Shown piece after piece: positions 1 to 64,000 of a stretch of DNA of 64,000 bases. Every line of letters begins with the position of its first letter. Positions within the stretch are counted from its first letter, which is position 1. Position numbers and translations under genes: made by a program. Source of the stretch: Cyanobacteria bacterium P01_D01_bin.156 (lineage in GTDB: Bacteria; Cyanobacteriota; Cyanobacteriia; Phormidesmidales; Phormidesmidaceae); assembly GCA_039024555.1 (NCBI GenBank), contig JBCCQQ010000009.1, positions 1 through 64,000 on the forward strand, read 5' to 3'. Below the pieces are notes generated by a model. That model was not told the origin of the DNA. It was given only the letters and a program-made list of their open reading frames with translations, and did no database searches.

Positions 1-1
1 C

Positions 2-121
<120 letters not shown>

Positions 122-147
122 TCGCTGGTTGTGTAACCTAGTCTAAT

Positions 148-188
148 TAGGGGGGCATGTGCTTAGCACATGCCCCCCTAGCGTTTTT
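148..188 (+). terminator. Intrinsic terminator after psbA
   Basis: Perfect 16-bp inverted repeat TAGGGGGGCATGTGCT-T-AGCACATGCCCCCCTA followed by GCGTTTTT. Confidence 0.85.
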
Positions 189-233
189 AAAATCTATAAA
201 ACTTATATTGAGAATGAAATAATGAAAGTAAAT

Positions 234-262
234 AAAAAAGGAGGCTGTATCAACCTCCTTAA
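234..262 (-). terminator. Intrinsic terminator of the 290-484 gene
   Basis: AAGGAGG...CCTCCTT hairpin with an A-run on its left (U-tract on the minus strand). Confidence 0.65.
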
Positions 263-289
263 AAGCAAGTTTTGATTGGCAACTATTAA

Positions 290-484
290 TTAATAGGCAA
301 GAGTTTCTAAGGTTTCACGTAGATAACGTCTCACAAGCTGCTCTAAAGGAGTTTTATCAAGAGCATCACTAGGCAGTTCTGATTTCCAGCGTTGAAACCC
401 AGCGCTGCTGCAAATAGCACGCTGCAGGCTCAACCATACATTCGCATTTTCAGAGCTGAATAGAGTGGAAGATTTAGTAGCCAT
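290..484 (-). CDS. Small conserved cyanobacterial hypothetical protein
   Basis: 64-aa ORF with an AGGA RBS; the C-terminal RRYLRETLETLAY motif is one I recognise from cyanobacterial hypotheticals. Confidence 0.8.
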   Translation of the reverse strand: MATKSSTLFSSENANVWLSLQRAICSSAGFQRWKSELPSDALDKTPLEQLVRRYLRETLETLAY

Positions 485-781
485 AGGTTTCCTTATTAAG
501 CTGATTCTAAGAAGGTTTCAGCAGTCTGTCTATATACGATAACGCAGCCGCTATAGAGATGTTGTGCCTATAGTCACGGTTTGTATAGAGTTATGTCTAA
601 TTAAGATTGATTGAGTAAGGTGTGATGCCCTAAAAGTTCAAAAAAACTTGTTATGGACCTGTAGTAAACCTACTAAAAATTTGTTCCTGATTGGTGGGCT
701 GAAGCGCCCCGTAAAAAGCGGCTTATCTACTGCAACGTGATGATGACAAACTCATCCTTAGGCAGAATAAAATAAAAACTA

Positions 782-826
782 AAGAGCCTATCAGGAGTGA
801 GTTATTTCAACTCCTGATAGGCTCTT
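782..826 (-). terminator. Terminator of the infB operon
   Basis: 17-bp perfect inverted repeat AAGAGCCTATCAGGAGT/ACTCCTGATAGGCTCTT downstream of infB, with an A-rich left flank. Confidence 0.8.
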
Positions 827-863
827 ATAAAGAGCTTTACCAACCTGTATGCGACTCTTCCGA

Positions 864-3803
864 CTAGGAACGGCCTGCTAAAGTACGTCGTTTAGTGACC
901 ATCTTGAAGGCTCTAATGCGATCGCCTTCCTCCCAGTTGCTAAACTTATCGACGCCTATACCGCATTCAAAGCCAGATGCAACTTCCTTAACGTCATCAC
1001 GCATACGCTTGAGAGAGTCGAGGTTGCCTTCATAAATTTGAGACCCATTGCGCATGACTCGGATCTTACAGTTACGCGTTACCTTACCAGAGAGTACGTA
1101 ACAACCGGCAACTGAACCTTTACGTACAGGGAAGACTGCACGAACTTCAACTTCACCCAGGTCTTCTTCAACGAGCTCGGGCTCTAATAGACCTTCCATT
1201 GCACCCTCAATGTCTTCGAGAAGTTTGTAGATAATGTCGTAATCCTGAATATCTACACCTAAACGATCAGATGCTTGTTGTGCTCCTGGCGCTAACGTTG
1301 TGTTAAAGCCAATAATAACGGCACCGCTTGCTGCAGCAAGATCTACGTCAGTTTCACTGATTTCACCCGGTGCTGCCATTAGCACTCGAATTTGAACCTC
1401 GTCCTGGGGCAACTGCTCCAGTGAGGCCAGAATAGCTTCAATAGAACCTTGCACATCTGCTTTTAACAAAATATTGAGCTCTTTCAGCTCGCCTTCTTGA
1501 GCTTGGGCAGAAAGGGTATTAAGGGTAACTCTTCGAGACGCCAGAGACTGTTGTATCCGTGACTGACGCTGATCATCAGCACGACTCCCTGCTATGGAAC
1601 GGGCTTCTTTCTCAGAGGCAAATACCTCAAATTCATCCCCTGCCTGGGGTACATCATTCAGACCTAGAACCTCAACGGCAAAGGATGGTTTAGCCGCTTC
1701 TACTCTATTGAGGCGATCGTCTAGCATGGCTCGCACTTTACCAAATACTGAGCCAACTACCATGGAGTCACCGATTTTTAAGGTACCGTTTTGAACCAGC
1801 AGTGTGGCAACTGGACCGCGTGCCTTATCCAGGTTAGCCTCAATGACGGTGCCCTTCGCTAGGCGGTCAGGGTTTGCGTGCAAATCTTCGACTTCAGATT
1901 GTAGCAGTAGCATTTCTAGCAGCAAATCTAGATTTTCGCCTGTGATTGCACTCACTGGCACCATAATGCTGTCACCGCCCCACTCTTCCGGAACAAGGCC
2001 CTGTTCCATCAGTTCTTGCTTTACACGATCGGGATTGGCAGTTTCCTTATCAATTTTATTGATTGCCGTTACGATAGGCACTTGTGCCGCTTTGGCATGG
2101 CTAATTGCCTCAATGGTCTGGGGGCGCACGCCATCATCTGCAGCTACTACTAGTACAGCAATGTCAGTAACGCGAGTACCCCGTGCTCGCATAGCGGTAA
2201 ATGCTTCGTGACCAGGTGTATCCAGGAAGACTACCTGGCGAGTCGACTCTTCGTGCTCTACGTCAACGTGGTAAGCGCCAATATGTTGCGTAATGCCACC
2301 AGCCTCACCACTCGCTACTTTCGCTTCGCGAATTGCATCCAGCAATGAGGTTTTACCATGGTCAACGTGGCCCATGATGGTAACTACTGGAGGACGCTGT
2401 TTCAGGTTCTCTAAGTCGTCTTCGTCCAACATCTCAGTGGTTTTCTTAGCTTCTGACTCAGCTTCAGCGGTTTCCACTTCGACTTCAAATGCCTCGGCCA
2501 CCATTTTGACCGTTGGAATATCTAAAGTCTGGTTAATGTTGGTGGCAATGCCCTTAAAGAACAAGAACTTAATGACTTCAGTGTCGGGTTGCTTGATTTC
2601 CTGGGCGAGTTCATGGACGGTTAGTCCATTGGTTACGGTAATTAGCTCTGGCTTTTCTTCAACAACTTCAACTTTGCGATCGCGCCGGTTGGAACGCGAT
2701 GAACCACCACCACGACTTGGCGTTGAGCGACTTTTAACTGCTGCTGGTTTTACTTGAGGCTGTCGAGATTTTGGCTTTGGTGGCCGCATCAATGAAATGC
2801 TCATAGGCGTTGATGCTGATTCACCAGAGAGGTTAGCCTCTAGATCATCGATATCATCATCATCATCTAGACGCTGAGCACGACGTTTCTTGGTGGCATT
2901 TTTGTTTGCCCGTTGCCTCATTTCCTCTTCTTCATTAGTCTCATTGCGACCCTTGCCTCGTTTGGGTGGGCGTGCGGGAGAAGCCGGTCGCCTTACATCG
3001 GGACGGCGAGGAGCTGCAGCGAGGGTAGGGCCACTATCGTTAGATGCTTCAACACCGGTATCATCAGTGTCAGCTGCAGATGTTGCTGGGCTCGCCTTCG
3101 GGCGACGAATCTCGATAACTGGCTTTGGCTTCAGACTAGGCTTTTGCTTCAGTAACGTAGGCTTTTCCTTAGCATCGCTAGGCGCGCCACCGTCAGAAAC
3201 AGTCACTATTCTTGCTGATTCAGGGCGAGATGACGTTTTTGGACGTGGAGCCTGTGGACGTGACGGCGCTGAAATAAGCTTAGGCTGAACAATTTTTGGC
3301 CCATTCTCCTGTGCACTGCTTCCATTACCCGACGCGTTACTTCCAGCTTCAGCAGGGCGAGATAATGGCTTCTGAGGCGTCCTTGCCACGGGTTTGTTGA
3401 GGCGGTTTGGAGGACGCGTAGGCGTTGCTGCTCCATCCCTAGTAAACTGCTCCGCAGATGTAGTGGGTTTGCGAGGCCTAGGTGGTGGTGCTGGTTGATC
3501 AGGCGATCTTGGGGTAGAGGGCTGGTGGCGGCGAATTTCTAAAATCTGCTGTTTACGAGCCGGCCTATTAGGCGCCTTAGGCTTAGTCAGTGTAGGTTTT
3601 GGCTTTGGCTTTGGCTTCTGTACAGTGGGGCGCTTAGGTGCAGTTGTAGATGCTGAACGAATCCGCTCTGCATCGTCTTCAGTAATCGTACTGCTATGAC
3701 TTTTAACTGCAATGTTTAGACTTTCGCAGATGGCCAGAATATCTTTATTGTCTAGTTCTAATTCCCGAGATAACTCATATATCCTGACTTTGCCATTGTT
3801 CAT
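864..3803 (-). CDS. infB: Translation initiation factor IF-2
   Basis: N-terminal [20 protein letters not shown]-loop, DTPGH, NKID, long Pro/Arg-rich linker; lies downstream of nusA. Confidence 0.99.
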
Positions 3804-4106
3804 CCAAATATTCCTCGTAATTTTCTGAAATTAGGGTGTCACATAGACTTACTGCCCTTATCGAGACGACAATACACGCTATCCCTGGGCATACAGATAG
3901 CAGTCAATTCAATCGATTCTGGCACAAACAAAACGTAAGCATTGCAAATTTACTGAATAAAAACGCTTTGCTTGACTTCTTGCTAGCACCATTTTTACAG
4001 GCTAGAAGGTGTTCGACTAAAAATTAGCACAGGTCTTAAATTCTACCTTAGCATTACCCTGAAAAACGCTGTAGATTGTCCAAAAGTCTTGTTAAGTCCT
4101 TGGGAA

Positions 4107-4367
4107 TTAAGAGCGATCGGGGGAAGCGATCTGCTGCTGTAGTTGCTGATAAATGTCTTCGGGTACTGATGTTCTCAGAGAACGACCAAGACGATTTTTT
4201 TTATGAGCAATCTCTAAACATGCCAGATTTCGACAGAGGTATGCTGACCGCCCCATCCCCTGGGAAAACTGCACAACTTTTGCAGGATGGGTACGCACTA
4301 CACGTAACAATTCCTTGCGGTGTAATACTTTTCTACAGCTCACACATTGACGATACTCAGGGCGCAT
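4107..4367 (-). CDS. ylxR: YlxR/DUF448 family RNA-binding protein
   Basis: RQCVSCR and GRSAYLC motifs; position between nusA and infB. Confidence 0.95.
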   Translation of the reverse strand: MRPEYRQCVSCRKVLHRKELLRVVRTHPAKVVQFSQGMGRSAYLCRNLACLEIAHKKNRLGRSLRTSVPEDIYQQLQQQIASPDRS

Positions 4368-4385
4368 GATGTTGATATCTATAAC

Positions 4386-5750
4386 TTATTCTTCTTCCTC
4401 TGTTTCAATCTCTGTATAAACCTCAGTGTCTTCGGGATTTGTAACCACTTCTTCAATCTCGTTATCTGGTCCATTAGCCTCTGCCTCTGCCGCAGCGGCT
4501 GCCGCTAAATTCGCAGCTTTAATAGCGGCCATCTGGGCAGCTAAAGCCGCCGCCGCTTCTTCCTCTTGCTTGAGTTTGGCTTCTAACTGAGCTCTTACTT
4601 TTTCATCTTCGACTTCATAGTCATACTTAGCAGAGTCTTTAATGTCAATTTTCCAACCCGTTAAACGGGCTGCTAGCCGTACATTTTGACCTTCTTTACC
4701 AATGGCCAAGCTGAGCTGATCCTCAGGAACAAGCACGTGTGCTTGGCGTTCCTCCGGATTCATAAGTCTGACTTCATCTACGCGAGCAGGGCTGAGAGCA
4801 TTCGCAATATAAGTGGCTGGATCGGGTGACCAACGAATGACGTCGATTTTCTCACCTCGTAACTCATTGACAACAACCTGGATCCGAGATCCCCGTGCAC
4901 CGATGCATGCACCTACAGGATCAACATCACGCTCTAAGGTATCCACAGCGATTTTAGTTCTAGGTCCTACTGAGCGAGAGGGAGGATTGGCCTCACGGGC
5001 AACGGCCACAATACGGACTACCTCATCTTCAATTTCGGGCACTTCATTCGAAAAGAGCTCGACGACTAGACTGGCATCTGCTCGTGAAACTAATAGTTGA
5101 GGACCTCTGTGGGAGCCTTCTGAGACTTTTTTAAGAGCGACACGGAATGTGGCATTTGCCCGGTAGTTATCGTTCGGTAGCTGGTCTCGCTTGAGTAGCT
5201 CAGCTTCAACATCAGGTTGGCCAACGCCACTGCTCACAGCCATAATGACAGACTGGCGCTCAAATCGTAGTACCCGAGCTTGTAAGATGGTACCTTCTAA
5301 ATCCTGAAACTCTTCTTGAATTAACCGTCGCTGCTGATCGCGCAGTTTCTGAGCCAACACTTGTTTGGTTTGAATTGCTGCCATACGGCCAAAATCTCGT
5401 TGTTCTGGGGTGACATCTAAAACGACCTCATCTCCAATTTGTGCCTCTGGAGCAACTTCAACGACTTCAGCTAGAGAAATCTGGTGGTCTGGATTTTCCA
5501 CAGCTTCCACAATCATTTTGCTAGATAAGACCCGAAAGCCTTCTTCTTCCGCATCTAACTCAATCGAAAAATTATCAAAATAGTCTTCTTCAAAGGGATG
5601 GCTATCCATGCGACGGGTGCGACGATATCGCTCATACCCTTTTAATAAAGCCTCTCGGAGTGCTTGTTCTACGGCAGAACGAGGGAGGTTGCGCTCGCGG
5701 CTAATGCCTTCGATCATTTCTTGTAGGCTAGGCAAACTGACCATCGACAT
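4386..5750 (-). CDS. nusA: Transcription termination/antitermination factor NusA
   Basis: FGRMAAIQTKQV, DPVGACIGARGSRI, LSLAIGKEGQNVRLA; start taken at MSMVSLP, which has a GGAG RBS. Confidence 0.99.
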   Translation of the reverse strand: MSMVSLPSLQEMIEGISRERNLPRSAVEQALREALLKGYERYRRTRRMDSHPFEEDYFDNFSIELDAEEEGFRVLSSKMIVEAVENPDHQISLAEVVEVAPEAQIGDEVVLDVTPEQRDFGRMAAIQTKQVLAQKLRDQQRRLIQEEFQDLEGTILQARVLRFERQSVIMAVSSGVGQPDVEAELLKRDQLPNDNYRANATFRVALKKVSEGSHRGPQLLVSRADASLVVELFSNEVPEIEDEVVRIVAVAREANPPSRSVGPRTKIAVDTLERDVDPVGACIGARGSRIQVVVNELRGEKIDVIRWSPDPATYIANALSPARVDEVRLMNPEERQAHVLVPEDQLSLAIGKEGQNVRLAARLTGWKIDIKDSAKYDYEVEDEKVRAQLEAKLKQEEEAAAALAAQMAAIKAANLAAAAAAEAEANGPDNEIEEVVTNPEDTEVYTEIETEEEE

Positions 5751-5864
5751 GGTTTTTTCTCCTTCAATCAATTGGTGTAATGATTCAAATGGCTATAGTG
5801 CTTTGCTCACCCTCTATGGGACTAGATGTGGCAGGGTAGATACCAAACTTACGGGTATTCAGGG

Positions 5865-6335
5865 CTATGACTCACTTTGATTGCTGAGTTGTACACATTC
5901 CACTAACTCTCTGGGTAAGGCAACGCGCCGTCCTCGTTGACTAATCGCTAGCTTGTTGTCTGTGCGCTCTAATAAGGTACCTGACCAGACTTTTTTGCCT
6001 TTATGAGCAGTGTGTAGAGTGATTTCAATCGCAAATCCCTTAAAAACAATGAAGTCGCGCTCTGTTTTAAGTTGTTCAGATACGCCAGGGCTAGAAACCT
6101 CTAGAACATAAGCATCTGGCAAAATACTATTGGTTTCTATGCCCTCGCCGAGGGCAATGCTCATTCGTTCACAATCATCTAAGCCGGTATCGGGTTGGTT
6201 GAGGTTACGAACATCCACCCGTAAAACTGGCGGATTATGGTTTGTTTGAAAAACTGCGCTCACGATTTCTAGCCCCAGCTCATTGGCAATAGGGGTAGCA
6301 ATTTCAAGTACCTGTGGAATGACAGGGTGGGCCAT
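5865..6335 (-). CDS. rimP: Ribosome maturation factor RimP
   Basis: LDDCERMS and YVLEVSSPG motifs; first gene of the nusA operon. Confidence 0.97.
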   Translation of the reverse strand: MAHPVIPQVLEIATPIANELGLEIVSAVFQTNHNPPVLRVDVRNLNQPDTGLDDCERMSIALGEGIETNSILPDAYVLEVSSPGVSEQLKTERDFIVFKGFAIEITLHTAHKGKKVWSGTLLERTDNKLAISQRGRRVALPRELVECVQLSNQSES

Positions 6336-6358
6336 GGAAACCTAAAAAAATAACCAAA

Positions 6359-6389
6359 ATAAAAAGTGGGCCTTGAGGTCCCACTTCTC
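6359..6389 (-). promoter_or_regulatory. rimP-leader hairpin (attenuator-like)
   Basis: Minus strand GAGAAGTGGG-ACCTCAAGG-CCCACTTTTTT just upstream of rimP, resembling the widespread GUGGG...CCCACUUUUU leader. Confidence 0.75.
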
Positions 6390-6482
6390 ACACAATCATT
6401 TTTGAACTGGGACAGTTAATCCCAAGTGCAAACGTACACTTAGCAGGTATCAAGACCTAGGGATTTCACTGCGTAACACAGT

Positions 6483-7481
6483 CTAGCGTGTTTTTCTCTG
6501 ATTTGATTCAATTCCACTAACTTGAAACAACTCAGCTACATTGGAACAATAGTTGGTCATCCCGAAACTAGCAGGGGTTAGGGGGTTTTGATAAGTAAAG
6601 TGACGATACTTTAAACAGAACCGATCCCAATCTGCCATGCGTACCTTGAAGAGCTTAATGAAGAAATCAATCAACCTCTGGGATAGTGGAATTTGAAAGT
6701 AAATGGAACGGCCTAAATAATGACTGACGTCAGCTACAGCTTCATCGACGCTGAGGGCTGGATTTCCTAAAACTAGCTCTCTTGAGTCACCGGGTGCTGG
6801 TACATGCTCGATCAGGTGAGCGACTACTGTAGCAATATCTTGAGCGTGGATAAAGTGGAGAGTGCCATCGGCACTAAAAAAGCGAATCAGATCAATCCAC
6901 TGGGTGACTTCAGTTAAACCACTAGAGATATGGGAATAGGGCTTATTATGATCGCCACCAAAGACCAGAGTTGGAAATAGAGTGGTGATTTTTGGAAAAA
7001 TAGGCAGGTGCCGAAGCTTTTGGTGGCATTGATATTTGCTACGAATATAATCAAAGGTTACTTCCCCAGCTTCTTTGAGAGGCTGGTTTCTTCTATTTAG
7101 GATGCTGGCAGTTGAAAAATAAAGAATTTGTTGAACGCGCTCTGGATCAAGAAATTTCATCACCTGCAAATTTGCAGTGACATTAATGTCGTAAATTTCT
7201 GGTGCACCTCCCCATGATGTGGCTATGAGGATAGCGCTATCCATAGTTCCTAATAACTCAGCGAACTGATGACTTTCACGAATATCTCCACGCAGTATAT
7301 GTACTCTGGCGTTGTCGCTGATATCGATCTGTAATTTCTCAGGATGGCGTAACAGTAAGAATAATTCGTGATTGCTTTTTTCAAGCAGTGTTTCGAGGAC
7401 GTAGTGACCAATACAGCCACTGGCACCAGTAATAAAAATTTTCTGGGGTGGCGATTGTGTGGATGGTGCCAAATGAGTCAC
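6483..7481 (-). CDS. NAD-dependent epimerase/dehydratase family protein
   Basis: IFITGASGCIG Rossmann motif and YxxxK (YIRSK). Confidence 0.9.
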   Translation of the reverse strand: MTHLAPSTQSPPQKIFITGASGCIGHYVLETLLEKSNHELFLLLRHPEKLQIDISDNARVHILRGDIRESHQFAELLGTMDSAILIATSWGGAPEIYDINVTANLQVMKFLDPERVQQILYFSTASILNRRNQPLKEAGEVTFDYIRSKYQCHQKLRHLPIFPKITTLFPTLVFGGDHNKPYSHISSGLTEVTQWIDLIRFFSADGTLHFIHAQDIATVVAHLIEHVPAPGDSRELVLGNPALSVDEAVADVSHYLGRSIYFQIPLSQRLIDFFIKLFKVRMADWDRFCLKYRHFTYQNPLTPASFGMTNYCSNVAELFQVSGIESNQRKTR

Positions 7482-7625
7482 AGTTTAATCAGACGTGATG
7501 TTGCTAAGAGCCTCTAATTCACGGGCTGGTGGGAACTTACACCGATGTGCTTTAGAGCGATCCAGTCTCCATACTATTACTTTGTGTAACGGTTTTGACT
7601 GTGGGTGTGACGTCTGTTAAAGCTT

Positions 7626-7676
7626 CCAATAAATCGAGGCGCAGCCCTTTTAAAGGGCTGCGCCTCGATTTATTGG
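7626..7676. terminator. Long perfect palindrome, likely hemE terminator or stabilising hairpin
   Basis: 25-bp perfect arms CCAATAAATCGAGGCGCAGCCCTTT-T-AAAGGGCTGCGCCTCGATTTATTGG. Confidence 0.7.
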
Positions 7677-7695
7677 TTTCTCACTTTTAAGGGCT

Positions 7696-8760
7696 TTACG
7701 CAGGTACTGCCAAGAGGTCTTCAAGTTGCTTTGCAGTAGCAAAGAAGTGAGCTGCATTTTCTTCAGGAGTACCGGGTAAAATGCCGTGACCTAAGTTAAG
7801 AATGTGTCCACCACGACCTGCTTTACGTACGGTGTCTAGGATGCGATCGCGAATAAAGTCCTTAGATCCAAATAGTACTCCCGGATCTACATTACCCTGC
7901 ACTTTCATATTCGGTCCCAGCCGACGGCGGGCATCTGCCATATCAACGGTCCAATCAACACTGATGATATCTACACCAGATTCACCCATAAGTTCCAGTA
8001 CGCCAGCACTACCACTGATGTAGAGAATCAAAGGTGTATCAGGATGAGTGGCTTTTACCTGCCGAACTACCTGCTGCTGGTAGGGTAAGGCAAACGTACG
8101 ATAGTCTTCGGGGCTAAGCTGGCCAGCCCACGAGTCAAACAGCTGAACTATCTGAGCACCACAATCAATCTGATAGCGGACATAGGCAGCGATCCCATCA
8201 GCCAAGTGACTCAGCAGCTGATGCAGCATCTTGGGCTGAGAGAATGCCATACCCTTAATAACGGAATAGTTCTTAGAACTTTTACCTTCTACGGCGTAGG
8301 CAGCTAGAGTCCAAGGAGATCCGACAAAGCCAAGAACAGTGGACTCATTTTTCACCTCTGCTCTTAGAGTATTCAAAATCGTTTTGATAAACGGTAAATC
8401 TTCCTCAGGAGTGAGGGGCCGTAATGCATCGATTTGTTCCTGGGTACGAATGGCAGGCTCAATGATGGGGCCTTTGCTTTCAACGATGTCAAAGGGAATG
8501 CCCATGCCAGGAAGAGGAGTCAAAATGTCGGAAAACATAATGACACCATCGGGCTGAAACGCATGCCATGGCTGTAGTGAAATCTCGATGGCCAGCTCGG
8601 GGTTCTCGGAACGCTCGCGAAAAGAAGGGTACTTCTCTCGCAAATCACGATATATCTTCATATACCGCCCTGCTTGACGCATCATCCAGACCGGCGGTCG
8701 ATCCAAGATTTCGCCCTTGGCGGCTCTCAATAAGTAGGGCGTTTGCTTGGGTTGGGTCAT
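7696..8760 (-). CDS. hemE: Uroporphyrinogen decarboxylase
   Basis: [22 protein letters not shown] and NLGHG motifs. Confidence 0.99.
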
Positions 8761-8957
8761 CGAAATCTCACCACAGACTAAAAAGTTTTTTATTCGCATC
8801 TGTTAGCTTATCATTGCCAATTCCCGAAATTACTTGGGACAATTGACTGCCGTGGGTTTTAGCCTGTGAAGTGATAATTGTGTAACATCCATGGCAGCGT
8901 AAACTTAAAGGCAGCTAACGAATTGTGGCCCTTTGTATCGCTACTCCAAACCTACCT

Positions 8958-9470
8958 ATGCAGAATGTGAACTTTTTTAAAAAGCAAGGAGGACGGTGGT
9001 TCTCACAACGCACCACCCACTATTTGAAAGCAGGTAATTCAAAAGCTGGAAAATCAGATTTAGAAGTGATGGCTTTGGATGCTAACGCTGATGAAGTGGC
9101 GCAGCTATGTGAGCAAGTCAATATGGTGTCAGGCGAAGTCATCGGAGCTTTAAAGATTGCCCAAAAAAGCACTATATTGGCAGGCCCTACACGCACACAA
9201 AACACCCTGCTGGTTGCGATCACAGCTGATCAAACTACCGGAAAGCTTATCCGCCAGACCGATGGTGAATCCGCTACTCAAATAAGCCAATATCGATTGG
9301 AAGACAATGTTTTAACGGTCACTACCGACGTTAATGGCCTGCAAGCAGAAGAAAGATGGTGGTTCATCACCGATAACCTGCGGATGCGTACAAACGTCTT
9401 AACTGGAGAAACCGGTCAAATTATGGCATCGTTTTGCTCTGAAATTCGACTTGGAGATGTGCAATCCTAA
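8958..9470 (+). CDS. CpcS/CpeS-family phycobiliprotein lyase
   Basis: GRWFSQRTTH, EERWWF..NLRMRT and ASFCSEIR motifs of S/U-type bilin lyases; exact paralog not determined. Confidence 0.9.
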   Translation: MQNVNFFKKQGGRWFSQRTTHYLKAGNSKAGKSDLEVMALDANADEVAQLCEQVNMVSGEVIGALKIAQKSTILAGPTRTQNTLLVAITADQTTGKLIRQTDGESATQISQYRLEDNVLTVTTDVNGLQAEERWWFITDNLRMRTNVLTGETGQIMASFCSEIRLGDVQS

Positions 9471-9488
9471 TCACTTTCTCAAGTAACC

Positions 9489-10148
9489 CTAGGACTGATG
9501 AGAAAGAGCCGCAGGGCGAAATGGTTGAATGGGACGGGATGCGTTTATCCCTCGCTCAGGCATAGTTTTATAGGACACGACTGGAAGTTGATCAGTTGCT
9601 GCTTTATGATCCTCAGATGCAATCAATGTCTGAGCATCGAAGGTAGCTGATGGCGTATTAGCCTGGTAAACATCAACCAGCTTGTTGATGGGTTTCACTG
9701 GAAACGCATTAATGGCCAAATGCCTATGATTGTCCCTGATGCTTTCCTGATTGAAGTGTTGTGTAATGACTGAACTAGAAAGCGGTGAGGGCGCAAAGTT
9801 GTACCGGTTATCAGAAATCTGCTGAATGCCAGACTGGACCAATGTAGACGGCACCATATGGATCGGACTGCCTAAGTGGGATGCTATTGTCTGCTCAAAT
9901 CCTGATGTGAAATGGCATACAGGTTGACCACGTCGCTGCCATATTTGGAGGATATGTTCAACAGAGATAATCTTATAGCGTCCTTGAAAAACAGCTTCTA
10001 TGACGGCATCGCGTATCCAGGCCGGTCGATAGGTATTTAGCCAATACATCACTTGACTCTCGGGACTGTATTGCTCCAATTCAAGGCTAAATGACTTGAT
10101 GAGAGTAATTGCCTGTTGGGCTTCGCGTGCAATGTTCGGTGCCATCAT
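9489..10148 (-). CDS. Conserved cyanobacterial protein, probably Ftn6-like (N-terminal DnaD-like domain)
   Basis: N-terminal WIRDAVIEAVFQGRYKIISVEHILQIWQRRGQP block followed by a low-complexity tail; the Ftn6 assignment is from memory. Confidence 0.55.
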   Translation of the reverse strand: MMAPNIAREAQQAITLIKSFSLELEQYSPESQVMYWLNTYRPAWIRDAVIEAVFQGRYKIISVEHILQIWQRRGQPVCHFTSGFEQTIASHLGSPIHMVPSTLVQSGIQQISDNRYNFAPSPLSSSVITQHFNQESIRDNHRHLAINAFPVKPINKLVDVYQANTPSATFDAQTLIASEDHKAATDQLPVVSYKTMPERGINASRPIQPFRPAALSHQS

Positions 10149-10469
10149 AAGCAGTACCTGAACTTCAACTTGTATATAAATTCATTATTTGGACTATGTT
10201 TTCCTAATACATTGGTCAACAATTATTAACAGCTAGAGTTAGCTCTACATGACTTAATTTTAACGAATTTGAATTGTTCTTGATATTTCCCTTAACGTTT
10301 CAAGCAAACTCTTGAGTAGATCTGGCAGTTTATGCTCTACACATCTGTAAGAATTGCGTCGTTGTCACGACGACTATGTATCTGTGTAAAAATGACTATT
10401 TAAGGGACTCCACGGGCTGCTATGTCAAGTTTTCCCACATCGCCGATGAATCCCAAACTTCTCTGGCGA

Positions 10470-12872
10470 TTAACGTTGTTCGACAATGCTTCCTTCCACT
10501 TGGCGAATGTTTGGCTCATCAAAGGGACTACCGCTACCCAACCAATTAAAGTCGCTTAACCGGAACCCAATTGAGCCAGTTTCCCGAGTAGGACTGTAAC
10601 GTAACACTAATCCATAGGTACGACGGCTATATTCGCCCACAATTTCCGTGTTAACTCGTTCATTAGTTTCTAAGTTAATCGAACTTTGAAAGCCCAATAA
10701 AATAGGCCCAAAGATTTGTTGAACTACGCCAAATGTAATAACGCTACGATCTACATTTCGATCGAATCGAAAAGGCGAATTTTCACTCGCAAGTATGGCC
10801 TGGTAGTAGCCTAAATTGAAGCGCGTGTAGTCAAAAAAATTATCGGACAAGTGCCCAAACTGTCCATCTAAACGAATATCCCCAGCTAAGACTTCTTGAA
10901 AATCTCCACTCGTGTAGTACGAGCCCACCCCTAGAAGGCTTAAATTCAAGTTTAAAAAAGGGACCAAAGGTACAGGGGTATACCGTAATCCTTCAGTCTG
11001 AGTAGCTGGTAGCGGTTCTCCACGCCATAAATTAAAGCCTTTTCTCAATCGGGCACTGGCTTGTAAGCGTCCTAAACTGATCCGATTATTACTTCGAGGT
11101 GGTGGATCCAGCAGATCATCACGATCGGTGTTGGCAGTAATCCATTGCCCACCGACTTGATACGTCAGTTTCAAGCCACGGTTGTCTAAGTCAATAACCG
11201 GTGATAGTAAAATGGCTCCAAGACTGGAGCGGACGGTTTGAAACCCTAAGCTGCCATTAAAAAGGCGATCGCGATAGTTATACTCTGTAGCCAGTACATG
11301 ATCGCCAATTAAGTTGCGGTTGCGAATATTGCCACGAATATTCTCTTCGAGGTCATCCAGATTTAAACCCGTAATGGTTGCACGTGCAGATAAGTCTGAA
11401 CGTGGGTTCAAACGTGTATCAAAATCGAGTTCAACACCAAATACATCAGAATCAAACGCATCTCCATCTAGAGCACGTTCTAAAAAATATTGGGGAGTAA
11501 CTGTAAAATTTGTCGATTCATTGCGTACTAAGGGGAATTCACTTTCTAAGAAAATTCCTCCCCGGTCCCGTCCATCGCTACCAATATTGATAGGAAATGG
11601 GTTGACTTGATTAGGATTTACGGCCCCTCGATTGAGCACATAATTCGACCGTACTAACGGCAACGATAGACCTTGGTCAAAAACTAACCTTGGGTCTTCT
11701 GCTGTTAGTAAATCCGCTGTTGGCGACAGAGTAACCAGAGTCATTCTATCGGTGCGGAATTCTAGTTCAGGTGGGGAAAAAGGATCGTTGGTTAATCGAA
11801 CTTCCTCGGCTACCCATGTTTCCGCATCAAAATTCACACGAGCTGCTTCAAACCGTAGTCGGCTTACATCCCCTGAACTGTCTGGAAGAGAGCCGGGTGT
11901 AGTTCCTTGAACACTCGAGCTGATTGTAAAGCCACCAGCATTGGTAACATTGGTGACGTCTTGGTCTGGATTTAGAGGATCAAAAACTGAACGGCTAGTG
12001 ATAGGAGCTTCTAGCGGTGAGGCAAAATCGTTCTCTAGTTCCGGTAGAAAGAATTCTCCACGAGTTTCGTAGAGTGTTCCGGCTTCTTGAAGAAGGTTAT
12101 ATTCGGCACGCTCACCGCGAACTTCCTGTTCGCCGCGAGTTAAAATCACATTGCCTTCAGCCAAAACATATCGATTGACCAAATTAATCCATAACTCGTC
12201 TGCCAACAGAAAAGCATTATTCAGCTTGAACACTACATTGCCACGAGCATTAACGACCTGACGATCCGCATTAAAAATCTGCGTATCCGCTGTAATTTCA
12301 AGTTTGGCAGGGTCTAATGCTCTGGGCTCTGTTTCGGTCAGTGGTTGTTCTGCGGAGTTTAAGGTTGATGTGTCAACTGTTTCGAGCGTGTCGCTCACGT
12401 CCTGTTCAAGAGTACTGTCGGTGCTCTCTTGAGTGATATCAAGTGTTGCTTTCTCAGCGACTCCCTCAAGGTCACCATCTATCGCTGCTTCTGGTAAAGC
12501 ATCATTGCGAGAATGATTATCCACCAGCCCTTCATTGGCAGCATCCGCAGCCTCATCCAAAGTTGCCGCATCGGTGGTGCTCTGTATAGAAGACTCTGGC
12601 TCGACTTCCAGGGGTAAGTCAGGGAGCTGTGCAACGTTAGGGTGTGAAAAATCCTTAGCTTTGTGCTCAGAGAGCTGATGTGATGGGATTAAACTTCTGA
12701 AGCTCTCTGCTGGTGCATAAATACTAACCTCTATACTCTTCTTCTTTTGAGCAGTATATAAAGAGAGCAAGTGCAGTTCCGATCTCTCTCCGGTGGGAGC
12801 TACATCCACGGAAACCGTTGAGAGATGATGGAGTAGCAGTTCAGGAGGTAAATCGATAGGAGCCATAGGCAT
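10470..12872 (-). CDS. LptD/OstA-like outer-membrane LPS assembly protein (DUF3769)
   Basis: OstA-like beta-jellyroll segment (ARGNVVF..ADELW), RLTNDPFSPPELE motif, beta-barrel-like C-terminus. Confidence 0.85.
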   Translation of the reverse strand: MPMAPIDLPPELLLHHLSTVSVDVAPTGERSELHLLSLYTAQKKKSIEVSIYAPAESFRSLIPSHQLSEHKAKDFSHPNVAQLPDLPLEVEPESSIQSTTDAATLDEAADAANEGLVDNHSRNDALPEAAIDGDLEGVAEKATLDITQESTDSTLEQDVSDTLETVDTSTLNSAEQPLTETEPRALDPAKLEITADTQIFNADRQVVNARGNVVFKLNNAFLLADELWINLVNRYVLAEGNVILTRGEQEVRGERAEYNLLQEAGTLYETRGEFFLPELENDFASPLEAPITSRSVFDPLNPDQDVTNVTNAGGFTISSSVQGTTPGSLPDSSGDVSRLRFEAARVNFDAETWVAEEVRLTNDPFSPPELEFRTDRMTLVTLSPTADLLTAEDPRLVFDQGLSLPLVRSNYVLNRGAVNPNQVNPFPINIGSDGRDRGGIFLESEFPLVRNESTNFTVTPQYFLERALDGDAFDSDVFGVELDFDTRLNPRSDLSARATITGLNLDDLEENIRGNIRNRNLIGDHVLATEYNYRDRLFNGSLGFQTVRSSLGAILLSPVIDLDNRGLKLTYQVGGQWITANTDRDDLLDPPPRSNNRISLGRLQASARLRKGFNLWRGEPLPATQTEGLRYTPVPLVPFLNLNLSLLGVGSYYTSGDFQEVLAGDIRLDGQFGHLSDNFFDYTRFNLGYYQAILASENSPFRFDRNVDRSVITFGVVQQIFGPILLGFQSSINLETNERVNTEIVGEYSRRTYGLVLRYSPTRETGSIGFRLSDFNWLGSGSPFDEPNIRQVEGSIVEQR

Positions 12873-13074
12873 TGTGGAAAACGGTCAGAAATACACTGAC
12901 CAACATTAACCCTCTTGAACGCAAGCTCTGAAATAGTACAGTATTCCGCTTATGGCTCACAATACAGACGATGCCTAGAGATATCAGATAACTTGGCTAA
13001 ATATAAGAAACTTGCCAGCTATATTCAGCGAATTCAGCAGGTTACTGTACCAAGCTTTTTTGAAAAAATAACTT

Positions 13075-13118
13075 GCATTAAGAGCTCCTTGGCTAGTCAG
13101 CCAAGGAGCTCTTAATGC
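13075..13118 (-). terminator. Terminator after psbI
   Basis: 20-bp perfect inverted repeat GCATTAAGAGCTCCTTGGCT-AGTC-AGCCAAGGAGCTCTTAATGC. Confidence 0.75.
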
Positions 13119-13151
13119 CTAGGTGTTATGTCACCTAACTAGATTGAGATC

Positions 13152-13268
13152 TTACTCCATGTCCTGGCTGCCGGGATTCCGAGCTGGGTCGCCATTGAGG
13201 AAACCAAAAATGAATAAGCCCACAAAGAAGAAGACGGTGATGTATACAACGATCTTTAGAGTCAGCAT
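13152..13268 (-). CDS. psbI: Photosystem II reaction centre protein I
   Basis: Hand translation [38 protein letters not shown] (38 aa); not in the ORF track. Confidence 0.98.
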
Positions 13269-13339
13269 CGGGGATCTCCAAGCACAGACACTTAAATTTA
13301 TAAAATCTATTCTATCGCAACATTGAATTCATCTATGAG

Positions 13340-14221
13340 TTAATCCGAGGCCATTATGGCGACTCCACTGACCATAATGGCAGCGCCTAAAAAACGTTCT
13401 CGCAGTCCTGTTTCGCCAAATATAAGATGTCCAAAGCCCACTGAAATCATGGCGCTCATTCGCTTTACTGCAACGACTTGAGCAACTGGGGCCATGGTTA
13501 ATGCCAAAAACTGTAGCGATATACCAATCGAGAGCAATAGACCAGATAGCAGAATAAATTTGGCTTGTGCTTTTAGCGGTTGAATAACGGCTTGTACACC
13601 CTTTTGCCAAAATTGCTGGGTTACAAATGGCACCATGCCTAGGGTGATGGTGGTTAACAAGGATGTTCCCCAAAACATGGATGAGGAGTTAAGCGTGCCA
13701 ACCTTGTCAAAATTGGCGGTAATACTCCATAAAAAAGCAACTCCTACCATAGAGCGGCTACCAGGATTGGTTGCGATCGCTTTTAGTGGTGCAAGGCTGA
13801 TGCCTTGAGAAGGCTTGAAATTGAGAATATAGGAGCCAATCACCAAAAAGATGACGCCGACTACATCTAATTCGGTAGGCCATTCCTGCACAATAATTGG
13901 CGAGGTGACTAGTAAAAATAGAGGCGTTAGGGTTATGAGAGGAACGGTTAGGGAGAGGTCTGCGATTTTAATAGCTCGAAAGTAGAGCGTAAATGCCAAA
14001 ATATTCAGCCCACCACCGATCAGCACAGCTTGACCGTATTGGGGACCCAGGGGTGGAATTCCTTCTGTAAGCAGCATGATGCAGCCCATCAAAAGCGCTC
14101 CAACGAGGCAGAACCCCATCAGCGCCGAATATTCATTGAGTGATTTTAGAGCCTGTTTCCCAGTAACATCTTTGAGAGATTCGCACAGAGCAGTGCCGCT
14201 AGACAGCAAAAGCCAGAGCAT
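13340..14221 (-). CDS. DMT/EamA family transporter
   Basis: About 10 hydrophobic segments in two EamA-like repeats, with C-terminal FGE..LRERFLGAAIMVSG. Confidence 0.9.
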   Translation of the reverse strand: MLWLLLSSGTALCESLKDVTGKQALKSLNEYSALMGFCLVGALLMGCIMLLTEGIPPLGPQYGQAVLIGGGLNILAFTLYFRAIKIADLSLTVPLITLTPLFLLVTSPIIVQEWPTELDVVGVIFLVIGSYILNFKPSQGISLAPLKAIATNPGSRSMVGVAFLWSITANFDKVGTLNSSSMFWGTSLLTTITLGMVPFVTQQFWQKGVQAVIQPLKAQAKFILLSGLLLSIGISLQFLALTMAPVAQVVAVKRMSAMISVGFGHLIFGETGLRERFLGAAIMVSGVAIMASD

Positions 14222-14224
14222 TCA

Positions 14225-14554
14225 TTAGGCTCCACAACACCGGTCAATACCGAGGCTATCTAGCAGTAAATCTCCGACAGCATTAGCAACGGAAAATTCG
14301 CTGTAGAAACTTTTGGAAAAATCAAAGGACTGCATTTCCGTCAAAATTGCCATCACCAAAGGAATTAGCTCATTTTCTCCTTCCATGCGTTGGCGCACAA
14401 ACACTTGGGATGCTCGTTTGGCGATGTCCTGATTAACAGCTTCTGGTAAAAATTCTGTATCGAGCCACTGCTGCAAAGAGGCCTTGAGCCATTCTCCTTC
14501 CTGTTGGGGGTCGTTGGCAGGGGGTAACGTGACGGATTGAATCGGTTCAGTCAT
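14225..14554 (-). CDS. Conserved hypothetical protein
   Basis: 109-aa ORF (WLDTEFLPE...FSVANAV) directly upstream of the EamA gene. Confidence 0.8.
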   Translation of the reverse strand: MTEPIQSVTLPPANDPQQEGEWLKASLQQWLDTEFLPEAVNQDIAKRASQVFVRQRMEGENELIPLVMAILTEMQSFDFSKSFYSEFSVANAVGDLLLDSLGIDRCCGA

Positions 14555-14675
14555 AGTGATGGCGGCCAGCGATTTTGAGATTCTTTTAAGTCCTTGTTCT
14601 TTTAGGGTAAGTTTTTTTAGGCTACGGTAGAAGTAGGGTTTGAAGAATGTAACGGGCGAGTCCCTCAGTCGTGCA

Positions 14676-15290
14676 ATGGCTTACTCGGTTCCCCACATTT
14701 TGCAATGTTATGCCCAGGGCTATTTTTTAATGGCCGATAGCGACTACCAAACCCTGAATTGGTATTCCAGTTGTCAACGGGCTCTCATTCCATTAGATCA
14801 TCGTTTTCGCTATCCTAAGTCGCTTCGCCGCGTGTTGAATCAGGGGCGATTTGAGGTTGGTTTTAATCGAGATTTTGAGGCTGTGGTTGAGGGCTGTGCA
14901 GCCCGTGAGACCACATGGATATCGGATGAGTTGAAGGCGATCTATCGCATGTTGCATCGGGCAGGCTATGCCCACAGTTTTGAGACCTGGCAAGGGGATC
15001 ATCTGGCTGGCGGTATTTTAGGCATTGTTTTAGGTGGGGCGTTTATCGGGGAGTCGATGTTTTTTAGGATTCCCGATGGTTCGAAAGTAGCGATGGTGAA
15101 ATTAGTAGAGTGGTTGCGATCGCAACATTTCCTTCTATTCGATGCCCAAATGACCAATCCTCACCTGGAACGCTTTGGTGCCTACATCGTTGAAGGCGAA
15201 GTTTACGAAGAGATGCTTTACCAGGCGATTCAACGTCCGTGTCAGTTTCTGCCCTCATCGGCAGCACGTCGTTTTCCAAAAATTACCTAA
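14676..15290 (+). CDS. aat: Leucyl/phenylalanyl-tRNA--protein transferase
   Basis: YAQGYF, TWIS, AHSFETW, FIGESMF and SKVA motifs. Confidence 0.96.
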
Positions 15291-15342
15291 CGACACGTCT
15301 AGTCCGCATCAAGTCAATAAACGGTAGGGTAGCTTAGTCATT

Positions 15343-16128
15343 TTGCCTCTGCCCATGGATGTAATTCCTGATATCAGCCCTGGCTTTATTGGAATCAGTT
15401 TTTTAGCTTCGTTTGTGGCGTGCTTTTTCTCCAGTCTGGCTGGCGGTGGTGCGGGGCTGATTTTGCTACCTATTTTGCTGTTGCTGGGTCTGCCCTTTGT
15501 GAATGCGTTAGCCTGCCACAAGCTTGCCGTTGGCTTTATTGGCATTGGTAGTGGTTACCGGTATACCAAGGCCGGGCTGATTGACTGGCAAATGTTTTGG
15601 TGGACTGGATTAGCGGGGGTGCCCTTCGTCATTTTTGGCACTCGATTTGCGAGCCGTCTGTCTGGTGAAACCATGCGACCAATTTTGGGTGTGGTCATTT
15701 TGGTTATGGTGGTTGCCGCTTTACTCCGCAAAACCGATCATTTAGAACATCGACCTCGCCAGATGTCGTCAAGGCTGTGGTGCATTGCTACGCTATTGCT
15801 GCTGCCCATGGCTTTCTACAGTGGATGGATTACTGCCGGGGCAGGCATTTTTACCACCTATCTTTATTTACGCTTTTTTCGTTACGACCAGCTACATGCC
15901 ACGGCCATGACTCTATCGGCCAATGGCATTTTCTGGAACATGATTGGTGCGGTGTCCCATGTGTTTCTGGGGCATACGGTGTGGACGTTGGCTCCTGGGC
16001 TGGTAAGTGGTGCTTTGCTCGGTAGCTACTGTGGTGCCAGTTTAGGAATCAAAAAGGGCAATCGGTTTTTGCGCATGATCTTTCTGATATCAGCATCGAT
16101 TACAGGGGTACTTTTGTTGCGTCAGTAG
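15343..16128 (+). CDS. TSUP (TauE/SafE) family membrane transporter
   Basis: SLAGGGAGLI..P motif repeated as YSGWITAGAG; multiple transmembrane segments. Confidence 0.88.
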   Translation: MPLPMDVIPDISPGFIGISFLASFVACFFSSLAGGGAGLILLPILLLLGLPFVNALACHKLAVGFIGIGSGYRYTKAGLIDWQMFWWTGLAGVPFVIFGTRFASRLSGETMRPILGVVILVMVVAALLRKTDHLEHRPRQMSSRLWCIATLLLLPMAFYSGWITAGAGIFTTYLYLRFFRYDQLHATAMTLSANGIFWNMIGAVSHVFLGHTVWTLAPGLVSGALLGSYCGASLGIKKGNRFLRMIFLISASITGVLLLRQ

Positions 16129-16537
16129 GGATATTGAAATGCAGTCACTAAGGTAGTTGCATCAGCAACCATTGCAAACACAGGGTATTCTCCCAAATTT
16201 TGATTGGCTTGCTGAATGGCTATTCAGCTGGAAAGTGTTGCTCAGAGTGTCTTCTAAATTGTGAGATGTCGTCGCTAAGTAAATAGGTTAACTATCTCGC
16301 TAGAGGCTAGATTTATACGTTTTTGGCTCATAGTAACGTTAGTTCTATGAGAAATCCCAACACTTGACTGGCAGCTCTTTCTTCTCAGAAAAACATAGAA
16401 ACCATTCGTTAAATTCACTAGATATAGCGCTATAAATCCGTTAATCTTAGAACTCACACTCTACGGCTAGTGGCTACCCCAACGCTTTAAGCCACAAAGT
16501 TAAAGAAGTATACTTGTACTAAAAACGGGCGCTTGCT

Positions 16538-19500
16538 ATGTCCTTTGTCGGTTTGCATATCCATAGCGATTACAGTTTGCTCGACGGAGCCAGCCAGTTG
16601 GAGCCGCTTGCCGCCAAGGCTGTAGAAATGGGTATGCCTGCGATCGCACTCACCGATCACGGTGTCATGTACGGGGCCATTGAACTGATCAAAACCTGTA
16701 AAAAAGCAGGCATTAAGCCCATCATCGGCAACGAAATGTACCTGATCAACGGGGACATCACCAAGCAAGAAAAGCGCCCCCGTTACCACCAGGTCATCCT
16801 GGCCAAAAACAATCAGGGCTACAAAAACCTAGTTAAACTCACCACCAAATCCCACCTAGAAGGCGTCCAAGGTCGCGGCATCTTTTCCCGCCCCTGTATC
16901 AACAAAGACCTACTGGAGGAATATCACGAAGGTCTAATCGTTACCAGTGCCTGTCTTGGCGGCGAAGTACCCCAGGCGATTATGCAAAACCGTCTGGATG
17001 TGGCCTACCGGGTGGCCAAGTGGTACAAAGACCTGTTTGGCGAAGACTATTATCTAGAAATCCAAGATCACGGCTCGCCTGAGGACCGCATTGTAAATGT
17101 GGAAATCGTCCGCATCGCCCGTGAGCTCGATATCAAAATCATTGCTACCAACGACTCCCACTTTATTTCCTGTGTGGATGTGGAAGCCCATGACGCCCTG
17201 CTCTGCATCCAAACCGGTAAGCTCGTCACCGAAGACAAGCGCCTGCGCTACAGCGGTACTGAGTATCTAAAATCTGCTGAAGAAATGCGTCGCCTGTTCC
17301 GCGACCACCTGTCCCAGGATGTGATTGACGAAGCGGTTGCCAACACCCTAGAAGTCGCCGAGAAGGTAGAAGAATATGACATTCTCGGCAATCCACAAAT
17401 TCCTAACTTTCCAGTGCCTGAGGGGCATACGGGCGAAACCTACATGGCGAAGGTTTCCCGCGATGGCTTGCTCGAGCGGCTAGAGCTCGAGTCCTACGAT
17501 GAAGCTCCCCAGGAATATCAAGATCGTCTGGAATACGAGATCCAAATGATGCACCAGATGGGTTTTGCTACCTACTTTCTGGTGGTGTGGGACTACATCA
17601 AGTTTGCTCGAGATAACAAAATTCCAGTGGGGCCAGGTCGAGGCTCGGCGGCGGGGTCCCTCGTTGCTTACTGCATGGGCATTACCAATATCGACCCAGT
17701 ACACCACGGATTACTGTTCGAACGGTTCTTAAACCCCGAACGGAAGTCCATGCCTGACGTGGATACCGACTTCTGCATTGAAAAACGGGAACATGTGATT
17801 GAATATGTCACTGAAAAGTATGGTAAAGATCACGTTGCCCAGATTATTACCTTTAACCGTATGACCTCGAAGGCGGTGCTCAAGGATGTGGCCCGCGTGT
17901 TGGATATTCCCTATGGTGAATCCGACAAGATGGCGAAGATGATCCCGGTGGCGCGGGGTAAGCCTGCCAAGCTCAAGGTGATGATCGACCCGGAGAAAAC
18001 GCCGGAGAAGGCATTTCAGGAAAAATATGCCAGTGGTGATCTGGTGCCGGGAACGGCAGTGACGTACCAGCGCTGGTTGGATATGGCTATCACCATTGAA
18101 GGCACCAACAAGACCTTTGGTATGCATGCGGCAGGAGTGGTGATATCGGCCAAGCCATTGGATGAGCTAGTGCCGCTACAGCGTAATAACGATGGTGCCG
18201 TCATCACCCAGTACTACATGGAAGATGTGGAAGCGGTGGGTTTGCTAAAGATGGACTTTTTGGGTCTGCGTAATCTCACCATGATCCAAAAAGCTGTGGA
18301 TTATGTGGAGCAGACCTGCGGCAAAGTGCTGGATATGGATAAGGTTGCTTATAACGATCCAGAAACTTACAAGCTACTGAGTCGCGGCGAGCTGGGCGGA
18401 GTGTTCCAGCTAGAATCATCGGGGATGCGCCAGATTGTGCGTGATTTAAAGCCCGATGGTCTAGATGATATTTCGTCTGTGCTAGCCCTGTATCGACCTG
18501 GTCCGCTAGATGCTGGGCTGATTCCCAAGTTTATTAACCGTAAACACGGTCGTGAACAGATCGATTATCCTCACGAGCTGATCCAGCCGATTTTAGAAGA
18601 AACCTACGGCATCATGATTTTCCAAGAGCAAATCATGAAAATTGCCCAAGATATGGCCGGATATTCTCTGGGTGAAGCAGACCTGCTGCGGAGGGCCATG
18701 GGTAAGAAAAAGCAGTCAGCCATGGATATGCACCGGGGCAAGTTCATTGAGGGATCTGTGGCTAACGGCGTCCCGAAAAAGACGGTGGAAGCGCTGTGGG
18801 ACCAGATGGTGAACTTTGCGCAGTACTGCTTTAACAAAAGTCATTCCATGGCCTATGGCTATGTGACGTATCAGACAGCCTACCTAAAGGCGAACTATCC
18901 GGTTGAGTACATGGCGGCGCTGCTGACGGCCATCAGCGGCGACCAGGATAAGGTACAGATGCATATCGCTAACTGCGTCAGCATGGGGATTGAGGTGCTG
19001 CCGCCGGATGTGAACCGTTCGGGGGTGGACTTTACGCCGGAGGGGACGAGCATTTTGTTTGGTCTATCGGCGGTGCGGAATGTGGGATTGGGGGCGATTG
19101 AAACGCTGATCCAAAGCCGGGAGGAGGATGGGCCGTTTACGTCATTGCCGGAACTGTGCGATCGCATCGATCTCCGCTCCGTCAACCGCCGCGCCCTAGA
19201 AGCCCTAGTTCATTCTGGAGCCCTAGACAGCCTCAATGACAATCGCCGTCAGCTCAATGCCGACCTAGAATTCGTCGTCGACTGGGCTCAATCCCGCGCC
19301 AAGGATCGCGAAATCGGCCAGGGCAATATCTTTGACATGATGCTAGGTGGGACCGACATCAGCACACCAACGCCCGGAAACGGCAACAATGCCGCCGCCT
19401 ATGAAGCTGCCCCGAAGGCTCCAGCCATGGACGATTACGATCCCCAGGAACGACTACGGCTGGAAAAAGAACTCCTGGGCTTCTACATTTCTGACCATCC

Positions 19501-20086
19501 CCTCAAATCAGTGCAGCGACCTGCCCGTATTTTGGCCCCAATTAGCCTAGGTGAACTGGCGGAGCAGCCTGAAAAACTGACTCTCAGCGCCATTGTTATG
19601 ATCAGCGCTATGAAGCCCATCACCACTAAAAAGGGGGATAGCATGGCGGTCCTTCAAATCGAAGACCTTAGCGGTCAAGCAGAAGCAGTCGTATTTCCCC
19701 GCTCCTATGCCCGTATTGGTATGCACATTAAAGCCGATGCCCGTCTGATGGTCTGGGGTAAGGTAGATCGCCGTGATGATCAGGTGCAATTTATTGTGGA
19801 TGATGCCGAACCCATTGAGGATGTTAAGTTAGTCACCATTGAGCTGCCCCCATCTATTGCTGGGGATATTGTGCAGCAAAATCGTTTGCGCAATGTTATC
19901 CAAAACCAGCAAGGTGAAGATAAGCGGGAGGCACGGGTGCCTGTGGTGGCAATGATTACCCACCAAGGCCATCGTCAAGTGGTTCGTCTTGGAGCGCAGT
20001 TCCGTGTCAAAGACCCGAATGAAGCTGTTTCAGCCCTCAAAGCGGCGGCCTTTAAAGCTGAAGCAGCGCCCCTGGTTACTGCTTAG
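16538..20086 (+). CDS. dnaE: DNA polymerase III alpha subunit, contiguous with no intein
   Basis: PHP motif [20 protein letters not shown], catalytic PDVDTDF, KMDFLGL, YCFNKSH and a C-terminal OB fold; 1182 aa uninterrupted. Confidence 0.99.
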
Positions 20087-20182
20087 GTGTTAGCAGTTGA
20101 AATATCACACTTAATTTTTGTCACCGTAGGGGGCAGACTTGAGACTTCTACGGCAAACTGAGCCTGTATAAGGGAAATTTAC

Positions 20183-20956
20183 GTGTGGAATATGAGTGAT
20201 TCAATAGATTACAAAACTGCTTTGCGTTGTGTTTATCTATCGAACGAAGCCTATCGCCCATTTGATGATGAGCTTAGGTTTACAGTTTTTCCCAACATTA
20301 AACCTAAGCTCATAGACCAAAAGTCAACTGATACCCAAGTGGCCCTATTAGAAGATGTCGCTAACCAGCGAGGCTATATTGTTTTTCGAGGCAGCAGTGC
20401 CGATCGAGACTGGCTGACAAACCTAGAGTTTTCCAAATGGTCCGTTGCTATTCAAGAAGCTGTACTGCACGAAAGAAATTTGGACTATCCGAAGGAATAT
20501 GGCAAATCTAGTACTGGTGTAAAGCTACATAAGGGGTTTACAAAAGCCTATCTAGCCGTACGTGCCGAGATTCAAGCTGCTGTTAAAGCAAGTGCCATAC
20601 CCCATTGGGTTATCACCGGTCATAGTCTTGGAGGAGCATTAGCGAAACTCTGTGCCGTAGATTTGCAATATAACGTGGGGACTAACGCCTCTTTTCAAGC
20701 GTATACCTTTGGAGCTCCTCGCGTTGGGAACAGTGCCTTTGTTAAATCCTATAATCTTCGTGTCCCTCAAACCTGGCGGTTTGTTAACGGTAATGATATC
20801 GTTTGTGGTTTGCCGCGTCGTTGGCAGGGCTATTCCCATGTTGAGCATCGCCTGCGATTCAATGTGCCGTTTAGCTGGCGAATTATTTCAGGCAGCCTGC
20901 AAGATCACCGAATTGATCGATATATCGCTGCTGTCAGACAGCGTGTTGAAAGTTAG
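20183..20956 (+). CDS. Class 3 lipase family protein
   Basis: VFRGS, LHKGF, ITGHSLGGALA nucleophile elbow, TFGAPRVGN. Confidence 0.93.
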   Translation: MWNMSDSIDYKTALRCVYLSNEAYRPFDDELRFTVFPNIKPKLIDQKSTDTQVALLEDVANQRGYIVFRGSSADRDWLTNLEFSKWSVAIQEAVLHERNLDYPKEYGKSSTGVKLHKGFTKAYLAVRAEIQAAVKASAIPHWVITGHSLGGALAKLCAVDLQYNVGTNASFQAYTFGAPRVGNSAFVKSYNLRVPQTWRFVNGNDIVCGLPRRWQGYSHVEHRLRFNVPFSWRIISGSLQDHRIDRYIAAVRQRVES

Positions 20957-21094
20957 AACTAGAAAAATCGTTGGAATAATAAAAGATTCCTAGGTTCAGG
21001 CTCAGGGCTGGGAGGCGATGGTATATTCCGATTAAGTACCTAACGTTTAGATACCAGTCCCTGCGACGGCATACTGAATACCTGAGGCATAGCT

Positions 21095-21946
21095 ATGAAG
21101 AAAACAGGACGGCGCAGTAGCAATATTGAAGATCGTCGTGGCGGCAACAGTTCTCTCGTTGTTGGTGGTGGTGGTTTAGGCGCTCTAATTTTTGCGTTAA
21201 TAGTTACCCTTTTGACAGGTAACCCTGGGCCAATCTTGGAGCAAGTGGTTGCACCAACGACAGCGCCATCTTCACAGCAAAGTCCATCTTCTCCAGAGGA
21301 CGAGGCTCTAGCCGAATTTACCTCGATCGTTTTAGCTGATACGGAAGATACTTGGAAAACGATTTTTCAACAAGAAATCGGTCAAAACTACCCAGAACCT
21401 AAGTTAGTTCTTTACTCAGGGTCTACTCAGTCGGCCTGTGGTTTAGGGCAAGCTGCTATGGGACCTTTTTACTGCCCAGCTGACCAAAAGGTTTACATTG
21501 ACCTCAGTTTTTATAGCGATCTTAAGCGCCGTCATCAGGCCCCCGGCGATTTTGCCCAAGCCTATGTGATTGCCCACGAAGTGGGTCACCATGTTCAGAA
21601 TGTTTTGGGTATATCTAACCAAGTGAGACAGCTACAAAGTCGCGCTAGCAAGGTTGAAGCCAATCAACTATCTGTGCGGCTAGAGCTACAGGCTGACTGC
21701 TTTGCAGGTGTTTGGGCTAACCGCGCCGATAGAGCCCGTGACATTCTGGAAAGGGGAGATATCGAAGAGGCTTTGAATGCGGCTAGTCAAATTGGCGATG
21801 ACCGCCTGCAACAGCAGTCTCGGGGATTTGTTGTTCCTGAATCATTTACCCATGGAAGCTCTTCCCAACGAGTGCGTTGGTTTAAGCAAGGGTTACAAAC
21901 CGGTGACATTGAGCAATGCAACACGTTTGCCGGAGGGCAGGTATAA
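21095..21946 (+). CDS. Neutral zinc metallopeptidase (YpfJ-like)
   Basis: RRSSNIEDRRG, GPFYCPADQKVY, AHEVGHHVQ, ELQADCFAG, FTHGSSSQR. Confidence 0.95.
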   Translation: MKKTGRRSSNIEDRRGGNSSLVVGGGGLGALIFALIVTLLTGNPGPILEQVVAPTTAPSSQQSPSSPEDEALAEFTSIVLADTEDTWKTIFQQEIGQNYPEPKLVLYSGSTQSACGLGQAAMGPFYCPADQKVYIDLSFYSDLKRRHQAPGDFAQAYVIAHEVGHHVQNVLGISNQVRQLQSRASKVEANQLSVRLELQADCFAGVWANRADRARDILERGDIEEALNAASQIGDDRLQQQSRGFVVPESFTHGSSSQRVRWFKQGLQTGDIEQCNTFAGGQV

Positions 21947-22283
21947 ATCGGAGCCTTATTGCTTCTAAATATGAAGTGCTTTGGCAGATACCGTGACCTC
22001 AGTATGTCTGATGACTGGTTCATACACCGAGCTCTTAAGGGCAAATCCGTTAGGGGATTTACGGAACGATAATGTGAAAGAACAACCTAACTTCAGCCAT
22101 GTTTCTGTAGTTATACAGTGCTGGTTTCTCTGGTTGTGGGGTATGAATTTTTTGAGTCGATACGTATAAACCGCAGAGGATACGTCAATTTGAAGTTATG
22201 GCCAAGATGTGGCTACTACCGAGGTGAATAGAAAACCAGTGAGGCTATCAAGGGTGAAGTAGTATTTGATACACGACTCTCAG

Positions 22284-23156
22284 ATGGCTAAGCCAACTTA
22301 TCTATTCGCGATCGCAACAACAGCGGTTGTAGCAGTCACTCTGCCAATAGCACCTGCCCATGCAAAATTACAGGTACTCGACTTTGATACTGATGCTTCT
22401 GGCAATGCATTAGCCGGTGGAACTCAAGTGTCAGACCAATGGGCCGACTGGGGCCTAACCATTGTTGGAAAGAACTATCAAACCAATAAAAACAATGCTC
22501 CTTTGCTGCTGTACGATACCAGTAGCTCAGGAGCAGATAACGATTTGCGCACCGGTGCCAATTGGGGAACTACCAATCAAGGTAATGCTCTAATCATTCA
22601 GGAATATAACAATGGCAGCTATAACTTGGACACACCTGACGATGAGGCTGAAGGTGGCCATGTTTGGTTCAAATTTGACGAGGAAGTAGGTTTTAACAAG
22701 TTTTCGCTACTGGATATTGATGATAACTTTGGCAGTCGGTCTGGTACACAAGTCCATGTACTGGGTAAGAATGCGGATAATAAAAACGTCTTAAAGATCA
22801 ATGTTGACGACCTAATTAAGCGGTTTGCCAAGGAGTACAGTCACCCAGATCATTCTCTCAGTCAGGGTAAATCTTTAACCCATGCCTACCGTAATGACCT
22901 CGGTGAAATGATTAATGTCACGATTACCCAGGTAGGCAATAAGCGTGATGATAACTCCATGTATGAGTTTGAATTTGACGAAACGATCGTGGAGAAAGTC
23001 CGATTTCGATACTCTGATGTGAGTGGTGCTATCTCAGGGCTACAGTGGGATGACTTGACTGCAGAAGAACCGCCCCAATTACCTGAACCCTCAGTGGGTC
23101 TTGGTCTTGTAATGATGGGATTTGCGGGAGCTCGTAAATTCCTAAAAGCTCAATAG
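22284..23156 (+). CDS. Secreted PEP-CTERM sorting-domain protein
   Basis: Signal peptide ending PAHA; C-terminal LPEPS, transmembrane helix and basic tail (ARKFLK). Confidence 0.9.
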   Translation: MAKPTYLFAIATTAVVAVTLPIAPAHAKLQVLDFDTDASGNALAGGTQVSDQWADWGLTIVGKNYQTNKNNAPLLLYDTSSSGADNDLRTGANWGTTNQGNALIIQEYNNGSYNLDTPDDEAEGGHVWFKFDEEVGFNKFSLLDIDDNFGSRSGTQVHVLGKNADNKNVLKINVDDLIKRFAKEYSHPDHSLSQGKSLTHAYRNDLGEMINVTITQVGNKRDDNSMYEFEFDETIVEKVRFRYSDVSGAISGLQWDDLTAEEPPQLPEPSVGLGLVMMGFAGARKFLKAQ

Positions 23157-23198
23157 AGCTCGCAGAATTTGCGATTATTAGTGTGTGCAAATACTACA

Positions 23199-23236
23199 AA
23201 AAGTAGCCTGGAAGATAAGTCTTCCAGGCTACTTTT
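23199..23236. terminator. Bidirectional terminator between convergent genes
   Basis: 17-bp perfect inverted repeat AAAAGTAGCCTGGAAGA-TAAG-TCTTCCAGGCTACTTTT. Confidence 0.85.
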
Positions 23237-23328
23237 ATATTTAAACATGAGGCCTTTTGTTGAAAGCTCTGCTGATAGATTGCTGCAAACTGTTGAGCAA
23301 TACTGGCGTTAGCTGCTCCAATAGACCG

Positions 23329-24018
23329 TTAATCTACCCAGCCAATATCATCGTCAGAGAGCATACTATTCTGCTCACCGCGTTGAATAGCATATTCTGG
23401 AATGGCCTTATAACCAGTCGGGCGATTGCGTAAGCTCAGGGTATTACGGTTGGTTGCCAAGTCAGCACCATGGATAACCTTACTAGCAGGGGCTTCTTGC
23501 TTGTCTGATTTTTCCTGCTGTTGGGCAGCTGTGATTTGGCGAATGGTTTCCTTAGCGGTTTCTAATTCTTCAGTTGTTTTGGCTAGGGCCTCAGTTTTCT
23601 CATTAGTCGACTTTTGAGACGTTTTCAACTCATCCTGAAGTTCCAAAATTCGATTTTGATGAGTTTTAATATCGTTTTGTAATCCAGAGATTTTGTCTTT
23701 GGCCTGTTTAAGTGACGTCTCCAATTCTACGATTTTGCCTTCTAGTACCTCAGACTTGTTGGTAACCTCACTACTGGATTCTCCTGACGTGGATGAAACT
23801 TTGCTAGTCGTACGTTTCTTTGTACGAGTGCTGGATGAAGATGGCTTGCTGTTTTTGGAACTTGCAGAATTTGCTTTAGCTGTTTTTTGATCTGCTGTTG
23901 AACTTTCTTGAGTTGCTTCAGCTGCTTGTTGAGCTACCGCTTCTGCTGGAGTTTGATCACCTTGATTGGACTTTTCTACTTCTTCTTTCAGCAAATCAGC
24001 AATACGTTTTCTAGTCAT
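23329..24018 (-). CDS. mcdB: Coiled-coil partner of the ParA ATPase, probable carboxysome-positioning protein McdB
   Basis: Basic N-terminus, S/T/K/Q-rich disordered region, central coiled coil, Trp near the C-terminus (DIGWVD); 4-nt overlap with the upstream parA-like gene. Confidence 0.7.
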   Translation of the reverse strand: MTRKRIADLLKEEVEKSNQGDQTPAEAVAQQAAEATQESSTADQKTAKANSASSKNSKPSSSSTRTKKRTTSKVSSTSGESSSEVTNKSEVLEGKIVELETSLKQAKDKISGLQNDIKTHQNRILELQDELKTSQKSTNEKTEALAKTTEELETAKETIRQITAAQQQEKSDKQEAPASKVIHGADLATNRNTLSLRNRPTGYKAIPEYAIQRGEQNSMLSDDDIGWVD

Positions 24019-24671
24019 AATCGTTTCCAGTCCCTTAGGACTTCAGCGGCAACTCGATAATAATCAGCCTGAGCTTCCTGTGCATTTGGCCCTTTCCACT
24101 GACTAATTGCGCAACCTTCCATAGCCGCTCTTTCGTGGGCTTTGTAAGTGCGAATGTAGGTTTGAAAAGCAAAAATATCTAGCTTTTCCAGCATAGTTTG
24201 AGCTTCTTGCGCCTCCTTTAAACTACGGGAATCGACCCTTGTGAGCAATACCCGATGAAAAACCCCCGTCGGTTGAACAATTTTTTTAACAGTTCTAATC
24301 AGAGCCGTTACATCCATAGGGGCAGGTGGTGTCGGCAAAAGCAGATAATCTGCCACAGATAATACAGTGCCTATGGAGTCAGAATGTAGTGCTGGAGGTG
24401 TGTCAACGACAATTAGCTCGTAGTCAACTAAAGACTTTAGCTGTGACAGGATTTTGATGTTTGTCTCATGGGAAAAGTCAAAAGCTTGATGTATACGTTC
24501 TAGCCACCAAGTTGCGGAGCGCTGGACATCGCTATCAATTAAAAGAACTCGCCGATCCTCTGCAAAGATGGCAGCCAAATTAACAGCAGTGGTTGTTTTG
24601 CCGACTCCTCCCTTTCCATTTAATACAACCAGAACTTTGGGAGCTGACAGCTTACCTTTTTCCTTAGCCAC
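24015..24671 (-). CDS. mcdA: ParA/MinD-family ATPase, probable McdA
   Basis: Deviant Walker A KGGVGKTT, VVDTPP, SATWW; short (218 aa) with no HTH; coupled to an McdB-like ORF. Confidence 0.72.
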   Translation of the reverse strand: MAKEKGKLSAPKVLVVLNGKGGVGKTTTAVNLAAIFAEDRRVLLIDSDVQRSATWWLERIHQAFDFSHETNIKILSQLKSLVDYELIVVDTPPALHSDSIGTVLSVADYLLLPTPPAPMDVTALIRTVKKIVQPTGVFHRVLLTRVDSRSLKEAQEAQTMLEKLDIFAFQTYIRTYKAHERAAMEGCAISQWKGPNAQEAQADYYRVAAEVLRDWKRL

Positions 24672-24738
24672 AACTACAAAATTACAGCGCTAACTTTCAA
24701 AGGAATGCTAATCAAACAATCGATGATTTGAATGCCCC

Positions 24739-25365
24739 TTAAACCTCAACTTGGCGACCGTTGTAGAGATTCATTGACTGTTCAATTCCCTTCCGTAAAC
24801 TAAACTTTACTGCCTCACTTGCTAAATCGATAGCAGCATCTACTACTTTTCGCTCACCTGGCGCAAACTTTCCTAAAACGTGGCCTATTACTTTGCCGTT
24901 GGCCTCATCAGCTGCTGTCTTGGCTCGACTAATGCCCAAGCGCAGTCGAGAAAAATTCTGTGTTCCCAGGTGAGAAATAATCGACTTCATGCCATTATGT
25001 CCGCCTGCAGAGCCTGATAGACGAAGACGTAGCTTACCTACGGGCAAGTCCATATCGTCATATATCACTAGAATATCGGTCGGAGCCAGTTTGTACCAAT
25101 CTAAAACTGCTCTAACCGCTTGGCCAGAATGGTTCATGTAGGTTGTCGGCTTGATTAGTACTAAGCGTTGATCTGGACCTAATCGAACTTCTCCTATATG
25201 GCTATGAAAGCGTTTATTTGCCGAGAACTGAATTGACCAATTCTGAGCTAGTTGGTCTAAAACTTCGAACCCCACATTGTGACGTGTCCGGTCATACTTT
25301 TGCCCTGGATTACCCAATCCGACTATGAGTTTAGGGACGTATGTTGTATTGGTTGGGAGAGTCAC
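24739..25365 (-). CDS. pth: Peptidyl-tRNA hydrolase
   Basis: LIVGLGNPG, TRHNVGF, KPTTYMN, GGHNG. Confidence 0.98.
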   Translation of the reverse strand: MTLPTNTTYVPKLIVGLGNPGQKYDRTRHNVGFEVLDQLAQNWSIQFSANKRFHSHIGEVRLGPDQRLVLIKPTTYMNHSGQAVRAVLDWYKLAPTDILVIYDDMDLPVGKLRLRLSGSAGGHNGMKSIISHLGTQNFSRLRLGISRAKTAADEANGKVIGHVLGKFAPGERKVVDAAIDLASEAVKFSLRKGIEQSMNLYNGRQVEV

Positions 25366-25452
25366 AATTACTCAAGTCTATTATTAAGGTTCCGTAGCTG
25401 CATCGATTAAACTCAAGCCCTTAAACTAAGGCCCTTTAATCTGCAGGTTCGT

Positions 25453-25767
25453 TTATGCGGTTTCGTCGGTAGCTGTTTCAGTGGCAGTTGCTGTATCTGA
25501 TGCGCCTTCTGAATCGGCTGTCTCTGGCTGTAAGGCTTTGGGCTCTGGAGTTTCTAAGGTAGCTTTGATGGGCTCTGTAACTGTTTTCTCAAGACGTTCT
25601 GCTTCTTTTTTAAATTCGTCTTCAAATTCTTTAGACGCATCTTGAAATCCCTTAATCGCCTTTCCTAAACTACGCCCAATCTCGGGCAATTTTTTAGGGC
25701 CAAATACCAGTAGGGCAACCATCATGATGAGTGCCATCTCTGGCAAACCGATACCAAAAATATTCAT
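25453..25767 (-). CDS. tatA: Twin-arginine translocase TatA/E subunit
   Basis: FGIGLPEM...LVFGPKKLPEIGRSLGKAIKGF. Confidence 0.95.
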   Translation of the reverse strand: MNIFGIGLPEMALIMMVALLVFGPKKLPEIGRSLGKAIKGFQDASKEFEDEFKKEAERLEKTVTEPIKATLETPEPKALQPETADSEGASDTATATETATDETA

Positions 25768-25920
25768 ACAGGTAAATCTCCCGCTAACGTTGACTGTGGC
25801 ACAACCGATAAATTAATTTGTTTGTCTAGTCGTCAAATCAATGGCCGCAACATTCATGACAGCTTGAGTGCTCGCGCAAACTCCTGCTCCTGTCATTGAT
25901 TAACTAATTAACTACATTAC

Positions 25921-25960
25921 TAAACGGGGGGAACAGGCATACACCTATTCCCCCCGTTTA
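25921..25960 (-). terminator. Hairpin or terminator downstream of psbH
   Basis: TAAACGGGGGGAA...TTCCCCCCGTTTA inverted repeat. Confidence 0.65.
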
Positions 25961-26025
25961 AACCTATGAACTTAAGCTGTTCGGTAGCTTTGCTACTAGT
26001 GCAGCTGAATTGCGTCCAAAACTGG

Positions 26026-26229
26026 CTAGAAACTTAGGCTGCGCCAGTCAACATCTACGCCCTGAATCTGAATAGAGTTGTTATAAAGCTGCAGAATGAT
26101 GAGTAAGAAGACAAGAAAAAGTGCCATAAATACTCCCATCAGAGGAGTTGTACCCCAACCAGGAGCAACTTTACCGTATTCAGAATTCAGGGGCTTGAGC
26201 AAATTTCCCAACCGTGTTTGTTGTGCCAT
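26026..26229 (-). CDS. psbH: Photosystem II protein H
   Basis: [21 protein letters not shown] motif. Confidence 0.99.
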
Positions 26230-26304
26230 GGGCGTATGTACCTTAAGGTCACTTTATAATCTGTAATACTATAGATTTTACATCCTCTAAGCCTTAAACG
26301 ACCT

Positions 26305-26436
26305 ATGGATTCCGCAACAGTTCTTATTATTTCGGTTGGTGCCGTTGTCATTGCGTTCACAGGACTTGCTGTATACACGGCCTTTGGTCCACCCTCTAAG
26401 CAATTGGCTGATCCGTTTGATGATCATGAAGATTAG
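26305..26436 (+). CDS. psbN: PsbN (Pbf1) photosystem biogenesis factor
   Basis: Hand translation MDSATVLIISVGAVVIAFTGLAVYTAFGPPSKQLADPFDDHED* (43 aa), divergent from psbH; not in the ORF track. Confidence 0.98.
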   Translation: MDSATVLIISVGAVVIAFTGLAVYTAFGPPSKQLADPFDDHED

Positions 26437-26702
26437 TTAACGAATTTTATTCTGCATCGCGTTTTTCTGAATTGAGATCGCGGATCTTTGTTAAAACTCA
26501 CTGTCTATCTGTCGTGTTTTTGAAGGCTGCATCAGCATTGGTGCAGTCGTTAATGCTTGAGGGTGATAGAATTAAGTGCTCTGGTGAAACGGAGCGGCAC
26601 TTTACAGTGATACTTGGACTTAAAAGTTTTAGGCTAGTGTCATTTATTCAAGTGCTGTCCATGCAAATTTTCAGATAAACAGACTGTTTCAACACATTAA
26701 TC

Positions 26703-26951
26703 ATGATCAAACTGCGACTAAAGCGTTACGGCAAAAAGCGTGAGGTGAGCTATCGAATTGTGGCTATGAATAGCCGAGATCGCCGTGATGGTCGCCCTTT
26801 GGAAGAATTGGGTTTTTACAATCCTAGGACCGATGAAACACGCCTTGAGGTGCCTGCTATTCTTAAGCGTCTAAAAGAAGGGGCGCAGCCTACTAAAACA
26901 GTGCAGAGCATTTTGCAAAAGGCTAATGTGTACGAGCAGCTGAAAGCTTAA
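26703..26951 (+). CDS. rpsP: 30S ribosomal protein S16
   Basis: [16 protein letters not shown]...[14 protein letters not shown]. Confidence 0.99.
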
Positions 26952-27083
26952 TGGCAACAAGTTAAATGATGCCTGACGCTACTGGATGACTATTTTGCCT
27001 AGGAACTTTCTTTTTCATTTCTTTTGTTTGCAATAGTCACTTTTAGTGCCATATCTATATATGCTGCTTCTGAATAATAGAAG

Positions 27084-27470
27084 GTGACTGGTGTGCCTGA
27101 TTTTGAGGCCTTAGTTCGGTTTTTGGTCACTCCCTTTCTGGAGTCTCCTGACGCATTAAAGTTAGACTCTGAGCCCCTTGCAAATGGTCAGCGGCTCTGG
27201 ATTCGAGTTGCTTTTGATGGAGAAGACAAAGGGCGAGTGTTTGGGCGTGGTGGCCGTAACATTCAAGCAATTAGAAAAGTTGTCAGGGCTACTGGAGCTT
27301 TGCATAATTGCTCAGTTAATCTTGATGTGTATGGTGAATCCAGCCACGAGTCTGGAGAAAGTAGTGAGCGCTTTCGTCCACGGCGAGGCGGCGGTGGACG
27401 ACCACGGCGTAACAACGGTCGTTCGGGACCCAGCAGAGGCCCAAGGCGCAATCACAGTCAAGATACTTAA
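27084..27470 (+). CDS. khpA: KH-domain RNA-binding protein KhpA/YlqC with an Arg/Gly-rich tail
   Basis: DKGRVFGRGGRNIQAIR KH motif; lies downstream of rpsP. Confidence 0.9.
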   Translation: MTGVPDFEALVRFLVTPFLESPDALKLDSEPLANGQRLWIRVAFDGEDKGRVFGRGGRNIQAIRKVVRATGALHNCSVNLDVYGESSHESGESSERFRPRRGGGGRPRRNNGRSGPSRGPRRNHSQDT

Positions 27471-27719
27471 AAAGTGATTTGGTTACTCTTGACCGAAAAG
27501 TCAATTTAATCAAGGTGTAGGTTTGTTGCCTCTTTTAGTTCATTCAGCGAGCATCTTGGCTTGGCGAAGGTTGGAGATGAAGCGCATTTTGCTATATGGC
27601 GGAAACGACTTCTGTGAATAGAGATAAAATGTTTGCGGCAAAATTATCGCTCTAGGTATAGATGTCATAGACATTGATGATTGTCCCAATTATCTGTGAC
27701 GGCAGAATTAGCCTGTTTT

Positions 27720-28673
27720 ATGGAAGGTGTCTTCACATTCGAATTTCAGTCGGCTGAGCAAGCAATGGCAATGGCTGGATATCAAGAAGATGCCATTAAG
27801 CGTTTGGCCCACCAAACGGGAGCTAAGGTGGTGATGCGCGGTACGGCTTTGCTGATATCGGGGACTCCTAATCAAGTGGAGCGCGTTAAAAACCTTGTAA
27901 ATGCGTTGGAATCTATTTGGTCTCAGGGGCAAGCTGTTTCTGTAGCAGATGTGATGACAGCTGTTCATGCACTAGATACCCACCAAGAAGATACCTTGGG
28001 CCAAATGCATGGAGATGTGATTGCTCGTACCCGTCGGGGCGAGGCAATTCGGGCAAAAACATTTCGACAGCGCAAATATGTGAGTTCTCTAAGGACTGAA
28101 GATTTAATTTTTTGCACGGGGCCAGCAGGGACAGGTAAAACCTTCTTGGCTGCCATGGTTGCGGTGAAAGCTTTACTTGAGCAGCAGTACGAGCGATTAA
28201 TTTTGACCCGACCTGCCGTAGAAGCAGGGGAACGGTTGGGGTTTTTGCCAGGGGACTTACAGCAAAAAGTCGATCCCTATTTACGTCCTTTGTATGACGC
28301 ATTGCATGAACTTATTGATCCTGAACGAATCCCTAGCTTGATGGAGCGGGGTGTGATCGAGGTGGCGCCGCTGGCATACATGCGTGGCCGCACCCTCAGC
28401 AATGCCTTTGTGATTTTAGATGAAGCCCAAAACACAACCCCTGCACAAATGAAGATGGTGTTGACCCGCCTAGGATTCAAGTCCCGCATGGTGGTAACTG
28501 GGGATGTTACGCAGACAGATCTGGCGCATGGTAATCAATCTGGATTGGCGATGGCTATGAAGGTTCTTAGGGGCGTTGATGGAATTGCTTTTTCTGAGTT
28601 GACAAAGGCGGACGTTGTCCGTCATCCCCTGGTTCAGAAAATTGTGGCAGCGTATGAAAAATATGAGACATAG
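27720..28673 (+). CDS. phoH: PhoH family ATPase
   Basis: GPAGTGKT, RPAVEAGERLGFLPG, YMRGRTL, DEAQN, DVVRHPLV. Confidence 0.96.
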   Translation: MEGVFTFEFQSAEQAMAMAGYQEDAIKRLAHQTGAKVVMRGTALLISGTPNQVERVKNLVNALESIWSQGQAVSVADVMTAVHALDTHQEDTLGQMHGDVIARTRRGEAIRAKTFRQRKYVSSLRTEDLIFCTGPAGTGKTFLAAMVAVKALLEQQYERLILTRPAVEAGERLGFLPGDLQQKVDPYLRPLYDALHELIDPERIPSLMERGVIEVAPLAYMRGRTLSNAFVILDEAQNTTPAQMKMVLTRLGFKSRMVVTGDVTQTDLAHGNQSGLAMAMKVLRGVDGIAFSELTKADVVRHPLVQKIVAAYEKYET

Positions 28674-28750
28674 CAAGAGGCTTCTTGCTTGGCCAATGGT
28701 CTATATTTCTGACGATTAATTTTCGATGGTACTGAAGACAGCATTGATTT

Positions 28751-31700
28751 ATGGCAATTCTTCACGGTAGTTGGCTTCCCGATCAGCGACGGTTTTTTGT
28801 CTGGGCTGAAACCTGGCGCAGGCTGGAAAAGGCGTTACCTGCTGATGGATGTGTTGAAATTCATCCCTACTGTCTAACTGTCACCGAGTTTCAAGCATTG
28901 CCAGCGGACGGTGCTCTGAATTTAGCCCCTTTAGTTGAGCGTTTAAAGTCTAGATGGCATGAACAGGTTTTGGCATTGCCAACTGTAATGGGAGATGGGC
29001 AAATCTATCCGCAACTCGCTGGTCAAACGCAAGAAACGTCAACGAATTCAGAAATTGCCCTTTATCCATGGCGTGTGTCTGGGGTGATGCTGCCTGCGTT
29101 GGCAGCGTTGAATTTTTTGACGAGCCTCCCTCTGGGATCCGAAGCAGGGTTAGTCAGTGGTGATCTCCGCTATTGGTCGCATATGGTTCGGTGGGGATTA
29201 GATTTAATGGCCCGGGGTAAGTTTTTACCGACGGTCAGTGCCGATGGTAGTGGTGCGATCGCAGCATGGCACCTACTCCTTAACAGTGCATTAGATCAAG
29301 GAAGACTACGACAATTTGCAGAGCGTATGCCCTTAGTATGTCGCTTGTATCAGCCAATAGCCAACACAAAGCGTAAAACAGGAACCACTAAGAAGACGAC
29401 CAGAGGCACTAAGTCTAAAGCTAAGACCAAAGATAAAGGCACAGGTAGCGATACATCAGCAATAGCCTTAGCAATTAGTCTGCCAGTTCAAGCCCTGCCA
29501 CTATTGCAAGACTTTCTGGCAAATGTAGTTTCGGCTAAGGTCCGTGATCTGGCACAAGCTCAACCTCTTCCAGCAACAACCCCGTTGAGCAAAGATCTCC
29601 CTCTACGGGAATGGGTTGGTGCATTGATTCAAGATAAAAAGAAACGATTTGAATCTACACCTGCTGGCTTAGTACGGCTCAATGAAGCGCTCCATACTTG
29701 GACAGCGCCGCTCCAAAATCTGACCGCTGACACTTTAGATGCTCTCAATGTCGGCTTTAGATTGATGCCTCCATCGAATGGTCAACTCAATTGGACCTTG
29801 CATTACGGGCTGGAAGCATCGGATGACGAAAACTTTTGTTTGGATGCCCAAACGATTTGGCAGCACCCAGTTGATCAGCTAAATTTTCGTGGTCGTACTG
29901 TAGATGCTCCTCAAGAAAAGCTATTAGCGGGGCTGGGGCGTGCAGCTCGCTTGTGTGAGCCTATTAAACAAACCCTAGATACCTCGGACCCAAGCGTATG
30001 TAATCTGGATCCGATTCAAGCTTTTGAATTTATCAAGGCTACGGCTAGCCGCTTGCAAGACAATGGCTTTGGGGTCACCTTGCCAGAAAATTTAGTCGAT
30101 CCTGGTAAGGCCAGCGCTAGTCGATTAGGTCTCAGTGTCAAGGCGATGGCTCCAACGCGTAAGCAGCAGCGCTTGGGCTTACAGAGTTTACTGAACTTTG
30201 AATGGGAGCTATCGATTGGGGGGCAAAATGTTAGTCAGCAAGAATTTGAGCGATTAATTGCTCAGCAAACTCCCCTGGTAGAAGTCAATGGTCAATGGGT
30301 AGAGCTTCGTCCACAGGATGTCAAAGCCGCTCAATCCTTCTTTAGTAGCCGTAAAACTCAAAATAAGTTATCTGTTGAAGACGTATTACGTATCAGTAGT
30401 GGTGATGGTCAACTGATTGACAAGCTACCTGTGGTGGCGTTTGAAGCATCTGGGAAGCTCGACGACCTGATTACTACGCTAACCACCGGTAATCAGAGCC
30501 TTGAAGAAATAGCCGAACCTGATGGGTTTGAAGGCAAACTCAGGCCTTATCAGGCACGAGGTGTGTCATGGTTATCATTTTTAGAGCAATGGGGGTTAGG
30601 TGCTTGCTTAGCTGATGATATGGGTCTGGGCAAAACTGTCCAGCTGATTGCATTTTTACTCAATCTGAAACAGCAAGATATTTTAGATAAACCAGTATTA
30701 CTTGTGTGTCCAACGTCAGTATTGAGTAACTGGCAGCGAGAAGTAAAACGCTTTGGCCCAGCACTAAAAACCCTGATTTATCACGGTGATAAACGACCGA
30801 AGGGGGCAACGTTTGTAAAACAAGCCCAGAAAATTAACCTGATTATTACCAGCTATACCTTGGTATATCGGGATCTAAAAGAACTCAAAAAAGTTGAATG
30901 GCAGGGGCTGGTATTAGACGAAGCGCAGAATATTAAGAATTCCGATGCTAAACAAGCTAAAGCTGTGCGAGAGTTGGAAAGCGATTTTCGCATTGCCCTA
31001 ACTGGGACGCCGGTTGAAAACCGATTATCTGAGCTGTGGTCCATCATGGACTTTCTCAATCCTAATTATTTAGGACCTAAAAATTTTTTCCAACGCCGTT
31101 TTGCCACACCGATTGAACGCTATGGCGATACCGATTCTCTGCGTACCTTACGAGGACTGGTGCAGCCCTTTGTCCTAAGGCGTCTGAAAACTGACCGTAG
31201 TATTATTCAAGATTTACCTGAAAAGCAGGAAATGACTGTTTTCTGTGGGCTTTCTGCGGAACAAGCGCGTCTCTATCAAAAAGCGGTTGATTCGGCTCTT
31301 GCTGATATTGATGAGGCCGATGGTTTAAAGCGTCGAGGTATGATTCTCGGCTTACTGGTTAAACTGAAGCAAATTTGTAATCATCCAGCCCAGTATCTTA
31401 AGCAGGCATCTTTAGGAAAACAGCGGCGTTCTGCTAAGCTTCAACGTCTTAATGAAATGCTGGAAGAGATTATTTTAGAAGGCGATCGAGCGCTAATTTT
31501 TACCCAGTTTGCTGAGTGGGGGACGCTGCTCCAGACACACTTAAAGGAATATTTGGGAGAAGAGGCTTTGTTTCTGTATGGCAGTACATCTCAGCCTGCA
31601 CGTGACGCGATGGTTGATCGCTTCCAGCATGACCCCAATGGTCCTAAATTATTTATTCTTTCCCTCAAAGCGGGTGGTGTGGGGCTCAATCTGACCCGTG

Positions 31701-31978
31701 CCAATCATGTTTTTCATTTTGATCGCTGGTGGAACCCGGCGGTAGAAAACCAGGCCACTGACCGAGCTTTCAGGATTGGTCAAACTCGCAATGTGCAAGT
31801 CCACAAGTTTGTGTGTAGCGGTACGTTGGAAGAGCGTATTAACGACATGATTGATAGTAAAAAAGCTTTGGCAGAACAGGTCGTTGGAGCTGGTGAACAA
31901 TGGCTAACGGAGTTAGATACCGATCAATTACGTGAGCTGTTGCTGCTAGATCGTAAAGCTGTGATTGACGAAAGCTGA
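28751..31978 (+). CDS. SNF2/DEAD-family helicase with a DUF3670-like N-terminus
   Basis: LRPYQ, LADDMGLGKT, DEAQ, TGTPVEN, WWNPAVENQATDRAFRIGQ. Confidence 0.96.
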   Translation: MAILHGSWLPDQRRFFVWAETWRRLEKALPADGCVEIHPYCLTVTEFQALPADGALNLAPLVERLKSRWHEQVLALPTVMGDGQIYPQLAGQTQETSTNSEIALYPWRVSGVMLPALAALNFLTSLPLGSEAGLVSGDLRYWSHMVRWGLDLMARGKFLPTVSADGSGAIAAWHLLLNSALDQGRLRQFAERMPLVCRLYQPIANTKRKTGTTKKTTRGTKSKAKTKDKGTGSDTSAIALAISLPVQALPLLQDFLANVVSAKVRDLAQAQPLPATTPLSKDLPLREWVGALIQDKKKRFESTPAGLVRLNEALHTWTAPLQNLTADTLDALNVGFRLMPPSNGQLNWTLHYGLEASDDENFCLDAQTIWQHPVDQLNFRGRTVDAPQEKLLAGLGRAARLCEPIKQTLDTSDPSVCNLDPIQAFEFIKATASRLQDNGFGVTLPENLVDPGKASASRLGLSVKAMAPTRKQQRLGLQSLLNFEWELSIGGQNVSQQEFERLIAQQTPLVEVNGQWVELRPQDVKAAQSFFSSRKTQNKLSVEDVLRISSGDGQLIDKLPVVAFEASGKLDDLITTLTTGNQSLEEIAEPDGFEGKLRPYQARGVSWLSFLEQWGLGACLADDMGLGKTVQLIAFLLNLKQQDILDKPVLLVCPTSVLSNWQREVKRFGPALKTLIYHGDKRPKGATFVKQAQKINLIITSYTLVYRDLKELKKVEWQGLVLDEAQNIKNSDAKQAKAVRELESDFRIALTGTPVENRLSELWSIMDFLNPNYLGPKNFFQRRFATPIERYGDTDSLRTLRGLVQPFVLRRLKTDRSIIQDLPEKQEMTVFCGLSAEQARLYQKAVDSALADIDEADGLKRRGMILGLLVKLKQICNHPAQYLKQASLGKQRRSAKLQRLNEMLEEIILEGDRALIFTQFAEWGTLLQTHLKEYLGEEALFLYGSTSQPARDAMVDRFQHDPNGPKLFILSLKAGGVGLNLTRANHVFHFDRWWNPAVENQATDRAFRIGQTRNVQVHKFVCSGTLEERINDMIDSKKALAEQVVGAGEQWLTELDTDQLRELLLLDRKAVIDES

Positions 31979-32623
31979 TCTTTGTAAACAATCCTGGTTC
32001 GCTTTTTTGGGAAGTGCATGTACTTGTTCAGAGTGCAAAATCTAACAATCTGCAACAGGCTAGTGAGAGATCTCTAAAATTTGAAGAAGGGCCGTTAGTC
32101 TAACTGGCTGTAAGTAAAGTAGACGTAACCAATGGCTGTGCAAGGATAAAGTCCTGATGATATTTGTACCTTCTTACAGTCTGCTAGCCAATGGTTGAGA
32201 GTGATCTCAAATCCTTTGTGTTCAGAGACTATGGACTACTACCGACTATAGATGTATCAGAAAGATTTGCCAAAATTTGTGCCACTGAAAAACCTGGACT
32301 AGTCCTGATGACGGTATTTAGGACAGTTGATATTTAGTTAGATATAGCCCTCGATGCCATCAACATCAATTAGATGCTGTTCATCAGGAATGGGTGAGCT
32401 GGGTGATGTAGATCCTATAGTCATCTTGATGTAAGTCACTTGGAGTCAGACCGTCCCCCTATACGCTAAGTGTGGGTGCGTCAGTCTAGCTCCTACGATT
32501 TTCATCTGACTCAAAGCAATCCCCCAGTTTTGAAGTTTGTTCCCCGCTCTATCAGCTCGGGCACACTACATCTACGAGGGCTAGACGGCCTTGACTGTTC
32601 TTAAAGCTACACCGCCCATGGTT

Positions 32624-33895
32624 ATGGATGCAACGTCTTATAAATCCACTACAGATGCTGATTTGGCAGCCCCCAGCTCTGTTGCTTTGGCTACTGCTGA
32701 TCCGAATAAGGATGAGCCTAGCGACACCGATATTAAAATGCTCATTTCCAAGGATGAGGATAGTACTGTAGACAGCTTAGACGTTGAGAAGTTGGCGGTA
32801 GCCCCTGGGCGACGTACTACTGATTTGGTTCGTCTTTACTTACAGGAGATTGGTCGTGTTCGCCTGTTAGAGAGAGATGAGGAGGTTGCGGAAGCCCAGT
32901 TGGTGCAAAGCTACATGAAGCTTTTAGGCCAGCGTAAGGCAGCTGCCGAAGCGAACGATTCTGTTTTGGCCAGTTATGTTTTGATTCTGGAGACACGGGA
33001 TCGCATGACTGCGCAGTTGGGTCATCGTCCATCTTTGGAGCGTCTTGCTAAAGCCTGTGATATTGCTCCAATAGAGCTTAAGCCTTCTTTGCAGTCTGGC
33101 AAGCGCCGTTGGGCTGAGTTGGTTGGAATGTCCGTGCAAGCGTTAGATACGGCTTGTCATGAGGGCATTCGAGCTAAGGAACACATGATTAAAGCGAATC
33201 TGCGCTTGGTCGTGTCTGTTGCGAAAAAGTATCAGAACCGTGGGCTGGAATTACTGGATCTAATCCAGGAAGGCACTCTGGGTTTGGAACGGGCGGTTGA
33301 AAAGTTTGACCCTACGAAGGGCTATCGCTTTAGTACATATGCTTACTGGTGGATTCGTCAGGGCATTACTCGGGCGATCGCAACCCAAAGCCGCACGATA
33401 CGTTTACCAGTTCACATCACCGAAAAACTAAATAAGATCAAAAAAGCTCAGCGGAAAATTTCCCAAACTAAAGGCCGTACTGCGACAGTTGAGGATATTG
33501 CCCGGGAACTGAAAATGACGGCTCCTCAAGTGCGAGAGGTGTTGTTAAAAGTGCCTCGATCTATCTCCTTGGAAACCAAGGTTGGTAAAGAGCGAGATAC
33601 AGAACTGGGCGATTTGCTTGAAACGGATGCCCTATCTCCTGAAGAGCTAGCTGTACGAGATGCTCTGCGTCGGGATTTGCATCAACTTTTGGCAGACCTG
33701 ACTACTCGAGAACAGGAAGTGATTCGGCTGCGGTTTGGCTTAGGAGACGGTGTGCCTTATTCCTTAGCTGAGATTGGTCGTACCTTAGAACTTTCTCGTG
33801 AGCGGGTGCGGCAGATTGAGTCTAAGGCCTTGCAGAAGTTACGCCAGCCTAAGCGACGCAATCGCATCCGTGACTATCTAGAAGCGTTAAGTTAG
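32624..33895 (+). CDS. sigC: Group 2 RNA polymerase sigma factor, SigC-like
   Basis: TDLVRLYLQEIGRVRLL, ANLRLVVSVAKKYQNRG, FSTYAYWWIRQGITRAIA, region 4 SRERVRQIE; start uncertain (32591-32624). Confidence 0.85.
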   Translation: MDATSYKSTTDADLAAPSSVALATADPNKDEPSDTDIKMLISKDEDSTVDSLDVEKLAVAPGRRTTDLVRLYLQEIGRVRLLERDEEVAEAQLVQSYMKLLGQRKAAAEANDSVLASYVLILETRDRMTAQLGHRPSLERLAKACDIAPIELKPSLQSGKRRWAELVGMSVQALDTACHEGIRAKEHMIKANLRLVVSVAKKYQNRGLELLDLIQEGTLGLERAVEKFDPTKGYRFSTYAYWWIRQGITRAIATQSRTIRLPVHITEKLNKIKKAQRKISQTKGRTATVEDIARELKMTAPQVREVLLKVPRSISLETKVGKERDTELGDLLETDALSPEELAVRDALRRDLHQLLADLTTREQEVIRLRFGLGDGVPYSLAEIGRTLELSRERVRQIESKALQKLRQPKRRNRIRDYLEALS

Positions 33896-33927
33896 TGAGT
33901 CCTTTGCTTAGGATAATCAGTGCTTAG

Positions 33928-33970
33928 GCACTATGTGCGGTGAAGTTTTTTACCGCACATAGTGCTTTTG
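33928..33970 (+). terminator. Terminator after sigC
   Basis: 14-bp perfect inverted repeat GCACTATGTGCGGT/ACCGCACATAGTGC followed by TTTT. Confidence 0.8.
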
Positions 33971-34045
33971 TCGGTAAAAAAAGCCAGCAGGGTCAACTGC
34001 TGGCTGGACAGGAGTAATTGCTGGAACAGGAAATCGCTTTCCGCC

Positions 34046-34210
34046 CTAGCAAAGATGGTCAAAAAGAACGGCGGTAACGGATGCAAAAGCAGTTATGCCC
34101 AATCCAACGAAGGGATTTTGTCCTTGGCTAACGGCAAACGATGTAATAATGCCTGCGCCAAGAGCCGCAAGGACAAAGGAACCGAGCCAGTCTTTTTGAA
34201 CGTTATGCAT
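34046..34210 (-). CDS. Small two-TM membrane protein, hypothetical
   Basis: MHNVQKDWLGSFVLAALGAGIITSFAVSQGQNPFVGLGITAFASVTAVLFDHLC, two hydrophobic helices. Confidence 0.65.
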   Translation of the reverse strand: MHNVQKDWLGSFVLAALGAGIITSFAVSQGQNPFVGLGITAFASVTAVLFDHLC

Positions 34211-34341
34211 AGGTTGCAGATAAGGCATGAGAGCGTAAACGACTAGGGCTAAATTATCATCAGCGAACGAGCCCTATGAAGCTAAACGTACATTCCGTAA
34301 TTAAGATTCAAGCTCAGAGATGTTTTGTTACAAAGCACTGA

Positions 34342-34968
34342 CTAGTTCCTATTGAGTGTGTTGAGTAGCTGAGCTACTTTTGCTAAGTTTTTGTTGCCAG
34401 GAGCATTTTCTACGCTACTGGATAGATCAATGCCATTGGGCGAAAGTATTGAGAGAGCATGACGAATATTACTTGGGCTTAACCCGCCAGCTAAAAACCA
34501 CGGACGTTGTGGACGAAATGTTGCCAGGGAGTCCCAATCCAGTGTTCGGCCTGTACCACCCAACTGTTCGGGGTGATAGGCATCTAAAAGAAACGTGTCC
34601 ACATGGGGAGTGTAGTGTTGCAGTGATGCTAAGTCATCTAGGCTCCGGACTCGTAAGGCTTTAATAAGTTCTACGTTAGGTAAGTTAGAGCGAATCTCTG
34701 CACACTCTGCTGGGGACTCTTGCCCGTGGAGTTGCACCCCAGTCAGGCGACCAATTTTGACTGTGTATTGAATGCTTTCTAGCGATGCGTTTGCAAACAC
34801 GCCAAATCGATCAATGGGCGGTAGATCCTGAACAATTTGGCCAATTTCTAGGGGTGTGATGTAGCGTGGGGACTGTTTGACACAGATAAATCCTAGAACA
34901 GAAGCCCCCATATTTGAGATCGCAACCGCCTGATCAGATCGAGTGAGGCCACAAATTTTAATACGCAT
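34342..34968 (-). CDS. trpF: Phosphoribosylanthranilate isomerase
   Basis: RIKICGLT, VQLHGQE, LLDAY..GGTG, FLAGGL, IDLSSSVE. Confidence 0.97.
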   Translation of the reverse strand: MRIKICGLTRSDQAVAISNMGASVLGFICVKQSPRYITPLEIGQIVQDLPPIDRFGVFANASLESIQYTVKIGRLTGVQLHGQESPAECAEIRSNLPNVELIKALRVRSLDDLASLQHYTPHVDTFLLDAYHPEQLGGTGRTLDWDSLATFRPQRPWFLAGGLSPSNIRHALSILSPNGIDLSSSVENAPGNKNLAKVAQLLNTLNRN

Positions 34969-35180
34969 TCGGAAATAAAGATTCGGGAATCTAGTAACGC
35001 CATCCATAACCCTCATTATTACAATGAAGGCAGTTCCAACAGTTAGGCAGCCTGTAAGTCCTTTGCTCGATTTAGATTTTTTTGCAAAAAAATTGTTGAG
35101 CTGGATGTGGGTACGGTTTAGTAGGACTATTTTAATAATCTATTTCCTAGGATCTCTAGGCGTTTCAAAGGTATATCACC

Positions 35181-36377
35181 ATGCAATCTGGTTGGCGCGT
35201 CGGCGTAATTTTTGGCATCCCACTTTTTGTTGATACATCGTGGTTTTTTATCGTCCTGCTGATGACGTTTGCTTATGGCAGCGATCTTTTGGGCGATGGC
35301 TTTCCATTTCTGATAGCGGCAGTGGTGGGACTGGGAATGGCATTGCTGTTATTTGGTTCCGTGTTGCTCCATGAGTTGGGGCATAGTTTGGTTGCTAAAC
35401 GTCAAGGTATTCAGGTGAATTCAATTACCCTATTTTTGTTTGGCGGGATTGCGTCTATTGATAAGGAATCAAAAACGCCCGGACAAGCGTTCCAAGTTGC
35501 GATCGCAGGTCCTTTAGTTAGTTTTTTCCTATTTTTATTACTTTCAGTCGTTGCTCAAACTCAATCCGAGCAGACTATTGCCGCCCTAATGATTGGTAGA
35601 ATTGCCGATATTAACTTGGTGCTGACGCTCTTTAATCTAATTCCAGGATTGCCCTTAGATGGTGGGCAGATATTGAAATCAGCAGTCTGGAAACTGACGG
35701 GTAGTCGTGTTCAAGGTGTGCGTTGGGCCGCTAGAGTTGGACAACTACTCGGCTGGACCGCAATTACTATCGGCATTTATACTTATCTCACCACGCAACA
35801 ATTTCAATTTCTGTGGTTGTCTCTATTGGGCTGGTTTGCAGTACGTAATGCGGGTGCATACAATCGTGTCAGCGATCTCCAGGACGCCATTGCCAGCCTA
35901 AAGGCTAAGGATGCCAGTGTCCGTGAGTTTAAGGTTGTTGATGCAACGATTACTCTTAGGTCTTTTGCCGATAATCAACTACTACATGAGGGGAAACCCG
36001 GTGTTTGTTTTGCGGCTTCTAATGGTCGCTATCGAGGCCTGATTTCTTTGGATGACCTACGGCAAGTAGAGCGGAGTCGGTGGGAAAGTATGACTTTGGC
36101 AGACATTGCCCATCCTTTACTAGATCTGCCCTATGTCCGTGAAGAGACGCCGTTATCAAAGGTTATTACTGATTTAGAGGAAAATGAACTGGGTAGAATT
36201 ACGGTTTTATCCCCTGCGGATGCAGTCGCTGGCATCATCGATCGTGGAGATGTAGTAAGAGCCTTAGCAAAACGGCTAAACTTTCCGATTTCTGAGGCAA
36301 TTATTGATCGGATTAAAGAAGAAGGTGCCTATCCATCAGGGCTTCAATTAGCTGCAATTGCGCGTAATACTGAGTAG
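35181..36377 (+). CDS. Site-2 protease (M50) with CBS domains
   Basis: HELGH, NLIPGLPLDGG and a C-terminal CBS pair. Confidence 0.95.
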   Translation: MQSGWRVGVIFGIPLFVDTSWFFIVLLMTFAYGSDLLGDGFPFLIAAVVGLGMALLLFGSVLLHELGHSLVAKRQGIQVNSITLFLFGGIASIDKESKTPGQAFQVAIAGPLVSFFLFLLLSVVAQTQSEQTIAALMIGRIADINLVLTLFNLIPGLPLDGGQILKSAVWKLTGSRVQGVRWAARVGQLLGWTAITIGIYTYLTTQQFQFLWLSLLGWFAVRNAGAYNRVSDLQDAIASLKAKDASVREFKVVDATITLRSFADNQLLHEGKPGVCFAASNGRYRGLISLDDLRQVERSRWESMTLADIAHPLLDLPYVREETPLSKVITDLEENELGRITVLSPADAVAGIIDRGDVVRALAKRLNFPISEAIIDRIKEEGAYPSGLQLAAIARNTE

Positions 36378-36703
36378 TTCTGTATAGATTTCCGCTTAGC
36401 TCTCTTACCGTTGCTACAAAACGTTTGCCACACGACTGCGAGAACGTGTGTAGTCTTTGCTTCTAAAGTTAGTCTAAAGTAGATTTTTTAGGCAATTTGT
36501 AGCACTCGGATTCAATAGTCTTTGCATCATTTTCCGCAATAGGTGTATGTAAATAAGCCACCTCAGTTCTTTAAGGCTATTTGCTCAACTTCCGTGATTT
36601 GTCCATTGGTTGAAAATCACTGTGGCAATTAAGGTATTGTCATACTCTTAATGACGCAGGTAAACATGACTTATGGTCTTGTGAATCCTTGCTCACAGGC
36701 TTT

Positions 36704-37870
36704 ATGCAGCATTGGTTACGTAAATCTGGTTGGCGACTACTACCAGGGATATTAGCGGTAGGGTTAACTCTCGGACTTGCCCGTGCAGGCATTTTTCAAC
36801 CTTTTGAACACGGTGTTTATCGACTGTTATTCCGTCTTAGAGGTGAGCAACCCTGGGATGAGCAAGTAGCGGTTATTGAAATTGATGAGGCTAGTTTGGA
36901 GAAAATTGGTCCTTTCCCATGGCCACGTTCCTATTACACCGATCTCTTGCAACAGTTAACGCCTGCTAGACCCAGTGTTATTGCGTTTGATATTTTGTTT
37001 GCTGGGCCTAGTGACGATGATACGGATTTAGCTAGAGCTATGGCTAACCATGGCAATGTTGTTTTAGCGACAGCTTGGGATGGACTAGGGGCTGTCATTG
37101 GCCCTAATGCTGATGTGATGAAAGGTGCGATCGCAACTGGGCATATTCATCATCAAGCGGATCCGGATGGTATTACCCGTTTTTATCAAGCTAAAGTCAA
37201 TGGCACTATGGCTTTGAGTATTCAGGCTGTGGAACACCATTCTCAAAAGTTTGCCTCAAATATCTCGGTACCCATTTCCAAGCAAGCTCTTTGGCTGAAT
37301 TGGAGAGGCAAGTCTCATACGGCTACTCGCTATTCTTTTAGTGACGTACTTTTAGGAAAGATTCCTGCAGAAAAATTTACTAACAAAATTATTTTCATTG
37401 GTTTTACGGGCGGTAGTTTGGATACAATGACAACTCCTTACAATCTCAACATTCCAACAGCAGGGGTTTATCAGCATATTGTTGCCGCTAATAACCTTCT
37501 CTCTCACAATCACTTAAAAAGGCCTAGGATTTCCCTTATGTCTTTCTTTTTGCTGATTGCAAGTACTATTTTTGGTTACTCTTTGTTCTCTAATTCTTTC
37601 ACTCGTCAAACTTTTAGCTGTCTATCCGTTGTTGTAATTTGGGGAGTGACAGTGGTCATTGCATTTAATAATGACTATTGGTTACCTATAGCTGCCCCTT
37701 TAGCAGCAACCGTGCTCACAGCTAATTTTGTAAAATTGTCAGAAGGTTCTCGACCGCTGAAAAAGGTCTCTCTTTCCTCAGAAATGAGAGCTGTAGGGCA
37801 TACGCTGCCTCTAGCAATAACCCCTTCATTAGGGAATGCATCATCAACCAGCAAGCGATATCAGCTTTGA
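36704..37870 (+). CDS. CHASE2 sensor-domain membrane protein without a recognisable output domain
   Basis: VIEIDEASL..IGPFPWPRS, VIAFDILF, DPDGITR, three C-terminal TM helices, then about 40 aa to the stop. Confidence 0.8.
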   Translation: MQHWLRKSGWRLLPGILAVGLTLGLARAGIFQPFEHGVYRLLFRLRGEQPWDEQVAVIEIDEASLEKIGPFPWPRSYYTDLLQQLTPARPSVIAFDILFAGPSDDDTDLARAMANHGNVVLATAWDGLGAVIGPNADVMKGAIATGHIHHQADPDGITRFYQAKVNGTMALSIQAVEHHSQKFASNISVPISKQALWLNWRGKSHTATRYSFSDVLLGKIPAEKFTNKIIFIGFTGGSLDTMTTPYNLNIPTAGVYQHIVAANNLLSHNHLKRPRISLMSFFLLIASTIFGYSLFSNSFTRQTFSCLSVVVIWGVTVVIAFNNDYWLPIAAPLAATVLTANFVKLSEGSRPLKKVSLSSEMRAVGHTLPLAITPSLGNASSTSKRYQL

Positions 37871-37932
37871 AAATTTCTCTGATGAGAGGAAGACTTTTTA
37901 TCCGACTTACTGTTTTGCAATGATTGTTGATC

Positions 37933-38652
37933 CTATCGAGTTATCCAGCGTATAGCTTGTGCTTTTTCCTGAGGTAACAGCGGTTGAATACTAAGTTTGA
38001 TTCCGAAAATCTTTTGTGCAGCCTTTACGAGAGCTTGAATGATGTCAGCCTGTTCAATTCTCGCTAATGCTACGGGAGATATTAACTCGGTGCCAAAGAC
38101 TTTTTTATGCAAAGCAGGGTTAGGATTGAGACGCATAGAACCATGTTGTAAAAGACCACCATTACGATATAGTTGTGCGCTGCCGATGACTTTATAACCA
38201 CTATTTGTAACTAAATCAGCGACTGTCGAGGACCCAAAACAGTTAGTAGAACGCTCATAACGACGCTCCGTTCCTAATTGCAGCTCAATACCTAAAGACT
38301 GCCAGCCATCTATCAAAAAGCTGCACAAATATCTGTAAATATCTCGTCGTCGTCCACGACAGCTCGACATAATTAAGCTGTAAGTTAAATCCCCTTGGTG
38401 TAAGACTGCCCGTCCACCACTTGGACGCCTTACCAAGTCAACTTTTTGGCTCTTCCACCAAAGATCATGCCAATACTCTGGATGGTGACGCTGATGATAC
38501 CCTAAAGAAATGGCTATGGGTTCCCAGGTATAAAACCTCAGGCATGGCAACTCTTTTCCACAACAATGTTGTTCTAAGAGCCACTCATCAATCGCCATCT
38601 GCTTAAAACCAGAAGCTTTAATAGGAGGAATCAGGCGCCATGTTTCTTGCAC
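37933..38652 (-). CDS. Lipoate-protein ligase A family (LipM/LplA-like)
   Basis: QMAIDE, LRFYTW, VRRPSGGRAVLH, KVIGSAQ, LQHGS. Confidence 0.93.
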   Translation of the reverse strand: MQETWRLIPPIKASGFKQMAIDEWLLEQHCCGKELPCLRFYTWEPIAISLGYHQRHHPEYWHDLWWKSQKVDLVRRPSGGRAVLHQGDLTYSLIMSSCRGRRRDIYRYLCSFLIDGWQSLGIELQLGTERRYERSTNCFGSSTVADLVTNSGYKVIGSAQLYRNGGLLQHGSMRLNPNPALHKKVFGTELISPVALARIEQADIIQALVKAAQKIFGIKLSIQPLLPQEKAQAIRWITR

Positions 38653-38655
38653 AGT

Positions 38656-39138
38656 TTAAATAGCAGGATACTTTTCTATTAAGTCGTCATCTTTTTCATC
38701 TGCAAGGCTTGCCACAATAGTCATTAGTCTGGCAATTTCACCAGGATTGATATCTGCTAAAGTTCGGCTCGCTAAGATCAGTACATCTTGATTAGATATA
38801 CCAAAACAAGCTTCTAAAGTTGCGCCGCAGTTCATGGTTAGCAACTCGTGCATTAATTCCGATTGGTTAGCTACTGGTAGCTTGAGTAGAGGAGACCAAA
38901 CAGTCAGCGTATCTTCGTCATTTGTACCAGTGAGTTGTACGTAGACTGTGACACTGCCATACGCAAATTTCCATAGGTAGTTACCGTCTGCATCGTGACG
39001 AACCATGGCACTGCTTCCCTGATCTAGACTAGCGATGACGGTCTCGATAACGTCGATATGACTCGCTTGAAAGCTTTCGCTTCCAGTGCTGATAGTTTCA
39101 CCAGCAGCTTTAAAATTCAGGGAATCCATGAATTCCAA
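38656..39138 (-). CDS. YbjN domain protein
   Basis: WKFAYGSVTVYVQL...LTVWSPLLKLP pattern of cyanobacterial YbjN-like proteins. Confidence 0.8.
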   Translation of the reverse strand: MEFMDSLNFKAAGETISTGSESFQASHIDVIETVIASLDQGSSAMVRHDADGNYLWKFAYGSVTVYVQLTGTNDEDTLTVWSPLLKLPVANQSELMHELLTMNCGATLEACFGISNQDVLILASRTLADINPGEIARLMTIVASLADEKDDDLIEKYPAI

Positions 39139-39427
39139 TTACTCCTAATATTTTGATATTTTGTGCTCATTCGCGTTAAAACTCGGAATGCTTGCGGTGA
39201 GGCAAAACATAATCCCATGAAGGTATCAGTCAATGAAAAACATCCTATTGATCGATACACACCCTTACTCTACCCCTACCGTTCTTAAAGGAAATAGCAG
39301 TAGACTATTCTTTAATTTTTTCCACAGTTGTTAAAGCCACGGCCTAACCAAATGTAGCTCGAACCACATGAGGTACTAAGGACCAAAAAATTATGCTATG
39401 TTTCTAACGCGCTACATCTACGATGGT

Positions 39428-40126
39428 CTAGTAGTTGGAAAAGGCTGGCTGATGACGAATCAAACTCAAAAACTCTTCTCTCGTTTTCTGATTATTTTGA
39501 AAAACACCTAGCATGGCGCTAGTGACTGTCCAGGACCCTGGTTTCTGAACACCGCGCATTGCCATACACATGTGGCTAGCTTCCATGACTACTGCGACGC
39601 CTTGAGGCTCCAGAATTTCATCAATGGCTTCTGCTACCTGCCGTGTTAAGCGCTCTTGTACCTGTAAACGGCGAGAATACATTTCGACGATACGCGCCAA
39701 CTTGCTTAGGCCTACAACTTTTTGGTTAGGAATATAGGCAACATGAGCTCTGCCCATAAAAGGAAGCATATGGTGTTCACACAGGCTGAAGAAGTTAATA
39801 TCACGTACCAATACCATTTCGTTATGGCCTTCATCAAAAATGGCATTGTTGACAATTGTCTCTAGGGATTGCGTATACCCCTGAGTCAAAAATCGCATAG
39901 CCTCTGCCACACGTTTTGGAGTTTTTAGTAACCCTTCGCGTTCAGGATCTTCTCCAAGCTCAGCCAGCATTGTGTGTACGGCTTCCATGAGCTTTGTGTT
40001 GTCAGTGGATGGCTCATTGAGCAACGCCTCATAGCTTTTAGAGGTTTCACTGTTGGGGCGTACTTTAGTATCCGATGACTTGCCATTTAACAAACCATTA
40101 GTCGAACCGTTAGTTGAAGTCACCAT
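39428..40126 (-). CDS. folE: GTP cyclohydrolase I
   Basis: [43 protein letters not shown]. Confidence 0.99.
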
Positions 40127-40231
40127 AATGTGGATAATGAAATTAAAGGTAATGATTAGATCAGCGGTGCGTCTTATTTGAGACGAATAGAGGTCAAGTA
40201 ACCTTGACCCAACAACAAAATGACTAAGGAA

Positions 40232-40960
40232 TCACAGAGTTCCTCCGCTCGGCATGATGGTTAGTTCTTCGACTACTGCTCCGGCCGGTAACAGTGCGGT
40301 TTGAAGAATTGCATTGGCGACTAAATCAGGTGTCAACATGCCAGTGCGGTCAAAGTCTGCGTGAACGGTATCGGTATCCCATAAAGGGGTATTTACAGCT
40401 CCTGGGAAGATCGTTACAACACGAATACCGTGTTCACGTTCTTCTACCGAAATGGCTTTTGATAAGGCAACCACAGCAGCTTTGCTAATGCTATATGCGC
40501 CCCATTCAGGAAATGCTTGGCGAGCTGCTATGGATGCAACATTAATAATCATGCCAGAGCTGTGCTCGCGCATGGCTGGTAAAACAGCCTGAATGCATTG
40601 GAATACACTTGTCACGTTCAGATCCAACACCTGACACCAATCATGCAAAGGCATCTCATTCAGATAACCTGTGTAACCCATGCCAGCATTATTCACCAGC
40701 ACATCAACAGGACCAAACTTCTGAATAATGTCGGCGATTTTTTCTCTAACTTGGTTTACAACCCCCAAATCTGTAGGAAAACTGACCGCATGAACTGATG
40801 AAACTGTCTCTATTTCTGTGACTAGAGCTTGTAGCTTGTCTGCTGAACGACTCACTAGTGCTACGTCAAAGCCAGCATTCGCAAACGCAAGTGCTGTAGC
40901 ACGTCCAATGCCAGTGCTGGCACCTGTAATCAACGCGCGGCGATTGGGGGCAGTGTTCAT
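40232..40960 (-). CDS. Short-chain dehydrogenase/reductase
   Basis: TGASTGIG, NNAG, YSISK; upstream of folE. Confidence 0.95.
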   Translation of the reverse strand: MNTAPNRRALITGASTGIGRATALAFANAGFDVALVSRSADKLQALVTEIETVSSVHAVSFPTDLGVVNQVREKIADIIQKFGPVDVLVNNAGMGYTGYLNEMPLHDWCQVLDLNVTSVFQCIQAVLPAMREHSSGMIINVASIAARQAFPEWGAYSISKAAVVALSKAISVEEREHGIRVVTIFPGAVNTPLWDTDTVHADFDRTGMLTPDLVANAILQTALLPAGAVVEELTIMPSGGTL

Positions 40961-41210
40961 TCAGGGGAGAATAATGAAAAACAGGGATGGGCTTACACTT
41001 GATATTAACAAATGTTACGGGTGATATGGAGTTTTTGTGGTGAGAGAGTTTTCAAAAACTTCCTAAACCTTTAATCTACTTGTGTTTTAACGATACTAAA
41101 ACAACTCCGTTGCCTTAGGGTTTTCTCAGTTTTCCTACCAGTGTCTTAACTGTCTATCAAAAGAAAATTCTAAGAACCCGTTTAAGACAAATAAAAAAGA
41201 AGTTCAAATT

Positions 41211-42191
41211 CTAAGCAACTTCAGCAAAAACCCCAATTTGGCGAAACTTTCGGTATCGTTCTTGCCTGCGTTGTTCTGGAGACATAGTTAGTAAAGTGTT
41301 GAGATTATCCTCGAGAGCTTCTTTAAGGTTTTCAGCTGCTTGGATTGGAGCGGCATGGGCTCCACCGATGGGTTCTGTCAGTAGCTGATCCAAAATTCCC
41401 AAACCCTTCAAATCTTGGGCTGTGATTTTTAACGACTCTGCAGCCTGTGATGCACGAGATGAATCCTTCCACAAAATAGCTGCACAGGCCTCAGGACTGG
41501 CTACGGTATAAACGGAGTGCTCAAACATGAGCAATCGGTCACCTATACCAATACCTAATGCTCCACCAGATCCGCCTTCCCCGATAACAGTACAGATAAT
41601 CGGACTATCGAGACGAAACATCTCTCTCAAATTGAAAGCAATTGCTTCTCCTTGTCCCATTTCTTCAGCTTCTAAACCGGCCCAGGCTCCTGGTGTATCA
41701 ATGAAGGTGAAAATAGGCATCTTAAAACGATTTGCATGCTCCATTAAGCGCATAGCTTTACGATAACCACCAGGAGATGCCATCCCAAAGTTGCGGGCTA
41801 CATTATCCTTGGTGTCTCGCCCCTTTTGATGGCCAAGCATGACGACTGAATGACCATTAAAGCGGGCAATGCCTCCCACCAGTGCTAAATCATCTTTTCC
41901 GGAACGCCGATCGCCATGCAGTTCTATCCATTCTTCAGAAATTGCTTGAATGTAGTCCAATGTGCTGGGTCTACGAGGGTGACGAGCCACTTGAATACGC
42001 TGTGCCGGTGTAAGACTACTAAAAATTTCCTGCCTTAGTTGCTGGGCTCGCGACTCCAATTGCTGAATCTGTACAGAAACATCAACATCGTTATCCTCAG
42101 CCAATGCGCGTATTTGCAAAATACGTGATTCTAATTCAGCCAAAGGTTTTTCAAAGTCCAATAAGATTGGCCTTTTTTCTGTTGTTGCCAT
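41211..42191 (-). CDS. accA: Acetyl-CoA carboxylase carboxyltransferase alpha subunit
   Basis: [31 protein letters not shown]. Confidence 0.99.
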
Positions 42192-42299
42192 AACGGGTTT
42201 GGGTACTCCAGCAATAATTCCACCCTATCGCAAACTGTTCCATAAGCAACACAAACACATCTTCTAACGATGTGTCTGAATCTTAGTAGGAATGGATTT

Positions 42300-43322
42300 T
42301 TAAGTTGTTAATAAAGGGCGGAAGCCATGCTTTATAGAGGCTGCGCCAATCTGCTCCATTTTTTCAAGAGTGATTTGATTTCTCCCCCAAGAGAAATTTG
42401 TATGCCATTTTTCAAATTCCAGCAGCATTGATTCAGCAAAACATGCAAACAGCTGTCGTGCTGGTACATCCATGGCAACAATGTGCATAATCCGCCAATC
42501 GATGTCGAGAGTGTGTTCTACAATACCTCCCTTGAGGACGTAGATATTCGGATGACTAAATTTACTGCCAATATTTTTGGGGTAGCCGCCATCTACCATC
42601 AAACAAGGCTTTTTAAGAGTACTCGGGTCAATATCCACTCCTTTTGGCATGCTAGCGACCCAAACAACAACGTCAGCTTTGGGTAAAGCTTCTTCTAAGC
42701 CCATGATTTGCCCCATGCCAATCTCCTCTTTGAGATTATCCAACCGCTCTCGATTACGGGCAATTAAGAGTAAATCTTTAACACCTGTATTTTGGCTTAA
42801 CCAGCGGCAGACGGCACTCCCGATATCTCCTGTAGCGCCACATATAGCTACTGTTGCCTGAGAAAGGTCGATACCATAATCGGGAGCTGCCTGCTCTACC
42901 TGTTTACAGATAATGTAAGCTGTATGCGTATTGCCGGTAGTAAACCGATGAAAATCAAGTTCCAAGTTGCGAATGCGCTTGATCTGTTCGAGTTTGAAAT
43001 TTTCAAAAACGATTGAAGAGAATCCACCTAAGGCCGTAATGTCGATGCCCAATTTTTGAGCATGGGCCATCGCATTTAAAACTTTACGAGTCGCTGCTTT
43101 TATGCGTCGCGTTGCCAGCATTTCTGGAAGAAAGCAGGACTCTATATAACGTCCTTCAATGACTTGGCCTGTGGCACTGACTACCTTAATGTCCTCTGCA
43201 ACAAAAGGAGGGGCACTGCACCAAAAATCTAAGCCCTGAGTAGCGTATTCTGTATAGCCCCAGTCACGAGTTACTGATTGGGCATGCTCTAAATTAGTTA
43301 GGTGTCCGATTAGGCCAAACAT
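42300..43322 (-). CDS. aar: Long-chain acyl-ACP reductase
   Basis: [37 protein letters not shown]; adjacent to ado. Confidence 0.98.
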
Positions 43323-43418
43323 TTGGGACGCTTGTATAAAAAAAGTAATCTTAGAAAATCAGACTACAACAAAACATTACAATCTTGCGGTTCATGTTTA
43401 TCATGTGGCCTGAAATAA

Positions 43419-43451
43419 AAAGGGAGGCCGATCGGTAAGATCAGCCTCCCT
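43419..43451 (-). terminator. Hairpin or terminator between ado and aar
   Basis: AGGGAGGC-CGATC...GATC-AGCCTCCCT hairpin with an A-run on its left. Confidence 0.6.
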
Positions 43452-43466
43452 AAAAAGGATAAAAAC

Positions 43467-44162
43467 CTAGGCTAAGGCTAATCCTTGTGCTGAAAGCTTC
43501 ATCACTTCACGGCTTGTAAAACCAATATTACCGAGGGCTTCACCATAAGTAATCATAAAGTCCTCGACCAGAGCATCCTTTTCCATGCCTAGTACAGATG
43601 CATCAGTGGCTACCTGATTCAACATCTTCCAAACTAAGGGCAGATTCTGACGATTAGCTTCCTCTAATTCACTCTTGGATGTTTCAAAGTTAGCTTTGAG
43701 CCACTCTTCGCCAAAGTTAAGGTGCATGTACTCATCTTTGACAACACCCTCTGTAATCTTACGGGCAAAATCATCTGCTACAGGGATGTAGATGTTGTAA
43801 GCAGAAATAGCGAAAGTTTCAATGATGAGTGACTGAATCAGCAAACATGTAACGACTTTCCCCTCATTCCAGGCTTTCTGGAAGTTATCGTGCAGCTGTT
43901 CAAAAAACTGCTTTGCAAACTCCATATCTGGAGTGACATTAAGGTTCCTACCACAGGCTTGAAAGCCTTTCATGTGGCGATTCTCCATACGAGCTAGCTT
44001 TATCAACTCGTCTTTATGCTCGTTGAGGTATTCAGCCAACTTTTTATAGTTATCGTTAGCTTCCAATTCCCCTTCAATAACAATTGCATTGATGCGACTA
44101 TAGGCATCCTTATAGGCTTCACTTTGGAAGTCAAGTACTGGGCTGGCCTCAAGCTGCGGCAT
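43467..44162 (-). CDS. ado: Aldehyde-deformylating oxygenase
   Basis: [16 protein letters not shown] and the di-iron ExxH motifs ENRH and EYMH. Confidence 0.99.
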
Positions 44163-44408
44163 ATCTGTACAGTTCCTGCGTTACAATGACCATCTTTCGC
44201 CACTATCTAAGCCATGGCATAGCACAACTGCCGAGGTTAACTTAAATATTGACATCTGATTTCACACTTTACACCCTATCAGTATTGCAAAGATGTTCAT
44301 CACGGATGCGAAAGGGGCTAAACTGTTGAGTATTAAGGTATTCTGGCCTGTTCTATTTAGAATTTTTATCTATTAGATAGAAATCGATGCAACCTGCTGG
44401 TCTAACGG

Positions 44409-45458
44409 TTATTCGATATCGTCCAGGACCTTGAAACGTATGGTTTTGGTCGAGGGACTGTTAGCACTGCCAAGATGGATTTCAATAAGCTCGTTTGTTA
44501 AGGGGGCAAGAGCACTGAGAAGGGCTCGTAATTGAGGAGTGCTTTCGCCACTGTCAACATACACACGTTCAGCTAATTTATTGAGTCGTCGCCAAGCAGT
44601 GTACATTTTGGCCGCTGCTTGTTCTAGCTGAGTTGCTTGGTTAACCAAATCTGCAGTGGAATTTAGAGAGCCAATGCGTAAAGCCTCTTCAAGGGCTTGT
44701 TCTAAATTGACAACGTCTGGGTCGATGGTTTGTACCTGACTAGCGGCAGCTATGTATTTAGATAAATATCGTGCTTCAGAGGTGATTTGCTTGAGGGTGT
44801 CGACATCTGGGTTCCTTTCTGCTTCTGTTTTTAGTGTGATTTGATGACTGGGAGGCAGTTTTTCCATTTCCTTCACCAGTGGTGTTAAGTAGCGAGTTGG
44901 AATGCTATTGTTCGCGGCTTTTTCCCTAACTGTTTCTGGAATCAGCTCGGAGGTCATTGCAGTCCATTCATCAGCTAATTGTTTGACTTCTTTGCGAGTA
45001 ATCTGTTCGCCCCGGCGGGCTGCTTCGGTGACCATCTGCTGCACTTCTGGCGCTGCCTGAGCTGTTTCTACAAAGGCGCGCTTGCTGAACTGGTTCACAG
45101 ATTGTTCATTGAGAAGCCCTTCCTTGAGTAGTTCATCAGCGCTGTTGCCTAATTCAATCAACGTGTAAGCTTGACTTTTGCTAATTTCTCTTTCCTTTAG
45201 CCAATTTAAGAATCCAGTGCCGCGGCCATCGCCTCCATGTTTTTCTCGGTCACGTACAGCTCTCAAAATACGACCGCGCCAAATGTCGGTTTGTAAATCA
45301 AAGCGATCGCATACTTGCCAGGCAATATCAATTTGGTAGTTAAAATCATGATCAGAGATAGTTGTATCGCTCGGATCAGGAACTTTGAAATCGAGGGTAA
45401 CATCCTGGCCAGTGCCACCTTGGGTGATATCGGCTACAAAATCTGTTGCTCCAACCAT
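44409..45458 (-). CDS. Conserved cyanobacterial hypothetical protein
   Basis: 349-aa ORF with WQVCDRFDLQTDIWRGRILRAVRDREK and GFLNWLKEREISKSQAY blocks. Confidence 0.85.
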   Translation of the reverse strand: MVGATDFVADITQGGTGQDVTLDFKVPDPSDTTISDHDFNYQIDIAWQVCDRFDLQTDIWRGRILRAVRDREKHGGDGRGTGFLNWLKEREISKSQAYTLIELGNSADELLKEGLLNEQSVNQFSKRAFVETAQAAPEVQQMVTEAARRGEQITRKEVKQLADEWTAMTSELIPETVREKAANNSIPTRYLTPLVKEMEKLPPSHQITLKTEAERNPDVDTLKQITSEARYLSKYIAAASQVQTIDPDVVNLEQALEEALRIGSLNSTADLVNQATQLEQAAAKMYTAWRRLNKLAERVYVDSGESTPQLRALLSALAPLTNELIEIHLGSANSPSTKTIRFKVLDDIE

Positions 45459-45519
45459 GGAATTCCTCTATTTAGTCAACCGTGTGAATGTCTTGTATTA
45501 GTGGCTCAAAGGCAGTTCA

Positions 45520-45993
45520 CTATGTTACAAGCTGCATGACCCAACGCACAATTAGTAAAGAGATAGTTGCCACGCCTAGAACAAAGGCTATTAATACTGT
45601 AATGAGGATAATTGCGAAAACCTTATCAGCACGCCGACTGGGCAAGGGATGACGAATATGCTCCTCCAATAAAGCAACGTTTTGAGCATTCGCCTTCCAA
45701 GCCACATCAAATAAATCACCGATCACGGGCATGGTTCCCACGAGCAATTCCAGCACAATATTGAACCCCATACGTCCCAGGGTTGCAGCAGGTACACCAA
45801 AGCGCGCAGCTTCTACAACGATATAGATTGAAATCAACCCTGTCATCAGATCGCCGCCGCCAGGTAGTAGCCCAATTAGAGGGTCGAGGCCAACGCGATA
45901 GCCTAATCCTGGAATTGCGATCGCGTTATCTAAAATACGGCTAAGACTACGTAACCGATTTAATGAACGAGCTTCCGTTGGCACAGTCCTCAA
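45520..45993 (-). CDS. DUF4112 membrane protein
   Basis: LDNAIAIPG..RVGLDPLIGLLPGGGD...GDLFDVAWKAN. Confidence 0.92.
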   Translation of the reverse strand: MRTVPTEARSLNRLRSLSRILDNAIAIPGLGYRVGLDPLIGLLPGGGDLMTGLISIYIVVEAARFGVPAATLGRMGFNIVLELLVGTMPVIGDLFDVAWKANAQNVALLEEHIRHPLPSRRADKVFAIILITVLIAFVLGVATISLLIVRWVMQLVT

Positions 45994-46193
45994 ACATAAT
46001 TTGGCAGTTACCGGCAGATTATCATAGTCAAGCCTAGCAAGGATTTCTCAACCACCTACAGATATTGGTAAAGATGCCTCCCCTGAGTTCCCTATTCCTC
46101 ACATCTAAAATAACTGAACTAGCAAACGAACATTACAAGCTGAAAGAGGACCACGGCGATACTGTGAAGTTAGGGCATAATGGCACCATCTAA

Positions 46194-46664
46194 ATGACCC
46201 ATCTTCTGTCAACCATGAAGAAAACCAGGAAAATTGTACGTCGAGCGTTATTGATTCCAGCGACTTTACTATCGTTGGGAATCCTAAGCCCTCATGCTCT
46301 AGCCCAAATTTATAATCCAATTGAGCTAACGGGAGAGCGTGAGGTTAACGATTCGCTTTCTGAAAGTGATATTCCAACTGGGGTTGGCGGCTTTGCACGA
46401 GATTACAGCGTCGAACTCTTTGAGGGAGATCAAATCACTATCGATGTTGTTTCGGAAGAATTTGATACCCTAGTAAGCCTTTTGGGAGATGATGGCACGA
46501 CCGTTAGTGAAAATGATGATGGTCCCGATGGCTCAACCAACTCCCTGTTGTTTGCCCGTATCGCTAAATCTGGTCAGTACACTGTGAGAGTCAGGTCCTA
46601 TGCCGGTCAAGGCACAGGCTCTTTCTATCTCAAACTTGCCCGCCTGCGAGAAATTCAGGATTAG
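46194..46664 (+). CDS. Secreted PPC (pre-peptidase C-terminal) domain protein
   Basis: Signal peptide (ALA|Q), FDTLVSL...ENDDG...NSLL...GQYTVRV. Confidence 0.85.
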   Translation: MTHLLSTMKKTRKIVRRALLIPATLLSLGILSPHALAQIYNPIELTGEREVNDSLSESDIPTGVGGFARDYSVELFEGDQITIDVVSEEFDTLVSLLGDDGTTVSENDDGPDGSTNSLLFARIAKSGQYTVRVRSYAGQGTGSFYLKLARLREIQD

Positions 46665-46827
46665 AGCTGCTATGGCTCAGAGAAAAGTGCTCTGAGCCAC
46701 CTCTTTGCCAGCGATTCCATAGCAGTGGCTACAATGTGCCAAAAAAGATCTTCTGTTTTGCTTGCGAACGGTTCCCCTCTTTTGTTAACTTGTTTAGGCG
46801 CGAGCAAAGGCAGCAAAGCTGCTTCTT

Positions 46828-46900
46828 GCCGGGATAGCTCAGTTGGTAGAGCAGTGGACTGAAAATCCTCGTGTCGGCGGTTCAAGTCCGCCTCCTGGCA
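46828..46900 (+). tRNA. trnF: tRNA-Phe (GAA)
   Basis: GCCGGGA/TCCTGGC acceptor stem, D-arm AGCTCAGTTGGTAGAGC, CTGAAAA loop, GGTTCAAG T-loop; no encoded CCA. Confidence 0.97.
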
Positions 46901-46934
46901 TTGTCAATGTTAATCATTGACAGAATGTGATAGT

Positions 46935-47016
46935 GGGTCGTTGCCCGAGTGGTTAATGGGGGCGGACTGTAAATCCGCTGGCTACGCCTACGTTGGTTCG
47001 AATCCAACACGGCCCA
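46935..47016 (+). tRNA. trnY: tRNA-Tyr (GTA)
   Basis: GCGGA-CTGTAAA-TCCGC anticodon arm, long variable arm, GGTTCGAATCC. Confidence 0.98.
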
Positions 47017-47037
47017 TCACATTTTTACTGTTACTTT

Positions 47038-47109
<72 letters not shown>

Positions 47110-47602
47110 TTATATCTAAACATGTACTTAGCCTGGCATATGTTGGATAGAGGAAAGGACCAATAGAACGATGTGATGTTCTCACCTCGCGTATTGAACG
47201 GTGAGGTGACTCGAACAATAAGTGGCATCGCTCATAGCTCGGGGGAGCTGTTTTGATTGCATAATGACGTTGTGTCTATAAGCTTTTGAAATATATTCCA
47301 AAGGCTATCGGTATATTTGGTAAGAACCTGCTTGCCCCACCTGTTCTGAGTGGCTGCTCATGTTTTATGAGAACTGCATTGCGAAAGTTCGGGAATAGGC
47401 CCGTGGATTTACAGGCACTTCAGGGTTTTCAAAACCAGTTCTGCTTGTTTTAATACCAAACTCGAACTATTTTTGTAAATAAATGTTTCTTTGATTATTT
47501 ATTGCTTGACAGGTTGACGCTTAATGGGAGTGTAGTTAGAATTTCTCTAAAGCTAGCGGGTCAATCCTTTTCCCGTGAAATTCAACTTTGGAGGAGTGAC
47601 CT

Positions 47603-47770
47603 ATGGACATGCCAGGTCAATTGACATTAGAACAGCAGTTTCAGCTACAGGTTCTAAAAGAGCAAGTGCGTAACCTTTCCCACGAAGATGCCCAAAATTA
47701 CGTGGTTGAGGTGATGCGGCAAATGATGGTTAAGGATAATTTGGTCAAGCACCTTCTAAAGAACGCGTAG
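47603..47770 (+). CDS. nblA: Phycobilisome degradation protein NblA
   Basis: Hand translation MDMPGQLTLEQQFQLQVLKEQVRNLSHEDAQNYVVEVMRQMMVKDNLVKHLLKNA* (55 aa) with a GGAGGAG RBS; LTLEQQF and RQMMVKDN are NblA hallmarks; not in the ORF track. Confidence 0.95.
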   Translation: MDMPGQLTLEQQFQLQVLKEQVRNLSHEDAQNYVVEVMRQMMVKDNLVKHLLKNA

Positions 47771-47789
47771 CGAATGTTCTGTAGTGTTA

Positions 47790-47838
47790 TTAATCAGAAA
47801 GCCCCTGCGATGGTCGATCGTAGGGGCTTTCTGATTAA
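47790..47838. terminator. Terminator between nblA and the convergent protease gene
   Basis: TTAATCAGAAAGCCCCT...AGGGGCTTTCTGATTAA inverted repeat. Confidence 0.8.
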
Positions 47839-47881
47839 AGAGGTGAAGCTAGGCAAAGATGAAGAACGCTAATATTGCTCA

Positions 47882-49576
47882 TTATTTGGACTCACTTGTG
47901 GGTTGCAAAGCTTCACCTGCACCCCACCAAGCCAGCGCGTAGTCTTGCAAGTCTGTGCCAGTGAACTGCTGTTCATAGGTCACCCTCAGCTTATAGCGCC
48001 CAGACCGGGTGACTTTGTGGAAAATATGTTCAGTGCTATCTACATCACTTATGGAAGACCAAATGCTCTTAGACGTATCATTTTCGTCAACGGGCATAAG
48101 GTAAAGGTTTAAGTTGTTTAATCTAGAGTCCCTAAACCCTTCTTCTAAATTATAGAGTCCATTACTGTTGCTATCTATCAATGACACTTGCCTTTCCCAC
48201 GTTAACGTGGCGGCAAAGTAGCTGTCAGCCTGCAGCGGTTGCTCGATTATATAGTCAACATAACCTATGCTTTCTGGGTTAGCAGGGGGAAGAGAATTAT
48301 AATCCCAGCCTCTAATGGCAACATTCCCAGGCTGCCATTGCCCGCTCTCAAACTGTTCATAGGCTCGAAAAGCATTCAAATGGCCTGTCCCAAACTCATT
48401 GTGTAAAGGAACTTTAGGGTCACGATGGGCATCCGACTCAAGCCATGTCAGATTACCTTCATCAAGCAAAGTGCGTGTCATTCCTAATGTTTGACCATTG
48501 CCCTCATCCCTGATTTTGTCAGCGGCGTTCAGCAGTACCGCTTTCATAACCATAGGCTCACGGGCGTCTAAGCTCCATCTAGGGGAGCCTGCGCGTAGTT
48601 GTCGATCACCCCACTCCTGCAAGAGTGCAACGGTGGCAGCCACATGGGGCGCTGCAAAACTAGACCCACTGCTGATGGTTTCGCGACCATCTGGATCGAG
48701 TAGCTGAATATCGTCGCCAGGGGCTACCAAATTGATGGAGCGCCGTGGACCCTCATTAGATTCTGGTAAAGATGTCCCTGGGGGGCTAAATGTAGGCTCA
48801 CTGCTAGCATTGGCATAATCAATTTTGACAAAGCGCCCATCTACCTGGGTCGAGTAGGCGACATTAATTCCGTTGAAATTGTCGGTAGGAATGGGAATGC
48901 CACCGCCTCCCTGGTTGCCCGCAATCACATACAGTGAGTCATGGACAACAGTAGACCAGTCAACACATTGTGTTAGTAACGCGTTGCCATCAAGGACAGC
49001 ATTAGGGCGAGGATCGCTAATCAGAGGCTCTCCGAAACTGAAGTTAATCGCACGTACATCGCCGCTATTGCGTAGAGCAATATTTTGAGTGGTTAAACAT
49101 TCGTTAGGTTGACCACTAGAATCACCGGCTAAGGGGCCAATGGCTGCAGAAAACAAGGTGGCATCGGGCGCCACACCTGTTAGGCGCTTTTCTTTACTGA
49201 TGATGACGCTTGCTACATGGTTAGCGTGGTCATCTACAAATTCATCTGAGATAGCGCCCTCATCTAGCTGAAAGACCCGAGTTACAGCAACTGGGTTATT
49301 GGCAATTGCGAGCTTATCGAATCCAAAGATGGGGGGACGCCCACCTTCCACCTGACCCAGTGCAATTTTTTTCCCCGTGAGATTGTAAGGTGGTTGATGT
49401 AATCGTTGAGCATCAATGCCATCAGTGCCAACAGACACAGAAAGAGCTAAAACTGGAATGCTTCCTAGCCCTACAAAAAAAGTGCCTGGCATTAGCAATC
49501 GGTGTACTGAACGTAGGCTACAACCTCTAGAATTTGCCAATAAATGCTGAAAAATTCCCATAAAGACTCCCGTCAA
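47882..49576 (-). CDS. S8 subtilisin-like serine peptidase, secreted
   Basis: HANHVASV (His), AGN oxyanion motif, GSSFAAPHV (Ser); start uncertain. Confidence 0.9.
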   Translation of the reverse strand: MTGVFMGIFQHLLANSRGCSLRSVHRLLMPGTFFVGLGSIPVLALSVSVGTDGIDAQRLHQPPYNLTGKKIALGQVEGGRPPIFGFDKLAIANNPVAVTRVFQLDEGAISDEFVDDHANHVASVIISKEKRLTGVAPDATLFSAAIGPLAGDSSGQPNECLTTQNIALRNSGDVRAINFSFGEPLISDPRPNAVLDGNALLTQCVDWSTVVHDSLYVIAGNQGGGGIPIPTDNFNGINVAYSTQVDGRFVKIDYANASSEPTFSPPGTSLPESNEGPRRSINLVAPGDDIQLLDPDGRETISSGSSFAAPHVAATVALLQEWGDRQLRAGSPRWSLDAREPMVMKAVLLNAADKIRDEGNGQTLGMTRTLLDEGNLTWLESDAHRDPKVPLHNEFGTGHLNAFRAYEQFESGQWQPGNVAIRGWDYNSLPPANPESIGYVDYIIEQPLQADSYFAATLTWERQVSLIDSNSNGLYNLEEGFRDSRLNNLNLYLMPVDENDTSKSIWSSISDVDSTEHIFHKVTRSGRYKLRVTYEQQFTGTDLQDYALAWWGAGEALQPTSESK

Positions 49577-49684
49577 AACAAATTGGGACGATAAGTAGAA
49601 TTGGCCAGAAAAGCTTGTAACGATTTTGATACTAAGTTTTTGTTACGATGGTGACAATTGCTGGTGATTACAAGAGGCTTCCCC

Positions 49685-50386
49685 ATGGCGCAGTCAAACA
49701 AATCTGTAGTTATTTCCCCATCTATCCTATCGGCTGATTTTAGTCGTCTAGGTGATGAAGTGCGTGCAGCTGATGCTGCAGGTGCAGATTGGATTCATGT
49801 TGATGTGATGGATGGTCGGTTTGTGCCTAACATTACCATCGGCCCATTAATTGTTAAGGCGATTCGACCTGTCACTCAAAAGCCCCTTGATGTTCACTTG
49901 ATGATTGTAGAACCAGAAAAGTATATCGAATCTTTTGCTGAAGCAGGTGCAGATATCATTTCTGTGCATGCAGAGCATAATGCATCGCCTCACCTACACA
50001 GCACACTCAGCCGTATTCGTGATCTTGGTAAGCAGGCAGGTGTTGTGCTCAATCCGTCCACTCCCTTAGAGCTCATTGATTATGTGCTAGAACTTTGTGA
50101 TCTAGTGTTGATTATGAGTGTGAACCCAGGGTTTGGGGGTCAAAAGTTTATTCCTGAAGTGTTGCCCAAAATTCGTAAGCTGCGTCAAATGTGTGATGAA
50201 CGTGGTTTGGATCCTTGGATTGAGGTCGATGGTGGCTTGAAAGCCCATAATACTTGGCAAGTACTGGAAGCTGGGGCTAATGCAATTGTGGCGGGTTCGG
50301 CCGTCTTTAACGCGCCAGACTATGCTGCAGCTATTGAGAATATTCGTCATAGCAAGCGCCCTGCACCCGAGCTAGCCGCTGTCTAG
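49685..50386 (+). CDS. rpe: Ribulose-phosphate 3-epimerase
   Basis: [39 protein letters not shown]. Confidence 0.99.
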
Positions 50387-50422
50387 TTTCTATTTGCTGA
50401 TCTCAAACTTTTTAAGTACTAA

Positions 50423-50460
50423 ATGCCCTCAAGCAAAAACTTGTTTTTGCTTGAGGGCAT
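50423..50460 (+). terminator. Hairpin or terminator after rpe
   Basis: 18-bp perfect inverted repeat ATGCCCTCAAGCAAAAAC-TT-GTTTTTGCTTGAGGGCAT. Confidence 0.7.
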
Positions 50461-51036
50461 CTAAATATTGGGTACACGGTGTGTCTTGGACTCTCAGCTT
50501 TTTGCTTCGAGTATTGTAATAGTGCTGATAACTGCAGTAGTTGCCGTACATCCCTTGCCTATAAAACCTTTAAAGACGTCTTAAAGAATCCATGTGCGTG
50601 TTTAGGGTTACAAACATAAATTATTTCCGGGAAACCACTTAGGGGTCAGCGGTGCAACGGTAAAACTTAAACTCGATACTGTACTTGGCATCCGAGAATC
50701 TGTCTCACGATAAATAAGCTGAAAGAACCTGATAGAGATAACTTCATCTAGTGGTGTTGGGATTCTCAATAGTAAAGCAATCTCTTTAGAGTACGTATTT
50801 ACACGGATGATGGGTGTGTGTCATTGTCCATTTTAAAGAATTTGTGTGATGAGAGCATAATTCTCTCCGGAGATTTGTGAAAGGCCCAATAATTGAAATA
50901 AGGCATATCACGGATGTGACTATGTAATGGACACTTTAGATTGGTTTATGTAAAACAACTAGGCTAAGTGTTTTATTTTATACCTGATTTGACTGCTCGG
51001 GTGCGATGTTGTCTCTCTGGATGTTTGTGTGAATTT

Positions 51037-51219
51037 ATGGCTGTTCAATCGGTTGAAGAAATGGTTGCCAAAATCTTTGCAACTCGACGCATCACGCGTG
51101 CTGATCAGAGTGTTCTAATGGCAATGTTTGCAGGTAACAATATCAGTGCTAATGACAAAATGTTGATCAATCAGATATACGATGCTCTGAATCAGGGTCG
51201 TTTGCGGGTTGTTGAGTGA
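51037..51219 (+). CDS. Small cyanobacterial hypothetical protein (60 aa)
   Basis: MAVQSVEEMVAKIFATRRITRADQ..LM...INQIYDALNQGRLRVVE resembles a recurrent small cyanobacterial family. Confidence 0.75.
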   Translation: MAVQSVEEMVAKIFATRRITRADQSVLMAMFAGNNISANDKMLINQIYDALNQGRLRVVE

Positions 51220-51307
51220 CGCTAAAGTTGTTGCAATGAGCTGTACGGCTACCAGCTGAGAATAATATTGCAAAAAATAAGGCTGATGTATTTTGTAGCT
51301 GTTGATC

Positions 51308-53524
51308 CTATTCCTTTTGCAGAAGTTCCGAGAAAGCCAGATCTTCCGCAGCAAGCACAAAGATAGTTGGTGGCAGTCCTACTGTCTTTTCCTGTAAGGA
51401 TGTGTAGTAATTGGCAAATTGCTCTTCTGGAGGAGCTAGGCCCATGAGGACTAAGTCTGCTGTTTTCGAGGACTCTATAAGAATCTTGTTGAAGGGTTTA
51501 TCTTCAGCGACAATAATTTTAGACTGTGCACCAATACTCAAAGTATCAATTAGCTTGTCAAGATTAGACTGAGCAGCTTGGGCAGCTGCTTGATTTGGAA
51601 CAACTAATTTGAGGTGGATAGTAGCGGAACGCCATCGCATACTGGTACGAAGAAGATAGGCTAGAATCAGCATCAATCCTCCGTTTGACTGTAAGCCTCC
51701 CCACCAAACATCGATACGCTTTGGTAGTTGCGGCATTTTCCCAGGGGGGTTTCTAAGAATCACGATATTGCGTTTGGCCTGATGACATTTGCGAACAATC
51801 TGGCAATATCTCTGGCGTGCTTGATAGTCGTCTGTTTCGGTATCTCCTAATAAAACCGTGTTTGGTAGAAGTGGGCCAATACCATAGGTGTCAACCAATT
51901 GTTGTGCCCCGGTAGAGGTATCTTCTGCTTCAATGAGTTTGACAAATGCTTGAATGCCTCGCTTTTCTAGGTAATCACGTATTGTGCTGCGGATCTTTTC
52001 CTGTTGCATGAGGTTACGAGCACCCGTTGGTAGGATGCTTGCAACTGTAATCAATCCGCGGTTGTGTGTGAAATCAGTGGCAAGTTCAATCAAGTGCCAG
52101 CGCTTGGTAGGAGCACCTGAAAGAACTAGTAAATGAGGTCGCCAATTTTTGGGGTCAGCATTATCGGCAATGTTTAATAAGCCGGTACGTACTAGAGATA
52201 GCCAAATGCCTTGGCGTACATCTCCCCAGGTGGTGCGAATTTCTCGCCGTTCTAACCATAGATAAATGGTTAGAACGATCATGGCAGCTGCTACTGTAGC
52301 CCCTGGGTTAATCAAAAACATGATGGCTATACAACCTAGGGCTCCCAGTATAGACACATACCAGGGGACTCGAAATGTGGGACGAAAAGACGGGCTTTGT
52401 AAAAACCCTTCAATGCCTGCTGCTACATTAAGCACCATATAGGTCGTAAGAAAAAACATGGTGAGTACTGGAGCGATCGCATTTAGATCACCAATGCAGA
52501 CTACGGCCAATACCACACCCAGAGTAAACCAGGTCCCCAGCCTCGGTTCATCGCTGGGACCGTGACCATGGCCCAGCCATCGTAATCGCTTAGGTAGGAT
52601 ATTATCGCGGGCTAGGGCCTGAAGCACACGAGGTGCGCCCAGAATGCTGCCAATGGCGCTGGAAAGGGTGGCTCCCCATACCCCTAGTAAAATGGCATCT
52701 CCCCAAAACGCGATTTTACGCATGATCAACTTGTCGGCGATCAAACTATTGGGATCCGCACGACTGCTGAGGATTAGGGGAATGCCCATATAGATCAAGT
52801 AACCTACTCCAACAGCCGCCAGGGTGCCGATGGGAATCGATTTTTTGGGGTCTTTGAGGTCACCGGACATATTCACGCCAGACATAATGCCGGTAACTGC
52901 CGGAAAGAAGACGGCAAGTACAGCCCAAAATCCTACATTGCCAGCATCTTCAGGGACGGGTAGATCGGTGGGCGGAGCATCTTGGCCAAAGACTAAACTG
53001 ATGAGCGACAGTAAAATCGCAGCCATAATGACATATTGTGCTTTGATCGCAATATCCGCAGACTTTAGAGCTAAAGCTGTCACGGCGATAGTTGTTACTA
53101 TCGCTAACAAGGTAATAGTGACAGGTAGACCCGGAAACGCTTCAAGTACGCTTTCTGCAAAACCGATAGTGTAAAGAGCCACAGAAAATGCCTGGGCAAA
53201 GTAAAGGGGAATGCCTACGGCACCTCCAGTTTCAATGCCTAGAGAGCGGCTAATCATGTAATAAGCACCACCAGCACGTACAACTTGGTCAGTTGCGATC
53301 GCACTAATAGAAAGGCCCGTAATAAATGTAATAACGGTCGAAATAGTAACAATTAATAAAGTGTTAACTAATCCCATTTGGCCTACTACCCAGCCAAATC
53401 GGAGGTACATAATGACCCCCAGGATAGTCAAAATAGAAGGCGTGAAAACTCCACCGAATGTACCGAGCCCAGTACTGTTAGTCTCAATTACTTTGGAAGA
53501 CGATTCAGGTGCACGCGATGTCAT
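51308..53524 (-). CDS. Cation-chloride cotransporter (SLC12/Na-K-Cl-like, APC superfamily)
   Basis: GTFGGVFTPSILTILGVIMYLRFGWVVG, GGAYYMISRSLG, FFPAVTGIMSG, KNWRPHLL, IDVWW C-terminal domain. Confidence 0.93.
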   Translation of the reverse strand: MTSRAPESSSKVIETNSTGLGTFGGVFTPSILTILGVIMYLRFGWVVGQMGLVNTLLIVTISTVITFITGLSISAIATDQVVRAGGAYYMISRSLGIETGGAVGIPLYFAQAFSVALYTIGFAESVLEAFPGLPVTITLLAIVTTIAVTALALKSADIAIKAQYVIMAAILLSLISLVFGQDAPPTDLPVPEDAGNVGFWAVLAVFFPAVTGIMSGVNMSGDLKDPKKSIPIGTLAAVGVGYLIYMGIPLILSSRADPNSLIADKLIMRKIAFWGDAILLGVWGATLSSAIGSILGAPRVLQALARDNILPKRLRWLGHGHGPSDEPRLGTWFTLGVVLAVVCIGDLNAIAPVLTMFFLTTYMVLNVAAGIEGFLQSPSFRPTFRVPWYVSILGALGCIAIMFLINPGATVAAAMIVLTIYLWLERREIRTTWGDVRQGIWLSLVRTGLLNIADNADPKNWRPHLLVLSGAPTKRWHLIELATDFTHNRGLITVASILPTGARNLMQQEKIRSTIRDYLEKRGIQAFVKLIEAEDTSTGAQQLVDTYGIGPLLPNTVLLGDTETDDYQARQRYCQIVRKCHQAKRNIVILRNPPGKMPQLPKRIDVWWGGLQSNGGLMLILAYLLRTSMRWRSATIHLKLVVPNQAAAQAAQSNLDKLIDTLSIGAQSKIIVAEDKPFNKILIESSKTADLVLMGLAPPEEQFANYYTSLQEKTVGLPPTIFVLAAEDLAFSELLQKE

Positions 53525-53937
53525 TGTTAGAAATGCGTTAGATCATCTTAATTTAGCTGGCAATGGTATCAACGTGCTACCGCACTCAGAAGTTCATATG
53601 ACACCTTGTCTCTGTAAACCTAGTGTGATGTAAAGCTGAATGGCAATGATTGCCTGGAAGCAATATTCCAGAGCACCCTACTAGAATAGGACGAGGCCAC
53701 ACTGCGCTACTGACTAGTGGTTTTGAGCAAGAGATGCAAATCTGCAGGAAGACTTTTCCAAACAATGACCAGTCGCTCAATTCGGATGCACAGCGGGAGG
53801 TGGAGGTGCTCACGAAAGAGGTAAAGAAGCTATTGCCAATCTCTTGCCTGATGAAACTTGAAAAACCGTGGTGGGCTTATGGCGTTTGAAAAGCTCCTTG
53901 ATGCAAAGGAATAGGTACAGTATGTTCATTGCCCGCA

Positions 53938-55107
53938 TTATTTTGATGCCTGCATGACTAGGAGTGTACCAACGACTAGTCCAAGAAAAGGTGGTAACCA
54001 TGCAGCGGCTATGGGGTCTAACGTTCCAACCTTGCCAAGCGCATCAGCAATGAACCCTACCAGATAGTAACCAAAAATAATGATAATGCTAACCCCAAAG
54101 CTGGTTGCTTTACCCGTTCTCTGGGGGCGAATACCGACTGCCGAGCCAACAATCCCAAAAACGATACAGACAAAAGGTAGAGCGTAGCGTTGCTGCAGAC
54201 GCAATTCCCACACTCTAATTCTGCGTTCATTTCCAGATTTGCGAACAATCTGATTGAGGTGCTGTCGGGTTTCAGCGATGTTCATTTCATCATCGCCTTT
54301 ATTGCGGGAAGCTAGGTCTAAAGGGGTGCGAGGTAAGTCGAGTTCTTGGCGATCAAATTTGACAATGTGACCAAAGGAGCCATCTGGCGAGATAGCGTAG
54401 ATTGTCCCATTGAAGAATGTCCAGACATTATCTAGGAAGTTCCAAGTGGCGGTTTCAGCGCTGACGACCTGCTCAAGACCTGTTTGAGAAAAGTCCAAGA
54501 TTGTCAAACCCTTCATTTCTTCGCCATTAAATCGTCGGGCGTAGAATAATCTTCCAAGTTCTCTGCCGCTGCCATCTTTGGCCTGTTGGTATTCCTGGTA
54601 CATGATGTTGCGTTCTCGAAATGGAGGTTTTTCGGAGTTGAACGCCTGTTCCAACATCACTGTTGCCCGATAGTTTGCAGCTGGAGTAATGACTTCATTA
54701 AAGACAAATGTTAGTCCCGTGATAAGGATGCTGAGCACAAAAGCAGGTGCAATAATGCGGCGTACGCTAACACCACACCCCCTTAATGCCGTTAGTTCAC
54801 TATCGCTGGAAAAACGACTGTAGGTCATCATTGTTGCCAGCAGTGTTGACATGGGAAATGCCAACACTACAAATTCTGGCATTTTTAACACAAAGACCTG
54901 TAGTGCTAGGCCTACTTCTAAACCAGATTCAGTTACTTTTCGAATCAGGTCAAACAGTGCTCCTACAGATACTAGGATTGAAGAAAATGCACCAACGCCA
55001 AAGAGAAACGGTAAAGAGAGCTCCTTGGCAATATAACGATCCATGATTGACAAGGATGGCCACCAGCTCAGAAATGAACGAGACGTGTCGGAGGAAATGG
55101 TGGACAT
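53938..55107 (-). CDS. LptF/LptG family permease
   Basis: IMDRYI, DSELTALRGCGVS and AAWLP motifs; downstream of lptB. Confidence 0.94.
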   Translation of the reverse strand: MSTISSDTSRSFLSWWPSLSIMDRYIAKELSLPFLFGVGAFSSILVSVGALFDLIRKVTESGLEVGLALQVFVLKMPEFVVLAFPMSTLLATMMTYSRFSSDSELTALRGCGVSVRRIIAPAFVLSILITGLTFVFNEVITPAANYRATVMLEQAFNSEKPPFRERNIMYQEYQQAKDGSGRELGRLFYARRFNGEEMKGLTILDFSQTGLEQVVSAETATWNFLDNVWTFFNGTIYAISPDGSFGHIVKFDRQELDLPRTPLDLASRNKGDDEMNIAETRQHLNQIVRKSGNERRIRVWELRLQQRYALPFVCIVFGIVGSAVGIRPQRTGKATSFGVSIIIIFGYYLVGFIADALGKVGTLDPIAAAWLPPFLGLVVGTLLVMQASK

Positions 55108-55183
55108 GGGGCAATGGCGGTGGGGTGGGTTAAGGAAAATGCAACGCCCAGTTTGTTCAAACTAAGCGACTTTAGAGGTTGGA

Positions 55184-55963
55184 TTACAATTTGAAGTCAT
55201 CCCCTAGGTAGTGCTCGCGTACTAATGGGTTCGAGGCTAAATCTTCAGCACTTCCATAAGCTAAGATGCGTCCATCGCTCATAATATATGCGCGGTCAAT
55301 AATCCGCAGTGTTTCGCGCACATTATGGTCCGTGATAAGAATGCCCATTTTGCGATCGCGTAAGTTAGATACAATTTCCTGAATTTCTGAAACAGCAATT
55401 GGATCTACACCTGCAAAAGGTTCATCTAGAAACAAAAATGTAGGCCCTTGTTTGCCAGTTGCTAAAGCACGAGCCAATTCTGTTCGTCGCCGTTCTCCGC
55501 CAGAAACCTGAATTCCCAACGTATCAGCCACCTTGTCTAAGCGAAACTCTCGTATCAGCGTTGCCAATCGTTCAGGACGCTCATGTTTAGGAACTCGTGT
55601 TTGCTCCATGACCAAGCGAATATTATCTTCGACTGTTAGATTCCGAAAGATACTTGCTTCTTGAGCTAAATATCCAATCCCTAATCTGGCTCGTTCATGG
55701 ATAGATAACTTAGTGATCTCTTGGCCGTTTAATCTGACAGTGCCTTGATCAGGATGCTCTAATCCAATAGCCATATAGAATGTGGTTGTTTTGCCTGCCC
55801 CATTAGGTCCCAATAAGCCTACAATTTCCCCTTGAGCAACTGACACACTTACACCACGAACGATAGTTCGTTTTCCGTAGGACTTATGAACATTCTCCAA
55901 AGCTAAAACGGCTTCTGATGAGTGCAAGCTCTGAGAGGTAGAGCCAATAGCAGATGAGAGCAT
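55184..55963 (-). CDS. lptB: LPS export ABC transporter ATPase
   Basis: GPNGAGKTT, YLAQEASIF, SGGERRR, DEPFAGVDP, ITDHNVRETL. Confidence 0.97.
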   Translation of the reverse strand: MLSSAIGSTSQSLHSSEAVLALENVHKSYGKRTIVRGVSVSVAQGEIVGLLGPNGAGKTTTFYMAIGLEHPDQGTVRLNGQEITKLSIHERARLGIGYLAQEASIFRNLTVEDNIRLVMEQTRVPKHERPERLATLIREFRLDKVADTLGIQVSGGERRRTELARALATGKQGPTFLFLDEPFAGVDPIAVSEIQEIVSNLRDRKMGILITDHNVRETLRIIDRAYIMSDGRILAYGSAEDLASNPLVREHYLGDDFKL

Positions 55964-56488
55964 TTATTCATCCGTTGGGACAGCAAAATCGGGCAATTCC
56001 TCAGGCAAGGCTGGGAGTGTGGTTTCAGGTTCGGGTTGAGGGGCTACACCAGGCTCTTCAGTGGGCTCTGGCAAAACATAAACTGATTCAACCTGCTCAT
56101 TGGTGCTTGGGGTCGCTACAAATCGTCCTTCATCAATGAGATATGTGACGACCTCAGCTTCTATCGTATTAGCTTCCTGCTGCACAAAGACTTCCCCTGT
56201 TAGTACAATGCGTCTTTCTCGACTGTAGTACTGGGCCTGTGCAGATGTGGCGTAAATTGCCTGTTCAGGATACTCAATTCTTACATTACCCCGGGCTGTA
56301 ATAATTCCATTATTAGCATCTGCTTCTTGAACATCGGCTCTCAACGTAATCGAGCCACCACCAGACTGTGCTTGGGAGGGAAAATTGGTGCTGGCTAACA
56401 TGATCAGTAATGCCAACACACCGACCCTACAGCGCTGAATCGGCCTAGAAAAAGGGGATTTTAAAGTATGCCCACTTAATACAACCAT
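55964..56488 (-). CDS. lptA: LptA/OstA family protein
   Basis: Signal peptide followed by ADVQEA..ARGNV..ATSAQAQY..IVLTGEV; adjacent to lptB. Confidence 0.88.
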   Translation of the reverse strand: MVVLSGHTLKSPFSRPIQRCRVGVLALLIMLASTNFPSQAQSGGGSITLRADVQEADANNGIITARGNVRIEYPEQAIYATSAQAQYYSRERRIVLTGEVFVQQEANTIEAEVVTYLIDEGRFVATPSTNEQVESVYVLPEPTEEPGVAPQPEPETTLPALPEELPDFAVPTDE

Positions 56489-56768
56489 GGTCTGCTCTCA
56501 GCTATTACCCACTATTAATCTATCGCTTGATGTCGTTCTAAGAAGTCGTTCTGGCCCAGTTCTGCCACTGGCTGGTTGTGAATTAAAACATACCTATGGT
56601 CAGATCTATCTACTGGCCGTGCGCATAAGTTCTTATTGTTGGGCTGTTTAGAGTATTTTTGCAAACCTTGGGAACGACTTTTTCAAAAGTCACTTCATAA
56701 AAGAATGGATGGAGAATAAGTGGCACACAATAGCAAGGGATAGATTAAAAGAAGTCTTCCCCATATGC

Positions 56769-57245
56769 TTATACCTTTTTGATTTTGGGGACTATCAACT
56801 TAGTGTCACTGTCAAGCTTGACTATAAATGCTACCTCGTCTGATAAGACAGGTCCTAATTGATGTACCTGTTCAGGACCCAGGGTTTGTAGAGCTGTTAA
56901 CCAATTGATAGCCTGATCAACTAAATCAGCGACATCAATACCTCCATAGGACTCACCATAGTCATCTAAACGATGACTACCCTCTCCTAATAAAATAGCA
57001 GCCCCCTGCCAGTTGAGATTGGTGAGATGGTAAAGGCCAACAGCAATTTGAAGAATGCCCTGATAAAAGCCTCGCTCAGACTGCTTAGCATCCATCCAAA
57101 TGGCTTCTAGTGTGTCGTGGCAGGCGTAATATTCACCTTGATTAAATTGCGTGACCCCAATCCAGAATTCATCAGGCTGCTCATGATTGCTTGTAGATTC
57201 AATGGGATTCAGCATGGGTAGGCTACAGCTAGCAGAATCTTGCAA
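56769..57245 (-). CDS. DUF309 domain protein
   Basis: [17 protein letters not shown]...[13 protein letters not shown]. Confidence 0.92.
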
Positions 57246-57268
57246 ATGTTATTCTCCACTTTGAGTGT

Positions 57269-58717
57269 GTGTTGTTTGGAGTGTCAAGTATGGTAATGTC
57301 GCCTTTTAAGCCTCAGCAGACAAATTTTGGTACCGGTTGGCAACCTCTAGATTTGCCTATGTCGCCGCTGTTTGGAACCGATGGGATTCGTAGTCGTGCA
57401 GGTGAATTGCTGACAGCTCCTTTAGCATTGCAAGTGGGATTTTGGGCTGGTCAAATTCTCCGTCAGCAGCAGTCAGGAGCTATTGTGCTGGGGCAAGATT
57501 CTCGTAACTCTAGCCCCATGATTGCATCTGCTCTTGCGGCTGGGCTTACTTCCGCTGGTGTGGAGGTGTGGGATATGGGATTGTGCCCAACTGCAGCGGT
57601 TGCTTTTATGGCAGGCGATGCTTGTACAGCCGGTGGCATTATGATTTCGGCTAGCCATAATCCTCCTGGCGATAATGGCATCAAGTTTTTTGGGGCTGAT
57701 GGAACGAAGTTAGAAAAAGCACTACAGGCGGCAATTGAACAGGCTCTGCGCCAAGGTTCATGCTCCAGCTCGTTTCATCCCGGTAATCAGTGGGGCGCTA
57801 CCTATCATCGCCCCGAACTGGTTGATCGTTATATTGAATTCTTGCATCAGCCTTTTTCTGCTCAAAATTATTTGAGTGGTATGCGTATTGTTTTGGATTT
57901 GGCCTGGGGCGCAGCTACTCGCGTTGCCCAGCAAGTTTTTGAAGCGACTGGGGCAGAGGTCATTATTATTCATGGTTGTGCGGATGGTAATCGGATCAAC
58001 GTTAACTGTGGGTCCACACACCTAAGCTCTCTGAAAGCTGCTGTTGCTGAGCATAAAGCTGATATCGGTTTTGCATTTGATGGGGATGCAGATCGGGTGA
58101 TGGCCGTTGATAATCAAGGCCGTGTAGTGAATGGTGACTATATCCTTTATTTCTGGGGACAAACCCTTAAACATATAGGCCAGCTCCCCGACAATACAAT
58201 CATCTCAACTGTGATGGCTAATTTAGGATTTGAGCGAGCTTGGCAAAAGCAAGGGGGCACTCTGGTTCGTACGAAAGTTGGCGATCAACATGTCCATGCG
58301 GAAATGGTTGCCCGAGGCGCAATGCTGGGGGGTGAGCAGTCGGGGCATATTCTCTGTCACCATTACAGTCTGACTGGCGATGGCATTTTGACGGCTCTAC
58401 ATTTGGCGAATTGGCTGAAGCAGGCGGAGTGCTGTTTACCTACACTCATTGATCAAAGTTTTGCACCCTATCCACAACAGCTCAAAAATGTATGTGTTAA
58501 AGATCGGGAAAAACGACGTACTTGGTCTGATTGTGAACCTGTACAGCAGGTGATTTCAAAAGCTGAATCGGCTATGGGCGATCAAGGTCGCGTTTTAGTT
58601 AGGGCTTCTGGAACAGAACCTGTGATCCGGGTCATGGTGGAAGCTGCTGATGCTGGGTTGGTGGATTACTGGACGAACACCATAGCTGACGCTGTGTCAG
58701 TGCATGTGGCTAGTTAA
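57269..58717 (+). CDS. glmM: Phosphoglucosamine mutase
   Basis: FGTDGIR, ISASHNP, FDGDADR, GGEQSGH, RASGTEP; start uncertain. Confidence 0.96.
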
Positions 58718-58947
58718 GCAGCGTCACTGTGTCTAGATTAGTGATATGTAGACACAGTGCATCGTTTATCCGTAAGCAGGATGTTTTTTGGTTGTTATGC
58801 CCAAGGTATATCCTGCTTACGCATCACTGATTCAATTGTATTGCTCAGAAAGGGGCGTATAAAAAAGCTCTATGGCTTGCGCCTGACCATGACGGTGTGA
58901 CATCATAGATCCCCTGTGTCAATAATTGCTAGCTAGCACCATCGATC

Positions 58948-59136
58948 ATGGCAAAAGGCGTCCGCATTATCATTACGTTGGAATGTACGGAGTGTCGTAG
59001 TAATCCCAGTAAGCGCTCTAAGGGAGTTTCACGCTACACCACCCAAAAAAATCGTCGGAATACAACCGGCCGTTTAGAACTTAAAAAGTTCTGTACCCAT
59101 TGCAACACCCATACTGTTCATAAAGAAATTAAGTAG
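58948..59136 (+). CDS. rpmG: 50S ribosomal protein L33 (Zn-ribbon, C+ type)
   Basis: LECTEC...RYTTQKN...[10 protein letters not shown]. Confidence 0.99.
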
Positions 59137-59146
59137 CATAAGCACC

Positions 59147-59362
59147 ATGGCCTATTTTCGTCGTCGGGTATCGCCTATTAAGCCCGAAGAAAAAATTGAT
59201 TATAAGGATGTTGACTTGCTGCGTAAGTTTATTACTGAACGTGGCAAGATTTTACCCCGACGTATTACTGGTTTAACTGCTAAGCAGCAGCGTGATTTGA
59301 CAGTTGCGATTAAGCGGGCTCGTATCCTGGCATTACTCCCGTATGTGAATCGCGAAGGTTAA
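59147..59362 (+). CDS. rpsR: 30S ribosomal protein S18
   Basis: [26 protein letters not shown]. Confidence 0.99.
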
Positions 59363-59481
59363 GTCCCTAACGGCTTTGTTAGCTGAGCTATTGATAGTTC
59401 AACAATTCTGTTATTTAAAGTGCTCGAAAGTTCTTCGATAACAGTAAGCCAGCAATAAAACCATAATGGTAAGGATCTAGG

Positions 59482-61530
59482 TTGGTGGAAAAGGGAACGC
59501 TGATCGAGTTTAAGGTGCAAGGAGCTCCACGTTTAGGGGTAGCTGATCGCCCGGAAGGTAAAAAAAACTGGGTAGTGATCGATGGTAACGGTCAGTCTCA
59601 TGTTTTACACCCTCGTCAGATTACCTATATTGTTGGTGAAGGTAGTTATCAGCCAGCGGATATCGCTAGTTTTTTGGCTGAAGCTGAACCGAACATTGAT
59701 CCTGAAAGCCTTGAAGTGGCTTGGGAATTTTTGCAAGAAGCTGGTGAGTCAACTGACCCAGCTTCTTTGGCATTGCTGCTTTTTTCTGAGCAATCTCCTG
59801 CACTTTGCTACGCGGCTTACTGTTTGCTCAGCACCGATAAAGTCTTTTTCAAGTGTAAAGGGGAACATTACGAGCCTCGTTCGGCGAAGCAGGTTGATGA
59901 GGTGCGTCATCAGCAGGCTCGAGAATCTGCCCGCAAGCGTGAGTGGGAAGGGTTTTTGGTGCGAGCGCGCCAAGCTTTAGCTGGTAATCAGCAAGACAAT
60001 GATGAAAATGCGGCTGTTCTGACGGTTCAATGGGAAAAGACGGATCGTTCTCGCCTAGATTTATTAGAGCGCTACGCTACTCTAGGGGAAGACTGCTCGC
60101 AAAAAACAGCGGCACAAGAGATTTTATTGGCACTGAATTTGGGCACGGATGCTGAAAGTGCATTTCGACTCTTGGTGGATTTAGGACTGTGGAGTCCTCA
60201 TGAAAATCTAGCACTGCGGCGTAGTCAGATTCCGGTTCATATTCCTGATGCTATTAATGCCATGGTGCAGCAGCGTATTGATAATCCTCCACCGGATGCT
60301 GATACGGATCGACTCGATCTAACCCATCTGAAGGTATATACCATCGACGATGAAAGTACTCGTGAAATTGATGATGGCCTTAGCCTAGAGAATTTGCAGG
60401 ATGGTCGTACGCGTATTTGGGTGCATATTGCTGACCCGACTCGTTGGCTGTTGCCCGGTGATGAGATTGATTTAGAGGCCCGTCGTCGCTGTACAACTGT
60501 ATATTTGCCAACGGGAATGATTCCCATGTTTCCGGAAGCTTTGGCTACAGGCCCCATGAGCTTACGGCAAGGGCAGTTATGTTGTGCGCTCAGTTTTGGT
60601 GTGGTCTTAAATGAAGCAGCAGCAGTTGAAGAGTATGCAATTCGAGCGAGCTTGATCAAGCCTACCTATCGTCTTACCTATGATGATGTGGATGAAATGT
60701 TGGAGCTGGGTCTCAAGGCTGAACCTGAGCTGAATGCGATCGCAGTTTGGGCTAAGCTGCGACGCCAATGGCGTAAGTCCCAGGGAGCTATTTCTATCAA
60801 TATGCCTGAGTCATCTATTAAAGTGATTGACGAAGAAATTACGATTGATGTTTTAGAAAATTCCCAGTCCCGACAAACCGTTGCAGAAATGATGATCTTG
60901 GCTGGGGAAGTGGCCGCTCGCTATGGCGAAGCTAATGCCTTGGCAATTCCTTTCCGAAGTCAACCAGAACCAGAGCTGCCATCTGATAACGAGCTGCTGC
61001 AGTTACCATCGGGCTGGGTTAGAGATTCTGCTATTCGTCGCTGTATGCCTCGTAGTGAAATGGGTATTAACCCTGCTCGCCATGCCACCTTGGGGTTGGA
61101 CTATTATAGCCAGGTGACCTCACCGATTCGACGCTACACCGACTTGCTGGCCCATTTTCAACTCAAGGCCCATTTACGAGGAGAAACTTTACCATTTTCT
61201 CCTGAAGAAATGACAGAACTCACCCAGGGGGTATCTACGGCTGCCTATGAGGCCGTGACTGTAGAACGTCAGACTAAACGCTATTGGGCATTAGAGTTTT
61301 TGCGTCGTCAGGGAGCGCAAGCTTGGCCAGCCATGCTGCTCCGTTGGTTACGCGAACATGAAAATCTAGGGCTAGTGATAATTGAAGACCTGGGATTAGA
61401 ATTAGCCATGCGATTTGACACTCCACCAGTTCTAGGAGAACGCTTTGAAGTTAAGGTGGTCCATGCGAATCCCAGGCAGGATTTTATTCGTTTAGAGTTA
61501 GTGCCGCTGACGAATGAAGCAGTGGCATGA
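59482..61530 (+). CDS. RNase II/RNB-family exoribonuclease
   Basis: TIDDESTREIDDG, VHIADP, HATLGL, TSPIRRYTDL. Confidence 0.96.
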   Translation: MVEKGTLIEFKVQGAPRLGVADRPEGKKNWVVIDGNGQSHVLHPRQITYIVGEGSYQPADIASFLAEAEPNIDPESLEVAWEFLQEAGESTDPASLALLLFSEQSPALCYAAYCLLSTDKVFFKCKGEHYEPRSAKQVDEVRHQQARESARKREWEGFLVRARQALAGNQQDNDENAAVLTVQWEKTDRSRLDLLERYATLGEDCSQKTAAQEILLALNLGTDAESAFRLLVDLGLWSPHENLALRRSQIPVHIPDAINAMVQQRIDNPPPDADTDRLDLTHLKVYTIDDESTREIDDGLSLENLQDGRTRIWVHIADPTRWLLPGDEIDLEARRRCTTVYLPTGMIPMFPEALATGPMSLRQGQLCCALSFGVVLNEAAAVEEYAIRASLIKPTYRLTYDDVDEMLELGLKAEPELNAIAVWAKLRRQWRKSQGAISINMPESSIKVIDEEITIDVLENSQSRQTVAEMMILAGEVAARYGEANALAIPFRSQPEPELPSDNELLQLPSGWVRDSAIRRCMPRSEMGINPARHATLGLDYYSQVTSPIRRYTDLLAHFQLKAHLRGETLPFSPEEMTELTQGVSTAAYEAVTVERQTKRYWALEFLRRQGAQAWPAMLLRWLREHENLGLVIIEDLGLELAMRFDTPPVLGERFEVKVVHANPRQDFIRLELVPLTNEAVA

Positions 61531-62231
61531 CCCCTCAGCCTTTTTTGCATACGACTCCCGGTGAGCTGCTTGGCGATACTCTGAGGCAAACCGTTTCTAT
61601 TGCTCTCGTTGATGGTCAAACTCGACAGTTTCAAGTTGTACTGCCCACTAGTATTGACACGTTGTTAGATCACCCAACGACGCATACTGCCTTTGCTGCA
61701 GACGAATACATGCCCTATTGGGCAGAGCTTTGGCCAGCTGCTTTAATGTTAGGACGGCGTTTAGCCCAGCGGACATGGACGTCTAATCCAAAAGCACTAG
61801 AGGTGGGCTGTGGTGTCGGTTTTGCAGGGCTAGTAGCTTTAGCTCTGGGGATGGAGGTAATCTTTAGCGATTATGATGTGGCTGCTCTTGATTTTGCCGC
61901 TCGTAATGCAAGATTAAATGGATTTACGCGGTTTCAAACCTTGCCCCTAGACTGGCGTCATCCTCCCAAGGGGTTAAAGGTCCCCTTAATCCTGGCTGCT
62001 GACGTTATCTATGAAACCCGCAATATTACTCCCTTGTTGCAGCTGATCAAGGCTTTGCTCAGTGCAGATGGTGAGTTCTGGCTGGCAGATCCGGATCGCC
62101 CACAAAAAGAGGCTTTTCAGCAAGCGTTATATGAGCAAAACTTTGGATTTGAGGCAATGAAGACTGTCTTAGAACGGCCTGAGCAGCCCACTGTCAGAGG
62201 AACGGTCTATCGAATCTGGCGAGTAAACTAG
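61527..62231 (+). CDS. Class I SAM methyltransferase (Methyltransf_16/METTL21-like)
   Basis: PYWAELWPAA, LEVGCGVG, SDYD, LDW, AADVIYE; ATGA overlap with the RNase gene. Confidence 0.88.
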   Translation: MTPQPFLHTTPGELLGDTLRQTVSIALVDGQTRQFQVVLPTSIDTLLDHPTTHTAFAADEYMPYWAELWPAALMLGRRLAQRTWTSNPKALEVGCGVGFAGLVALALGMEVIFSDYDVAALDFAARNARLNGFTRFQTLPLDWRHPPKGLKVPLILAADVIYETRNITPLLQLIKALLSADGEFWLADPDRPQKEAFQQALYEQNFGFEAMKTVLERPEQPTVRGTVYRIWRVN

Positions 62232-62343
62232 TTCATAACAGCGCCGTGAGATCGCAGCCAAGACTCTTCTTTATTAGATAGTCCGCTCACTTGGTTAAAA
62301 TGAGTTCCTTCTGTTTTTGGTCGGGCCTATGTGGATGTGTTGC

Positions 62344-63117
62344 TTAATGAGATGTCGGCTGTTGTTGACTATGGCTGGCACAATCGCGATCTAACGTTTG
62401 ACCGTCGGGCATAATGGTCCGGCAAAGACGAGCACCTTCTAGATCTTCAATGTGCACTTCTGCCCACCACAGCTCTGCTTCACTCAGATCCGCATCCCAC
62501 CATCTTGCTTCCCACAGTTCAGCATTGCGTAAGTTTGCCCCCTCTAGATTACTGCCTTGCAGATTGGCACCCCTTAAGTTTGCATTTTGTAGGTCGGCTG
62601 CTCGCAGGTCGGCTCCCTGCAGATTAGCCCCCTGTAAGTTTGCTTGTTGCAGGTTTGCCATACGCAGATTACAGTTGCTCAGCTCAGCATGAGGCAGCTC
62701 GATCCTGGCTAAGTTAGCGTTCGGTGCTTCTAACCCTTCTAGGGACAGGCCATCTCGATGTAAATCTTCTAAAGCTTGATAGCGTGCGTAGCTAATTTCC
62801 ATTTTGGCAGATGCGGCCATATCGACTATGCGCCAAGCTTCGTAGTGTCTCTGAGCACGGCGTTCGGGTGCTCCCTTGATGTATAAAATAACTGCGATTA
62901 CCGCTGCAATTGACTCCACATCACTTAAAAGAGTACTGACTATCTGCCAGTGGTGGGGCTGACTTTGAGGAGCAATAGATTGCTGGATATCAGGAGTCTC
63001 GGCCAATATTTTAAGGGCCAATAATAGCAGTACTGCTAAGGTGACGACCAGCCATGTAGGTACTGATTGCATCCAGCGTTCAACTGGATGAACTGGGCGT
63101 GTTGCTCTCCATTTCAT
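62344..63117 (-). CDS. Membrane-anchored pentapeptide repeat protein
   Basis: Two N-terminal TM helices, HYEAWRIV linker, then A(N/D)LxG repeats ending LCRTIMPDG. Confidence 0.92.
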   Translation of the reverse strand: MKWRATRPVHPVERWMQSVPTWLVVTLAVLLLLALKILAETPDIQQSIAPQSQPHHWQIVSTLLSDVESIAAVIAVILYIKGAPERRAQRHYEAWRIVDMAASAKMEISYARYQALEDLHRDGLSLEGLEAPNANLARIELPHAELSNCNLRMANLQQANLQGANLQGADLRAADLQNANLRGANLQGSNLEGANLRNAELWEARWWDADLSEAELWWAEVHIEDLEGARLCRTIMPDGQTLDRDCASHSQQQPTSH

Positions 63118-63177
63118 AGGCTGATTTTACAGGGTCAACGTATCCTGAAAAACGATGTCAGTGCTCACGATGAATCC

Positions 63178-64000
63178 TTAGGATGATATTTCTTTAAGAT
63201 GTAGAAAACTAGTGCAGGCTGGATGAATGCGGAAGCGTTCAATATTTTCTAGGTTGATCGTCGGTACTTCGTAATGTCCTAGATAGGCTCCTGCTAAGTT
63301 AGTGCGGCGATTGGTGTGACGAGGTACCCAGGCCTTTAAAAAGCCGATTTTCCAAAGGGTTTGTTTCAGTTCAAGGTAATCCATGTCGAGGAGCCAGTCA
63401 CTGGCCCGCTCAGAATCATATTCACCGCAAACAATGGCTAATAGAAAATAATCTAGTTCTTCTTTGTTGTAGTGGCTGCGTTTGCCTCGAAAGATTTCAA
63501 ATACATCGAGCAAATGAGGGTATTGAAAGCGGTACTCTGATGCTAAATCGCGTGTCTTTTGTTCTGAGTAGGATTCTTCAGCTGCTGCGATCGCAATTTC
63601 ATCAATGCGTCGACCTGCCAGAGAATACTCAATGCGCTCAGCGCATAGTTTGCAAAACTGGAGTAGTTCACGGGGCCGTAGCTGGGTGCGGTCGATAATA
63701 TAATCCAGTGTTTCAGTTCCCGTCGACTGCATCTGTGCAACAAATATTGACTGCCAAAGTTTTTGAGCATTAAGCCTGGTGGCTTGTGGAAAAGAATGCA
63801 CAATTCTTCGACCAATCAACTCTAGTAGTTCGTTTCTACCCCAACGAATAACTTCTACATCTTCGCGAATCTTTTGAGCGTCTTCGTAAATCTGCGGAAT
63901 ATTATCAAATAGTTCTTGGCGAATAGATATATAGACTCGTAGATTAGGACTGATAAGATTGAGCTTCTGAGTCGCCTGAAATAGCCCGGCAATAAAAAAC
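63178..64000 (-). CDS. P-loop ATPase, Sll1717-family-like, C-terminal part (gene starts beyond the window)
   Basis: The frame stays open to the window edge (FFIAGLFQATQKLN..LRVYISIRQELFD..EVIRW..) and contains YIIDRTQLRPRELLQF; the Walker motifs lie outside the window. Confidence 0.7.
   Translation of the reverse strand, partial: FFIAGLFQATQKLNLISPNLRVYISIRQELFDNIPQIYEDAQKIREDVEVIRWGRNELLELIGRRIVHSFPQATRLNAQKLWQSIFVAQMQSTGTETLDYIIDRTQLRPRELLQFCKLCAERIEYSLAGRRIDEIAIAAAEESYSEQKTRDLASEYRFQYPHLLDVFEIFRGKRSHYNKEELDYFLLAIVCGEYDSERASDWLLDMDYLELKQTLWKIGFLKAWVPRHTNRRTNLAGAYLGHYEVPTINLENIERFRIHPACTSFLHLKEISS

Follow-up and report, generated by a model that had tools for sequence, protein, structure and literature searches.

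The octamer palindrome HIP1, GCGATCGC, is the centre of a flip in GC skew, in that fourfold degenerate sites on both strands are G-rich 5′ and C-rich 3′ of most of its copies. This HIP1-centred flip is confirmed as real and genome-wide, and no published account of a GC-skew flip flanking HIP1 was found in the literature. GC skew was measured around 2,558 HIP1 sites, 2,365 of which lie in genes. Around these in-gene sites the fourfold skew, read on the coding strand within the same gene, is +0.165 (5′) and −0.368 (3′) at 10–30 nt and +0.012 (5′) and −0.229 (3′) at 100–200 nt, whereas random in-gene points give −0.117/−0.120 and −0.116/−0.116 at the same distances. A positive lean is seen at 1,619 of 2,069 scorable HIP1 sites versus 1,005 of 2,068 shifted controls. 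When all bases are counted, the flip amounts to 0.089 at 20–300 nt, which ranks first among 217 palindromic octamers (ranked by delta × sqrt(n); median −0.0005, SD 0.020). The flip at HIP1 is 0.30. The footprint is mirror-symmetric and independent of gene strand, and it decays with a short component of 29 nt and a long component of 960 nt. It reaches 500–1500 nt, beyond 100 nt at silent sites only, whereas within 30 nt codon positions 1 and 2 are affected as well (deltas 0.16 and 0.13). Intergenic DNA has a much weaker flip (0.054 ± 0.012 at 60–200 nt) together with a small T/A flip of +0.04 to +0.06, and some T/A flip is also present around HIP1 at twofold sites. An artefact of gene strand or of position in the gene is ruled out by the random in-gene points and by gene-fixed models, and local autocorrelation by the 217 palindromic octamers, 12 one-mismatch classes and 19 other motifs. 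In these genomes the choice among synonymous bases varies with the distance to the next HIP1, so that codon-usage and gene-transfer analyses would be biased.

An earlier note on the window, that is the whole 64,000-nt stretch of DNA analysed from Cyanobacteria bacterium P01_D01_bin.156, had described a change from G-rich to C-rich across HIP1 inside single genes. Its five hand counts in 60-nt windows (G/C 23/7, 10/19, 25/10, 12/20 and 7/19) are exact, its HIP1 positions (15116, 16640, 19158, 29255 and 33374) are correct, and Pfam bears out the gene names aat and dnaE (Table 1). Its argument that transcription direction does not explain a flip inside single genes holds, the flip being the same on either gene strand. 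It took antisymmetric skew at synonymous sites as the mark of a genuine effect, and such skew against distance from HIP1 is found genome-wide and is absent from random positions; the genome-wide counts also remove its worry that hand-picked windows carry a selection bias. At fourfold sites the individual examples fare unevenly: of those named, 19158 and 16640 are C-rich after the site and 15116 is weak, and of the two flips noted by eye the one at 29255 is present and the one at 33374 is not. The G excess of aat at 15001–15060 lies mostly at codon positions 1–2 (16 of 23 G). Across the window, upstream skew exceeds downstream skew at 15 of 20 HIP1 sites (150 nt). A T/A flip around HIP1, for which the earlier note had suggested a test, is not found at fourfold sites beyond 40 nt.

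Table 1. HIP1 sites, their arms and host genes in the window; fourfold G:C was counted in the 300 nt before -> after HIP1
Feature	Coordinates	Strand	Details
aat, Leu/Phe-tRNA protein transferase, host gene	14640..15290	+	PF03588, E 3.9e-60
HIP1 (TGCGATCGCA context) in aat	15116..15123		fourfold G:C 16:12 -> 9:9; weak flip
dnaE, DNA polymerase III alpha, 1182 aa, host gene	16538..20086	+	PF07733, PF17657, PF02811
HIP1 (TGCGATCGCA) near dnaE start	16640..16647		fourfold G:C 1:6 -> 6:26
C-rich 3′ arm of HIP1 16640	16648..16947	+	fourfold G:C 6:26
G-rich 5′ arm of HIP1 19158	18858..19157	+	fourfold G:C 37:5
HIP1 (TGCGATCGCA) in dnaE; clearest flip of the window	19158..19165		fourfold G:C 37:5 -> 5:30
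C-rich 3′ arm of HIP1 19158	19166..19465	+	fourfold G:C 5:30
HIP1 (TGCGATCGCA) in SNF2-type helicase gene; flip present	29255..29262		fourfold G:C 19:10 -> 6:12
HIP1 (GGCGATCGCA) in sigma-70 factor gene; no fourfold flip	33374..33381		fourfold G:C 15:10 -> 13:10

The full octamer is needed for the flip, as CGATCG without the outer G/C gives −0.048 ± 0.021 and GATC −0.016. The 7-mer half sites ACGATCGC, CCGATCGC and TCGATCGC, which under Elhai's mismatch-repair proposal (PMC4390886) would act too, give −0.02 ± 0.04, 0.06 ± 0.04 and 0.08 ± 0.05, respectively. The 12 one-mismatch octamer classes, which the earlier note had named as controls, range from −0.123 to +0.103; most are without a flip, and the class at +0.103 is decayed HIP1. 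Flip strength grows with T/A extension of HIP1 (0.130, 0.273, 0.384), and there are clear base preferences at −1 to −3 beside the site (T 0.66 at −1, G 0.41 at −3). One-sided activity of asymmetric sites is ruled out, as a T on just one side makes both arms stronger, and TGAGATCGCA likewise has two arms. The two arms are equal and both are positive in 57 of 59 contigs; though contigs differ in skew, the imbalance between the arms does not correlate with it (rho 0.06, p 0.65). Skew 60–500 nt out is 0.133 ± 0.017 with a second HIP1 less than 300 nt behind and 0.124–0.133 without one, where additive action would predict +0.12 more, and the slopes are 0.192 for the nearest HIP1 versus 0.038 for the second. 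A second nearby site adds nothing and thus the nearest site rules.

Comparisons between lineages support the conclusion that skew follows lineage-specific HIP1 sites. At 25 sites found only in genome G000 the skew is 0.167 ± 0.063 in G000 versus −0.072 ± 0.069 in its relative, at 26 sites found only in the relative it is 0.089 ± 0.132 versus 0.325 ± 0.105, and at the 83 sites common to both it is 0.365 versus 0.367. The 41 sites that differ between genomes G009 and G002 are already skewed (0.216 ± 0.060 versus 0.309 ± 0.026 for 216 shared sites), including 11 that are missing from G000 (0.30 ± 0.12), and so do not demonstrate young skew-free sites. Only the Leptothoe-Phormidesmis-Vasconcelosia clade (46 rows) has a strong kilobase component, and a component of ~30–60 nt is widespread; genome groups were first set by eye after an earlier result had been seen, and the tree is the independent version. 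A single genome, G023, combines 3.4 HIP1/kb with no conserved N4/N6 methyltransferase and no flip (0.00 ± 0.06, 0.06 ± 0.04).

The bases exchanged around HIP1 were estimated from 1.26 M synonymous sites with a model that includes effects of gene and codon family. At 40–150 nt the values for the 3′ strand are +0.29 for C vs T, +0.27 for C vs A and +0.39 for C vs G, and −0.13 for G vs A, −0.10 for G vs T and −0.03 for T vs A (SE about 0.02), all with their mirror image on the 5′ side. The strand running 3′ from HIP1 has gained C over T, A and G and lost some G to A and T, and GC is higher near the site (GC vs AT +0.10 logit, SE about 0.02). Dependence on sequence context is strongest for C after C and does not separate the models. 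HIP1 itself is lost mainly through C>A changes at its methylatable C; m4C at the first C of CGATCG, for which the enzyme encoded at G000:C2:219177-220142 is a candidate, would account for this. Between G009 and G002 (537,685 aligned nt, 16,922 differences) synonymous divergence does not fall near HIP1, with slopes of +0.118 ± 0.132 within genes and +0.003 ± 0.075 raw (359 genes, gene bootstrap) where replication-error repair alone predicts about −0.13, and G/C differences increase near the site (+0.54 ± 0.17 raw, 252 differences). Judged on totals, pure protection is therefore disfavoured by less than 2 SE, and some element that resembles conversion or is error-prone has to be invoked. Between 3 and 300 nt from HIP1 the all-site divergence stays level, with no steps at the site, and synteny breaks are not in excess there (5 of 122 block ends lie within 50 nt, against 7.2 expected). 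Substitutions were left unpolarised since the fourfold distance of the outgroup, G000, to the pair is 0.58 and near saturation, and the rates rest on unpolarised counts with equilibrium and reversibility assumed.

The reading that we favour, tentatively and at somewhat short of an even chance, is that the flip is the scar of a HIP1-directed, 5′→3′-polar mismatch repair by MutS/MutL with a putative nickase. A mismatch arising when replication errs, or when a chromosome forms heteroduplex with another copy or with incoming DNA, would recruit MutS, and a nick would be placed at the nearest, presumably methylated, HIP1. Excision would be more effective 5′→3′ than 3′→5′, removing mainly the strand that runs 3′ from HIP1, and the base on the opposite strand would be kept. 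If repair favoured G-containing mismatches (T:G, G:T, A:G, G:A, G:G) over the corresponding C-containing ones (C:A, A:C, C:T, T:C, C:C), C would accumulate and G would be lost on the excised strand, the net effect resembling a weak gene-conversion bias that is strand-specific. Each of the five biased exchanges has the sign expected from such a hierarchy, and mismatch correction is known to rank A:G over C:T and G:T over A:C. The polarity is assumed and not explained, since mismatch repair in E. coli is bidirectional and flip-free at GATC. A strand-polar process anchored at HIP1, as the earlier note proposed, is supported by the mirror symmetry of the footprint, its specificity for the octamer, its independence of gene strand and its link to lineage-specific sites, and among the candidates of that note nick-initiated excision with resynthesis fits, the nick itself being putative.

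MutS (PF01624) is present in 29 of 31 genomes and MutL_C (PF08676) in 27 of 31, G000 having both, and its MutL contains EQHIAHERVIYE and CPHGRP, which we take to be endonuclease motifs. ExoVII is found in 67 of 71 genomes of the family, which rules out its loss as the cause of the polarity, and MutS, MutL and ExoVII also occur in lineages without the kilobase component. An N4/N6 methyltransferase is conserved in 17 of 18 genus relatives, with HIP1 as its candidate target. In the genus no C5 methyltransferase proved to be conserved; the two of G000, one of them present in 3 of 18 genus relatives, appear sporadic and are unlikely to be the HIP1 enzyme, and a small gene convergent with one of them has no Pfam or PDB match.

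Elhai put forward a hypothetical mismatch repair directed by G-meC in HIP1 (PMC4390886), and the favoured reading shares with it HIP1 as strand signal for MutS/MutL, the reach of ~1000 nt, saturation near a site and the G before the methylated C, which the flip indeed requires. The 960-nt decay length matches its fall-off of ~1000 nt. Unlike the flip described here, that model predicts HIP1 abundance only, and in the part of the proposal available to us neither skew in the flanks nor a 5′→3′ polarity nor a preference among bases was found; it also assumes m5C, whereas no conserved C5 enzyme turned up in the genus studied here. MutH, which in E. coli nicks the nearest GATC (PMC5416779), is reported to be absent from cyanobacteria (PMC4390886). 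E. coli corrects C:C very poorly and G:G and G:T best, and its Dam/MutHLS system, in which hemimethylation marks the strand to be kept, resembles the repair proposed for HIP1 in the nearest methylated palindrome, the long patch and the preference for G-containing mismatches over C:C, methylation of HIP1 being presumed (PMC5416779; PMC3167615). Use of the nearest site and a reach of ~1 kb are features of this methyl-directed repair, and appear here indirectly, as the non-additive footprint and the long decay component. Unlike HIP1, the bidirectional E. coli system leaves no flanking flip, with −0.014 ± 0.026 at K-12 GATC (435 sites in 100 kb). In Salmonella an N4-methylcytosine site is hypermutated by C>A (bioRxiv 10.1101/2021.01.19.427316), a parallel to the C>A excess at the methylatable HIP1 cytosine, where m4C is inferred only; the Salmonella case concerns the site itself and not its flanks. 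Very short patch repair differs in that Vsr (PF03852) has no match in any of the 31 genomes, the positive control being matched in E. coli, and unlike a Chi-type hotspot, which is oriented, non-palindromic and additive, HIP1 is palindromic and non-additive with equal arms.

An extended version of HIP1-directed repair, unlikely to hold in all its parts, would make HIP1 the strand-discrimination signal of MutH-less cyanobacteria: a putative nickase would read N4-methylated TGCGATCGCA, excision would run 5′→3′ only from the nearest site, strand-specific conversion bias would act on thousands of kilobase tracts and spread sites against C>A decay, and a tract-extending factor acquired at the root of the Leptothoe-Phormidesmis-Vasconcelosia clade would have lengthened tracts from tens of bases to a kilobase. 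The C gain over all other bases, the nearest-site rule, the presence of both arms regardless of contig skew, the clade-limited kilobase part and the C>A decay are new here. The function of HIP1 has been open for thirty years and strand choice in MutH-less bacteria is incompletely understood; the footprint supplies a direction (the strand running 3′ from HIP1), a range (~30 nt and ~1 kb), a nearest-site rule, a preference among bases and a contrast between clades. Each of these directly predicts an outcome for mutants in mutS, mutL and the methylase and for heteroduplex assays.

Mismatch-dependent marker effects are known in pneumococcal transformation, and HIP1 could instead be a cut site of incoming or broken DNA, so that a donor strand starts at HIP1 and runs 3′ while ordinary mismatch repair rejects donor bases in G-containing mismatches and passes C-containing ones. 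We regard this as rather unlikely. It predicts the same base preferences and a flat total divergence, and G/C differences do increase near HIP1, but tracts that start independently at every site would be additive, which the footprints are not, and neither synteny breaks nor divergence steps mark the sites. A methylated HIP1 in the homology arm raises transformation ~100-fold in PCC 7002, but independently of AddAB (bioRxiv 10.1101/2024.09.10.611283), and a correlation links competence genes with the abundance of HIP1 (PMC13756078).

Alternatively, a nuclease, possibly one linked to methylation, might nick HIP1, to be followed by nick translation or error-prone resynthesis 3′ of the site, raising mutation there, with C-containing errors escaping repair. 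The 29-nt component suits a short patch, and within genes the C-mismatch class is raised (T>C +0.26 ± 0.09, G>A +0.22 ± 0.09, G>C +0.96 ± 0.28, with Poisson errors that are too narrow) and the G-mismatch class averages near zero. However, the same data are symmetric without gene control (C>T −0.33, T>C +0.15), the raw slope of total divergence and the flat all-site profile speak against raised mutation, and non-additivity is not predicted, which makes this explanation improbable.

Selection or reverse causation, whereby a HIP1-binding or -loading protein prefers G-rich 5′ and C-rich 3′ flanks and sites arise or survive there, seems more doubtful still. It is in keeping with the base preferences at −1 to −3, the effect on codon positions 1 and 2 and the sites that are already skewed where close relatives differ, and selection on flanks may explain the first 30 nt. 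Against it stand the kilobase reach at silent sites only, the mostly flip-free one-mismatch octamers and the relative that lacks both site and skew.

At human meiotic double-strand break hotspots C>N and A>N changes occur at raised rates on resected single-stranded DNA, with a mirror-image asymmetry over 1–2 kb around a site that is like the one at HIP1 (PMC7615360). A break or nick at HIP1 with 5′→3′ resection, leaving the 5′ arm single-stranded for C and A to deaminate, would suit the sign (a G-rich 5′ arm), the ~1 kb scale and the T/A flip of twofold and intergenic sites. It predicts, on the 3′ strand, T vs A of −0.38 and C vs A of about 0, or lower GC, whereas T vs A is about 0, C vs A is +0.27 and GC is higher; a break-resection footprint would also bring a raised rate, and divergence is not clearly raised near HIP1. 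Since GC is up near HIP1, T/A shows no flip and the C gains are equal against T and A, deamination of single-stranded DNA is disfavoured, and this part of the earlier note, which had listed exposure of single strands and resection among its candidates, runs counter to the base pattern. The synonymous exchange pattern largely refutes resection, which we hold to be very improbable.

That HIP1 sites are lagging-strand priming points or replication start/stop points is hardly credible: the ~1 kb scale and the quasi-periodic spacing of HIP1 (PMC5861425) would suit, and skew flips at replication origins, including human CpG islands (PMC2817419), likewise change the sign of a strand asymmetry at a point, but origin and terminus skew is tied to fork direction, whereas HIP1 flips number thousands per genome, reach ~1 kb and have both arms in nearly all contigs whatever the contig skew.

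The draft genome of Cyanobacteria bacterium P01_D01_bin.156 (G000; 6.6 Mb, 47% GC, 149 contigs) carries the palindromic octamer HIP1, GCGATCGC, 2,558 times, about ten times the fourth-order Markov expectation, and 1,114 of these sites take the TGCGATCGCA form. A purpose-written script based on ORFs and dicodons called 4,747 genes (81% coding) and agrees with the ORF list of the window, which spans C9:1-64000 of G000. HIP1 is the centre of a real and specific genomic footprint, a flip in silent-site GC skew from G-rich on its 5' side to C-rich on its 3' side on both strands. Over all bases the skew at 20-40 nt is +0.089 5' of HIP1 and -0.113 3' of it, and fades across about 1 kb. At fourfold sites of the same gene it is +0.165 before and -0.368 after HIP1 at 10-30 nt, and +0.012 and -0.229 at 100-200 nt, compared with -0.12 on either side of random points. 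The fourfold flip across 10-200 nt amounts to 0.303±0.008 (2,540 sites); twelve classes of one-mismatch octamers range from -0.123 to +0.103 and 19 other motifs from -0.053 to -0.003. It is positive at 1,619 of the 2,069 scorable sites versus 1,005 of 2,068 controls. An earlier note had seen the flip by eye and proposed this plot of fourfold skew against signed HIP1 distance, with random and one-mismatch controls; its 60-nt base counts and HIP1 coordinates are exact on recount. At silent positions its examples at 16640 and 19158 (dnaE) and 29255 (a SNF2-type helicase gene) hold, whereas those at 15116 (aat) and 33374 (a sigma-70 factor gene) are weak. Between genes the flip is weaker, with 0.18 at 10-60 nt and about 0.05 at 60-500 nt; dilution by mobile DNA and by short genes that escaped calling would account for part of this.

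The distance decay is best fitted by two exponentials of 29 nt and 960 nt, a modest gain over one exponential or a power law, and the two arms are mirror images once gene and codon-family effects are fitted. In 57 of 59 contigs >40 kb the two arms are each positive, and they bear no relation to contig-level skew. The mean fourfold skew of such contigs itself varies from -0.17 to +0.18 (SD 0.084), which suggests fixed replichores in G000. On the strand 3' of HIP1, at 40-150 nt, C is raised against T (+0.29), A (+0.27) and G (+0.39), G is lowered against A (-0.13) and T (-0.10), and GC is raised by 0.10 on either side of the site. The T/A skew that was also to be sought at silent sites is only -0.03 at this distance; closer than 40 nt T exceeds A by +0.18 and G drops further. 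A second HIP1 close behind the first adds no skew (0.133±0.017 versus 0.124-0.133; additive expectation +0.12), and where the nearest site is weak a second may help, the skew rising from 0.055 to about 0.12.

Between G000 and two closely paired relatives, G009 and G002, sites confined to one lineage carry skew mainly in the lineage having the site (differences of +0.239±0.081 at 25 sites and -0.236±0.098 at 26), and 83 sites common to G000 and a relative are equally skewed in both. Contrary to this pattern of skew following the site, a skew of 0.216±0.060 is already present at the 41 sites found in only one of G009 and G002; just three of these can be polarised, all losses, and the 11 without a counterpart in G000 are skewed too. 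Substitution rates were taken from a G009-G002 alignment of 537,685 nt with 16,922 differences (drawn from 850 kb and 897 kb), leaving out positions up to 300 nt from an unshared HIP1 or near segment ends. Synonymous divergence is level across HIP1 distance (gene-normalised O/E 0.97-1.06), with a slope on HIP1 proximity of +0.118±0.132 within genes and +0.003±0.075 raw (gene bootstrap); about -0.13 is predicted for replication-error repair alone and about -0.02 for conversion bias. G/C differences climb near HIP1 (+0.54±0.17 raw, +0.72±0.37 within genes). The rate data lean towards a two-way bias in mismatch resolution and are also compatible with protection or extra mutation.

Every biased exchange on the 3' strand retains C or removes G, a pattern that would follow if the strand 3' of HIP1 is removed and repair corrects mismatches with a G more effectively than those with a C. 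In E. coli, C:C is corrected worst and G:G and G:T best, according to the available text of PMC3167615. The footprint also resembles mismatch repair in that the nearest site rules and the reach is about 1 kb, both features of that process in the accessible parts of PMC5416779 and PMC4390886. The exchange pattern, nearest-site use and reach together tentatively favour a HIP1-directed, 5'->3'-polar repair of both replication errors and heteroduplex, for which a nick, methylation, excision polarity and a clade-specific factor are each postulated. Recombination that begins at HIP1, with the donor strand filtered, ranks behind it as a distinctly less probable account. Error-prone resynthesis from HIP1 is unlikely, and selection on the flanks slightly more so, although within the first 30 nt it gains in plausibility. 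In equilibrium models C protection with fewer G gains, or a conversion-like bias, can yield the observed exchanges, whereas C>T change alone or opposite-strand deamination alone fails to do so; deamination of single-stranded DNA at HIP1 is thus very improbable. Replication priming at HIP1 is hardly to be credited. Of these accounts of the footprint, a modified form of mismatch repair is the most probable.

The flip is positive at 70 of the 75 named dnaE loci that contain five or more HIP1 sites. A DnaE tree of 92 rows contains one clade of 46 (Vasconcelosia, Leptothoe, Phormidesmis and kin; SH-aLRT 99), and the 60-400 nt flip is at least +0.13 in all 46, versus 8 of the 44 outside rows with sites (15 are negative), the loci compared having orthologous sites in common by descent and thus not being independent. 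At 10-60 nt the flip is positive in 37 of these 44. Larger samples bear this out: 400 kb each give 0.40±0.04 in G009 and 0.37±0.04 in G002; eight genomes of other families (25-67 kb each) give -0.06 to +0.13 at 60-400 nt. No flip was found at the E. coli GATC sites examined. Synechocystis salina and a sister locus (L085, L094) lean in reverse at 10-60 nt (-0.28±0.39 and -0.39±0.20; few sites). G025, a single contig 93% complete with HIP1 present, has a short MutS frame (496 aa), no MutL_C match and flips of 0.12±0.20 and 0.13±0.11.

Among 429 half-sites compared between G009 and G002, 18 have a C/A difference at the first C of HIP1, a rate 3.5 times the mean; for the remaining HIP1 positions the rate is 0-0.5 times the mean. 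In G000, TGAGATCGCA occurs 109 times versus 2-21 for each of eleven other one-off decamers; 87 of these changes lie at codon positions 1-2, most alter the amino acid, and the relics retain two skewed arms (0.145±0.029, 0.114±0.031). Such a C>A excess resembles that which marks one m4C system in Salmonella in the portion consulted of bioRxiv 10.1101/2021.01.19.427316. That HIP1 is lost chiefly through C>A at the first C suggests, as judged from sequence, that methylation in the genus is of the N4 and not the C5 type. Of 18 genus relatives, 17 encode a beta-class N4/N6 methyltransferase, which also occurs in 7 of 12 other families; two HIP1-poor genomes and G023 yielded no match to it. The methyltransferase gene adjoins, in G000 and G002, a gene which we take from its sequence to be ffh. 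Its distribution would fit the m4C CGATCG enzymes that Elhai places outside groups A and B (PMC4390886, in part), making it a candidate for that role. A C5 methyltransferase gene, present in 5 of 31 genomes, is paired with a 175-aa gene with zero Pfam or PDB matches; G002 and G004 have both genes as well, and together they are likely an undescribed restriction-modification pair.

Positions of methyltransferase features in the G000 genome
Feature	Contig position	Sampled locus
Conserved single-copy beta-class N4/N6 methyltransferase, HIP1 target putative	G000:C2:219177-220142	L258
C5 methyltransferase and convergent 175-aa gene	G000:C137:1432-3181	L250:1360-3109

The skew footprint is apparently unpublished: a literature search on HIP1, palindrome skew, repair and methylomes, with most subscription journals outside its coverage, found it undescribed, and its terms are absent from the searchable text of the main HIP1 papers. 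The footprint renders HIP1 function testable.

The DnaE of the window shares 93-97% identity with named Leptothoe, Adonisia and related records and is a single unbroken frame of 1182 aa (window 16538-20086). The DnaE of G002 (L016) and G003 (L018) carry long insertions at residue ~767, likely inteins, in frames of 1583 and 1857 aa, and DnaE is split at residue ~767 in several other families.
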